Origin: Lepidodermella squamata
Taxonomy: Eukaryota > Animalia > Gastrotricha
Direction of reading: 5' to 3'
Assembly (NCBI GenBank): GCA_047495785.1
Contig: JBLDXI010000032.1
Location: 3,472,001-3,536,000, forward strand
DNA: 64,000 nt
The translations under genes and the position numbers were made by a program. Within the stretch, counting starts at the first letter, position 1, and each line of letters opens with the position of its first letter. A model generated the notes under the pieces. The model saw only the letters and a program-made list of their open reading frames with translations. It was not told where the DNA came from and made no database searches. Shown one piece after another: positions 1-64,000 of the stretch.

Positions 1-2
1 GT

Positions 3-3000
3 TCGCCTGATTCTAATAAGCTGTTTCTTCACGGTGGCTTTTCGTTGAAGCCGTCGCTTCGAATAGTGCCAAATCCTTATGTTTACATGTTCGATCTCAC
101 GAAGAGGAAATGGTCCATTTTGTTGGCTACAGAGCCTCGGTATTTTCACTCGACGGCTCTTGTGCCGGCAAGATATAAAAACAGCGAGGAGGTGGCAAGT
201 TATACTGGGGCGATGGCGTTGATAGGCGGTCGTATGAGTTCAGTTGACGTTTTGATGATTGACACTCGTTGCGGGGCTATTATTCCAGCCGATGGTGGCT
301 CGAACTCTACATTAGGCATGGGCCTAGCCACCGCTGTTGCTCCGCTGCGGTCTGAGCCGTTTTTTCGAATTCTCAGCAGTGGAGGAATCTATAACGCAAC
401 TTTCGTTTCTCCAGCGGAGCCTCGAGACTTAAAAGTAAAACTGCCCTCTGTTCCTCGACAATGTCAGAGCAACTCAGGCCAGTCTAGATCGCAAGATAGC
501 TACTGGCGGTGCGGACTAGCTCTAAACCCGGCTGTTATGTTCCAAAGCAATTCCTCTCGATATTATTTCGATGTCTACGTGCCAACCGGTGATGAACTGG
601 CGACGTTTGTAAACGTCGATAATCTAGCGAACATTCTACTACCATTGACCTCAAAATCTGTCGAATGGGTCGTCCAGTGTCGAGGCTGGATGCGACTTCA
701 ATCCGTTGACGGCATGACCATCGGCGCTAGCAGCTCAACAGCAGCCACTTCAAGCACAACGACCGGCAAAACTGATTTAAACTTCGGATTTGCTGCGTAC
801 CTTTTCATCGATGGAAATTTAATCAGCGGCTACCAGCCACTTGAAGGGGTGCCGCCGCCTTCGCTACCCCTGCTCGACCCGCTTGATCCATCTCGCCGGG
901 TAAGAGCCGAGTCGGGAATTTTCGATGTCATGATTTTTCTCAATGGCTATGGACCTATCGTTCCAAGTGGGTCTAACATTCAATTGCGATCAAAGGTCAG
1001 TCCAATAATATAATTTAAGGTGGATTTTATTGTGATTTTGATTTAGGGCGGTGCGACGCTTTTGACCCCGAGAGATCCTCCGCCGACTGTTGCTGAATTA
1101 GCTTGCCTATCACCGACATCCCAATACAGTTGCGTAACTTGCCTCCTGAATTCAGCTTGTCTCTGGATACCCGGCTCACCCGGGCAATGCGTAGTTCGCC
1201 GCTCATCCGACCCGTCTAACCCAGACGCGGGCGATGACGAAAATGCTGTTGAGGTGATCCGCGAGCCTGGCGCTTGTCCTTCCTGCTTTCAGCACTCAGT
1301 CTCATGCCGCGACTGCACCTTCTCGTCCGAGTCTTGCACATGGCTGCCCGGCCTCGATATTTGCGCCTCGCCGCTAGTTACATTCGACCTACCCGAGGCA
1401 ACTCGCACTTGCCCAATGCCGTGTTTGAGCCGCAAAACCTGCGAGCAATGCACAAGCTCCCTCGAAGATGACCTGCAGTGTTTGTGGAGCGCTGAGCGAT
1501 CACTCTGCGTCGATCTGTGGATGGCTGAGGCTGGTCTTCCGCTGGCGATGGGTTGTACACGTGGCTGTCCATCATCCGCGGCTGCGATTTCAACAACGCC
1601 GTCGCTTCCGGCCACGACTACACTCTGCTCGGATGATAACAGGTGAGAAGAAGAAGAACGCGCTTTTACAGAGAGCAGGATTTCACGTAATTAGCCTACA
1701 TGCGATTAATCACATATGACACAGACTGAAAAATCGATTTTAGCGGGGTGTGTTTTTTCGCCAATCTCAAGTATCATGTTACGTTCAGGTGTTTTTTCAT
1801 GATGCCTCCGAGCAGAATATTTTCTTATAGCATTAGAGGAATGACGCGAGGATGAAGTTGCCAAATTTTCGATTAATTTTCCTTTTTTCATGTCTCTTTC
1901 ATCGCAGCTGGTGTGGAAAGCCGAGCGACTTTTGCGTGAGAATGATGACGGCGGGTATGTTAGGCACCACTACAACAACTACGGCGCCAACGAACCCGGT
2001 CGACGCTTTCCCGTTCATGCGTGACGATTACGTACAACCACCAACCCCGAAACCGACAAATTTCACCTTTTCAATGGACCTACCAGTCCCTATTGATTTG
2101 AACATCGATCCGCGGCTTCTGCTGCTCAGTGAGTTCAATTTGACCATGGAAACGATATGTTCCGGTCACGGGCGTTGCGTGCCACCAGGTCGTTGCGCTT
2201 GCGACCAGTTTTGGCTCGGAGACTGGTGCGAAAAGGAGTGTCGATGTTACGGAGATGGGAAGTGCCTCGACGCAGCCCGGCCTGATGTTTGCACCTGCCC
2301 ACCCGGGGCGATGGGCACATCATGTGAGCGATGTCAACCTGGCTTCACCGGGAACCCGAAAAACGGGGTGCCATGCCGCTCTTGCCGCCAGGCTTGCAAC
2401 AACAACGCGGAGATTTGCGTGAGCCGTCGCGCAATTACCGATCAAAACGTCTCAGATTTCGCAGGTCTTGACTGGCGGAATTTTCCGATTGCCGAGCAAG
2501 ATTCAGACATCATGTGCTTGAATTGCCGTGGCGATACTGCTGGTAATACCTGTCAGTCGTGCGCTGTAGGATTTTTCCGACCGATGTTTCCGATCGCGCG
2601 CAGTTTTGAAAGTCCTTTCCGCTGTCAACCGTGCCAATGCAACGATCACGGCTCGATTTGCAGCGAAAACGGCGGCGGTAATTGCCAATGCGAGGACAAC
2701 ACTCGCACCACGTCGCAAACCTCGCCGATGATGGCTGGGTGTAATTCCTGCTCGCCACCCTTTGTCGGCGATCCTAGGAACGGCCGGCCGTGTTACCTGC
2801 CGGTTAGTCAGAGTCAAATGTTGTGTCTGCTTCAGGATGGCATGCCGAGCATGACGGCGCGGTTGGTTGCTGCGACTAATGCGAGTGATTTGTCTAACTT
2901 GTGCCGCTATTCGCGTGATTCGGTCATGTTGCCGTCGACTAGCATGCACCTCGCCTCGCAGATTCCATTAGCTAACGAGCTGCGCATTTTCGTTGGCATC

Positions 3001-6000
3001 ATCAGCGGACAAGTCGATTTAGGTAAGAACCCTCATCGTGTTTCGATTAAAAAAATTCGACTGATTGAAATTTTATGAATCAGTCATGGAAATGATAGTG
3101 TGAAGATCAAGCCTTATCGAAAAAAATGGTTTTTTTTGCGGGAAATTTGAAAAAATTGTTTATCGTCACTGAACCAGTTATTGTAGGAGATTTCAAATTT
3201 TCAGATTTTTGACCCATAAAATGCTTCTATCCCACGTGAAATAACGAAAACAGTGTCTCCCCGATAAGTAGCCGTTTCGGGTTGATGGGGAGACGCTAGC
3301 CTAATTTTTCGAATTTAGCAAAATTCAGCAAAATTCCTCATCTCAGCACATCCCATAATTATAATCGACGGAATGTATGATGGTGACATTACAATTTTCT
3401 ATGAAGTGGATTCGAGCGTGATTCGAAATCAATATTGTAGAATGCGGAATTCTTGGAATTTGTGTTTTTCCGTTAGTAACTTCGAAATCGAAGTTTTTCT
3501 GCCACCAAATTGAATCTGAGCATCGTTTTGATAATAGTTCATAGGATCTGGAAATCTAACAATGTCAAAAATTTTCCCCCAATTTTTGACGGTCATTATT
3601 TATTCCTATTATTAAGAATTTTCGAAGAAGTGGATCGGTTGATCTTTAATTTTTCTTACCCCAGTTTTTTGCAGGACATCGCAAACACGTTACCTAGGTG
3701 TCAGGAACCTTTGTTGATTAGCCTTATCTTCGTCATAGCGTTTCCTTAATACGTGAATACTTAGTCTAGTAATATTTCCGTAAAGACAGCAACGACGTAG
3801 TTCTTGATGAATCATTGGGTATAGTGATCGAGGCTATTTTAGACCTTGAAAACAATTCTCTCTTTGAGCATAATGATAATTTTGATCCAAGTTTTGTTTT
3901 TATTCATCGTAATTCCTGAACTCATCAAGTAATTCATAATCCTTCCAACAATTGGACAATTTCGGAGAAAACAACAATCGGAATGGGGTCAAAAGTCTAG
4001 AATGAAATTAATTTAATGGAGGTACAATTTCTTAGCTATAATAGCTTCGATCCCATTAATCGAACTAAACTATTCGGAAATGATTGTTTGAAATTTGTAT
4101 TTATTTTCTATTTTCTCCAGTGATGACATTGAGCGTCACCACTCTCCGCCCGCCTCCTAGAAACAACGCAAGCCGCTCTGCATCGAGCCTCACACGCCGT
4201 GCCCGGGCGACTGTAAGCGGTAACAACCGAGTCGTCGCCAACAGCGGCTCGACCTACGACAACATTCTCGAAGTTCAGCCCGTGCAAAACGCACCGCGCG
4301 ACCCGAAAGGCGACTCGGTCATCTACGTGAGCCGATCTCAACTCGCCTACACGCCTATTGCAGTTCGAGGCGTCAGCGGGCGCGTGACAATTGTCGTATC
4401 ACCGCCGACTGATCGCATGAGACACGGCGACGATTCAGACGACGGCGACAACAGCCAACAAACTAATAACCAACAAGCGATTATTTTCTATCTTAGGATA
4501 ACAGCTATTTCGCAAGCGACTCTTCGAGCGAGATCTATCAATGAGGATGCGTATTACACGTTCAATTCCTCAGATCAGGCTGGTCAAACCATCGGCGGTG
4601 TGGTTGTTTTCCGCCAAGATCAAGTTCAAATCGATGTTTTCGTATTTTTCTCAGTGTATGTTAATAATTTGAATTTTTTTAAGGGGGAATTTTTATTGTT
4701 TATTTGCAGATTTTTGGCGTTGTTTGTGTTGTTACTTCTCGGTTTGCTGCTAGTCATAAGATTTCACGCTGTTCTCACCGAACGCCGGCGACTTCGAGCC
4801 CGCCAACAAAGGAAACGGGCCATGATTAAGCGTCCCTTCGGGTGTAGTTGGCCGCGGTTCGATCTGCCCCTCCTCCTTCACCCGGTCACAAAGGCGCCGA
4901 TGAAAGTCACCGACTTATTCCTACCGCCAGTCGGAACTGACGCAACGCCTCGAACAATCAACGTGCAGAAGGGCAAGGAGCAGAAAGAGCCGGAGAAAAT
5001 GGCGAATAAAACCGCAACTGTCGTCCTGCTCCAGCCTACAGCGAATCAAAAGGCGGCGATCACCACAGTTTTGATTCGACTGCCTGTTGCTAGGCCGGTT
5101 ATGAGGCAAATGTCGACGTTGAGCGGGTTCGACGTGAATGAACAAACCGCGATTGTCACCTCAGTCCCACCGCCGCCTATGGCGTTCGGCACTTTGATCA
5201 TGAAAGTCGTAGTTCAGGAGCAGAAGAAAGGCCCGTTGGGTCACCGCAAGTCGCGCATTGTCTCGCCGGTGAAGCCCGGCCGGCAGCCGTTGTTTGAGCG
5301 CGACCCAACTGATGAGTTGATAATAGGCGGCCCGTACCCGCTAGTCACCCCGTCGCCGGTCAATTACAACCCGGCGGCGATCGGCTCAGCGACTACGGCA
5401 TCGGTGAGGCAAAACACGCGGTCATCAGTCCGACTCAACACGCCGTCGTCAATGACGTTGCCCCCTACCCCAGACACGGTGGTTTCGTCACGTGACGGCG
5501 GGGATGATCTCGAGGATTTGATTGATGATATCCTAGGCGATTCTAACCCGCCTAGCGCTAGGCATACTACAACTGCTCGACCACGAGGGTACCACCGAAG
5601 GGGTGCGCAGCATGGCGGCAGGGCTAGGCCGATGGCGGCTACGAATAGAATCGCGCAACCGGCGATCGTTGGCCGCCGGTTCAGTTTCGACCCGTCAACG
5701 CCCGTCCCTCGGGTTGCCATACACGGGCCCGAGGCATCGGTCCCTGAGCCGCCACCCCCTCAACCCCCTGTTCAAGCGAAATTAGTCGCTACAGTGTCAG
5801 TTCCTATGGCTAAAGTCGCCCCGGTCCCATCGACGAGCCAAAGTACGTCGAAAGTCGTCCCAGTCAGCAATCAGCTGCCGCATGTTAGCTCGAAAATCGC
5901 CCCAGCACCTGCGCCAGCGACAAATCTAGCTCTGAAGCCGTTGCAGCTCGAGCGTGATAACTCAGCGTCTGATATCAGCTTCAGCGGCGCAACTCCGGTA

Positions 6001-6264
6001 TCAACGGCTCGCAGCGAGGATGTCTTGATTCCTGAGCTGCCCGATACGCGGAATGCGCGGCAAAATCGCATGAGTTCGTTCTTATCGCGAGCTCGGGGCG
6101 GCATTTTAGCGGCTGCGTTTGCGAACCGCCCGCCGTTGCCGCCGAATGGGCGTCAGAAAACAGCGCTAACACGGCGCTCGTCTGTCCCGTCGGCTCAGCA
6201 ACGGGGTCAGCACTCGATTCATGCGCCGAATTCAGTTCACAGCGAGGAGGATTCTGCAATTTAA
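3..6264 (+). CDS. MEGF8: MEGF8 (attractin/MEGF8 family) type I membrane protein, 5'-partial
   Basis: Kelch-like motifs (LFLHGG, YFHSTAL, ALIGG), PSI repeats (CVTCLLNSACLW, CEQCTSS..CLWS), EGF/laminin-EGF repeats (CSGHGRC, CERCQPGFTGNP, CQCNDHGSIC), MEGF8-type juxtamembrane FRQDQVQIDVFVFFSV, TM helix, MASRPF-like MIKRPFG and LQPTANQKAAITTVLIRLP. Phase-consistent introns 996-1046, 1643-1907, 3023-4120, 4656-4709. Confidence 0.88.
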
Positions 6265-7146
6265 CGCTAATTAAAATCTAGTCATTTCTACAACTCGTAT
6301 TTTTTATATAAAATCTGCTTTTTCAATCTGCTGTAATTTTCTGAATATATAACGTAAATTCTTTCGTCTTTCTTTTCGAGAACAAAAAGTTGTAAAAACC
6401 TAGAAAATTCTCTATTTTTTTCGATAATGATCGAGTTACAGATAATATTTTCCCCTGATATTATATATTTCTATTATTTTTATTTCGTTTGGCAATGCGA
6501 GGAAATAAAAAAAGCATGCAATTAAGGTGTGTTTGTTTTTTATGACGACTACCGCTTTCGCGTTTTTTCGACTTCCAGAGGAAATTGCGGGCCTTGGAAA
6601 AAACGCAATGCATAATGCATGGTGAAGTGATTTCGATAAATTGACATCATCAAGCGGGCGCATAGTTACGCAGAGAAGTGACTGCAATTTAGAGCTATAT
6701 AGTCACTCTGAATGGATTTGGCATGCTTTCACATAAAAATTGCCGCTTTCAGCATTCAGCCGCGACTGTCGAGTGAAAAAAACCATCAAAAGCCGTCCGG
6801 CATTCTTTGTTTAATTTATGGTTAAATATTTACAGTTTTTTAGGCGATATCATGTGAGATATATATCATACGCATAGAGACATTATTTCAAGTTTTTTCA
6901 ATCCGGTGCATTAAATCCACGCGGCTGCTATGGGTGACTTCTTGCCGTTTGGTCATCATCAGTGACGAACCATTTATATTCGCGATCATTTACTGCAGTA
7001 ATTAAATGAAGCGAGAGAAGGCTGGTGGCCGTCATCAGCAGTTTTTAGTAGCCTCTGTTAGGCAGGTAGGGCCATCGTTTTTTCTCATTACCTCGTCGAG
7101 TAATCGACAAAAACAGCTTTTAAAACCTAACATTACCACGCAGAAA

Positions 7147-7168
7147 CAACAACAACAACAACAACAAC
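7147..7168 (+). repeat. (CAA)n microsatellite, probably in a 5' UTR
   Basis: About 7 CAA units just upstream of ATG 7180. Confidence 0.8.
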
Positions 7169-7179
7169 ATGCAGTAAGC

Positions 7180-7674
7180 ATGCCATCGCACGGTTTGCCT
7201 CGCCTGGCGCCAATTATCGAATCAGGCGAGGATGAAAACAACGACGATTATTACTACGACCAAGTAGCCGCGAAAACATCGCCTCAACGAAAAAAGCCGC
7301 TAACGGAGCGCCAAATTCAAGCGTCATTAGTCGCAGAGGAGCGGGCGCCGATTCGAGTCCATCACAGGCTAAAGGCGCCTCTGCCTAGCAGTAGCAACGA
7401 ACCAGCGGTGCGAGCGTTTTTTCCTTCTCTCAGAGTCGAGGGGCGTCATGCGAAATCGCTACCGCAACTGCCTGAACTGCCCATCAAAGGGCGATACCAG
7501 CCGGCAGTAGTCATCGCCGCGCAGAATAAGCAACCACCGCCGCACGCCAACAATTCGCCGTACGTCTTGACGGCGCCTGGGGCTACTAGCGACGTATTTT
7601 GTAGTCTCAAGCAGATAAAATGTTCGATTTACAAGCCGGGTTCGACGCGAGTCATGTCACAAGCCGAGTTGTGA
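7180..7674 (+). CDS. Disordered orphan protein 1 (ORF is open from 7006; ATG 7180 preferred)
   Basis: P/S/R-rich ORF with LAPIIE, LRVEGR and LPIKGR motifs shared with neighbours; AATAAA at about 7734. Confidence 0.65.
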   Translation: MPSHGLPRLAPIIESGEDENNDDYYYDQVAAKTSPQRKKPLTERQIQASLVAEERAPIRVHHRLKAPLPSSSNEPAVRAFFPSLRVEGRHAKSLPQLPELPIKGRYQPAVVIAAQNKQPPPHANNSPYVLTAPGATSDVFCSLKQIKCSIYKPGSTRVMSQAEL

Positions 7675-7901
7675 AATAATAATTATTGTAATATTCATTT
7701 TTCTACGTCGTCGTGTTGCTTATATAAAAAATGAATAAAAGGCACAGGTATTGCGCGTTAAATGTCGACTTTTTCACCCGCAGCACCAATCTCTAGGGTA
7801 CTACAGCGATTTATTATCGATTTGACGCGCTGCGGTGATAGCTGAGAATTTCACGCCATTTTTCTTTTATTTTATATAAACTCGTATATTGTTCATAACT
7901 C

Positions 7902-8708
7902 ATGGATCGTCCATTGAGCGGAAAATTAGGCAGTAAAATTCCAGTTCTTACAGGTCCGTGGAATGGTGGGTCCTACTCGACGCCACTTCAACTGCTTGAA
8001 AATCGCCCTAAATCTGAGCGCCAGTCTCGAAAGGTGATGGTTCTAGCTTTGTCATCGCTCGAACACGGCTCAAAAATTCAGCGGCCTGTTTCAGGCGTCA
8101 AAGCGACAACTTCAGCTGCGGTTAGACGGCGCCGGTCTATGAGCTTACAACAGTTGGCACCGATTGATGAAGAGCCGTCGCGACAACAACCATCACCGCA
8201 GGTTTTTAGCGAACGTAGCGAGAAGATTGTTCAACAACAAATCAGAGCAGCAAGTCCACGCTGGTTGGAATTGCGACCTCGAGGCAGTGCTCATCCTGAA
8301 TACGTCGAACCAATCAGCGAGGAAGACCAGCGTAATTTCGAGCAGTATTTCCCGAAGGTCCGAACACCTCGCAACTGCAATTCGGCAAACGCGGCCAACC
8401 TCGCAGGGCGTTATGGCGTCCGGGTGGCGACTGATGCGCCGATGAACCTCGCTAATCTTCGAATCGAAGGTCGTAGCAGTATTAATAGCATCCCAGCGCC
8501 GAAAGCTTCGTTCTACCATGCTTATCCCCCACCGCCGACCCCAAGTAACGAATTTGGCAGTATTGTATCGCTGCGGTCAAGTGCCGTCGAAACGCCTCGA
8601 TTAACCGGGCGCCATCTTGAAGAGATTTTCAACTCAACCGCGCCATTGAATCAGAAGCATGCACAAAGACAAGGCCTTTCATCTGCGGGATATTCATGGG
8701 CGAAATAA
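7902..8708 (+). CDS. Disordered orphan protein 2
   Basis: 268-aa ATG ORF with AT-rich flanks and AATAAA at about 8728; motifs SKIP, LAPIDE, LRIEGR. Confidence 0.75.
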   Translation: MDRPLSGKLGSKIPVLTGPWNGGSYSTPLQLLENRPKSERQSRKVMVLALSSLEHGSKIQRPVSGVKATTSAAVRRRRSMSLQQLAPIDEEPSRQQPSPQVFSERSEKIVQQQIRAASPRWLELRPRGSAHPEYVEPISEEDQRNFEQYFPKVRTPRNCNSANAANLAGRYGVRVATDAPMNLANLRIEGRSSINSIPAPKASFYHAYPPPPTPSNEFGSIVSLRSSAVETPRLTGRHLEEIFNSTAPLNQKHAQRQGLSSAGYSWAK

Positions 8709-9052
8709 CCACTTGATACTTTTTTGCAATAAAAAATGAAAATTTGCCCTCAAAGTGCGTGCTGTCAGTCATTTCAGGTAGTATAATTATTCCGTGTGTC
8801 GGGTCTTTTGATGCGCTGCGTATAGTAAATATAAGGCATCAAATTAGTTTCTTGCATCGCATTGATTTGTTTTTAATGTGAATACCACATAGAATATGTG
8901 TGAAAATACGCCGAGCTCGTCGCAACCAGCCTTGGTTTCCCAGCAGAATAGTGATTGGCAGATCGGGCATGACTCCAACAGCATGCTGTGCTTATTCGAC
9001 TACAAGCGTTTAGAAAATCTATCCGCGAAACTAACAACAACAAAAGTATTTA

Positions 9053-10372
9053 ATGGCCGACTCTGGGATAGTCGATTCGAGGACCTCTTCGACCACCTTC
9101 CCAGCTTCCTCGGCGACAAGCTACAGCAGCAGGATAAGATCCGAAGAAGTTCCGTCTTCCTCCGAACTAAATAGGCAAAAAACCTTCCGGAAAATTCTTC
9201 TCCCAAAACTTATTGTCGCCGAGCAATCACCTGTTTTCAGTGAATCTCGCAATCGCAAAAATGGCAAGAAAGGTAGCAAAAGTGTACCTGATAAACCTAT
9301 TTTACCCCCCGTCGACCGGACTAAAACTATCTTGATCGAACGGGATCCAACTAACAAGTTCCAGCTGCCAGAAGTTCCAGTAGCTGCTTACGAAGATCAA
9401 AGCAACGAAGACCGGTCTTGGCAATTCCTACAACGCAGGTTGGAAGATACAACTTTGCAGGAAGAATATCAAGTTGTAGATGGAAACTTGAAAAATCGTC
9501 AAAATTTGGCTGCGATGGTTGCTGAGCAACTAAACAGCGACAGGCACCCACTAGCGACAGGGACCGAAACTTACGAAAAAACCCTGGAGCAAATTCTGAA
9601 CAATGCAAAAATCGCTACTCAACTTCGAAAATTGAGGCCGATAAAGAAGGTGGAAAAGATTCGAAATACTAAGCCGATGAATGGCATATCCTCGAGCGAA
9701 AGTGGCAGCCAAGTAAACTCTGTCTTCACAACTTGGTCCAATGTTCACATAGCCGTTAATGTGACTCATAAATTCGGCAAGAAGAAGATGCAGAGAACAT
9801 CCGGCGATAACCCTGATGTCAAAAAAGACGAATTTCGGGACCCGGTCATATATCAGGCTCAACTTGTGACTATGGCTGGAGAAAAGCGAAATATCAGCGT
9901 TTTTATCAGTTGTAGCGGGCTGAAAAATCCTGCAATCGCTGACATATCGACAAATCTGCAGCAGTTTTACTACATAGAATTGAGCCGAATTCACCTGAAT
10001 GCCAAGAAACAACAGGCTTATCAAGCGGTTGACAAGCAAAAGGTATACATCATTAGCTGCTCAGTTTTATTATTTTCCAAATTTTTTTCATAGATATCGG
10101 CGTGTGACGTAGCTGTAGTCTGTTACGATGAAGAGTACGCCAATGACAACTACTGCATAGCCGAGGCTAACATGATTGCTGGCTTCAAAAAACCGATGGT
10201 ATTCGTGCAAATGCAAAGCTCAGCGAGGGCCAAAAAATGGCTCTTACTCCTCCTGAAAAGGCACAGTATATCGTATGCCTTTGTAAGATACACTGATTTA
10301 TCACCTCTTGCTGGCATCACTAAGGTTAAGGCTGCAATAGAAACGACACTTGATAAATTTTATTCTTATTGA
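9053..10372 (+). CDS. TIR (TIR_2-like) domain protein 1 with long disordered N-terminus
   Basis: Exons 9053-10042 and 10094-10372 (51-nt intron). TIR pattern VFISCS...ISACDVAVVCYDEEYANDNYCIAEANMIAGFKKPMVFVQM...KW; AATAAA at about 10405. Confidence 0.8.
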
Positions 10373-10712
10373 GGGTCTCGAATCAATCAACATTTAATGC
10401 TTCAAATAAACAAAGTTTATTTACGTTATAATTTTCGCACGTTTATTTTGATAAGCCTGCGAGATGTGAGACGTTCTCCATGACACCATTTTCCCAACCT
10501 GTAGCAACCTTTAATATTGATTTATCTGGAAGCTTCGGGCTATCGCACGTCACGGCGTGGCGAAATCGACTCAACCACCTAAAACGTAAGTTAGACAACG
10601 CTTATATTATATTATATCACCGATCAATTGCTATCTGTCTTCTTTATCTAGCCGAGGCTATAAGCAGTACTCAGCCTGTGCACTCATTGAATAAGGCTTT
10701 AATCTAGCTTTC

Positions 10713-11420
10713 ATGGACTACAGCGTGGAGAGAATGTTCTCAACTTCCTACTCGTATTATCCTCCTCCAGCTCAACCATTATGGATAGTAAGGAATTCAA
10801 CGACTAGTTCAGTTTGCAATACCAACGATGATGACGCCATGTCGATTTCATCGGGGTTCAGCCGGTAAGAAACCTTTCAAATTTTCACAACAATTCACCT
10901 GTTTCGATTATACAGGGCTAGTCTGAAGAGCGCCAAGTCGTCACAGCCTTTTGAATCAGTACCTCCTAGTCAAAACAGCCCGCGAAAATCGCGGTTACAA
11001 TCAGCCCCGCTTGAAGTTCTGAAATGGACCAACAAGTCGGGCGAATCGAAATACCAAAGTGTTGCTCACTTCCCCCTTATAGTCTCTAAAATGCCGTTTC
11101 TAAGCGTGGAAGGCCACTCATCCTCGGCAACATCAGCTCCCCCGTCAGTGGCGTCATCTTACAGCAGGCCTCAAACTCAGCAATCAGCTGTTACACCTCA
11201 TCCGAAATCGGCGATGTCTAGTTCGATGACATCTTTGCAAGTTGCGAAATATGAGAATAACACAGCGATGGAGCGCCTGCAAAGAGTTTCAGACATTTTA
11301 GCGAAAAATCGCGAATCTGCGCGATCGAAGAGGACGCGGCTAAATCTAGCTGGTGGGCTAACTGTCCTGTACCCATTTCCCCACAAGCAACAATTATTGA
11401 ACTATGACTACAAAATCTAA
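10713..11420 (+). CDS. Disordered orphan protein 3 (two exons)
   Basis: ATG 10713 (MDYSVERMFSTSYSYYPPP); intron 10865-10915 (GTAAGA...TACAG) joins in frame to the 11091 ORF; LSVEGH motif; AATAAA at 11451. Confidence 0.7.
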
Positions 11421-11637
11421 CTTGCATAATATATACAGACATTTTTATCGAATAAAATGAGCTAACGGCAACGTGTGATTTTCTCGTTTAATATTCAGTG
11501 GCAGCGTTTCAACAACAATAGCATTTTTTGTGATAAAATCGATTTCCTACTCGCAGGAATCTCTTCTCGTATTATAGTCGACTTTGAACAAGAAATCCAT
11601 CACCGTTAAATCAGTTAAATCAGTTGATTTCGCATAA

Positions 11638-12336
11638 ATGAAAGTAGAACGGCCCGTTTACCACCTTCCGGTTACCAACGCCGATTTCGTCCCAATCAAG
11701 TACTTGCGCGATTTTCGTGAGCTGAATTTTCATCAAGGCAACAGCAGATTTGCAGCTATTGCTACAATGTCAACAGCCTTCTTGAAACCGGCAGATGCGA
11801 CCCGTTTATCCAACTTACCGGTTATAATCGATGGCCAGAGTAATGATACTGCTGATAGAACCTCGAAGCGAGTTAGATTCGCTGATACCGATGAAGGCCA
11901 GCCTTCGCCTATTACCGGCTTGATCGTGCGAGGAAATGCGAATCTCGCCGATTCACCTCAAAATCCTAGCAATAAAACATCAGCGAAACCTGTCGAACTA
12001 CCCCCGCTATTCCAGACAACTAAGCAGCCAACAGAGAGCAAGAGCCGATTTTGGCACAAGAAAAGTCGAAGGTCAGATGAGGTGACCTTGACTTTTAACA
12101 ACAGCGGAATAGAAGTGAATGGTTATGGATTTAATAGCAAAAATCACTACACCGCCTCGAACGAATCGCTTCAGGTGATGCCACCTATCCACTCGTCTCT
12201 TGGCCACAGACCGTTTAATCGAAAGTTGACACCGATGAAAAACGGCCGGCTTAAAATTTACACGAGCCCTGCTATGGACGAACAAGCATTAGCCGATCTA
12301 ATTTCAGCGAATTGTCACTCATTTAAATTTCTGTAA
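11638..12336 (+). CDS. Disordered orphan protein 4 with PP1-type RVxF motif
   Basis: 232-aa ATG ORF with KRVRFADTDE, LIVRGN and LPPL; AATAAA at about 12455. Confidence 0.75.
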   Translation: MKVERPVYHLPVTNADFVPIKYLRDFRELNFHQGNSRFAAIATMSTAFLKPADATRLSNLPVIIDGQSNDTADRTSKRVRFADTDEGQPSPITGLIVRGNANLADSPQNPSNKTSAKPVELPPLFQTTKQPTESKSRFWHKKSRRSDEVTLTFNNSGIEVNGYGFNSKNHYTASNESLQVMPPIHSSLGHRPFNRKLTPMKNGRLKIYTSPAMDEQALADLISANCHSFKFL

Positions 12337-12698
12337 TTTTCTCAGCTCTTCGGGTTTATGTAGTACTCTCGTCGTCTCTGTATAACTAACTTCCTGCTCT
12401 TTGAGGTTAAAATTAGTTCATCTTTCCGTGGTGCATTTCTTGAAAACGGACTTGAATAAAATCATCGCTTTCTTGCGAAATTTGGCTCGTGTTTTGAATC
12501 GTTGGTTTCCACGTAACGTGCACCAAGGAGTATGACAGGCAAAGTATAAAAAAACCTGCCGATCATCACCCACAGTTCACAGCTATTACCGTCATTCGCA
12601 AATGAAAAATCGATTTTACACCACCAACCACCGGACTCGGCTACAACACGAAGTGTAAAACGAATCATTATTTCACTACCGCATTTTACAGCCACCAA

Positions 12699-14186
12699 AT
12701 GTCAAACAAATCCGGGCCTGATTTAGACAACTTTACTCATCAGGCTAAAAAACGACCGAGAACTGGGAAAGTATGGAACAGATTCAACTCGAAGAGAAGT
12801 TACCTGATCAAAGCTACTAGCAGATCGACGCCGGATTTGGAGAATCTGGTCATTCGCCCAAATACGACGATGGATAGGCCTAAAACGCCCGAAGCCTCCT
12901 CGCCAATCCCCGAAAGACCAGCTTCGGCCACTCGCCACTCGAATAACCTGCTTGGGCGAGCGTTATTGATGAAATATCGGCTAGGAAATCTTGCTCCGCC
13001 GGGTGTTTACAAGCTATCATCAGAGCATCTATCCCTGCCAATAAAGCCTGAACGACGAGCAAGCACGCCGAGTGATCGGCAACCTGGGCTAATTCTGCAG
13101 GGCAACCCGCTTCGAATCGGCAAAAGAGCAGATCATGTCATTCTCAGCCAAGAATGGAAGCCATCTGACAGCCTAACTGTGAAGGGTCCCATCAGCAAAG
13201 AAGGGCCGAAGTTTCGCTCAAAATTGTCAAGATTCACCATCCCGATGCAGCGACAGGTAGAGATACCAGCGACGGAAGAAGTAAAGATTATCCCGCGGAG
13301 CCGTCCATCTCTCACTGGTGAACTCGCTGAGAGATATCGGAAGGTTGCTATGGGTGTTTTCGAGCAAGATGTTATCAACGAATACATGGCTATCGGTGAT
13401 AGCCTGATTTCTTACAAGGATGCACTGCGAAACTTTACGAAAAGCTGCCGCGTCTCCGGCAGCGAGGCGACTGGTACCGAGCTGACCCTACCAAGCCTCG
13501 AATCTTCTGTACAAAAATTTTCTGTTACGCTAACTTCTGCTGGTAAGAGGCAAACGTTCAGGCAACGTGATATTCCGCCGAATATTCTAAATAAGATGCA
13601 ATCGTCTAATGGCAGTGGCAGACGTAGTTCTGTTGAATCTGAGCTGGCTCCGATGGATCCGATAATTGAAGCTAGGCCTAAAATCTACGTGTGTTTTCAT
13701 CCTGATCAAAAGCTCTACGTCAAGGAGATATGCAAAGTCTTGAAAACGATGAATTTCGAAATGAGATACAGCAAAAAGGTTGACCCGGATGAGATGTATC
13801 AAGTGACAGAACAAAGGGTGAGTTTTTTTTGTTAAATTCGGAGAAAAATCTCAAGGCGTGAATTTCAGATTTCCAAGTGTGACGCAGCTCTGGTCTGCTT
13901 CAGCGCAAACCTGCCTTCATGCGAGTTGTCTATGCGGGAAATAGTGATTGTAGCTGAAATTCACAAGCCATTCATCGCCGTGCAATTAGTCGATGACGAG
14001 CCACCGAGTCAATTTTTCCAGGTCGTTTTAAATGTCAATGTGGATGATTTCTATCAAATTTCCGCTCGCACGCTCGATCACGATGCTCTGGAGGTTGCCG
14101 CGGCTTTGATAAACGAAATATCTACGTCAAAAGCTACGGCACTTCGGCGGCAAAGTTCGACCCGAAAATCAGGCCAATACCCTTGA
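12699..14186 (+). CDS. TIR domain protein 2 with long disordered N-terminus
   Basis: Exons 12699-13817 and 13869-14186. IYVCFHPDQKLYVKEICKVL...ISKCDAALVCFS...SMREIVIVAEIHKPFIAVQL; intron at the same TIR position as in protein 1. Confidence 0.8.
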
Positions 14187-14712
14187 AATTTATAGCACTC
14201 TCATCTCATAAATTAATCAACCTTTGATTGATTGATTTGGCAAGGTTGAACTTTTGAGAGATTGATTGTTAATAAACAGGAAAGCGGAACGTTCGATTAC
14301 TTTTCAGCGTGGGACTTGTTTTCACGTAGGCTTTGAATTCTTAAAGCCGCCTCGCTCTAACAGTGGGCTTTAAGCAATTTTGGTATGAAGGAAGCCAGTT
14401 CGTAATAGGGGTTTCCGCCTTTGTGCGCGATTATATTATTATTATTATATAGCGATTTCGCGGTGAAATCAATGCTGCACTGTGCGCTACGGGCAACCTA
14501 TGCGCAATTAACGGCCAATGCAAACACGGTTATGATGAAAAATGCATGAGCGCAAGCCTGGCCGCGGTTGCATTTTGTTATTTTTCGCACCTCGTCGCCT
14601 AGCTGAGCACTGGTATGCCGGTGTCACGCTTAATGACTGTCTGCTTGTGTGCAGCACAAAGATTCTGAGCAATGTCGCTATGAACTTTAATCTATATAGG
14701 ACTTTCGTTAAA

Positions 14713-15366
14713 ATGAAGAGATACTCAACTATGACTAATCTTCAGGAGCCCAATACCGAGAACTCTAACGTAACACCTTTCGTCGCTAGCCAAACCAACA
14801 GCCACGCAAACGTCCTTAACAAATACAGCCCATATCGGCCGATTTTAAGCAAACTGTTCAGCCTTTCCACGACTCAGCTCGCAACGATAAACGAGGTGTG
14901 TGAAGATCCGGACGAAGATTCGGAATGGGAAGAAGATGGCTATGTGCAGTATTGGATGAAGCGTAGTAAAACGTTCGACGGCGTGTTGTCCCAAAAGGCT
15001 CGGCAGTCCGCTCAACCTCGCCAGCCCGAACAGGAGCTTTCCGTTATGGTCAACCACTTCCAACAAATGATCGCCGCAACCTCGGATAAACCAAACAAGG
15101 TTAGCCCGAAAGGACGCGGTAACATGCTGCCGTTCACTCGCGGGCCTGATGGTAAAACGAAAATACTCATCAAATGGCCGCCAGCTCCTCGGTCGGAAAA
15201 TTCGTACCTAGGTACCCAGAGTCGGAAAACTGCGGTGAGGCGGACCGCATCGAACGCGTTATCGAAATCAATGCCAAACACGCCTAACGTTCCTTTCATA
15301 AAATCCAACTTGATTCGCGGCAACAAGAAGCCATTACTTTCTGTCCAAAATCGCCCGTTATGTTGA
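14713..15366 (+). CDS. Disordered orphan protein 5 (ORF is open from 14542)
   Basis: ATG 14713 follows an acceptor-like TATATAG; LATINE motif followed by an acidic patch. Confidence 0.65.
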   Translation: MKRYSTMTNLQEPNTENSNVTPFVASQTNSHANVLNKYSPYRPILSKLFSLSTTQLATINEVCEDPDEDSEWEEDGYVQYWMKRSKTFDGVLSQKARQSAQPRQPEQELSVMVNHFQQMIAATSDKPNKVSPKGRGNMLPFTRGPDGKTKILIKWPPAPRSENSYLGTQSRKTAVRRTASNALSKSMPNTPNVPFIKSNLIRGNKKPLLSVQNRPLC

Positions 15367-15471
15367 CAAAAAAATTCCTGCTATTTTATACGCGCAATCT
15401 TTCTATATTGTCACGCTTTATTTCACTTTTCAAACGCGATTATGGTGATGAAATAATAAATAATTTTAAAA

Positions 15472-17622
15472 CTAGATTTTTGCTAGTGATCTTCTCGCTT
15501 TTGTTATCGATTTCCGGCGTGATGATTCTAGATGGTTAGGCAGCGAAATCGAGCCCACAAGTTTACTTAATTTAGGGTGTTTCGAACACGCTGCTACCCA
15601 TAAACTCCGTCGTATGACTAGAAGGTTCAAGGTCAAGTTCGCCGAACTTATTAGGACAATTGCTGCGATGAAAGTATGCACCCAGAGTTTTGCGACGTGG
15701 TTTTTCATGCCAAGCAGAATTATGGCCGTGACGACGTAGATGATCGATTGGCAAATCACGCCGCGCACTGTTTCCACCACATCTACAATGCGGTTGTGCC
15801 GCAAGTTTCTGCGCAATCGATAAGCAAAGACGCAGGCGACGCCTAGCAACAAGGTCAAGTAAAGCACGATTAAGTCTAGCCAATAGCTCGGCTGCGTTAG
15901 AGTGACGCAAATAGGTGGGCTATCGATAAGCTCGGACATTGGGCCGTTGTAGTAATCGATGGAAAACAACCGATCTTTATGCTGATCGACCGCGAAGTAC
16001 CAACTTAAGAGAAAGGGAATAGTTACGACACAGCAGATTGCCGTAAAACTCAGCTCGAAAATTGTCTGCTCCTGGCGTGATGTAGGCCTATTTCGTTCCC
16101 ACTTGGCCAACTTCAGGCTGGTCACTGAAGGCCTGGGTAGAGGATCAAAGTCGAATTTCCCACTCTCCATCGGAGTTGTAGGTGTCTTGGGCGAAATAGC
16201 TGGTTTTGGGAGATCAGTCAGAGTGTAAACCTTCACAACGTTTGCAGGGGCAGTTTCGAGATGAGAAGCTTTCATCAGAGACACAAAAACACTGACATTA
16301 GCTTTTTGTTCTTCTGTTCGATTTGAAACTAAGGAAATTCCTCGGTTGTTTCGCCGACCTGCCAGAATCAATCTACTAAGAACGAATCCGTGCATAAGTG
16401 ACAAGGCGAAAATGCTTGTTATCGGCCGAGCTGCGCACCAAAATGGGTTCGATTCACCAGTCACGAATGAGATGGCGGAAATGTTGTAAAACAGCCCGAT
16501 TACGACAACTAATAATCGCTGAGGCAAAGTTCTTTGCATAAATTCCCGGGTTCTTCGGAGATAAATGCTTAGCAGGAGAATAGACAATTGAAAAATTGTT
16601 AGAATTGAAGCTAAACCTAGGATGGTTTTGAAGACATAACGAGACAACTTTTCTTCATCCTGCTCTGGGCCAGTAAGGGTTGTTAATTTCGTAATACTAA
16701 TCCGATCGTCGGGACTTCTGCTGATTTCATAGTTTATCTGCATCTCAAAGGTCGACTTTCCAGTTGAAGCCGGTGAAGCGACGAGTAATCTCGGCTGATT
16801 GGGCTGAATTGCCGTAGTTTTACCAGAAATCACTGGTAGAATCCTCAGAGCTTCATTACCGCAGAAAAGGCTTTCGGAAAAAGAGTCTCCGATGAAATAT
16901 ATACCGGTTGTCATTACGTCGTTTGCGCAAGAGTTTGGGAATTCAAGAGATCCGGGTGATGAAGTGCTTAGGATTCGAAATCTCCTATTTCCTATCCCTC
17001 GAAATCCCGACACGCGGCAGAAAAAGTTCGCGAGGTCGAGGTAGCTCATCCCGTTAACTATAACCAGCCCATTTGCGTCGAGACCCGCAAATTTCGAAAT
17101 TAACTCGTCGTCCAAGTCGAAATCAATCATAAATCTCGAGTAGGAAATTCGGTCTTTCAAGTTTTCAGACAAGTTCACAGCAACTTCGATTTCGAGCGAA
17201 TACTTTGGGAAATAATCGATAACCAATATTTCTTCTGGCCTTATAATTGTGTCGACAAAAGAAGCGATGAGCGATACGGAAACTTGTCGGTTATTTCGGA
17301 TTAGGTCGCAAGTTGGAAAGCCAATCTTGCGATGCCAGGCTGTAAAAATTCGAGGTAATCTGCGACAGCTGTCAGCCGAAAAAGGTCCAATGGCTAACGA
17401 AGCAGAGTTTTCCTCCAGGTCTTGAAATAAGTTATCGTTGAATTTTTCGCTATCAGAAAAAAATGTCGCGCTAATTGATTCCTTCGCTACAGCTGAAGTT
17501 ATTGCTTCGCTGCATTCTCGGGAATCAGATCGAATAAAAGTCAAGACATTTTTAGAGTTGGAATTGCTAATTAGCGATACCAGAACGCAGGTAATTAGAA
17601 CATCTAACTTGAAGCACCACAT
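15472..17622 (-). CDS. Divergent class C GPCR (GABA-B/GPR156-like 7TM, shortened Venus-flytrap-like ectodomain)
   Basis: Signal peptide; LAIGPFSADSC..L......W resembles the ANF-receptor fold N-terminus; seven hydrophobic helices with class C patterns CAARPITSIFALSLMHGFVLSRL and LLGVACVFAYRLR; intronless 716 aa. Confidence 0.75.
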   Translation of the reverse strand: MWCFKLDVLITCVLVSLISNSNSKNVLTFIRSDSRECSEAITSAVAKESISATFFSDSEKFNDNLFQDLEENSASLAIGPFSADSCRRLPRIFTAWHRKIGFPTCDLIRNNRQVSVSLIASFVDTIIRPEEILVIDYFPKYSLEIEVAVNLSENLKDRISYSRFMIDFDLDDELISKFAGLDANGLVIVNGMSYLDLANFFCRVSGFRGIGNRRFRILSTSSPGSLEFPNSCANDVMTTGIYFIGDSFSESLFCGNEALRILPVISGKTTAIQPNQPRLLVASPASTGKSTFEMQINYEISRSPDDRISITKLTTLTGPEQDEEKLSRYVFKTILGLASILTIFQLSILLLSIYLRRTREFMQRTLPQRLLVVVIGLFYNISAISFVTGESNPFWCAARPITSIFALSLMHGFVLSRLILAGRRNNRGISLVSNRTEEQKANVSVFVSLMKASHLETAPANVVKVYTLTDLPKPAISPKTPTTPMESGKFDFDPLPRPSVTSLKLAKWERNRPTSRQEQTIFELSFTAICCVVTIPFLLSWYFAVDQHKDRLFSIDYYNGPMSELIDSPPICVTLTQPSYWLDLIVLYLTLLLGVACVFAYRLRRNLRHNRIVDVVETVRGVICQSIIYVVTAIILLGMKNHVAKLWVHTFIAAIVLISSANLTLNLLVIRRSLWVAACSKHPKLSKLVGSISLPNHLESSRRKSITKARRSLAKI

Positions 17623-18145
17623 GTTTTTTTTATGATATAATGGCTCTGATTTGTGACGCCGACATTGTTTTAGTTTTTTCGCTAACCTTCTCCCCCTCTT
17701 CCTACGAATCGAGGCATTTTATTAAGGAAGCTTGCCGTTTCGAGGTTAGACAGGACGTAATTTTTTTTATTGTCTGTGAAAAAACTTGTCTGCGTAGTCT
17801 CAGAAGAGCGCAAGAAAAAAATACGTAAAAGGGCAGTACCCAGGCGGCGCCGATAATTTCAATTTACGTTAAATCGATCTGCGCGGCAGCGAGGAAGGTA
17901 TTTTATTATGATGAATAATTAACGAGATCGAGAACGAAAACCGGAAACGTAGGGCCTTCTGTAAATACGCTGGCACCTTGGCTGCGTTTAGCAACTATAT
18001 AACGCCTATCATTCGATTCGCCTTTCCACGTTCGGACTATCAAAAATGATAGCATGGTATTTTGGGGCAGTCGGCTTCGCTAAAATAAAAAACGCCGCCG
18101 CTTGACTGATATTTATCTTGGCAACATACTAGCAACAGGGCGATC

Positions 18146-20190
18146 ATGTTCGACGACGATCTATTGACTCCATCGCCGTTCACTTTGCCATCAGTTGGTC
18201 TTTCATATTCACCCTCGCCGTCAGTCAATTCGCGCTATAATAACAATTCAATGGACTATGTTTTAACTGAACGTGAGGGGGCGACGTCGTTTTTCACGTA
18301 TTACACACCGCCCCGGGATCATCCACGCCCTAGAACTATGACTCCGACCAAGTTCCGGCAGGACAAGTTTATCACCCCGAAGTTTCTAGTGTCAACCGGT
18401 GGCCCGGGTCTGAAGCGGAATATTCAAACCCTGACGAAATCCCCAGTTCGCCATTCGGTGCCGCCGCGACTTGTCACGCCAAACGCAGTGTTCTATGAGG
18501 CCGTTGCGCCCGAAAAAGTTCCAGCAGACGCCCTGCAGACGCCGCGAAAATCACCGCAAAAAGTTGCGGAGAAATACCCGTCGATTTACCCGCGCCATAG
18601 CAACACGCCCCGAGCTGCTAAGGAATTTAAAACCGCCGAAGGTTTCATTTCATCGCAAAAGTGCCGATGGGAAGCTGCCGATCGAATCCTAACCGATCGC
18701 AGTAAGACAATGATTGCATGGACGCCGAAGGCCTCGCCGTCGAACGGAGCTTCCCCGCTGTCCGGGTTCTACCCGGAAATCACCAACAGCCGCACTGTTA
18801 CGCCGTCTAAATATCGACCAAATTTCACGAGCTCGTCAGTGAACACGAACGCTCGATTTATTGATATCGATATCGCCGCTTCAGCATCGCCGGCTACCGT
18901 AGTTTACGTGCAGCCGTTGACAAAAGCTGGGCGTCTCTTAACCCCGACAAAATACCGAAATCCATCGTCCAACTCCCGGCGCGAGCCGCAGGTCCTGTTC
19001 CCCATGGCTTTTCTGTCCAATGTCTCGACCCCGTCGCAAGACCTGGAAGTTATGGCGATTAAAGCCAAGGCTGATGATGTGATATCTTGGTCGTCGATTT
19101 CCTCATCAGAGGACGACGGAGAAAAAACTACAGTCGCAGGGAAATCTGCGAAAAAGAGTGTCAAAGTCACGTTCAACGAGGCGATAGTTGTTAGGGAAGG
19201 GACCAAAACCACCGTCTCCAATCCAGGCTCAATATGTCGAGTTGGTCTTAGGCACCGATCTTCATCGGCTGATTCAGTCAGACCCTGCGAGTTCACGAAG
19301 GACGAATCTTGGCAGGAAGACTCGACAGTTCTTAGGCACAAATTAGAAATCAGCAAGAATGACATAACGCCATGCCACTACGACGTTGCTGTCGAAATTC
19401 TGACCGGCGACTTTTTCAACGAGGTCAACGAACGATTCGGCCGGCTCTACGTCAAACACATTATTCAACTAGCGAATCGGCCGAAAAAGCGAGCTCAATC
19501 ACGAGTCATTATGAGGCATAGCCTAGATACCAGCTCGAAATTTGAGCAGTCTTTAGCCGCGGCGAAAGCTGTATTACAGAAACGGCCGCATCGAACGTCT
19601 TTGACTAGAGCTCAATCGGCCGAATGTTTACTGCCTTTGATTGAAGCGGAAACAATTAGTGCCGATGATGCTGTTATTGACCTGAAAGATGACGACAGCG
19701 ATTCGGATCAGCCCGGACGTAGGCGGCGGGTGTTTATCAGCTACGCACCGGAACAAAAGCACATCGCCCACGCAATTTGGAAGAAACTTCTACCAATCTA
19801 CGACGTGGCGATCGATGAAAATGTTGATCGATCGAATCCGCCCACGGAGGAGATAAAGAAAGGGGTGAGTTGCTGCGTATTTTAACAATGCTAAATGTTT
19901 AACTAATATCGATTCGTCCGTTCACCTAGATCAAACGAGCTGATTTGGTAATTATGTGCTATAGCGAGAGCTACGCATCGGTTATATACCCGGACAGTGA
20001 GGCTTATGTCATAAATGAGTTGCGAAAGCCGGTGATGCCGATATGTGTCGAGCAAGATTACGAGGCTGAAGGATGGCTGGCGAAAATTCTCAGAGCCGAC
20101 TACGTAACGCCTGAAACAACTCTGCTAGAGCCTGTCCTAGATGAAGATCTCGACAGCCTGTTGACGGACATCGAACATTTATTGCCTTAA
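18146..20190 (+). CDS. TIR domain protein 3 with long S/T-P-rich disordered N-terminus
   Basis: Exons 18146-19864 and 19930-20190. VFISYAPEQKHIAHAIWKKL...IKRADLVIMCYSESY...DSEAYVINELRKPVMPICVEQDYEAEGWL is a typical invertebrate TIR_2 pattern. Confidence 0.85.
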
Positions 20191-20501
20191 AAATTTATGC
20201 CCGTGTGAATTTTAAATATTTTTTAGGTTTTTTCAAATTTTCATGAAACTTTTTATGTATCCTCTCGCATCTGCTCTGATGATAAAAATAACTTCAATAA
20301 TGGTACCTGTTCTGTCTACGGTACGTTGCATGTCGCAATGTTGACATCCATTCTTGTGGCTGAAGTTACAGCACGCAGGTGTTGTGCACTTGTGTTATCA
20401 ACGCATAACAATTCCACACACACATACATTACTACTACCTATAGCACACACATACATTAAAACCAAGTTGGGTATAGAGACCAGTTTTAGTATACTGAAA
20501 T

Positions 20502-22901
20502 ATGATTTTTGTTAAGAAACACCTGTACGTATTCGCAGCGTTCACGGCATTCTCCCTATCATTCAGCGCATGGGTTTTAAGCGTTCGATCCGGTTATTGG
20601 CAGCTCGTCCAATCAAGGGAGCCGCTCGAAGAATGCGTGTTTCACGACTGGTTCGCGCCTATGGAGTCAACGGATTTATCGCTAAGCGATGATGTTATCA
20701 ACATAGCCTTCCTCGTTGTTCAACACAGGCCAACGCATGCCGAGTCAGTTTTAGGCGCTGTCAGCAGCATCTGCGATTCATTCATGCATAAAAATTTCGT
20801 GAAACGGCTCAACTTCACGTTTTACATCATAGCCGACTCATCCGCCTCGAATTTCTCAGACGGCCCAGGCTACTGCGGCTACCTCATCCATATACCTGTT
20901 GACGTCAAAGACGAAGTCGACCCTAACCGATGTGATATTGTGCTGACCAACTTGGATAGCCATCCTTACTCCGATAAAAACGTGTATCGCAGCACGTTTA
21001 TCGTCGATTCGAAGGTTCGTTTTGTTGGAAGAATGAACCCGTGGCGCCTGTTGACCGGCAATTTAATCGCCTTTGCGCATCAGTCGATGATTAGCAAACG
21101 AGGACGGTGGTCTACCGGCTCGGCGGTTTACACTAGCAAATTTTTCGGCGGCCACCCTGAGTCGATTCGATCGTTCTGTGATAAATTGAACGCCGATAAT
21201 AAGCCGATGAGTTTTCAGAAGGAGTTTGATAAGTATATGCACGAGCACCCACCCTCGCAGACAGTTTTCATCGACATTCACGGTTGCGGTCCGATAAGCA
21301 AGATTTATCCATCTTTCGTGTTCACCGGGCTGGTGCATGTCCCACTTCACGAGGAAATCACGCATCTTCAGTATCTTGAAGTTTTGAAAGAAAGCGAAGA
21401 AGTCGAGCAGCGGCGGCAAAATGCGATTGATGTCGCTGATAGCATTAAAAGGAACTACTTCTCTTCAATTGCTAGCAGGCTGAATGGCGATCAGGTAGAT
21501 ATTTTTTTAATTTTCTTTGAATTTGCCAACTTTTCTTATTTTAGGATTCCTATTTCGTTACGGCTACTTGCCGATTTCCTAACGCTACGTGTTACGATGA
21601 TCTTTTTGAGGAAACTTATGGTAAAGGATTCCTACCTCCCGCGAAATATCGAGCCTTAGTACTTGCGTCCGATAACACCTTAACTCGTTGTGCTTATGCT
21701 GAAAATTCCTGCAATGGTTTAGGTATTTTTCCTGATTTTTTATTTAACAATCCTAAATTGCGGTTTATTTTAAGGTGACCGATTACGTGGTAGTATCACG
21801 GCCCTTTACTTGGCGATTGCGACTAAGCGGGTGTTCCACATGGATTGGATTAGGCCGGCTAATGCTGCTGACTATTTCTTGATAAACGAGCACTTCTACG
21901 GGCAAGAAAGCACCCCGAAAGCCTATGATTCAAAACACGAGGCTGCGAATAATGCAACTCATTGGATTCTGCATCGAGGCGATATTGATGAAACTGTCTA
22001 TTATAAAGAGCTGGTTCGAGAAGACTTCATCTCGAATTATTCGAATTATTCCAACATCAATCTCATGACAAATCGATACGTTGGCTTGGAAGCTGTCTTG
22101 AAGAATCCTTCGTTTAAAGATTCGTTGAGAAAAATGGTCCCGACAGCGTTGAAAAATAATGGCGATTTTTTACCGGTCATCTCTGGCGGCATGCGAGCTA
22201 TTTTTGAGAGGCCTAATAAGCGATTTTCAGATTTATTCACTCGAGTCATCGAAGACACTATCGGATACGATTTCTGGCTGAGTTCGATCAAAATTGGAGT
22301 GCAAATTCGGACGGAAGGTATTTTTTATAAAAAAAATTCATGAATAAATTCCAGTTTAAATTTTGTTATAGCTGTGGAATTCGGAATGGGATTTCGAGTA
22401 GTTCCAGCTCAAGTCATGTGTTTCATCAACGAAATAGCTCGAATAATTTCTTTGAAGGTTCGAAACTCGTACTTTGGCGAGGAAAGTCGGGCTATAAGCC
22501 TATTCATCACAGCAGACTGGGACGATGCGTATTCGTTGTTCACGAAGTCCTCGCCATTCGCCGACTATCCGAACATGAAAATGTTTTACACCGGTAAAGA
22601 GTTCAACCTGACGCTGACTCACATGTCGAAAAGCAAATTCAACGCTGCAGCGATGGACGAAGATGCGCAATGGATGGAGGGCGCGAAGGGCTTTTTGGAC
22701 TGGTACATCTTGTCGAAAATGGACTACCTCGTCATTAGTCGCAGTGGGTTTGGCGAAAGCGCGGCGTTACTTTCGTTGGCTCCGACTCGCCGATTCCGGC
22801 ATTGGCTTAGCAAAAACGGGAAATGCGAGTTTGAGGACTACTATGAAAAGATCTCCAGTCTCACTGTTGCTCCCAGTCTTGATATCTACGACGTTCTTTG
22901 A
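20502..22901 (+). CDS. Type II membrane glycosyltransferase A: GT6/ABO-like domain plus fucosyltransferase-like (GT-B) domain
   Basis: Exons 20502-21494, 21545-21722, 21775-22317, 22372-22901. N-terminal TM; FYIIAD, FFGGHPESI, KYMHEHPP (GT6-like); CNGLGDRLRG, IGVQIRTE, FITADW, DWYILSKMDYLVISRSGFG (FUT motifs I-III). Confidence 0.85.
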
Positions 22902-23042
22902 AACATTTTGGCAATAAATTTTTGAAATTGAATAAAAACTCGTGTTTAGTACTCAACGTTGCCGTAGTCGGGCTTACAGCTTTTCAAGAGGGGATTAAAC
23001 CGGCGATGTGTTGGGAGAAAGGAATATCTTCATGTTCAAACA

Positions 23043-23840
23043 ATGAATCAACATAGGCTTTTCCAGGCCTTTTCGGCCCTAATAATTCTTTGTGCTATTT
23101 CTTTGTCAACTTGGTGGCTATCTCGTGGCGCTTTCCCAACAGCAGTTTCCAGCCAAGGCCATTGGGTCAGACTGAGAAATTAAGAATATAAGCACGTTCT
23201 AAACGTGGCTATCGCCTTATTCCACCACCGAAATTCAATCTTCAACTCAACAATCGCATCAATAGAGAACATTTGTGAGTCTCTGGTCAAGGACGGCAAT
23301 CGGAACGGCATTAATGCGACAGTCTACGTGTTTTTGGCGAGGGACATGTACGACCCCACGAAAACTGCTCTTGGAAGTGCAACTTGCGCTCGGATGATTG
23401 TCTACCACATAGAGGAGAACGCCGACGATTCGGACATTGACAGGTGTCAGATTTTGTTGAAACGCTTTTCAAACGATGGCTTGTTCTTCGCGAAATCATG
23501 GTTTGACAGAATTTTTGTATCTGACTCAACGCTGAGTTTCGCCAGCAGCATTGATTTGGCGGCTTACTCAGGAGAAGGCTTGCTAGCTTTCACGAATCCT
23601 TCCAAGGATTTCACTTCAGCAGTCTTCGCCGGTCCCTTACAGGCTGTCATGGATCTCTGTATCGCTCTATCGAACAACAGCGAGGAGAAACGATTCCAAT
23701 TGAAATTCGATCAATATTTGCAGGCTCATTTGCCGGCGCAAACCGCTTTATTACGAAAGAAGAACGAGAAATCTGATTTACGGAACACTTTCGACCTGGA
23801 AATTTCAGCTAATTTTTTAGGACCTGTCATTGAAATTTAG
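23043..23840 (+). pseudogene. Stand-alone GT6-like paralog with an in-frame TAA (pseudogene, or a 27-nt micro-intron)
   Basis: ATG 23043 encodes a signal anchor in the same frame as the 23205 ORF, separated by TAA 23181-23183. DIDRC, VFAGP and FQLKFDQYL match paralogs A-C; no FUT domain follows. Confidence 0.55.
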
Positions 23841-24109
23841 TTTGATTAAATAAATTTTCGTATTTTTTTTATGTCAAAGCGTTAAAAAATAATGGAACGC
23901 GTTTTTTAAATAAAAAAATATGTTAACAGATGAACAATGGCGGAGTTGTAGCCATTATTCAACTTGTTAGGCATGCAAGTACCCATGAGCTCGATGAAAA
24001 GAAGCACTATGTAAACTATATAAGTTTTTTATTTGACTATGTTACACTATGAATTTTAACTATACATACCCCTATGTATGTTTACCACTGGGTAAGGCCT
24101 TAAACTGCG

Positions 24110-26580
24110 ATGAAGATGGTTCAACCTGCTAGCGAACTTGCAATGCAGTTGAAACAATTCTTCGCTCATCTATTCGCGAGGGTGCAGAGTTCTCGCTCAA
24201 CGAAAACATTGATTGTCTTTCTACTAACTGCTCAATTTCTGATTCCCTTCGCCTACTTCGGCGCTCGGGGAATAGCGGCCTCATTCGGTGTAGCCTTGAT
24301 TAATAGTCGAATTGGTTCCTCGCCTCCTGCTCCTATCTGTGCTGTATATGAATGGCTCGAACCGCTGTCTAACAATAAAAGCCTGAATACCTCAAAGCCA
24401 TCCGTCAAACTTTCTGTAATTTTGGTCACCAAGTTGGAAGAAACCCATCGGGCCGGCCAATTAATGACCGAAATTTGCGGAAATTTCGTTAGCTCAAGCC
24501 GGCAATCACTGGATGTCAAGTTTGTTATCATTTCGAGCAGGCCTAAAACTGGGCTGAAATTCAAAGCAAACTGCGGCGAAATCGCCCATTTCGACACGGG
24601 AAATTTTACAGACAGTGACTTCGAGATAGATAGATGCTCAATCTATTTGAATTTCTGGAAACAGGCCAACTTGAGTGACTCCGATATCGTCATAGCTATT
24701 GGCTCTTCAATTACAATACCGACGCAATTAAACGCGGATCGCCTGTTAGCTGAAAAGCTGGTCATTACGGCCAGGCCGTCAAGTATTGAAAAACGCGGCC
24801 GGTGGTCGAAAAATTCATTCATCTACCTGCAAGACTTGATTATGGGAAGGCCGGATGAAATCAGGCTGCTATGTGAAAGTGTGTCCAAATCGCCGAATTT
24901 TACGCTGAAATATCATCGCCATGTATCGAAAAATCCAATCACTGCCTCGAGGAAAATCATGCTCAACTACAACGGTTCAGATTTCAATCGGCCGGGTATG
25001 GTCGACAACTTTGTCTACACGAAAAAAATCGTGTTTTCGCCAACTAATGAAGAAACTTCGAATCAGCTAAGACTAGCCGAAATTTCTTTGGAATCCGAAG
25101 AAGCGACAAAGCGGCAAAGAAAATCCGACGCAGTTGTTAAAGAAATTATCCAAAATTACTTTAATGCTGCTCAACAAAATAGAGATATGGTATTATTTTC
25201 CTTCGAGTTTTGTTTTCATTAAAAATCACTTCAATTATTCAGCAATCCAAGTTCGTTTCCGCAACGTGCAATCCGAAATTGAAACCTGGTCAATGCCCTG
25301 ACGAAAAGTGGATCGGTTACCTGCAAAGTTGGATCGTCAACGTTCCCAATGTGAAAAATTTTTGCATATATAACAGGCCGTTTCAATGTCATGGGCTAGG
25401 TAAGAATCGAATTTATCAAGGAGACAGGAATTTTAGTTATCTTTTACGTAGGGGACAGACTTCGGGGAACTCTGGCAGCTTTCTTCCTGGCGATTGCAAC
25501 TAACCGAACTTGTATTATCGATTGGAAACCACCCGGGAACTTGTCTCAATACTTTCAAATCAACGAGAACTGGTTCAATCGAACGCAAAGTGAATTCAGC
25601 GAATCGTTTGAGAAAGCTTCGGAGGCAACGAGAGGATACCTCTTTAACAGCGAAATTCCTGACGAATGGATTCATGAAGCTTTAAGTGACGAATCTTTTT
25701 ATGACACAAACATTAACAACACGAATCTTGAGGTGATGGGAAATCGCTTTTCTGGGCTTCAAGGTGTTCTGAGAAACAAAGGATTCACTCCAACGCTGAG
25801 ATTGATCATACCATCGGCGTTTGAGGCGAATTCAAACGAAATACATGACATGCTACCGGTGATGTCAGCTGCTTTACGCATCATATTCGCGAATCCACAG
25901 CCAAAACTGCAACAACTCATCGATGGCATCATCCACGATAAGGTGGACAAGAGTTATTGGGAAAATTCTACCAAGATAGGATTGCAAATACGAACCGAAC
26001 GTAAGTTTATCTATAGAAGCCCTAATTCAAATTTACATTTTTTTATCTTTCAGAAATCGAACATCCCCCAGGTTTCTTTCCTCGCGTTCAGCCTGACCAT
26101 CTGAAGTGTTTTGCTGATGAGATCATGCGAATTGTGAACACGAAGATTCGCCTACAACCTTTTACGAAACCAAAGCAGCATATCACGATATTTTTGACGT
26201 CAGATTGGGCTGAGGCAAATAAAGTCTTGGTAGAAACTTTCAGCCGCATCCCAGAGGCTAGATTTTTCTGGACTGATGGTGTTAAAAACTTGGCAACAAC
26301 TCATATCGAGATAACTCAACTCACTGGTTCGCCAGAGGAGCTTTGGTGGAAAGGAGCGAAAGGATTTGTGGATTGGTACCTTCTAACTAAGATGGACTAT
26401 CTTATTATCAGTAGGAGTGGATTTGGGGAGAGCGCGGCGTTGCAGTCATTGAAGCCAACCCGGCGATTTCGGCACGGCTTGAACACTGGAGTTGAGCACA
26501 ACTGCTACTTCGAAGACTATTACGAAGAATTGAGTGACCTGCTGCAGTCAAACACACTCGACATTTACGACGCGCTGTAG
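24110..26580 (+). CDS. Glycosyltransferase B: GT6-like plus fucosyltransferase-like fusion
   Basis: Exons 24110-25189, 25243-25399, 25452-26000, 26054-26580; CHGLGDRLRG, IGLQIRTE, FLTSDW, DWYLLTKMDYLIISRSGFGESAA. Confidence 0.85.
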
Positions 26581-26735
26581 AAGCGGAAGATATTACGCTT
26601 TTACACATCAGTACTGCTTCCTTTGTTAAGTTTTGATGTTACTCGCGAGGCCAGTATAAAAAATAACGTGACTAAAATGATGTGTGTGGTTTTTCACTTT
26701 AACAATGTTACAGCCACTGGCTATGCTTAATACTC

Positions 26736-29151
26736 ATGAATTTAAGAGCTTTGATTTTAGAGAGATGCTTCCGTTGTTGTAATCGGCAATTGTTCCTAGC
26801 CCTTCTGATCAGCCAATTGCTTGTGCTAGGGACAATTTTCATCTTTTCCTACGAATTCTTACTGGTTAAAAGTTTGGTGTCAAAACCTAATAGCAATAAT
26901 ACTCGAGTCGACGTTTGTTCCGGAGATGTGTTGGCTTATCGGCCTAGAGGTTCAGCGCTGAATCGGACTGCAAAATTAGCTGTCTTACTGATCAACAGAG
27001 ATGCAGATACAACGGAATTCATACGCTCGAGCTGCAAGGCTTTCCGAAGCAATCAATTTTCGAGAATCGAACCAACATTTTTCGTCTTTGCAAGCAGAGA
27101 ACAGCGGCTTTTTCTTAAGAATGAATGCGGAACACTGGTTTCAATTACCGACAGGCTGATCAACGAATCTGATATCGACATTGACCGATGTGAGGTCTAT
27201 TCTCGGCATCAATCAAAATATGACTTCTACGACCATTCCAAATTCTTAGCCACGTTTTCAATAGATCCAACTAGTGTCAACGTCGGCGAAATAGATGTTG
27301 ACAGTATTTTGCTGCTAAACGGTGCGAGTTTGGCTCATCCATCATTGATTGGTAAAACGTCGCGATGGTCCAAAAGCAGCAAAGTTCACAACAGTAAGGG
27401 ATTTTTCGGCCGTCCTAATGAAGTCAAAAAGATTTGTGACAAAGTCACAAAATTCACAAAACCATCAAAGCTGGGATTCCAGCTGAGATTCCACCAATAT
27501 CTCACAAAGAATCCAATAGCTAGAAAAATTTTAGTCAACTATACGAGGCTACAATGTGAATATTTCGGAAGCAATGGCGGCTTTTACGTCACGCGGCAAA
27601 TAAATCTCACTTTAACTGAAGCTGAATACGAACTGTGGAGATATCAGGAATTGCTGAATGAGGAAGATTTCTTGGGAAAACGGGAGGAAAAGGTCAACGA
27701 CATAATACGGGACTTCAACATCAGATACCGACCAAGCATTACGAGGGATGTTTTGCAAAAGGTAACGTCTTATTTCTGGTGAAAATTCCCTTTTGAGTGT
27801 CATTGAATTTAGCGTGCAAAGTTTGTTACTTCGACTTGTCGCTTCTCAAAAACAGAGTGCTATGACGATAGATGGATCAAAAATTCTGCTGGTTTCATTG
27901 ATGCACCGCCCAGTTTAGACGGAAAGTCGTTGAAGATGAGGAATCCTCTTGGGTTTTGCAAGCACGTTGGAACACAGTGCAATGGCTTAGGTTTGAAATA
28001 AGGATTTGCCTTTCACATTCTATTGTAGCTTTATTTCCAGGAGACCGTTTGCGAGCAACGGTAGCAGCGTTTTATCTAGCAATCGGGCTTCAACGTGCCT
28101 TGCACATTGACTGGATCCGTCCAGGCAATGTAGCGGAATTTTTCGATGTCAACTCGAATTTGTACAAATCAGACAATCGCACTTATTCCGAATTAATTGA
28201 CAAAGCGACGTTGTCTTCAAAAGGAATGTTATTCGACGGATGCCTATCAGACACGAAAATTTTCGAGCATTTCTCGAATCCCCAGCTCAACGGAGAAACT
28301 TCACAATTTTCTAATATCGATGTCATGGGTAATAGATTCTCAGCCCTGGAGGGTGTTCTCAAGAACAAAGGTCTTAAGATGACTCTGAAAACCTACGTGC
28401 CATCAATTTTCAACGAAGGCAGCAATCCAAGCGATCTATTGCCTCCGATCTCAGCCGTGCTTCGAATTATATTTGAACACCCTAATCAAAGGCTCATGAA
28501 GCTATTTGAACGCGTGATTAGCGAGTCGATCGGCTGGGATTACTGGCAAAGCTCGATAAAAATCGCAATTCAGATTCGGACCGAATGTAAGAAAATAACT
28601 TTTGAAATAACCATAAAATAATTTAGGTATCCGATATTTTAGACGTTGATAATATGAAAAGTCGAGTGCTGCCGCAGCATTTCTCATGTTTCGCGGCGGA
28701 GCTCGAGAAATTGATCCGGTTCAAAATTCGAAATCCACTCATGCGAAGAGGAAACCTGCCGGTATCAGTGTTTTTCACCTCGGATTGGAACAACAGCTAT
28801 CCCATGTTTTCCGAGTCGGTCAAAGCATTCAGCTTCGATAGTATCAAATTTTTCACTACTGATAACAAGTTCAATTTGTCATTCGGACACATTGAGAAGA
28901 CCGTGTTTCACGGAACCGAAGAAGACCAGTGGCGTGGTAGCGCTAAAGGCTTCCTAGACTGGTATATTATGACGAAAGCTGACCATTTGATAATCAGTCG
29001 AAGTGGGTACGGCGAAAGTGCTGCATTGCTATCCCTAAAACCCGTTCGAAGATTTCGTCATGACCTCAGTAACTGTTTTTTCGATGATTATCACGAAGCG
29101 CTGCCAACGCTCCAATCAAACTCTGAAGTTCCGATTTACGACGTGCTTTGA
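26736..29151 (+). CDS. Glycosyltransferase C: GT6-like plus fucosyltransferase-like fusion
   Basis: Exons 26736-27761, 27813-27990, 28041-28586, 28643-29151; LAHPS, GFFGRPNEV, CNGLGDRLRA, IAIQIRTE, DWYIMTKADHLIISRSGYG; AATAAA directly after the stop. Confidence 0.85.
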
Positions 29152-29911
29152 ATAAAAAAATCCCGAGTTCGATATCAATTCCGAGTTCTTTATTTGCCAA
29201 ATACATTTCACATTTGATCAGCCAGTCATGCAACAATAATCATCAAATTAACTTTAATCATCGATGATGTATAATTTTTCTCGCATTATTATGATCAGTT
29301 CATATAATACAGCAACAATTATTATTATTATTACTTTCGTCGGAATTAGAATATAATAGTATTTTAATGAAAAGCACAATTTGCATGGTTGATCTTTAAA
29401 AACAGTATTATTTACAGGATAAAATCATCCACCTGAAAACGCGATTTTTTCGACCGATAAAAACATTGCTGAATATAGAATATTACGCGCGATTTGAATA
29501 GGATCCGAACAACGAGTCCTCAACAAGAACAAGATTTTGAAATGTCCCTTTGGCATGCCGTAAAAACATTAAAAATGAGACGATGCGTTGCCTACTTGAA
29601 AAGACGATTTTCAACATATTTCCATATTTCCAAATATGTAACGCCGAATATAAATTTTGAATTTCCGCGAAACTCACAAAATTAAAGGGTATTTTTGGAT
29701 AATTATGAGCCATCATCATGACAAGACTTATCGAGAAAACGAGAAGTAAAAAGAGTTCAGGTATATTTTTCAGGGCAGCTTTTCCTCTTTCAGAAAAAAA
29801 AGTGCGGAAATTGACCAGCAGACGGCCAGAAGAACGGAAATAACGAGAATTAAAAAGAGCAGATATTTGGAGAGTAAATCCCAACACCGAAATTGACAAC
29901 GGCATAAATTA

Positions 29912-32900
29912 TTACAGCGGGTCCAACGACGGCACCCACTGTTGCTTCTGCTGTTCCAGCTCGATGAGAGCAGCCACCTGAGCACTAATCGCTTCAATGC
30001 TATTCTCACGCTTCGAGTCGACCGAGAAAATCGCGGAAATGATATGGCGATACTCGTTTTCGATCTGGACGAACTGCTCAAAGGCATCTGAAGCAGACGA
30101 ACGGTTCAATTTTCGCGGCATCAACAGATCGTCAACGCCCTTGATGCGTTTCAGCTGGTTGGCCGACGTGTGCCGGACGTAGATAACGATCGGGAAAACG
30201 CGTCGAGCTAACAGCCGCTCGACAGTCGCCGGGCCGACGTCCATCAGACAATGCCGGCCTTGTTTCGCCGCGTTTGACAGCTGGTTCAGCGAGAAGGTCT
30301 CGCGATGGCCGCTGTTACTAGGACCAGCAACTTCGATGGTATCACCGTTTTCATTCTGAAGAGAGCGCGAGATGTCAGAGGCCACGAAATAACTCAAACT
30401 GCTTGTCTGATACGACGGCGAGTAGGAATTATTGCCGTTTGCGCGGGAAATGTCTAGGAAAGAAATTTGAAATTAAAAAAATCCACCTTAAACAATTTTT
30501 CTTACCAATGTGAAGGGCTTCGAATTTGTTCGGGCAACAAGAAACAATACGAGTGATTATTGCATCAGCGATAGGTGAAAGAATCACGACAGGCCTCAGG
30601 ATGGCACGATCGAGCGGTTCGACGCGCTGGTAGACGACTTCCGGCGACCAGGAACAGGTCGAGGCCATCATCGAAGCCGGGTGAGAGCTTTGGTGATCAC
30701 CACTGTGATGGTCACCCGAATGGTTTGTAGTAGCAGCAGCAGCAGGTCGAGGTAATTTACTCAAGATTGCACTGGAAGAGAGCCGAGCCCGGCGAATGAA
30801 GTTGGACAACCGTCTCGTAGACGAGCGCGGCGTCTGGGAAACAGCGGAATTATTAGCGCCAAGGTTGTTGAGCGAATTAGTGGAGCGACGAAGTAGTAGC
30901 GATGGCTCATCTTCGAAGCGAAGTTTGGATGGGATCAAACCACGGCGAACAGGTTGGCCGGTCGGGTCGAGAACCCAGGCAGACCAAAATCCGGCTACAG
31001 ACCGGTGACCCCGGTCTGGCATGGTGTTGTCGACGTAGAGGACCGAATCTTTTTGCAAGGGCAGATAAAACGGCGCGTCAGACGCATCTGGCGAGATGAT
31101 CACCCCGGCCGCTTGCCAATCAACGAGGCAACGCACGTAAAATCCGTCACCCGAGCCGTTGCTGCTACGGGTCCGTTTTAAGGTGGCTTCGTATTTGGCC
31201 GGGTTAGACTGGGCGAGAATCACGAGTTCTTCACCCGGCCGGCCGAGTTCGACGTACGCGTTTTCTAGCGTCGCGCCTCGAAGACTCACGCCATTTATCT
31301 CGAGAATTTGATCGCCGACTTCGAGCGATTTCGTCCCAATCAAATGGCTATCGGCAGCTAGAGACCCGACGAAAATGCCCGAAACATTGCCGCCTATCAA
31401 CTCAATCTCGGAATGATCAGTCGGAGTGGCGGATGATGCTGAATCAGGCCGGCTGATGTAGACATAGCGAGGCGTTTTCGCCGTTTGCGTGAGGGACTTC
31501 GACGACATTGAGTTGCTGCGACTCGGCTTCCGCGAAACATGAGGCGAAAAATTGAACGGGGATGCCGATTTCGAGGCGCCCCTCGCGACTGTCAGCGCGA
31601 TCTGCGGACCGCTCTGAGCTAAAACATGCAGAGACGTTTGGCGTGTTTCACCTCGAACACTGACGCCAGAAATTTCGACAAGTCGATCGCCGGCTTCAAT
31701 GCCGGCCAAATGAGCAGGCGAACCCGGTTCGACCGCTGTGACTAGGGGTCCGAGGGACATTGAGTCCAGTTTCGTCTCGCACGTTTCCACCTTAAAACCA
31801 ATGCAGTGTTCGACAAATAAGGCCTGATCACACTGATCGCCGAGTAGCGGTAACGACTCACAGAAAATTGACGTGTTTCTTATAACAACGTCATCAATGC
31901 CGCCTGCGAGATGGGGCCGCCTTAAACTTCGAGGAGTTGCTGGCGGGAATGAGCAACTCGGTACAAGCTGAGAGGTTGAATTCGAGGAACTCGGCGGCCA
32001 CTCGACGGGTAGTGGCAAAGACGGTCGTTGTTGAGCGGTTTGCTGCTGCTCGCGTAACACCCCGAGATACCGGCCATTATTGTTGTTATTCGCCTCATCC
32101 GAGTCGCTGGTACTTGTAACCATATTGCTGCTATCCCTGAGCAAAACCTGGGCGTTTAGGTCAGCATCGGAATCGATAGCGGAATCACGGCTGCGATTAT
32201 TGCGGTTACCGGCGTTGTTCATCGACGAAGATGTCGATGAGCTGGATGTAACCGTTCGCTGGACTGCTACAACCCGGTTCGGGGCTGGTTTTGCCTGCGG
32301 AGCCGAGATGGCAACTTCCTCGAGCTGCCCGGTCAAATCAGCTACCCGCTGGTTAGCATCGTCCCTCTCTCGCATTAGCTGTTCGGTTAGAGCTCGAAGC
32401 CGATCGCGTTCTTCGGCCATTCGCTCTCGTTCGCAAATCGCCCACTCACAGCGCAACCGGCTAGATTCGAGTTCGTCGCATTTTTCCGTTAGAATTTGTT
32501 CAAGGGTAAGAATTTTGCCCTCCATGTCACTGCCGCCATGTTGCGCCTTTTCAACATTTCGATTAGCAAGATCGAGAGCAGCCTTCAGAGAATCGTTCTC
32601 TCCTTCAAGGTTCTTAACCTTTTTCTCAGCAGCTGTTAGCCGGTCTTGCAGATCTTCAAGCTCCCTTAAAACAGTATCACGCTCCGACATAACTAGAGCA
32701 TATTCGTGCTCTTTCGCTGCAAGTCGTTCGACAACACCCTGCATCTCTTGATGCGCCTTCATACGCACCATTTGAACTTCGTTTTTCAACCGCTCCACCT
32801 CAACGTATGAATCATTTCGATTTCGAATTGCCCAGGAACAGTGATGCGATAGAGAAGTCAACTCGGTCTGGAGCCGATTCCGCTCGGTTTCCAGTTCCGA

Positions 32901-34370
32901 GAGGCGAGCTTTTAGGGTGGCTGATTGATGATTAGGATCTTGGCTGTTATTTGCCGATGAAATTCCGCCGGGTTCACTCGTGCATGGCGAGTCGATGACT
33001 GGAGCGCGGCTCTGTTGCAACGCGTGTTGCAGCTCAGGCCCCGATACCGAGTTTGGTAGGTTCATGTAGTTGCTGTAAGCGCCTCGGTTAGCCGCAGCGG
33101 CCCGCTGAGCCTGTCGCGGCGCTCCGGCTGAGATTCGCAGCGGCGTGTTGCGTTGAAACGGTTGGTCAGCATCGGCAGTTCGGAAAGACTGGTTTCGAGA
33201 CAGATTAACCGGCGACGCTGTGTTCTCGTGCTGCGCTTCGAAGGGCAGTGGCGGCAATAGCCGGCGCTGCGTCATCGCTGAGATGGCGCCGCCGCTGATC
33301 GACCGGCCTATCATCGCCGCTTCGTCGTCGCTCGGCGGCTGCTGGTGGCTGGTGTAGGGTGATGACTGAAAATCACGCGGTGAAGACATCGACATGACCA
33401 TTCGCGACGCAATAGGTTGATTCCCTCCAGTATTATATGACGACGTTGCCATCCTGTTTTGTTCGGTTAGATCAAGTGCAAATCCAGCCGGGCAACTCAA
33501 CTCTGCATTAAAAGGAAGGTAAAAAAATATAACCGTGAAATGATTGATGTGGGAATCTACAACAAGTACCTAAATGACAGCACAATAATAGCGGCGAGAG
33601 TATAAAAAAATGAAAACATCCAGCTTAATATATTCACAAGTAAATGATGATTCGAGGGTAAACGCGCGTAAAATCGCGATTTTTTTAAGGCGGGCTTGTT
33701 GGCATGCAGTACAATTTCCGAGATCACCGTTAATATAATAATGTGGGAGCGGTGATTTAGCGTAAACAACATCGAAACCGGAATAAACATCGCGCGCGTG
33801 CCAAAATAATCGCCTGATGATAGAATCGCCGCAGATCATGCGCCTTAACGATATTATTTATGTGCGAGCGGTCTAAAGGAGTGCTGCAGAGATGATTGTG
33901 TTCGACAAGGCGAGGAAGTGTTTGTTGGTTATACACAGTTCAGTTGTAGTAAAAAACAACAAACGACGCTTTCGAAACGTTAAACAACGAGATTAACCTC
34001 GGTAGCAGTAATAGCACTGCTGGCTCGATTGTTGCGGTAGGTGGTGTTGGTTTTGGTGGTGGTAGATGGAAGTGTAGGCAGCAGCACTACTATTAGCATT
34101 ACAACTACCACTAGTGCTGTAGGATGAGCAATAGTAGGCCGATGAAGACTGAACAAGAGCGGCGGTGAGCGCGGCGGTACTGCTCTCGATTAGCTGGCTT
34201 CCGCTGCCGCCTAACTGCTGCGACGTTGCAGCCTGAAACTGAAGCAATTGAGGCGGTAATTGCGGTTGGTTGCAGCTCGACGGATAATGAAGATAAGAAG
34301 AGGACGGTGACGCCGCCGGATCTGTTGCCACGGCGCACTGGTAGCACTGTGGCTCCGACATCATCATCAT
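29912..34370 (-). CDS. DLG5: Discs large 5 MAGUK (coiled coil, two PDZ, SH3, GK)
   Basis: Exons 34370-33998 (inferred first exon), 33502-30506 and 30453-29912. Coiled coil YALVMSERDTVLRELEDLQD, RDSAIDSD, PDZ GGNVSGIFV, SH3 GDGFYVR..LYVDNT, GK RHCLMDVGP, C-terminus WVPSLDPL. Alternative start at ATG 33452. Confidence 0.88.
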
Positions 34371-34799
34371 CGTTGTAGTTACTACTATTCTTATATAGCG
34401 GCTATTCAACGATCACCGGACGATAAACACAGCACTTTTTCCGCCTCGCAATGCTCGCTCGGCGCAAGAAAACGTTAGGTTTATAAGCCGAAACACAAAG
34501 AGGGTAACTTCTTTTCTCTATTAAGAAGCAGCGTCCTCCTACAGAACAGATAATATACAAAACTGCACGTGTCGTAATAATCCGTCGGTCCCGTTCGAGA
34601 GATAGCGCGCGCTTCTTTTTTCACCTGTTGCTTTCCATTAGAGCTGTCTGAGTAGATCCCTCAAGAGATGGTATGTATATAGCAAAAACAAACACAATTT
34701 GTTCGCTAATAATGAATTGGTACTAACTTATTATGCGAGAACAATTATAGCAGCTACACTTATAGCAAAAATAATAATAATAATGGCTATAACTAACAG

Positions 34800-37401
34800 A
34801 TTAAGGTGGCTGTTTTGAACGTTTTGCAGTAGTAAATGCGCGAATGATAGCGCATAGATGATTATGATTATGCGAGACAGGCCCATCCCTACCTACTACT
34901 ACTACTGCTAGTACTATACAGGCGCAAAACGTGCGAGTTCGACCGCTAAACATGACAAGATTAATAATTCACAAACCGCGGGCACTGGTGATATATTAGA
35001 CCTGATGCAAAATCTATTCTATCGCCTACTTTTTTGCTTTTGCACCTCTCGCCGCGAGTCCTTACTAACACTAATATTATGAGAGTGACGAATGCTGTGG
35101 CTATTGCAAAAACATAGGGAGGAGTGATAATACTAATAGCAGCAACATCATCACGTGTGTGAAAGTGCGAAAATAAGTCTGTTGATGATCACGATTGTGG
35201 AGTAGGTGGCTCTCGACGTAGTGGACAACGCCGCATAGTTCGTCACCATCCGCCCTCATCGTTGTCGAACAGACGAGAGAAGTTGTAGAATAATACAAAG
35301 CATATAGACACACCTCGTCGTAAGGATAATTCCTCGCAGTGCAACTTACTACGCCTTAAATAGCCGCGAGGCATATATAGCAGCTAGATGTCTATCTGCG
35401 ATGAGTCGAGAAATCAATATCTATATCAGTCGATCGACGGCGCTGGTAAGACGGCCATGCAGTCAGTAATGATAAATACGAACGCGCGTCTTCTGTAAAC
35501 ATCCACATCCAACGCGGAAGCCGCTGCTGCGCTTCACCGCCTTAATGAGTCAACTGCCTGTGTAGTAAGCAACGAATGAAATTTCGTCCTTCAGCCGATA
35601 GGCCCGGCACTCGAGACGCGCCGATGAGTAGCAGTAGTAGTGATATTCTACACGCGGCCAAATTGCTATGATGCGAAACGAAATGGAGAAAAGAGGCAAA
35701 TTTCAGGCAGGCCGTGATGAGCCAATATGGATGGCACGTTATACGTATCAATGCTACTGCCGCCGCCACCACGACGGCTGTATTACCAATATCGATCGAT
35801 CACTCTCCTCGACATGACAGTTTACAACTACGACTACTACTAGTCGCAGATGCGTGTGGGTGCTCATTAAAAGCAGCGCAGAAAATGGACTTCATATGAA
35901 TAAAACGAGGCGACGAAGACTTATTAACTTATAAAAGGGCGACACATACAACGCTGGCAGATCATGATCATGCACGGCGGCTACTTGATTACAGCGACTT
36001 GGAAACAACGCGGCACCTCGTCGTAAAAGAGGGTGGCCGCGCGCCTTCGAGAGCGCAAAAGTTGAATAGAGGAGACGCGCGCCGAATTTTTCCGCGGCTA
36101 AATAATAAATGCAATAATAACCGGCGCAAAATTGAAATTTTTTCCATGATATTAATTCATCATCAATATTACTATATTATTTTCATTTTTATTCAAACAA
36201 TGGATAAATAACTTGTATGACACATGCGGCGACAAACACATCATCGCAAATGAGGCGGTGCTTTCGCTATCGCAGAGTAAAAATAGTAACTTCAGCTGCT
36301 CGTCGTGTCTTTCCGAGCCGCCGAAATTGTGATAAAGTCATTTGCATGTAAACAACTTTTTTAATTTATATTATATTATTTGCCTCGATGCGCAGTAAAC
36401 AATATAATATATGGTAGGGCCATCACAATATGAGATGATAAAATAGTAATGTAAAAAAATTCAAACCTGCTGGGCCGGCTGATGAGAGTCGGAGTAGTCG
36501 TCAGTGAAGCCGTCCGGCGGAGGCGCCGTCGCGTAGTAAAACCCCAGAAAACTTTTATATAAAACAATCTATCAAAAAAATCAGAAATTGCATCTTAATT
36601 GTTTTTTTCTTCGACAATCAAATTTCCAGCCCAAAACTGATTTGGCATCTTATTATTTAACAAGAGTTTTACAACCGAGTTGCACTGATAACAGGCGAAA
36701 AAATTGACGGCAAGAGCTGTGTCTCACAAAAACTAGCATAAATTTTCTCCCGCTAATCACATTGATTTAGAACACAGCAGTGAAGAAAACTATTATCGAA
36801 TATAGCCGACGGGGTGATCATTTTTTGCTTGACATATACAACACTTTTAATCGAAAGAGCGAGCAGCAGTTAATGAAATATTTCCATCTTTCAAAACAAA
36901 AGAAAAAATCATAGCGGAAAATAGCGCAATCTAGTTGAGAAATTATACACACGGAAATGTTAAGTTCTTGGTTTTATATGTAGATTTACATATTATGGAT
37001 TGTTGTAGTTGACGTATTGCAAGCGCTCGGTTGGAAAATAAGACTAAGGAACTAGACGCGGTGTTGGACGACAGCGATCGAATTTCTATTTAGGATCTAG
37101 AGATGGCGATGGTAGTAGTAGGCTGGATGATGTTTTTGACGACGAAAACGACGGCGACGGCGGCAACGACGGTAAATGCGCGCCGCGCACACACACAATG
37201 CCAGAAAAACGGCCTTTTCTCATTCTGTGACGATGATGGTTCTCGGACAGCGCGTCAGTAGACTCACGGCTTTTCAAAAAGGCGTGTTTGTTGTCCACAT
37301 GCGGATCATTTCTATACAAACAAAAAACAAAGGCTTAAGTCAACATAATCGCTCAAAACAATAGATTGCAAACCGCAAAAAATAAAAACGGCCACCTTAA
37401 T
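34800..37401. mobile_element. Possible non-autonomous TTAA-flanked DNA transposon (Kolobok-like termini)
   Basis: ATTAAGGTGGCTGTTTT (34800-34816) and its inverted copy AAAACGGCCACCTTAAT (37385-37401) match at 16/17; no transposase ORF inside. Confidence 0.3.
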
Positions 37402-37599
37402 TACAAAAGACGCTCAAGAGCGCTGTAATTACTTGCGCAATTAATCAAGTGGTCATCAAACAGAGCGCAAGCCGCTATCTATCAGCGGAAAAAATGATGA
37501 AAAATTACCTGATTCGCGGCCGTATGGCACTTATGTTTATATCGTGTGTGGTCGCATTTGCTTCGGATTAAAATCGTTTTTAACGGCTTGTTTATCGTT

Positions 37600-48456
<10,857 letters not shown>

Positions 48457-49545
48457 TGCTCAAATCAATTCAGCCGATTGCACGAAATTTCATCAGGATG
48501 TAAGCGTCGACTGCAAGTCGTTCACTCGGTATTGACAACGATGACTTGCAGCTGTTAGCCGGTCACTGCTTCTTTTACACTTGAACACTGATTTAGAGTG
48601 AGCAGCCAGATACATCGCCGAAACCCATAAAAGTCATTAGCTTGCAATAATCTCAAACAACTAAAGAAAATAACATAAAATCAATACGTGGATAGATAAT
48701 TATAGAACGTGCCACCATCTGATCTCAAAAACAGACAGCTGAGAGGCCAGCGGTTAACAATTAATGACATATAACTGGCAATAATTTCCAGTCCGAAGAG
48801 TCATGGTTTCATGTTTCATGAAATAAGGCATGAATGGGTAAGGTTGGACTTTGCTCTTTACTCTACAACACTTGTTATTCATATCAGTAGACCTGGTAAA
48901 AAAAACAACAAGGCAGCTCAGCGGAATTAAGTAGGGCTTGTCAACTTGTGAATAAAAGGCTTTCGGCTTTCAGCTTTCGGACGGTGGACAAGAAAAACAT
49001 AGCTTTGGTTCGTGCTAGTAGACCAGTATCGAACATCAAACGTAAAAAGACTAAAAATCCCCACAACATAAGTAGGCAGAAAGCAGACAACAAGCCTCGA
49101 TATTACGAAAAACGAGAAAATTGACTCTTTCCGGGTTACCAAATTAAGAGCTTTTCAATTTTAAAACAAGAAAGCTTCTCTCAGTGACTGAAAATTCCAA
49201 TTATCAGAATGATACGCGATACGCTTAAATGTGAAAGGGGTTGTTGTAAGCATCACGAGGGAGCTTTCGGCTTCACCTCAAGTATGCCGACTTCGGAAAT
49301 GTCGGGGAAAACCATTTCAAATCGAGTCACGCAACGAAGTTTGGTTTTCACGCTAATTAAAATGGCGAATATTAATTTGATTTCATTCGCATCTGAGCTT
49401 TCATAAATCGGTGGAAAATCGAGTATTCAATATTTTTCACATTTTTGCGTTTGCCGCGAAAAAAGAACTTCGATCGAGGGTCAGTTACGGAGTGCGCTCG
49501 TCCGACTGTCTGGTATTTGTAGGTCAACTTTTGTTCCTTTACTTC

Positions 49546-49575
49546 TATATTGCATCAGTCTATATTGCATCAGTC
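49546..49575 (+). repeat. Perfect 15-bp tandem duplication
   Basis: TATATTGCATCAGTC twice, upstream of the carrier gene. Confidence 0.85.
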
Positions 49576-49642
49576 CATGCCAAAACCAAATATTGAGCTT
49601 ACTAATGTTTTATGAACAGCGTTTTAGCTTTTACATGGTTTC

Positions 49643-50936
49643 ATGGTGGTCTCCTCCGGAAATGACCCCTCTGCAGCCGATGATGATGAACACCACGCGA
49701 ATAGGCGCCCAGATAACGTGTTTTTGCGAGATGTTAATTTGAAAAAATATCTCGTTTTAAATGCCGCGCAAACCCTTGCGATTGATATTCTGTTCTATCC
49801 CTTGGATGTCGTCAGGACGCGGTTACAGGTACAAGATAGAACACGAGAGGTAAGAGAGTGATCCTAAGAAGATCATGATTTTTGATACACATTCTTCGAA
49901 TGATACAGAGAGCTGGAGATATGGTTCGAATGTTTCGATCACTAATAGCGAAGGAGGGTGTGAAAGGGTTGTTTAGTGGTTTCCTTCCGTCCAGTATGTT
50001 TGATGGCTGGTTAGATATCGAATATGACATGGTTGTGTTTACTAGTGTGTGGCGGTTATCCGGGTCATGCTATATATTACGTCGCGTTTGAATGGTCCAG
50101 AAATACTTTCGATGAAATGGTCTTTCAAAACGGGAGGGCTGAGCGGCATCTCTATTTGGGTATAATTATATCTTTCTTATATAACTATTACGATTTTCGG
50201 TTCGCGGCATGACACAGATGTTGCCGTAAGCGCTGCTGCCGGTATAACTGCTGAAGCGACGAGTGGCTTGTTTTGGGTTCCGGGCGATATAATATCCCAA
50301 CGACTCCAGGTTCGAACGCTTCCTGGATTTGGCAATCCACATCATCAAGGTGCTATCGACGTTGCAAAGAGCATATCTTCCACTGAAGGGCTTCGAGGAT
50401 TTTATCGTGGCTACTGGGCTTCACTCTTTATTTATGCGTAAGGATAACTTAGCTGAGACTTGATGCATTGTTCACATTCTGATTTATTTTAGACCTGGTA
50501 GCGTAAGTTAACCAGCCGTTTAATCAGCAAGCATTTTATACAATTTTCACAGGCGATATGGTGGGCTGTTTATGAATTTTTCAAAGATAGAATTCACGCG
50601 GCCTATGATTCCATGGGACTTGGACAAAAAGTCTACACCGATTCATCCGTTCACCTGTTGTCTGGTTGCTGCGCCGGTGTATCTGCTTCCCTTTTTCTAA
50701 ATCCACTGGAAGTAGCTCGCACACGTTATCAAGTCATCGAAGCCACATCAGCCACTAATATTGAACGGATAAAGCGTGGCTTTCTATCTATGCTGTTCAA
50801 TCTTGCGAAAAATGAAGGAATACATGGACTATATCGAGGACTGTTACCTAGACTGTGCGTTTCTGTTCCTGGGACCTCTCTCTCCGTCGTATCGTATGAA
50901 TTTGTCAAACGTCTTTGTAAAGAAGACTCTGACTGA
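49643..50936 (+). CDS. Mitochondrial carrier (SLC25), SLC25A44-like
   Basis: Three carrier signatures (YPLDVVRTRLQV, VPGDIISQRLQV, NPLEVARTRYQV). Exons 49643-49849, 49909-49993, 50046-50159, 50218-50437, 50493-50502, 50553-50936. Confidence 0.9.
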
Positions 50937-51147
50937 TGCGATCACAGCCTTTTTGAAGAACTTTAGTTTTTCGAATTCCTCAAACCAGTAGCAATGCCAG
51001 GTCTATGTTTTTCTTGACGCGGCCTCTCTGAGGTATTTTTTGTTGAGGCTTAAAAATCACACATTTTGTAAAGCTTTCATATAATATTTTATGAAACGGT
51101 CATTTTTGACTTGATATTATTAGATTTTAATTGTTTAATTAATATCA

Positions 51148-53643
51148 ATGCGACTGTTAATGCTGAGCCGGCTTCGATCGCCGTTTCAAGCAGCCTATCG
51201 ATTTTGCAGTCAGCCTCCAAAAGGGTTCGAGAAATTTTTTGATAAAAAAGCGCCTCAGCCGAACAAATCGGCTCAGCCTAAACAACCAGAACCTGCACCA
51301 AAACCTCAGGAGAAGCCGAAAATCCCTCCTCCAGCCGGCATCCCGAAATCACAGCAGGATTATTTCTCAAAGTTCAAGTACGTTATTGGATAATTGATTG
51401 CCTAATCAATGCATTCACTTGAAACTATTGCTATTCTTCAGGATAAATACCAATTCCGGTGGTCCAGGAGGATCAGAGTCAAATCAAAACTACTGGCTCA
51501 TTGCAGCTGCTCTCGCTTCTGCTGGCTTGGGCCTCGCATTTTTGAACAATGCTAGATACCAGGAAATCACATGGAAAGAATTCGTCAATAAATATCTCAC
51601 CAAAGGTGTCGTGCAGAAGCTTGAGGTCGTAAATAAGAAGTGGGTGCGCGTTAAATTCGATCCTAACCACTTGGGCGAAGGTTCCAGCATTCTATGGTTC
51701 AACATTGGTAGCGTAGAAGCTTTCGAGAGGAATTTGGAACAGGCGCAACAAGAGATTGGCACTGAGCCCCATAATTATTTGACTGTTATTTACAAGCAAG
51801 CGATCGACTGGTAAGATCATCCTTTGTTGAATTTTGTGAAATGATGACGTTGATGTGTTTCCAGGCAATCTTTACTGACCGATAGTGCCTTAAATTGGAT
51901 TATACCTATCGCTTTGGTCATTTGGTTCTGGCGCCGATCGATGGGCCAAGGTCTTCAACAAGTTAGATTGTGAAAATCGAATGTGCCTTTTTATTTGTTG
52001 TATGAAATTAGGCTGGACGTGGTGGTGCTCGCGGAGGCATGTTCGGTTTCGGTCAAACCACTGCCAAAGTCATTAACAAGGAAGATATTAAAGCCCGCTT
52101 TGCCGATGTGGCTGGTTGTGAAGAGGCTAAAATCGAAATTATGGAGTTCGTCAACTTCCTACGCAACCCTCAACAATACATTGATCTCGGAGCGAAAATT
52201 CCGAAAGGTGCCCTTTTAACTGGTCCGCCCGGTACCGGCAAGACCCTGCTTGCCAAGGCGACAGCTGGCGAGGCCCATGTGCCTTTCATCACAGTTTCCG
52301 GATCTGAGTTCTTGGAAATGTTTGTCGGTGTCGGCCCGTCTCGAGTTCGCGACATGTTCGCCCTGGCTCGTAAAAGCGCGCCTTGCATTTTGTTCATCGA
52401 CGAAATCGATGCTGTTGGCCGCAAGCGCAGCGGGCGAAGTTTCGGCGGCCATTCCGAGCAGGAAAACACGCTGAATCAACTTCTCGTGGAAATGGATGGT
52501 TTCACGTCACAGGCTGGTGTCGTGATCATGGCTGCTACCAACCGCGTCGACATTCTTGACCCGGCATTGCTGCGTCCGGGTCGTTTCGATCGATCTATTT
52601 TTGTCCCATTGCCCGATATCAAAGGCCGCGCTTCGATTTTCCGCGTTCACATGAAGCCACTGAAAACTACGCTGAATAAGGAAGAAGTTTCGCGTAAATT
52701 GGCAGCGTTGACCCCCGGATTCTCCGGTGCTGATATCAGCAATGTGTGCAACGAAGCCGCCTTAATAGCTGCCCGAGATAACAATACCGAAGTTTTCCTG
52801 AAGCATTTTGAAGCTGCGATTGAGCGAGTTGTTGCTGGTATGGAGAAGAAGAGCCGAGTTCTTCAGCCCGAGGAGAAGAAAACCGTCGCGTATCACGAAG
52901 CTGGCCACGCAGTTGCTGGTTGGTACTTGGAACATGCCGATCCGTTGTTGAAGGTTTCGATCATACCCCGAGGCAAGGGTCTTGGCTATGCCCAATATTT
53001 ACCGAAAGAGCAATATCTGTACAGCCAACCGCAGCTGCTCGATAGAATGTGCATGACCCTAGGCGGCCGCATCTCTGAGCAAATATTTTTCGGCCGCATC
53101 ACCACCGGGGCGCAGGATGATTTGCAAAAAGTCACGCAGATGGCCTATGCTCAGGTAGTATCTTTCGGTATGAGCAAGAAAGTTGGCGCGTTGTCGTTCC
53201 AGCAGCCCGAGCGAGGTGAAATGGTGTTTGATAAGCCCTACTCCGAAGCGACTGCCCAAATGATTGATGAAGAAGTGCGAACTCTGGTCAGCGATGCGTA
53301 TAAACGCACCGAGCAACTGCTGACGGATAAAAAGCCGGATGTGGAGAAGGTTGCCAAGCTGCTGCTTGAAAAAGAAGTCCTGAGCAAAGATGATATGGTC
53401 ACCTTGCTTGGAGCTCGCCCATTCGGCGAGAAAACTACCTATGAACAGTTCGTTGAAGGAACTGGTTCACTCGATGAAGATACCTCTCTACCCGAGGGAT
53501 TAAAGGTGATTTTTTGCAACTTTTCACAGCTTAACTTGAAAATGTATTTTTAACAGGGCTGGAATATTGATAAGAAGAAGGAAGGCGAGAAGAAAGACGG
53601 CGAGAAGAAGGATGACAAGGAGGAGAAAAAGTCATCTAGCTGA
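51148..53643 (+). CDS. AFG3L2: m-AAA protease AFG3L2
   Basis: EITWKEFV, Walker A GPPGTGKT, Walker [24 protein letters not shown] zincin motif, ITTGAQDDL. Introns 51378-51441, 51811-51864, 51962-52011, 53506-53556. Confidence 0.96.
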
Positions 53644-54031
53644 ATAATTACATAATAGGAACTTTCTCGTCATTTAATGATGCGAAATTGTTAGCTCTAG
53701 TGTCTTCCGGTCTTTCTCGGCTGTTTCAAAAGACGAAATATATTGACGTTTGAAAATATCCTCAGTGAATTTGCGCCACCCTTTGGTTTTTTACTTTAAC
53801 GAATGATTGATAAAAATAATAAAAAGCAGCCAAATATTTTGCTGAAGTTTCACTCTTCGATAAAAAATAACACAAAAATCAGCAACCACGAAATAATTTA
53901 TTGCTTTATAATTACAAAAGCCGCGATAACACGTCAGACGTTCCGGAATATTTACTGTTTAATAATATAGCAGGTTTCCGCGAATGAGGAGAGAAAGCCC
54001 ATAATCGTAGACTCGCCGTTCGATAGCCATT

Positions 54032-54393
54032 TTAGCCGACAACCAGTTTTATGAGGATCGTAACAAAATTCAGGAATATCAGCGGATCTAAATAAAATCG
54101 GTTCAAATATAATTCTTGCGCTTTGAAGCAAACTTACAAGTCATGACCATTTTGACGGCTCGAACCAACTGTGAAAATTGTCCTGTCACCGACGGTTGAC
54201 CGGAATTGTATTGTCCGTACGCTGGAGGATCATTTCTGCTTTTGAAAACTAAATCAAACTGAGCAATGATGTCCGACAAATACCCAAATAATGGAGACTT
54301 ACATTTATTCAAAAACCGTTCCTCATTCAAAATGCATAACGCGTTCAGGGAAAGCAGGATCACTTGGTAAAGCGTGAACAAAGTCAGCGCCAT
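54032..54393 (-). CDS. IER3IP1: IER3IP1/Yos1 small ER membrane protein
   Basis: LLSLNALCILNEERFLNK...LVRAVKMVMTYPLIFLNFVTILIKLVVG; exons 54393-54303, 54248-54138, 54087-54032. Confidence 0.92.
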
Positions 54394-55252
54394 ATTTTTC
54401 GATAAACTTTTAAAAGGCTAAAACGAGAAAACGCCGTGAATTAGGGCAAATTATTCCAATTTTTATTGTTGTTTGTTTTCCATCAGAATTTCCCAATCTT
54501 TTTCAGAAAGGATCAAGCAAGAACAAAATTGCAAGAAACATCATCGCTTGCGTGGCCCGAAACTAGGCACACCCAGCCCCGACACAATATATAACTGAAT
54601 CAACCAAAACAGAGAAAAGAACTTGGCTGAGTCATCAAAATTCCTCACAGCGGATCATTCGCGAATAACTTATCCGCAACATTATTTTTCATTAATTTGA
54701 CATGCGTTGTCAGCTAAAATCAGTGATTCAATTATTTGCTTTCTCGCCGTTATCCCACAAAAGTAGGAATCTGATATAATCGAGGAGGAAACAGAAAATC
54801 GATTGAAAAAAATTAGTTAATTTTTACTAATCAACAAAGATTGATAATATTTTAAAATTGTAGCAGCAAAGTGATTCAAAGTATTTAATAATTAGGTAAA
54901 TTCGATCATCTGAACGGATGGCGACTTGACAGACTTGACATTTGCCACGAAATATGGTTACGTTGAAATCGGAAAACAATGATTTAAACAACAACGAGCG
55001 CAACAACGACAATGTTTCTGACAGACTTTATATTAGCCACTTATATTTTTTTTCAATTTCGAGACTCGAGCAGTTCAAATTGTATATGAATCGCACGGAA
55101 GCATTCGACTCGACATTTACTTTTTTTGCAGGCGAGAGATGTGAGAGTTGTAGCGAGAGAAAAAGAGATACTTGTAAAATTTGTTATATATAATCTAGAA
55201 GCGAGAAAACAGGACTAGAAGACGAAAGTGCCAAAAATTGTAATGAATAAAA

Positions 55253-58200
55253 CTAGAACATAGCATGCGGCCCTCCGTCGGATCGATGCAGCGCCAGGGT
55301 CTTCAACAGCTTCTGCGCAAAGTCTTTACGCAAATTCTTGTTCTTCTTTATACTCGTCAGAATTTCGTTAAACTGCTTCGTGCCCGATGGCGTTTTCGTG
55401 AACAGGCGCTTCGCATTCGACAACATGTGCATAAAATCTTCCTGTTCAGCCTGCAACAAATGCGCTGTTTTGTGTTGAATCGTTGCGCGGTAGTTTGTCA
55501 ACGCTTTGTGGTACATTTGGTTCCACGTTTGTTGCAGCGGACCAAGGCTGGCCTGCAATGACGGCCCATTGCCGCCACCCTGCATCAACCCGGCCATGTA
55601 TTCCTCGAGCAAGTCGCACATTTCTTGCAGGACGGGCCCGTCAGGTAAGGCGACGAGGACTAGTCGGCAAACTTCGTCCACCTTATCCGGGCCGATGACA
55701 ACCGCAGTGTGGAATAGCCACTTGACGTTGCCTAGCAGGGGTGGCGGGGCTTTCGAGACTTTCACCGTGGCTGGTTTGTCTTCCATCGACCGGCGAATCT
55801 GCTCCATCGCCAACATTCCAACGCGAAAAGCTGCCATCAAAAAGTAATTGTGGGTTTCGTTAACGTTAACCTGCGGCGGCTGGACTTGCTGGGCCGCTTG
55901 TTGTTGTTGCGGAGGAGGTTGGTACATATTTTGCTGCTGGTTCTGCTGTGGTGGCGGCAGTTGAGGCAGGGCGAATTGGCCCAATTGATGCTCCATAACC
56001 GCAGCTAGGCCGAAAGGATTCTGCCCAGCATCCGCATACATCGCCTGGTTTTGAATCGGGGCGCCGTAGGGTAGCATGTAACCCGGTACGAGGTGATACT
56101 GCGACGAACCAGCCGGGTTCGAGCCAGCAAACTGCATCAAGTAGGGCTGGTTGTATGGGAAACCAGGGTTATACGCGTTGAATTGCGGGTTGAACGCTTG
56201 AGGATTGAACATTGCGTTCAACTGAGGTTGTTGCTGAGGTTGAATCATGGCCGGCACGACCGGGGCGACCATTTGCTGAGCCGGAACTTGCGGCATTTGA
56301 TGCATTTGCGGGTGGTGAACAACGCTCTGTTGCAACGGAACGGACGATTTAGCTTGTAATTTGTGGTAAATCTCAAGCAATTTTTCAGCTGTTGCGAACA
56401 AGACATCCTGCGGCACGGTTCCACTTTGCATAGCGGCTTGTTCGACGGCTAAACAGGCGGATTTGACCTTGTCTAAACTCAGCTCCTCGCACTGATCTAA
56501 CGCCCGCCGAACTTCGGCGACTGTTAAGCAGGATGCGAATTCAAGCGCGCGATATGCCAATTCAACGCTTGACCGTATGACCTGCCGGTCTGGAACTCGA
56601 CCAGCCTGGTCAGCCAACCTAGCAACTTCAGACGGGGTCAAATGACCCTCCCACGCCTCAATCAACAACCTGAGGGCTGGCACGCCGATTTCAATGGCTT
56701 GCATGATTATCCATGAGCCGTAAGTTGAGTACAAACGGGACAGCCAGGTTATGTTAACCGCGTTATGAAGGGCCAAGGCGTGCATTCCGATTTGGAACGC
56801 GCACATGTGGAGAGCGGCGTGAGGCCGCGTTTGCACAGGCCGGTTAAAATAGGTTTGGGTTGAATTGCCGCCGGCTTTTTGCAGAACCTGCTTCGCTAGT
56901 TCGAACACAAACTGAGCAGCTGCCTCGCTGGGTTGGTTCGGCTCGGTGGGCTGGAGGACACGCGATGGCCCGTTGCCGTTCCCATTCCCGCCGCCGTTAC
57001 CAGATTTCGAGTTCGAACCCCACCGGCTATTCGACGACCGGCCTTGCTGTTGCATTTGGGCACGGATTTGTTGGTTACCCGCTTCGGAATTGAACGATAA
57101 ACTTGTCGGCATTCGCCAATTTGGACCACCACGTCGCGAAAAAGTCGGCGAGTTGTCGGAACTCGTCGTCTCAGGCGCGCTGCTATCCGGCCCAGATGGT
57201 CGATTGTTGAACCTAGCCGGGCCCAGAGCGACGTTCTGTTGATTCGCCGCTTGAGGTCCGGGTTGATTGGGCCGAACTGATAAAACACAACGCAAACGAG
57301 CTGCCATTGCCCGCTCTTCTTGCTCGTCTTCCAGCGCACTGCTGTCTTCGGCGGCGGCGTCTGCAATCGGATCTCCACTCGATAGAACCCGGCGGAAACC
57401 CGATGCGGCGGCTTCTCCGCCCTCGGCTGACGCTACTTGCGAGCTGGCTGAGGGAATTTCGGTAACCGAGGAGCTAGCTGATGACGGCGCTTTCGGTACC
57501 TCAGGCTGGCGGTCAAGCAATTTGTTTAGCACTCGTTCCAATTTAGGAACTTCGTCCTTGTATGTCAAAAGTAGCTGCACGGCAAGTTCGCCTTTTTGGT
57601 GGCGGAAACTTTCGTATAACATAGGGTGTTCAACCTCGCAGACGGGCAGTTTGAACCCGACAGCCTCAAGAGCGGCTTGAAACCCAATATCTCGATCTTC
57701 CTCGTTTGAACCCGGCGAACACAACATGTCAAAAACGTAACCGGCTAATGTGATCGGGGGCCTGAGTCCAATCGAGTTATAGTGCCCAGAGCATATTTGC
57801 AGCGCCTTCTGCCGAACTACTGCGATTTCGTCGGCGCTTAGCTGCGGCAATCGACGTAAACATTCGACAACTTCTCGCTCTTGATGGACAAGTTTGACCT
57901 CGAGATACTTCGAAAAACACGGCGGACGGGGAATGTCAATAGAAAAAAGTCCGACGCGAAACGATAGCGGCCAATAGGTCGCATCACTCGATAGAACATT
58001 CAGTAAAAATTGCGCACGCGACAGCATTTGGGCGATGGAAACGCATTGAAGATATTCGGCTCGGAACGGCGCAGATTTACCCGCCGAATCTGTCACCAGA
58101 GTAGGCGGATTTTCCAAGATTCGAATGCATAAATCACGCGCTAGATCGCTTGCCATCGAAGAATAGCCATGAGCGTACAGAGCTTCGGCCCTCGCAAATA

Positions 58201-60253
58201 ACTCTTCAATAGAGTCAGGAACGGGAGGTTGAATAGCGCTATTACCAAACTCAGCTCGAACCAAATCGACTAAATTTGTCGTCTCAGCATGATTGCGAGC
58301 GTAATGAGGGCAGAAAGTCGCGCCATTTGTCACTCGAAGAATAGAATTCTTGCGCTTTATCGCGTCCCACGAAACGAGACACGCTTCAATCGCCGGTCGA
58401 AATCGTGTGAATAAAGACATGCCTTCCTCGGATGAACACCACTCAACAACGTGGTTATTGCTGTTGTTGTTGTTATTGTTACTATTGTTCGACGTGCTTT
58501 GCTTATGAACGCATTCGAAGACCAGCTTGTGCATAGCCATGAGTTCGAGGCACAAATTAGCCCGACTTTCGTCGTCAAGGGCCGGATTTAGTGCTCCGAT
58601 CCGCCACAAAGCAACGACTTCGTCGCACAAACTGGCAGCTGCATATCGTTGGAACATTGCATTTTCAGCATTTCCACTCGCATTGCCACCTCCTGGGAAT
58701 TGGTACTGCGACTGATGGTAATGCAAGTGATGAGCTTGAGAGTAATTGTTGCATTGAGCTCCGTTCCTGCCGCAATTTCTCGAAGATCCGCCACGCAATC
58801 CGTGATCTTCCCCTACCAGCATTTTCGTTTGAAACCACCACAACAAAATTTTTCCAGCGTCTAAAATTTTCCTCGTGACTATTTGGAGTAAAACCAACGC
58901 GTTCGAGTCCTGACGTCGGAACATATGCCTAACAATTTGCAGCAAGTTCCAAACACCCTCAGGATCGTGGCCACGAAGCGGTCGCAACAAATTGATATAT
59001 TCGGTAGAGATCGGCGAAGTTTCGGCCGATAATGTTTGTATGTCGCTGTAAATTTGAGGAGCCGGTTTCACGAATTCCGAAATTGCTATCGACAACTTTT
59101 CTTCGACAGCTTTTTCGTCAAGCAGCCAACCAGCATACTCTGACAAACATCCACCAGCAGTTGGGTCAGGTGCACCGCATGCCATGTTGATGTCGTTCGG
59201 AACGTTTGACAGCAATTCATCCAGAATTTGCTGTGCAACTGTCAAGTTTTGTACCGGTAGTTTGCTAATCAAAAATTGTGCAAATTTTTGGAGCTGGTTT
59301 CTTTCGAGCTTCCCTAGTGATTCCGAAATCGGTGTTCTCAGTTGGACTCTCTCGGGCTCATTGATCCGAAATAGACACAACGCCACGACATGGCTGCACC
59401 AAGTTTGAGACGAACGGCCCCGCTTACCTTCGCCACAAACGCATGAGATCGCAGCAGCATTTATTACTTCATTTCTGTTTTGACGCTGTGGGCGTGTTGC
59501 TCCACAATTGCACACACCTCGCCTCTGTTCCACACACGAACAGGAACATGCGGTAATTTTACGCCGGTCAAACATGACTGATGTTCTGAATGTGGTGAGG
59601 GTCTCATTTGTAGGAGGGTGACTTGGTGAAACGGTAAGCGTGGCACTGAGATGGAAGCCAATTTGCACAACGTCCTATAGACAACATATCAAGTTTATTT
59701 GGTATTAGAGAATGACTTTTAACTCACATTGATGGCGACATTCGATTTGTACAGCTGCTCGCCTTTTACAAATTCATCCACGGAACCATTAGCGAGACAA
59801 GAGTACAAGCGAATAGATGCCTCGTCGTCAGGAAATGAGTAAAACGCTACTTTCAATTGAACAACATCTGGAATTCGCGAGAGGCATCTCTCAACAGCTT
59901 CGAAGGGAAAATGCCGACCAACGTAGCGAGCACTAATATCAACCAAGCTTTCAATGGCTCCTTTGCTTTTACCAAAAGCCTTTTGCTTTTCATCAACTTT
60001 CCAAGAAGCATCTGCAAATTAACAAATAATTTAGCAAAAAAGTCTCCCAAGACTACAACCAGCGATCAGGCTTACCTTTGGGTTGACGGGCAGATGTAAT
60101 TGGTACGCGCCAATTGCGCCAATTGGGAGCTGAGCCACAGCTTTGACCACTCAAGTGGGAAGATGTTGACTCTTCTTCGATATGATCGCTATCCTCATCG
60201 GCCGGATAATCTTGCGCGTTGACATTCTCGGCTTCGGGGCCTGAGTCTTCCAT
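55253..60253 (-). CDS. ZSWIM8: ZSWIM8/EBAX-1 Cullin-RING substrate adaptor
   Basis: NWRNWR, BC-box IESLVDISARYV, SFPDDEASIRLYSCLANGS, QIGFHLSA, SWIM WCSHVVA, GAPDPTAG, DSSAPETTSSDNSP, PNQPSEAAA. Introns 60012-60075 and 59675-59727. Confidence 0.95.
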
Positions 60254-61213
60254 AAACTAAACAAGAGTATCTATAACAAGATATGAAAAAAACAGCTCAA
60301 CTCAGAATGATCATGATTTCAGTCGATTTCGAAGAAATAGGAAGACGACGAACGACGAGGGCATAAGGCATAAGGCAGGAGTTTTCAGGTTCAGAACTCT
60401 AAACAACCACTCAACACTCACTGAAGATTGAGTGCGGATTCTTGTCGATGTGGAGACAAAAAAAACGAGATCCAAGACCGGTTGGCAAGTTATTAAAAGT
60501 GAAGGTCAGTTGTGAATAATTTTTTTTGATGCCAAATTACTTATAGATAATTTGTGAACCAAAATCAATTTAATTTATGCACAAATTCAGTATTTTTGAA
60601 ATGGCGGGCTTTTTTCATTCAAAACCGGCACTGTGAGCTCGGCGAAGCGTTTTCTCTTTTCCTTTTCCTTTTCCTTAGCTCCAAGCTCCAGCTTGCTCCA
60701 CATGCACTGGGCATTTGATACACAGAATTTATCTCTAACGTTGATCTCTACGCAGTAATCATAATTGCCATCATCGCCACCTTAATACTTATCTAATACT
60801 TATCTAATATCGCCGTGAGCATTGGGACTCTAGACTATCGCTGACCGAATGGCTTTTGGTTGCAGATGGCTGTTTGGTATCATAATTTTTTTTTATTCGC
60901 ATTACGTTGATTTGCATTACCACCAATACGCCCTAATCTGGGAGTTCCGGTCCGTGTCAAATCATCCTTTCATCATAAGGCTAGGAATATCTATATAAGA
61001 CCGATAAGCTTTCGAGTTTTTTTATTACCCATCGATATTGTTAAGCTTACCTATAGCTACGAATATTTTTGAAAAGAGGGCAGCGCATCTTCCTGAGCGT
61101 ATTTGGTTACTGTTCATATTATAACTGTATTTTAGTTTGGTTACCATTTATCATTCATCATTTAACGTCATCGTTTTTGTTTTAGATTTTAATCTTAAAA
61201 AATTGTTATAATC

Positions 61214-62125
61214 ATGAGTCAGAGTGCTCCAGCTTTGTTTATACGATATGAAAACATTCGATCGTTGTTGTACCCACTGAAAGCTATTGTTTTCAATGAC
61301 AAAGCGAAATTATGTTTGGCTGTTTTTCATGCGGAAGCTCGCGGATTACGTATCACCGTGGAGCATGGGAAAGCTGCCCAAGCCGTAGCCTACTTGGATG
61401 GAAAGGGTTGCGACCAGTACTTACTCTCAGGCGACGAGGTGGAATTTGCTATTGATTTGCTCACTCTTATTCGATTTCTTGAAACTGGAATTTTTCCACA
61501 CGCCGCATCTACTTTCAATTCTGGACCAGTTGGCTCCGCTGCTCTCCGATTAACTTACGAACCTGGGCTGGAGAAAGCTGTCGAGGTTCACCTTGAATGC
61601 CCTACATTCTCAACGCGACTTCATCTCAAAACAATCGCTAATTGTGAGCTTCAAATGGAGAATCTCCTGGGACAGACTAGTGCAAATTTCAGCGCCAAGG
61701 TCATTTTGCAATGCGACGCTCTCAAAGAAGCATTTGTTGATCTCGATATTTCAAGTGAATTTTTATGTCTTGCAACATCTTCCGATCCAGCTTATTTACG
61801 TTTTTCTACAAACTCACGCTTAACCAGTGGTCATGTTGACTTTAATGCCGGTTCAACACATGGAACAAACCACATCGTGCAATATTTTCATTGCCGAGAA
61901 TCGGTTACTTTCAAATACCGAATGACCTTGTTCCGTGCCGCGCTCCGCGCCATGGTTTTCGGTCGCCGTGTTTCACTCCGTGTTCGATCCGACGGTATTC
62001 TAGCTCTTCAGTTTCAACTTCCTTCGCTCACTCCCGGTTTCGATGAAGATTTTGATGATTCTTGTTACACTTACGTGGACTACCTTTTCCGGGCTATCGA
62101 AGATGAAAGTCTTCTGAACTATTAA
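61214..62125 (+). CDS. RAD1: RAD1, 9-1-1 checkpoint clamp subunit
   Basis: LKAIVFND, GLRITVEHGKAAQAVAYL, KVILQCDALKEAFVDLD, VSLRVRSDGILALQF; intronless 303 aa. Confidence 0.88.
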   Translation: MSQSAPALFIRYENIRSLLYPLKAIVFNDKAKLCLAVFHAEARGLRITVEHGKAAQAVAYLDGKGCDQYLLSGDEVEFAIDLLTLIRFLETGIFPHAASTFNSGPVGSAALRLTYEPGLEKAVEVHLECPTFSTRLHLKTIANCELQMENLLGQTSANFSAKVILQCDALKEAFVDLDISSEFLCLATSSDPAYLRFSTNSRLTSGHVDFNAGSTHGTNHIVQYFHCRESVTFKYRMTLFRAALRAMVFGRRVSLRVRSDGILALQFQLPSLTPGFDEDFDDSCYTYVDYLFRAIEDESLLNY

Positions 62126-62173
62126 TACAATTTTTGAAGTAGTTGTTTTGTTCAATATAGGGTTGTTAATAAA

Positions 62174-63341
62174 ATGAGTCAAGATAGCAGTTTTGAGCGT
62201 AAAAATGTGTTCGAACTGATGGAGGATGAATCTAACCAACAGAGCACCGGTACTTCGAAACCGGCGGGAACTTCTAGCAATTCTCCGTCTGTTGTGATGG
62301 AAGACGACGGCCCTGTGCCACCTCATTCTCCTCGCGAAGGTGAACCACTGATAATAAGAATTCCGAGCAAATCTCCGTCGCCGAAAAAAGCCCCTGCTAA
62401 CGAAACAAAGGGAAAGAAGAAAGCTAAGCCGAGGCGGAAAAAGAGAGGCAAGAACCTCGATGACTCAGATTGTAGCGATGGCGGTCTGGATCCACGAGCT
62501 AAACAACTGTTCAAGAAATACACTGCTAACAAAGGTAAAGGCGCTGGATCAGGAAAAAATGATATCGGGCCCTTTGTTAGAGCTGCAGGGCTTGAAAAGG
62601 GCGAACAAAGCGCCAATTTTACTGTGATAAACAGTGCAGCTCAGGATGCTGCTTCATCGTCTCAAGTCAGCATAGGACGAGGGGGAGTTCTCGAACCTCA
62701 CTTCTACGATTTAGCGAATTGCGACCCCGACCAGCCATGGCTTTGCTGTTTTTGCCGACGCCCGCCTTACTACGGGCAGTTGAGCTATTTATACGGTCCT
62801 TACACGATCTCCGGTCAGTTCCACAAATATTTGATGGATGATCCCTATGATTGCTGCCAGCTGGAAAAGTCCTATCGAAGCAAAATGAAATCTGAACCTA
62901 AGGAAGATGCTGGCCCTTCAGCTGTTTGGTTTCATTGGGAATGCTTCTTGTTCACCAACGGCTGCTACTTTTTAAACAAGCTGATTGGCTTGGACGATGC
63001 TGTAAAAATTGCTGTAAAAACCGTGAGTCTGAAATATGTCGTCAAAAATATTGATTTTTTTTTTCATTTTGCTGTACCAGAAATGCTCCTATTGCAAAGG
63101 CCTCGGCGCAACGTTGTCCTGTTGCGCTAAAAACTGCTCAAAAACGTACCATTATCTGTGCGGGCGTGGGTCAGGTATGCCAACAGACATCAGACGTTCT
63201 AATTGCATTATCTTAATATTTTGCGATGATTTGCCAGGAGCGTCTTTCAATGAGGAATATTGTACTATATTCTGCCACAGTCACAAAAACGGCTTTCAAC
63301 CGAAGCGGAGCACCGCCAATAACAGTGACAGCATTCATTAG
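62174..63341 (+). CDS. Extended-PHD (ePHD) protein, TCF20/RAI1-like
   Basis: CCFC...LYGPY...WFHWEC...KCSYCKGLGATLSCCAKNCSKTYHYLC...FCHSHK; introns 63023-63080 and 63175-63237; basic NLS-like KKKAKPRRKKR. Confidence 0.85.
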
Positions 63342-64000
63342 TCGGTTGACAAGCCAACTTGTCTTTTCTTTGAAATTTGATCCGTAAAGACAAAGCATTT
63401 TGTAATTTTGTTTGTTTAATAAAAGTTGAAACGGAAGTTTACTCTAATCTTGTCAATTTGGGGCGCGTTCTTTTCGAGGAAAGCACAGTTCAGAAATTAC
63501 CTGAAGGCGTCCGCTGTTCGAAAAACGAAATACCCGCCTGCAGGTCGATCAGTGCAGTTTTAATATAATTTGCCATGTCAACTGCGTTTACGCGATATTC
63601 ATTCATAAATTTTGCGCGTCTTTGCGGTCCATTTGTGATTTTTAAAGCTCATATAAATCCACTTGTTAATCCGATAGCTCAACTTGACACATAATCGCCC
63701 ATTCAGCCGCGCCCAATCGAAAGCTTATTAAACGTAAAAAGTTATTGCTATAAGGTGCAGTGTGTTGATCACTGTATTGCCTGCTTCAGCATTTGCGTTG
63801 TTTGCGTGGAAAAATATTGTTATTCATAATATATATTTTTTCAAAAATAAATAAACCTACAATAAATTATATTGAGCCCACTCAATATCCAATCAAACGA
63901 GGATCATAGCGCTTCACGCGCCCATGCGTTCTTGCGCCCAAGCACTAATTTCCTCATTTTTTGACGCTATAGAATAACCTGTTTACGGCGACCGTTTCCG

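Follow-up and report, generated by a model that had tools for sequence, protein, structure and literature searches.

A glutamate in helix C of the TIR domain is catalytic in SARM1 and in plant and bacterial TIR NAD+ hydrolases, and these enzymes are switched on by oligomerisation. The activity of TIR-1/SARM1 is raised by oligomerisation and a phase transition (PMC8923663). In plants, substrate-induced condensation activates TIR-only and truncated TNL proteins that have no sensor, and what drives it there is the TIR together with a disordered loop within it, not a long N-terminal arm (PMC10972746). As of 2020, SARM1 was the sole metazoan TIR with known NADase activity (PMC7075850), and our literature search found no metazoan TIR NADase other than SARM1. 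The same study by Toshchakov and Neuwald (2020) placed the glutamate in >70% of all TIRs, whether enzymatic or not, in >90% of TLR1/2/6/10 TIRs and in <10% of TIRAP-type TIRs; its frequency does not follow enzymatic activity across TIRs (PMC7075850).

Sensor-less TIR proteins also occur among signalling adaptors. The vertebrate sorting adaptors TIRAP/MAL and TRAM consist of an unstructured or short N-terminal targeting region and a C-terminal TIR, and act by TIR-TIR assembly. Orphan TIR proteins are a recognised class that is common in invertebrates; 'Orphan TIR' and 'ARM-TIR' are named as classes in PMC9334734.

Here, we describe three TIR genes (g1, g2 and g3) in a stretch of 64,000 nucleotides from Lepidodermella squamata, the whole of which we call the window. 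An earlier note on this DNA had described three receptor-less TIR proteins on long disordered arms, and had interpreted them as an enzyme family activated by phospho-regulated clustering or condensation of the arm rather than by a sensor domain. Our analysis confirms the observation as a whole and partly supports the interpretation.

Gene structure, transcription and selection

The three genes encode proteins of 422, 478 and 659 aa, respectively, each with a C-terminal TIR (Table 1). In all three, the TIR is split at an identical alignment column, directly before I-[SK]-x-[CA]-D, by a phase-0 GT..AG intron; the earlier note had likewise described a phase-0 intron at one shared position. A six-frame profile scan of the window found no fourth TIR copy, for example downstream of the ORF at 14542-15366.

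Table 1. The three TIR genes and their neighbours, in positions of the window
Feature	Position	Strand	Description
g1 exon 1	9053..10042	+	arm, then N-terminal TIR half from ~9881
g1 intron	10043..10093	+	51 nt, GT..AG, phase 0
g1 exon 2	10094..10372	+	C-terminal TIR half; Glu codon 10163-10165 in Y-C-I-A-E-A
g2 exon 1	12699..13817	+	arm, then N-terminal TIR half from ~13674
g2 intron	13818..13868	+	51 nt, GT..AG, phase 0; removed in run X1 contigs
g2 exon 2	13869..14186	+	C-terminal TIR half; Glu codon 13938-13940 in S-M-R-E-I-V
g3 exon 1	18146..19864	+	arm, then N-terminal TIR half from ~19727
g3 intron	19865..19929	+	65 nt, GT..AG, phase 0
g3 exon 2	19930..20190	+	C-terminal TIR half; Glu codon 19999-20001 in P-D-S-E-A-Y
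oA	7902..8708	+	separate small orphan gene; AATAAA near 8730; upstream bound of g1
oB	10713..11420 (exons 10713-10864, 10916-11420)	+	separate small orphan gene; AATAAA near 11454
oC	11638..12336	+	separate small orphan gene; AATAAA near 12455; upstream bound of g2
7tm_3-like receptor gene	15472..17622	-	divergent orientation; its start leaves ~520 nt upstream of g3

Transcripts that add upstream sensor exons, an objection that the earlier note raised against itself, are unlikely for g1-g3, since each gene is bounded by a neighbouring one (oA, oC and the 7tm_3-like gene). The ORF at 7902-8708 had been considered as an upstream exon of g1, and those at 11091-11420 and 11638-12336 as upstream exons of g2; they were rejected because they have their own stops followed by AATAAA, and because the RNA-like coverage stops at their ends.

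Read and RNA-like contig evidence covers positions 8250-14249, with g3 outside this range. g2 is transcribed and spliced: its exact junction between exons 1 and 2 is seen as loose ends in the contigs of run X1, in which the GT..AG joint of oB is also present. The g1 intron lies outside the coverage of run X1, and its splicing is deduced from the open frame, from homology and from exon 2, in which all variants are synonymous. Among the listed variants between strains, 32 of 35 coding variants are synonymous, with synonymous to nonsynonymous counts of 11:0 in g1 and 3:0 in g2; within g1 exon 1, this applies to all seven listed. Strain indels either fall outside coding DNA or preserve the frame, and the two at the g2 splice region both lie inside the intron. 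Purifying selection acts on arm and TIR alike.

Identity and origin of the TIR domains

The earlier note had suggested confirmation with Pfam TIR_2 (PF13676; cut-off 28 bits), which we ran on the exon pieces separately rather than on the spliced proteins. The outcome was mixed. Exon 2 of g3 reached 18.8 bits (E 0.0024, positions 48-109 of 122) and exon 2 of g1 reached 13.9 bits (E 0.077, at the expected profile position), both below the cut-off, and the g2 pieces had no match. A profile built from the three second exons retrieved 106 animal proteins out of 1.84 billion at E<=1e-3 (best 7.9e-14), and the TIR_2 cut-off was passed by 19 of the 20 relatives that were checked, the remaining one scoring 27.3 against 28.

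A profile restricted to the TIR halves encoded by the three first exons gave only non-significant PDB matches and, in the relatives, 2 matches of at least 10 bits versus 0 in reversed controls. As it was too weak, a joint-profile test was used instead. Against a profile of the relatives only, the spliced TIR domains of g1, g2 and g3 scored 74, 58 and 30 bits, to which the first-exon half contributed 16, 4 and 10 bits, and reversed controls scored <=0. A comparison of the spliced domains with the relatives by hhalign gave 99.4% (E 1.3e-21, 130 columns). The AlphaFold model of g3 exon 1 has a strand-helix-strand at residues 528-557 (pLDDT 50-66, lower elsewhere), which fits beta-A, alpha-A and beta-B of a TIR. 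At the level of profile comparison, TIR homology is established for all three proteins.

Examples of the relatives are the invertebrate TIR_2 proteins of Amphiura filiformis (XP_072014355.1, P0016), Magallana gigas (XP_011440472, P0127) and Clavelina lepadiformis (CAK8679895.1, P0001). The domains align with these end to end and with the glutamate in the same column, and g3 shares 32% identity with P0016 across 134 aa. g1-g3 differ from them in arms that have no detectable relatives, in long branches, in their intron and in several near-invariant residues (see below). The relatives' introns lie at about 52 and about 86, whereas that of g1-g3 lies at profile position 62|63 and is absent from the TIR domains of seven relatives from four other species. 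On this comparison, the shared 62|63 intron can be taken as a derived feature of g1-g3. The best tree found is the one in which g1-g3 were held together, with a log-likelihood 9.5 above that of the free tree (p-AU 0.66). Their end branches measure 2.3-3.8 against a median of 0.32, i.e. 7-12 times the median, and a three-way grouping of such long branches can be an artefact. Together, intron and tree support the local duplication claimed in the earlier note, with g1-g3 as putative old tandem paralogues and g2, judged by its sequence, as the most divergent copy.

In g1-g3, the TIR is the only recognisable domain of an intracellular protein, as in the descriptive class of orphan TIRs (OrTIR). The architecture also occurs among the relatives: Amphiura P0016 (535 aa, TIR at 403-506, no other domains) and P0068 (400 aa) each combine a domain-free N-terminal region with a single C-terminal TIR. 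Since the orphan class is known and sensor-less TIR enzymes activated by condensation have already been described, we file g1-g3 as lineage-specific additions.

Properties of the N-terminal arms

The arms span about 271-276 aa in g1, 319-325 aa in g2 and 524-527 aa in g3. No Pfam or NCBIfam domain was found in them, no exon has an ARM or SAM match at E<=1 in Pfam, and g1-g3 have no Pfam match to a death domain, LRR or Ig ectodomain. The highest 19-residue hydropathy in the three proteins is 1.2 and they therefore have no membrane segment; a signal-peptide-like N-terminus is likewise absent from their sequences. The absence of TM, LRR, ARM and SAM regions noted earlier is upheld by these searches.

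Predictions also point to disorder. FoldIndex values are -0.05, -0.05 and +0.04 for the arms of g1, g2 and g3, compared with 0.18-0.28 for control proteins from the window. AlphaFold pLDDT is ~30 across the entire g3 arm, and both structure models have a mean pLDDT <45. Based on composition and single-sequence AlphaFold, the arms are probably mostly unstructured. Three helices are predicted in the g1 arm at residues 118-192 (9404-9628). Basic clusters are found in all three arms, including K-K-R-P-R near the N-terminus of g2.

The phospho-regulation that the earlier note proposed for the arms is compatible with g3 alone, which has 20 [ST]P sites where 8.7 would be expected, as well as 7 [ST]Px[KR] sites; g1 and g2 each have 0 of the latter. 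The g3 arm also carries the motif R-x-x-T-P-[TS]-K-[YF]-R three times, with T-P-x-K-[YF]-R cores at 18341-18358, 18800-18817 and 18941-18958. A word-index protein search of a collection without this genome's own proteins found no relatives of the first exons of g2 and g3, feature searches of the ESM Atlas gave no usable match for any of the three arms, and no short motif common to the seven arms and orphan proteins rose above shuffled controls. The arms thus have no detectable relatives in these searches, by which novelty is not proven.

The catalytic column and readings of function

The alpha-C glutamate is invariant across g1-g3, as stated in the earlier note, and falls in a column that is 99% Glu in the relatives and that corresponds, in alignments, to the catalytic Glu position in RPS4, Cat1 and SARM1, and also to the Glu of SNC1. 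The hydrophobic core pattern is retained too. All three proteins have lost the near-invariant Trp of the V-W-x-D strand (W44), the BB-loop Gly (G52, 71% conserved in the family) and the Ser at E-6 (S79), and g2 and g3 also the Cys at E-3 (C82); the Asp of W-x-D is kept in g3 only. At E-4, where SARM1 has a ligand-binding Trp, g1 and g3 have Tyr and g2 has Leu. Tyr at E-9 is kept in g1 and g3, which leaves g2 without aromatics at either position. Being the default state of TIRs (>70% overall, 99% in the family), the glutamate has little discriminating power, and its retention alone is a weak predictor of NAD cleavage. The step from a retained glutamate to an enzyme family, as taken in the earlier note, is not supported.

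Comparison with described enzymes and adaptors gives likenesses of different kinds. SARM1 and C. elegans TIR-1 share with g1-g3 an animal TIR_2-type domain with Glu in the catalytic column, but g1-g3 lack the ARM and tandem SAM domains and are not group-24 TIRs, and the similarity is at family level only (E about 3e-4 with the relatives' profile). The plant TIR-only proteins are similarly sensor-less, and the mechanism put forward in the earlier note has already been described for them (PMC10972746); they belong to another kingdom with no orthology to g1-g3, and of their alpha-C motif Y-x-x-S-x-W-C-x-x-E, Y, C and E remain in g1, but only Y and E in g3. As for prokaryotic TIR NADases (Cat1, AbTir-type, ThsB-type), the relatives' profile matches Cat1 better than any other solved structure (E 5.4e-9), and the Glu is aligned there, whereas g1-g3 are eukaryotic, intron-bearing genes on an animal chromosome without defence-system partners. 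In contrast to TIRAP and TRAM, g1-g3 keep a glutamate that is rare in TIRAP-type TIRs, have far longer arms and a TIR_2-type TIR, and do not start with M-G, so that there is no myristoylation signal; no TIRAP or TRAM chains were among the PDB matches.

We lean towards the reading that g1-g3 form a tandem, fast-evolving and lineage-specific branch of invertebrate TIR_2 proteins, acting as adaptors or regulators via TIR-TIR assembly. The TIR_2 family of their relatives includes ARM-TIR, multi-TIR, Death-TIR and kinase-TIR proteins besides orphan TIRs. Each gene is a compact two-exon unit for a soluble protein with an orphan arm, one C-terminal TIR and no sensor. Regulated TIR-TIR self-association would amount to signalling by cooperative assembly, in which g1-g3 may serve as adaptors or regulators among the animal's TIR proteins; for ecTIR-DC proteins, a further class among the invertebrate TIR_2 proteins, a role as adaptors or regulators has been hypothesised (PMC6321704). 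The arms might supply the docking motifs: the proline-directed phosphosites and repeated motif in g3, a helical segment in g1 that is possibly oligomerising, and the basic clusters in all three. Two observations count against an adaptor role. The solved structures closest to the family come from TIRs that cleave NAD (Cat1, RPS4, TIR-1/SARM1, RPP1 and Roq1) and not from TLR or MyD88 TIRs, and the glutamate has survived in all three copies amid wide change, as it would in an enzyme.

It is doubtful, in our judgement, that g1-g3 are sensor-less NAD+-cleaving enzymes switched on by clustering or condensation of the arm, possibly under phospho-control. The catalytic-column glutamate of all three, the Tyr at E-9 and aromatic at E-4 of g1 and g3, the relatives' profile matching solved NADase TIRs first, the precedents for activation by condensation in plants and TIR-1/SARM1, and the phosphosites of the g3 arm point that way; yet the glutamate is also the rule in the non-enzymatic TLR1/2/6/10 TIRs, BB-loop Gly, Trp and E-6 Ser are gone from all three copies and E-3 Cys from two, g2 lacks both aromatics, the phosphosite enrichment is limited to g3, and our literature search found no protein of this animal TIR_2 family with a reported activity. 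g1 and g3, which keep Y(-9), the aromatic at E-4 and Glu, may be able to cleave NAD; for g2 this is unlikely, and we do not take NAD cleavage as the default reading. We consider it improbable that these are degenerate, non-signalling TIRs, i.e. decoys or negative regulators that would cap or sequester other TIRs or bait pathogen factors. Very long branches, the loss of family-invariant residues (most extreme in g2) and lineage-specific arms without relatives would suit such a role, for which inhibition is purely proposed, but strong purifying selection between strains and the retained core pattern and glutamate argue otherwise. More improbable again is an animal counterpart of the condensation-activated plant TIR-only enzymes, in which the long disordered arms, orphan yet under constraint, would nucleate condensates and thereby lead to Glu-dependent NAD+ cleavage; the g3 arm has the thrice-repeated R-x-x-T-P-x-K-[YF]-R and CDK-type sites, and four further orphan genes for disordered proteins, which lie in one co-oriented array with g1-g3, could encode co-condensing partners. 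As for artefactual gene models or dead genes, splicing was seen directly for g2 alone of the three and the g2 pieces have no Pfam match, but given the open frames, the synonymous bias of the variants, indels confined to non-coding DNA or keeping the frame, the spliced g2 junction in run X1 and an exon structure common to all three, we give this hardly any credence.

If active, g1-g3 would extend NAD cleavage by animal TIRs beyond SARM1, with activation driven by the arm and not by a sensor. As they are, they make three divergent additions to the orphan TIRs of invertebrates, a large set with little functional study, and illustrate the caution needed where the retained glutamate by itself is used to predict enzyme activity.

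Gene models and neighbourhood

The three TIR genes of the window (g1, g2 and g3) share one build: each has two exons, the second encoding the C-terminal half of the TIR domain, separated by a single short GT..AG intron (51, 51 and 65 nt, respectively), in phase 0 as the earlier note had described. In an alignment of the C-terminal 150 residues, the introns fall in an identical column, directly 5' of I-[SK]-x-[CA]-D. No further TIR copy was found in the 64 kb by a six-frame profile scan. Interleaved with g1 and g2 are four small orphan genes (oA-oD), which have a disorder-like composition and no Pfam match. These six compact, co-oriented genes lie within 7902-15366 with spacers of 220-360 nt, a layout that could be operon-like or reflect a fast-evolving gene nursery.

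Genes of the window, with coordinates and remarks
Gene	Position	Strand	Remarks
oA	7902-8708	+	own AATAAA; listed strain variants nearly all synonymous
g1	9053-10042 plus 10094-10372	+	422 aa
oB	10713-11420	+	own AATAAA; listed strain variants nearly all synonymous
oC	11638-12336	+	own AATAAA; listed strain variants nearly all synonymous
g2	12699-13817 plus 13869-14186	+	478 aa
oD	14542-15366	+	small orphan gene; beyond the read-compared 8250-14249
7tm_3-like receptor gene	15472-17622	-	single exon, 716 aa, long N-terminal region
g3	18146-19864 plus 19930-20190	+	659 aa
SMG1 kinase	37600-47927	-	SMG1 and FATC domains; housekeeping; very large exons
AFG3L2-type m-AAA protease	52039-53553		housekeeping; very large exons
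Rad1	61214-62125		housekeeping; very large exons

The window was compared with two public sequencing runs, X1 and X2, over 8250-14249. X1 is RNA-like: exons are covered, intergenic DNA is bare and a GT..AG joint excises the 51-nt intron of oB. It also has loose ends that match the predicted exon junction of g2 exactly, with differences at third codon positions only. The splicing of g2 is visible in this run; the splices of g1 and g3 are predicted. Synonymous changes make up 32 of the 35 coding differences listed, including all 11 in g1 (seven within the arm, the region N-terminal to the TIR) and all three in g2, and the indels either keep the frame or are confined to non-coding DNA and the g2 intron, which indicates that both arms and TIRs are under purifying selection. 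Given the synonymous differences, both runs derive from other strains or haplotypes. X1 also contains many low-depth 'opposite strands' joints in the same interval, which resemble hairpins introduced by the contig assembly and are unlikely to be biological.

Upstream exons encoding a sensor are unlikely, because neighbouring genes bound each TIR gene: the stop and AATAAA of oA for g1, those of oC for g2 and, for g3, the start of a divergent gene ~520 nt away, whose product weakly resembles 7tm_3 (class C GPCR) with a sub-threshold E of 2.9e-5. This invertebrate has very short introns, and its AFG3L2 shares ~83% identity with the mollusc proteins heading the named matches and 96% with an ENA contig.

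Domain identity and probable common origin

Pfam was run on the exon pieces separately, and the spliced domains were scored in joint profile tests. Taken alone, the second exons of g3 (E 0.0024, positions 48-109 of 122) and g1 (E 0.077, at the expected positions) match the TIR_2 profile below threshold, and that of g2 has no match. An exhaustive search of 1.84 billion representatives with A1, a profile built from the second exons of all three genes, retrieved 106 proteins with E<=1e-3, the best at 7.9e-14. Of 20 such relatives scanned with Pfam, 19 pass the TIR_2 gathering score, the remaining one reaching 27.3 versus 28. The named relatives are all invertebrate animal (Clavelina, Dimorphilus, amphioxus, Ptychodera, oysters, Amphiura and Physella). 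Against a relatives-only profile, the spliced proteins score 74 (g3), 58 (g1) and 30 bits (g2), and reversed sequences 0 or less; the first-exon half, which was not used in finding the relatives, contributes 16, 4 and 10 of these bits, respectively. Aligning the three spliced domains with 12 relatives in hhalign gives 99.4% probability (E 1.3e-21, 130 columns). In the AlphaFold model of g3 exon 1, only a strand-helix-strand at residues 528-557 reaches pLDDT 50-66. On these profile comparisons, we rate the prediction of a C-terminal TIR as secure in g1 and g3, and as good in g2.

Pairwise identity among the three TIRs is only 20-34% over aligned segments, and g3 scores 64 bits against an Amphiura protein versus 41 against g1. 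Their intron, at profile position 62|63, is absent from seven TIR domains of relatives (brittle star, oyster, amphioxus and ascidian). Another intron, at about 85|86 and adjoining the conserved Glu codon, is common to Amphiura, oyster and amphioxus TIR_2 genes (loci L001-L004) and is therefore probably ancient; it is absent from g1-g3 and from three ascidian domains. A constrained tree uniting g1-g3 has a log-likelihood 9.5 above the free quick tree (p-AU 0.66), with g1 and g2 as sisters (SH-aLRT 95). Long-branch attraction may cause this grouping, the end branches of g1-g3 measuring 2.3-3.8 substitutions per column versus a median of 0.32. Taken together, intron position, tree and tandem co-oriented placement suggest that g1-g3 arose from a shared ancestor by old tandem duplication, and the earlier proposal of local duplication holds.

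The N-terminal arms

The arms contain no Pfam or NCBIfam domain, and the highest 19-residue hydropathy in g1-g3 is 1.2, far below membrane-helix values, in line with the claim that recognisable sensor domains and membrane segments are lacking. Their predicted disorder also agrees with the earlier note: FoldIndex is -0.05, -0.05 and +0.04 (g1, g2 and g3), compared with 0.18-0.28 for control proteins of the window and 0.09-0.19 for the TIR parts. Single-sequence AlphaFold gives pLDDT ~30 throughout the g3 arm and ~40 in that of g1, except for three helices (residues 118-192, pLDDT 50-64); built without an alignment, both models carry little weight. The three arms are mutually unlike. Short motifs common to them did not exceed the level of shuffled controls, and neither word search nor language-model features found relatives.

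Phospho-regulation of the arms, also suggested earlier, finds a counterpart in g3, where [ST]P sites are enriched (20 observed versus 8.7 expected), but not in g1 or g2. The g3 arm has seven CDK-type [ST]-P-x-[KR] sites and, among them, a threefold repeat, R-x-x-T-P-[TS]-K-[YF]-R, with T-P-x-K-[YF]-R cores at 18341-18358, 18800-18817 and 18941-18958. Neither g1, g2 nor the orphan genes nearby carry this repeated motif.

Residues 13-90 of oA (7938-8171) marginally resemble residues 416-500 of g3 (19391-19645; blastp 27.3 bits, 30% identity, 88 aa), a score reached by none of 200 shuffles (maximum 23.9). This hints at a segment common to the orphan neighbour and the g3 arm.

The conserved glutamate and possible mode of action

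The Glu reported at YCIAEA (g1), SMREIV (g2) and PDSEAY (g3) is one of seven invariant positions across the second exons and sits in a column with 99% Glu among relatives. The relatives' profile matches solved NAD-cleaving TIRs, namely Cat1 (5.4e-9), RPS4, TIR-1, RPP1, SARM1 and Roq1, and in the alignments displayed this column coincides with the catalytic Glu of Cat1 and RPS4; the three motifs were thus correctly placed. The plant TIRs SNC1 and Roq1 head the PDB list for A1 with non-significant E-values, and in these matches the invariant Glu aligns with the plant catalytic Glu.

To read an enzyme family from this residue is nevertheless an overreach, since Glu is widespread in TIRs and other near-invariant residues are lost. 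Toshchakov and Neuwald (PMC7075850) report it from over 70% of all TIRs and over 90% of those of TLR1/2/6/10, state that how often it occurs is no guide to enzymatic activity, and name SARM1 as the sole metazoan TIR known to act as an NADase. In the literature searched, we found no activity assay for this animal TIR_2 family. All three proteins, besides sitting on the long end branches given above, lack the V-W-x-D Trp (96% conserved among relatives), the BB-loop Gly and the Ser six residues before Glu (E-6; 97%); g2 and g3 lack the Cys at E-3 (100%), and g2 the Tyr at E-9. The ligand-binding Trp position of SARM1 (E-4) is aromatic in g1 and g3 but Leu in g2. One or more of the three may cleave NAD, though this seems somewhat less likely than not, g1 being the likeliest candidate and g2 the least likely. 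The earlier observation stands, and part of its interpretation with it: architecture and duplication hold, while the proposed enzymology and regulation, activation by phospho-regulated clustering or condensation of the arms, were weakly argued. Such a trigger would already be known in kind, by analogy with sensor-less plant TIR proteins activated by substrate-induced condensation (PMC10972746) and TIR-1/SARM1 activated by a phase transition (PMC8923663).

Orphan TIR and ARM-TIR proteins are recognised classes (PMC9334734), as is ecTIR-DC according to PMC6321704, after Gerdol et al. 2017. Judged by their predicted architecture, g1-g3 belong to the recognised orphan-type class rather than a novel kind. 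They are most likely lineage-specific orphan TIR_2 proteins acting through TIR-TIR assembly, which would lead to signalling or regulation, and their arms may serve as docking or regulatory regions.

Follow-up and report, generated by a model that had tools for sequence, protein, structure and literature searches.

The window, that is, the whole stretch of 64,000 nucleotides of Lepidodermella squamata DNA analyzed here, holds three paralogous genes (g1, g3, and g4) and one decayed copy (g2), all on the plus strand; a tblastn search of the whole window found no copies beyond these four. The features are as follows.

20502..22901, + strand: gene g1, 4 exons (20502-21494, 21545-21722, 21775-22317, 22372-22901), 747 aa, open spliced frame
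20529..20585, + strand: g1 N-terminal hydrophobic signal anchor, aa 10-28 (best 19-residue Kyte-Doolittle window, score 1.78)
20631..21344, + strand: g1 domain 1, divergent GT6 fold, aa 44-281 (AF2 model, Foldseek, VIA, hhalign)
21345..21494, + strand: g1 linker, helical and charged, ending at intron 1, aa 282-331 (sequence and paralogue alignment)
21545..22898, + strand: g1 domain 2, GT37-like fucosyltransferase, exons 2-4 (GLGDRLRG, IGVQIRTE, and ISRSGFGESAA motifs)
23043..23840, + strand: g2, truncated copy (anchor and domain 1, no domain 2)
24110..26580, + strand: gene g3, 4 exons (24110-25189, 25243-25399, 25452-26000, 26054-26580), 770 aa, open spliced frame
24335-25042 and 25243-26577, + strand: g3 domain 1 and domain 2
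26736..29151, + strand: gene g4, 4 exons (26736-27761, 27813-27990, 28041-28586, 28643-29151), 752 aa, open spliced frame
26910-27614 and 27813-29148, + strand: g4 domain 1 and domain 2

The g1, g3, and g4 models were built by hand, and their translations contain no internal stops. All nine introns have GT..AG ends and lengths of 50-56 nt, and they lie at the same three alignment positions, in the same phases, in each gene (3' of the helical linker, within the GLGDRLRG motif after its GLG, and 3' of QIRTE), as a previous reading of this DNA from the sequence alone had proposed for three paralogs. The protein layout given in that sequence-only reading is likewise found in all three: a single N-terminal hydrophobic anchor is followed by domain 1, a helical linker, and domain 2. 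The paralogues share 25-29% identity in domain 1 versus 41-44% in domain 2. The fourth copy, g2, was absent from the earlier count; it carries an in-frame TAA at 23181-23183 and an internal deletion that removes the KRGRWS stretch, and is probably a pseudogene, though a transcribed one (cDNA contig depth reaches 15 across 23450-23649).

The two domains are on one polypeptide, as the sequence-only reading had assumed in treating them as one gene, because the g1 introns are spliced out in cDNA and a relative carries both domains in a single open reading frame. The joints in the g1 cDNA contigs skip exactly introns 21495-21544, 21723-21774, and 22318-22371, linking exons 1-2, 2-3, and 3-4; no single read covers the whole mRNA, and cDNA cover of g3 is weak and confined to exon 1. 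In the metagenomic relative P0004, both domains are found in one uninterrupted 645-aa frame, and its neighbor gene has the same layout; the linker-equivalent stretch that opens the P0004 model is predicted, with low confidence, to be a helix. Because no splice joint is seen in more than one short contig, two separate genes could have been wrongly joined in the gene model, but this is hardly credible given that the exon 1-exon 2 joint is observed with GT..AG ends, that the reading frame is intact across all junctions in three paralogues, that domain 2 lacks both a start and an anchor that would be its own, and that P0004 has no intron between the domains.

By eye, domain 1 had been said to follow the GT6/ABO family along its length, and fold comparison, profile-profile alignment, and language-model features all support a GT6-like domain. 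An AF2 model of g1 domain 1 (pLDDT 71, pTM 0.76) has only GT6 structures among its best 50 Foldseek matches (E about 1e-9, TM about 0.58), matching the GT6/GT-A fold. In VIA-align, BoGT6a scores Z 17.1 and GTB Z 15.9, with the next GT-A family, LARGE1, at Z 11.0. The best match in an Atlas shape search is a cluster that is 100% PF03414 (TM 0.68), and PF03414 appears in 36 of the 60 nearest clusters by language-model features. When an eight-member family profile of domain 1 (A2) was aligned by hhalign to 62 phage GT6 proteins (PF03414), a probability of 97.2% was obtained (P 1e-10, 202 columns; 95.2% in local mode), while the reversed control gave P 0.2-0.8; all five motif pairs that the sequence-only reading had matched by eye to ABO were recovered as aligned columns in this independent alignment.

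Identity to any GT6 is nevertheless only about 15%. No Pfam family was found at E up to 10 in any of the four window copies, nor at E up to 0.01 in relatives P0002, P0004, and P0005; domain 1 has no PDB sequence match, and single domain 1 sequences are not significant against a GT6 HMM. These null results, together with the many GT-A proteins and nucleotidyltransferases found at Z 9-11, are what one would expect if the resemblance were a generic, Rossmann-like GT-A similarity and domain 1 were not derived from GT6. We consider this very improbable, as GT6 outscores every other family by 5-6 Z units, the best 50 Foldseek matches are all GT6, the profile-profile alignment is full length with a clean reversed control, and the language-model features concur independently. 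Compared with known GT6 proteins (human ABO GTA/GTB, bovine alpha1,3-GalT, Bacteroides ovatus BoGT6a, and phage GT6), domain 1 has a GT-A fold nearest to theirs and is collinear with them over about 200 residues. Equivalent positions are found where the DXD strand closes with its first Asp, at the FFGG turn, at the Trp300 aromatic, in the K-Y...P helix, and, for g1 and g4, at the His233 turn. It differs from them in its low identity, in lacking a Pfam match, in being found in an invertebrate, and in being fused to a second enzyme domain, whereas GT6 stands alone.

Catalytic positions were mapped via a phage GT6 to ABO numbering in a profile alignment at the same 15% or so identity. At the DXD/NXN position, the copies read DSK (g1), DST (g2), GSS (g3), and DPT (g4), and the relatives DSN (P0004) and DGD (L001 gene 2); g3 has no acidic or amide residue here, and g1 keeps the first Asp and ends the motif with a Lys that might stand in for the metal. 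The W-H-D-E position reads F-Q-K-E in g1, F-Q-L-K in g2, F-T-L-K in g3, and F-Q-L-R in g4, that is, the aromatic at Trp300 is kept, but no window copy retains H301 or D302. The column of the catalytic Glu (ABO Glu303, alpha3GT Glu317, BoGT6a Glu192) falls in a gap, the stretch being two residues shorter in the window copies than in GT6. With a shifted gap, Glu198 of g1 (domain numbering) could occupy the catalytic position, but only g1 has such a Glu, the residue at its site being Lys in g2, Lys in g3, and Arg in g4; activity of the BoGT6a E192Q mutant is low (PMC3961637). The C-terminal Lys conserved in all GT6 (PMC3961637; ABO Lys346, alpha3GT Lys359, BoGT6a Lys231) appears to have no counterpart in g1, g3, or g4, in which no Lys or Arg is found at or beside the position, in a region where model pLDDT is below 50 and the alignment is weak. 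The Tyr126 nucleotide-contact position is not kept either, while the Arg188 equivalent is; among structural or acceptor-side positions, the first Asp, the FFGG turn, the Trp300 aromatic, and, in g1 and g4, the His233 equivalent persist. The canonical catalytic residues are thus absent, in keeping with the apparently inactive domain named in the sequence-only reading; with no conserved DXD/NXN motif, H-D-E triplet, or C-terminal Lys, domain 1 is most likely a pseudo-GT6.

The second domain, which had been described as carrying the three motifs of the alpha2/alpha6/O-fucosyltransferase superfamily, is supported as a member of that superfamily, closest to GT37. An hmmsearch of its profile (A4) against 177,635 PDB sequences gave only four matches, all GT37, at marginal E-values (AtFUT1, E 0.018; AtFUT4, E 0.21), and all three motifs, which are invariant in g1, g3, and g4 and include the GDP-binding Arg of motif I, align to AtFUT1 (GLGDRLRG with GLGNRILS, IGVQIRT with IGIQVRV, and ISRSGFGE with TSAWSTFG). 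For fold tests we used a model of the relative P0004, which is C-terminally truncated, has a pLDDT of 57, and is usefully modeled only in its C-terminal half; among 48,161 chains, its first three ranks are NodZ (Z 8.8), FUT8 (Z 8.2), and AtFUT1 (Z 7.1), with middling Z scores, and the same three lead in Foldseek, with FUT8 on top. Atlas features of domain 2 point to the same fucosyltransferase superfamily. In Pfam, PF03254 (XG_FTase) included, no match was found for the exon pieces, P0004, or P0006-P0008, and PF03254 is found only on more distant relatives of P0008, which are rotifer and mollusc proteins. The likeness to AtFUT1/AtFUT4 and to the rotifer and mollusc XG_FTase-like proteins lies in the aligned GLG(N/D)R loop, IG-Q-R motif with its Arg, and S-x-S-x-FG motif, in a C-terminal Rossmann half that superposes, and in type II membrane topology; in contrast to these proteins, domain 2 lies under Pfam thresholds, has an acceptor-binding half much reduced in length relative to plant FUT1, and is preceded by an N-terminal GT6-like domain.

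Taken as a whole, the data incline us toward a pseudo-GT6 domain fused to a GT37-like fucosyltransferase, with the GT6 half serving as a non-catalytic module; the simpler statement that the protein combines an inactive GT6 with a fucosyltransferase is supported. Each gene encodes a type II membrane protein, probably of Golgi type, in which an N-terminal anchor leads into a GT-A domain derived from GT6; a helical linker connects this to a GT-B domain from the GT37/GT23/GT11 fucosyltransferase superfamily. With its donor-binding motifs kept, this second half would most likely fucosylate a terminal galactose-type acceptor, with GDP-fucose as the donor and an alpha1,2 linkage suggested solely by analogy with GT37. 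The GT6 half is most likely non-catalytic because it no longer has the second Asp/Asn of DXD/NXN, the H-D-E triplet, or, as it appears, the C-terminal Lys, and because it evolves faster under purifying selection; rather than acting as a second transferase, it may bind glycan or substrate or assist the fucosyltransferase as a scaffold or in folding. Domain 1 does evolve faster than domain 2, yet is under purifying selection: among the differences listed between g1 and another strain, 37/37 are synonymous, including 12/12 in exon 1.

Such selection on domain 1 is compatible with a catalytic and a non-catalytic role alike, and the sequence-only reading had proposed a two-step, blood-group-like enzyme. 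In a truly bifunctional protein both halves would be active: domain 2 would make Fuc-alpha1,2-Gal (H-like), and the GT6 half would add an alpha-linked Gal or GalNAc via a non-canonical, metal-independent site. GT6 enzymes use H-type acceptors, and g1 retains the first Asp, carries Lys as the third residue of the motif, and has a Glu that lies two residues away from where the catalytic one aligns. The relative's second gene (L001 gene 2) keeps the full DGD and a Y-H-E stretch, which suggests that the ancestral fusion was bifunctional, and bacterial GT6 enzymes work without DXD (PMC3961637). For the window copies, however, a working two-step enzyme is unsupported, given the loss from the GT6 half of DXD/NXN, of the H-D-E triplet, and apparently of the C-terminal Lys; with the acidic residue of g1 unconserved, GSS in g3, the nucleotide-contact Tyr gone, and domain 1 diverging much faster than domain 2, we regard bifunctionality as unlikely. 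At the other extreme, domain 1 could be a mere structural stem or oligomerization spacer left from a dead GT6, with no ligand of its own, which would make the protein an ordinary fucosyltransferase on a bulky stem. The loss of catalytic residues, the low paralogue identity, and the decay of g2 would all suit such a spacer, but the exclusively synonymous exon 1 variants, the retention of domain 1 in a distant relative, and the conservation across the family of pocket-lining positions (the Trp300 aromatic, FFGG, and the Arg of the D-x-D-R-C stretch) make it a poor prospect, and a non-catalytic module under selection is the reading we keep.

Known systems offer partial parallels. The alpha1,2-fucosyltransferase and the GT6 enzyme WbnI of E. 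coli O86 are a gene pair for a blood-group-like glycan, and the same two enzyme classes are functionally coupled in such bacterial pairs and in the vertebrate FUT1/2 plus ABO pathway; those are separate, active proteins, whereas in the window they form one polypeptide with a GT6 half that looks catalytically dead. LARGE1 (GT8 plus GT49) likewise has type II membrane topology and carries a GT-A domain in tandem with another glycosyltransferase domain on the same chain, but the two are both active and synthesize a repeating polymer. In the window proteins, a GT-B fucosyltransferase takes the second place, and the GT-A half lacks the DXD/NXN and catalytic Glu of its own family, so that the two domains do not both carry their families' catalytic residues. 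Cosmc is an inactive GT31 paralogue and the chaperone of T-synthase, that is, a glycosyltransferase fold under selection after catalytic loss that serves an active partner, a putative role for domain 1 by analogy; unlike domain 1, Cosmc is a separate protein of another family.

A fusion of GT6 and fucosyltransferase domains was found in no paper searched. It probably arose in this lineage from neighboring GT6 and fucosyltransferase genes; the fused gene would then have been duplicated in tandem, and its GT6 active site would have decayed. For the horizontal acquisition that the sequence-only reading held possible, no GT6 donor can be named because domain 1 is so distant from every GT6; domain 2 does not look foreign, because its relatives are animal proteins of bdelloid rotifers and molluscs.

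The DNA between positions 20502 and 29151 holds three paralogous genes on the plus strand (g1, g3 and g4), modelled by hand and translating with zero internal stops, and a fourth, truncated copy (g2) that is absent from the sequence-only reading.

20502-21494, 21545-21722, 21775-22317 and 22372-22901, plus strand: exons of g1 (747 aa)
23043-23840, plus strand: g2, truncated paralogue with the anchor and domain 1, without domain 2
24110-25189, 25243-25399, 25452-26000 and 26054-26580, plus strand: exons of g3 (770 aa)
26736-27761, 27813-27990, 28041-28586 and 28643-29151, plus strand: exons of g4 (752 aa)

The earlier proposal of three tandem paralogues with three shared intron positions is confirmed by these open models: the nine introns, each 50-56 nt, all have GT..AG ends, and the three positions and their phases are common to the aligned genes. 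Each gene encodes one strongly hydrophobic N-terminal segment, followed by a GT6-like domain 1 (∼235 aa), a charged helical linker, and a fucosyltransferase-like domain 2 (∼400 aa). The short copy g2 carries an in-frame TAA at 23181-23183 and lacks the KRGRWS stretch, and is partly represented in cDNA contigs (depth ∼15 at 23450-23649). A tiny intron removing its stop was considered and rejected, the sole GT..AG pair spanning 27 nt. No copies beyond these four were found by tblastn within the 64-kb window.

That the two domains are fused in one protein is backed by transcripts and by a relative. When contigs from a public run (X1) were compared with positions 20450-26449, some of their joints were found to leave out precisely the three g1 introns, bounded by GT..AG, and no such joints are present in a DNA run of a strain 95-99% identical to the window. 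Each joint lies in one short contig, so the exon 1-to-4 chain is pieced together rather than read from a single molecule. In the metagenomic relative, both domains lie within the single uninterrupted 645-aa ORF of protein P0004. Run X1 also contains numerous "opposite strands" joints, resembling library artefacts rather than biology, and a loose end at window position 20532 that resembles a cDNA amplification adapter.

All 37 listed coding differences between g1 and the other strain are synonymous, 36 of them at third codon positions (binomial p = 2e-16), as are all 12 of those listed in exon 1 (p = 2e-6). Identity among the window paralogues is 25-29% in domain 1 and 41-44% in domain 2; the two halves are both being maintained, with faster change in domain 1 than in domain 2.

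The kinship of domain 1 emerges from structures and from family profiles. Pfam returned no match for the exon pieces, the domain-1 family or the relatives, a PHROGs scan of the family gave isolated weak matches only, and the domain-1 profile gave a chance match only against PDB sequences. The structure of g1 domain 1 as predicted by AlphaFold2 from an 8-sequence alignment (pLDDT 71, pTM 0.76) was compared with the PDB by Foldseek: the best 50 matches are all GT6 enzymes (alpha1,3-GalT, ABO GTA/GTB and BoGT6a), with E ∼1e-9 and TM ∼0.58 over ∼218 columns. An independent aligner places BoGT6a at Z = 17.1 (rmsd 3.1, 192 residues) and GTB at Z = 15.9, against a background in which the next family, LARGE1 (GT8), reaches Z = 11.0 and general GT-A folds and nucleotidyltransferases 9-11. 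The top cluster in an Atlas shape search is 100% PF03414 (TM 0.68), and in language-model features PF03414 accounts for 36 of the 60 nearest clusters. As a GT6 reference set, we used phage genes with the WHDESHLN motif, confirmed as PF03414, one of which matches ABO at E = 4e-37. The 8-member domain-1 family profile aligns by hhalign to 62 of these phage GT6 sequences with 97.2% probability (P = 1e-10, 202 columns; 95.2% in local mode), the reversed control giving P = 0.2-0.8; single family members compared with the phage GT6 HMM or profile are not significant alone. All five motif pairs that had been matched by eye to ABO are recovered as aligned columns. Structure-based and profile-based comparisons thus agree that domain 1 is GT6-like, as had been proposed from sequence.

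The assignment of domain 2 to the fucosyltransferase superfamily likewise stands. No Pfam model reached threshold, and the smaller of two domain-2 profiles gave chance matches only against PDB sequences. The enlarged profile (11 sequences), run against 177,635 PDB sequences, returned four matches only, all GT37: three constructs of Arabidopsis FUT1 (best E = 0.018) and FUT4 (E = 0.21), with the GLG-x-R loop, the IG-Q-R motif and the S-x-S-x-FG motif all aligned. The fold was examined in a poor model of P0004 residues 317-645 (pLDDT 57), standing in for the window copies; among 48,161 chains, its C-terminal half ranks NodZ (Z = 8.8), FUT8 (8.2) and AtFUT1 (7.1) first to third, with POFUT1 and POFUT2 further down, and Foldseek places FUT8, AtFUT1 and NodZ at the top. 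Atlas features of both halves of domain 2 point toward the NodZ, FUT8, XG_FTase, O-FucT and GT11 families. AtFUT1, an inverting GT37 enzyme, transfers fucose from GDP-fucose to galactose (PMC9201394), and by analogy we infer that domain 2 would catalyze an AtFUT1-like reaction. Stand-alone relatives of domain 2 occur in bdelloid rotifers and molluscs, some of them carrying PF03254, and a metagenome scan with an alignment of the domain-2 C-terminal part found two further loci only, both without domain 1.

L123 and L124, 4263-5405: stand-alone domain-2-like fucosyltransferase ORFs, ∼25% identical to window domain 2, with no GT6-like part upstream

The two-domain architecture is rare, being found only in the window genome and one metagenomic relative among the searches made. 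A domain-1 profile search of 1.84 billion representatives yielded three true relatives, all metagenomic, and recovered no GT6 proteins; two cadherin-repeat proteins among the matches are spurious. A homologous-protein search with P0004 returned no match except P0004 itself. The relative's locus, L001, comes from a different, more AT-rich organism.

1836-3993 and 4064-5761 of L001 (metagenome scaffold ERZ23486764): two tandem two-domain genes, the one after P0004 having the same layout
3-1202 of L001, minus strand: metazoan-type receptor ligand-binding gene, upstream of the two-domain pair

The relative has no introns at the window positions and a single intron elsewhere, inside the GETA|S motif; the shared intron positions are therefore common to the window paralogues and not to both lineages.

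ABO numbering was transferred to domain 1 through a phage protein; a single offset accounts for Tyr126, Arg188, Asp211/213, His233, Glu303 and Lys346.

Residues of domain 1 at GT6 catalytic positions
DXD position: DSK (g1), GSS (g3), DPT (g4), DST (g2); relatives DSN (P0004), DGD (L001 gene 2)
W-H-D-E-S position, window copies: F-Q-K-E, F-T-L-K, F-Q-L-R, F-Q-L-K; two residues shorter
W-H-D-E-S position, relatives: F-H-I-D (P0004), Y-H-E-N (L001 gene 2)
C-terminal Lys346 position, window copies: Lys/Arg not found, in a poorly modelled region

The Trp300 position is aromatic in all eight members of the domain-1 family, and the window copies have other residues at His301 and Asp302. An alignment gap covers the catalytic Glu column; with the gap moved, g1 alone has a Glu able to reach the catalytic position. 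The window copies retain the first Asp (in three of four), the His233 equivalent (g1 and g4), the FFGG turn and the Arg188 equivalent. Among known enzymes, metal-independent bacterial GT6 carry NXN in place of DXD, the BoGT6a mutant E192Q is weakly active, and all GT6 share the C-terminal Lys (PMC3961637). Judged by GT6 residue criteria, the window copies appear catalytically dead, and the earlier label "apparently inactive" holds; residual or non-canonical activity in domain 1 seems unlikely to us. A working two-step blood-group-like enzyme, as also envisaged at that stage, is not supported for the window copies.

The relatives' domain 1 looks less degenerate, and that of L001 gene 2 may still be active, given its full DGD and Y-H-E stretch. 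Dead-looking window copies beside less degenerate relatives point to an ancestral active fusion and later decay. It is a doubtful proposition that the family began as a single-chain blood-group-like glycan synthase (an alpha1,2-type fucosyltransferase with an active GT6), that the relative, whose second gene has not lost DGD or the Y-H-E stretch, is perhaps still one, and that the window copies descend from such a synthase, their GT6 half having become a glycan-binding pseudoenzyme; if true, this would be a natural fusion physically coupling the H and A/B-type antigen synthesis steps in an invertebrate.

As to origin, the family of domain 2 is an animal (spiralian) one, and this half does not look foreign. 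Identity between domain 1 and any GT6 is ∼15%, too low to name a donor for the horizontal acquisition considered earlier. The simplest history is a local fusion of neighboring genes. Phage GT6 fusions were rejected as a source: those sampled join GT6 to GT2, GT4 or GT31, never to a fucosyltransferase. The WHDESHLN motif itself occurs in >120 viral contigs (loci including L013, L046, L057, L067, L078 and L111); some of the viral ORFs are 450-1000 aa long, with GT6 fused to GT2, GT4 or GT31 (Galactosyl_T), and several others have 180-200 N-terminal residues without family assignment.

GT6 enzymes were reported in 2014 to be absent from invertebrates (PMC3961637), and full-text literature searches turned up no account of a GT6-fucosyltransferase fusion. 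Here, a GT6-derived domain is present in an animal genome, joined to an enzyme of the class whose product GT6 uses as acceptor. The fusion provides independent genomic evidence of GT6-fucosyltransferase cooperation outside vertebrates, and a natural case of a glycosyltransferase fold under selection after apparent loss of catalytic residues. Because these domains escape both Pfam and plain sequence searches, other GT6 descendants may lie similarly hidden elsewhere.

Further ORFs flank the family.

18146-20190: upstream gene with a long, 579-aa Ser/Pro/Thr-rich ORF whose end gives a weak TIR-like match (E = 0.19), and with a likely additional exon at 19945-20190
30429-33500, minus strand: 1023-aa ORF with a coiled coil and two PDZ domains
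29912-30397: guanylate-kinase-like ORF downstream of the PDZ ORF

Taken together, the PDZ and guanylate-kinase-like ORFs resemble a discs-large/MAGUK-type scaffold protein.
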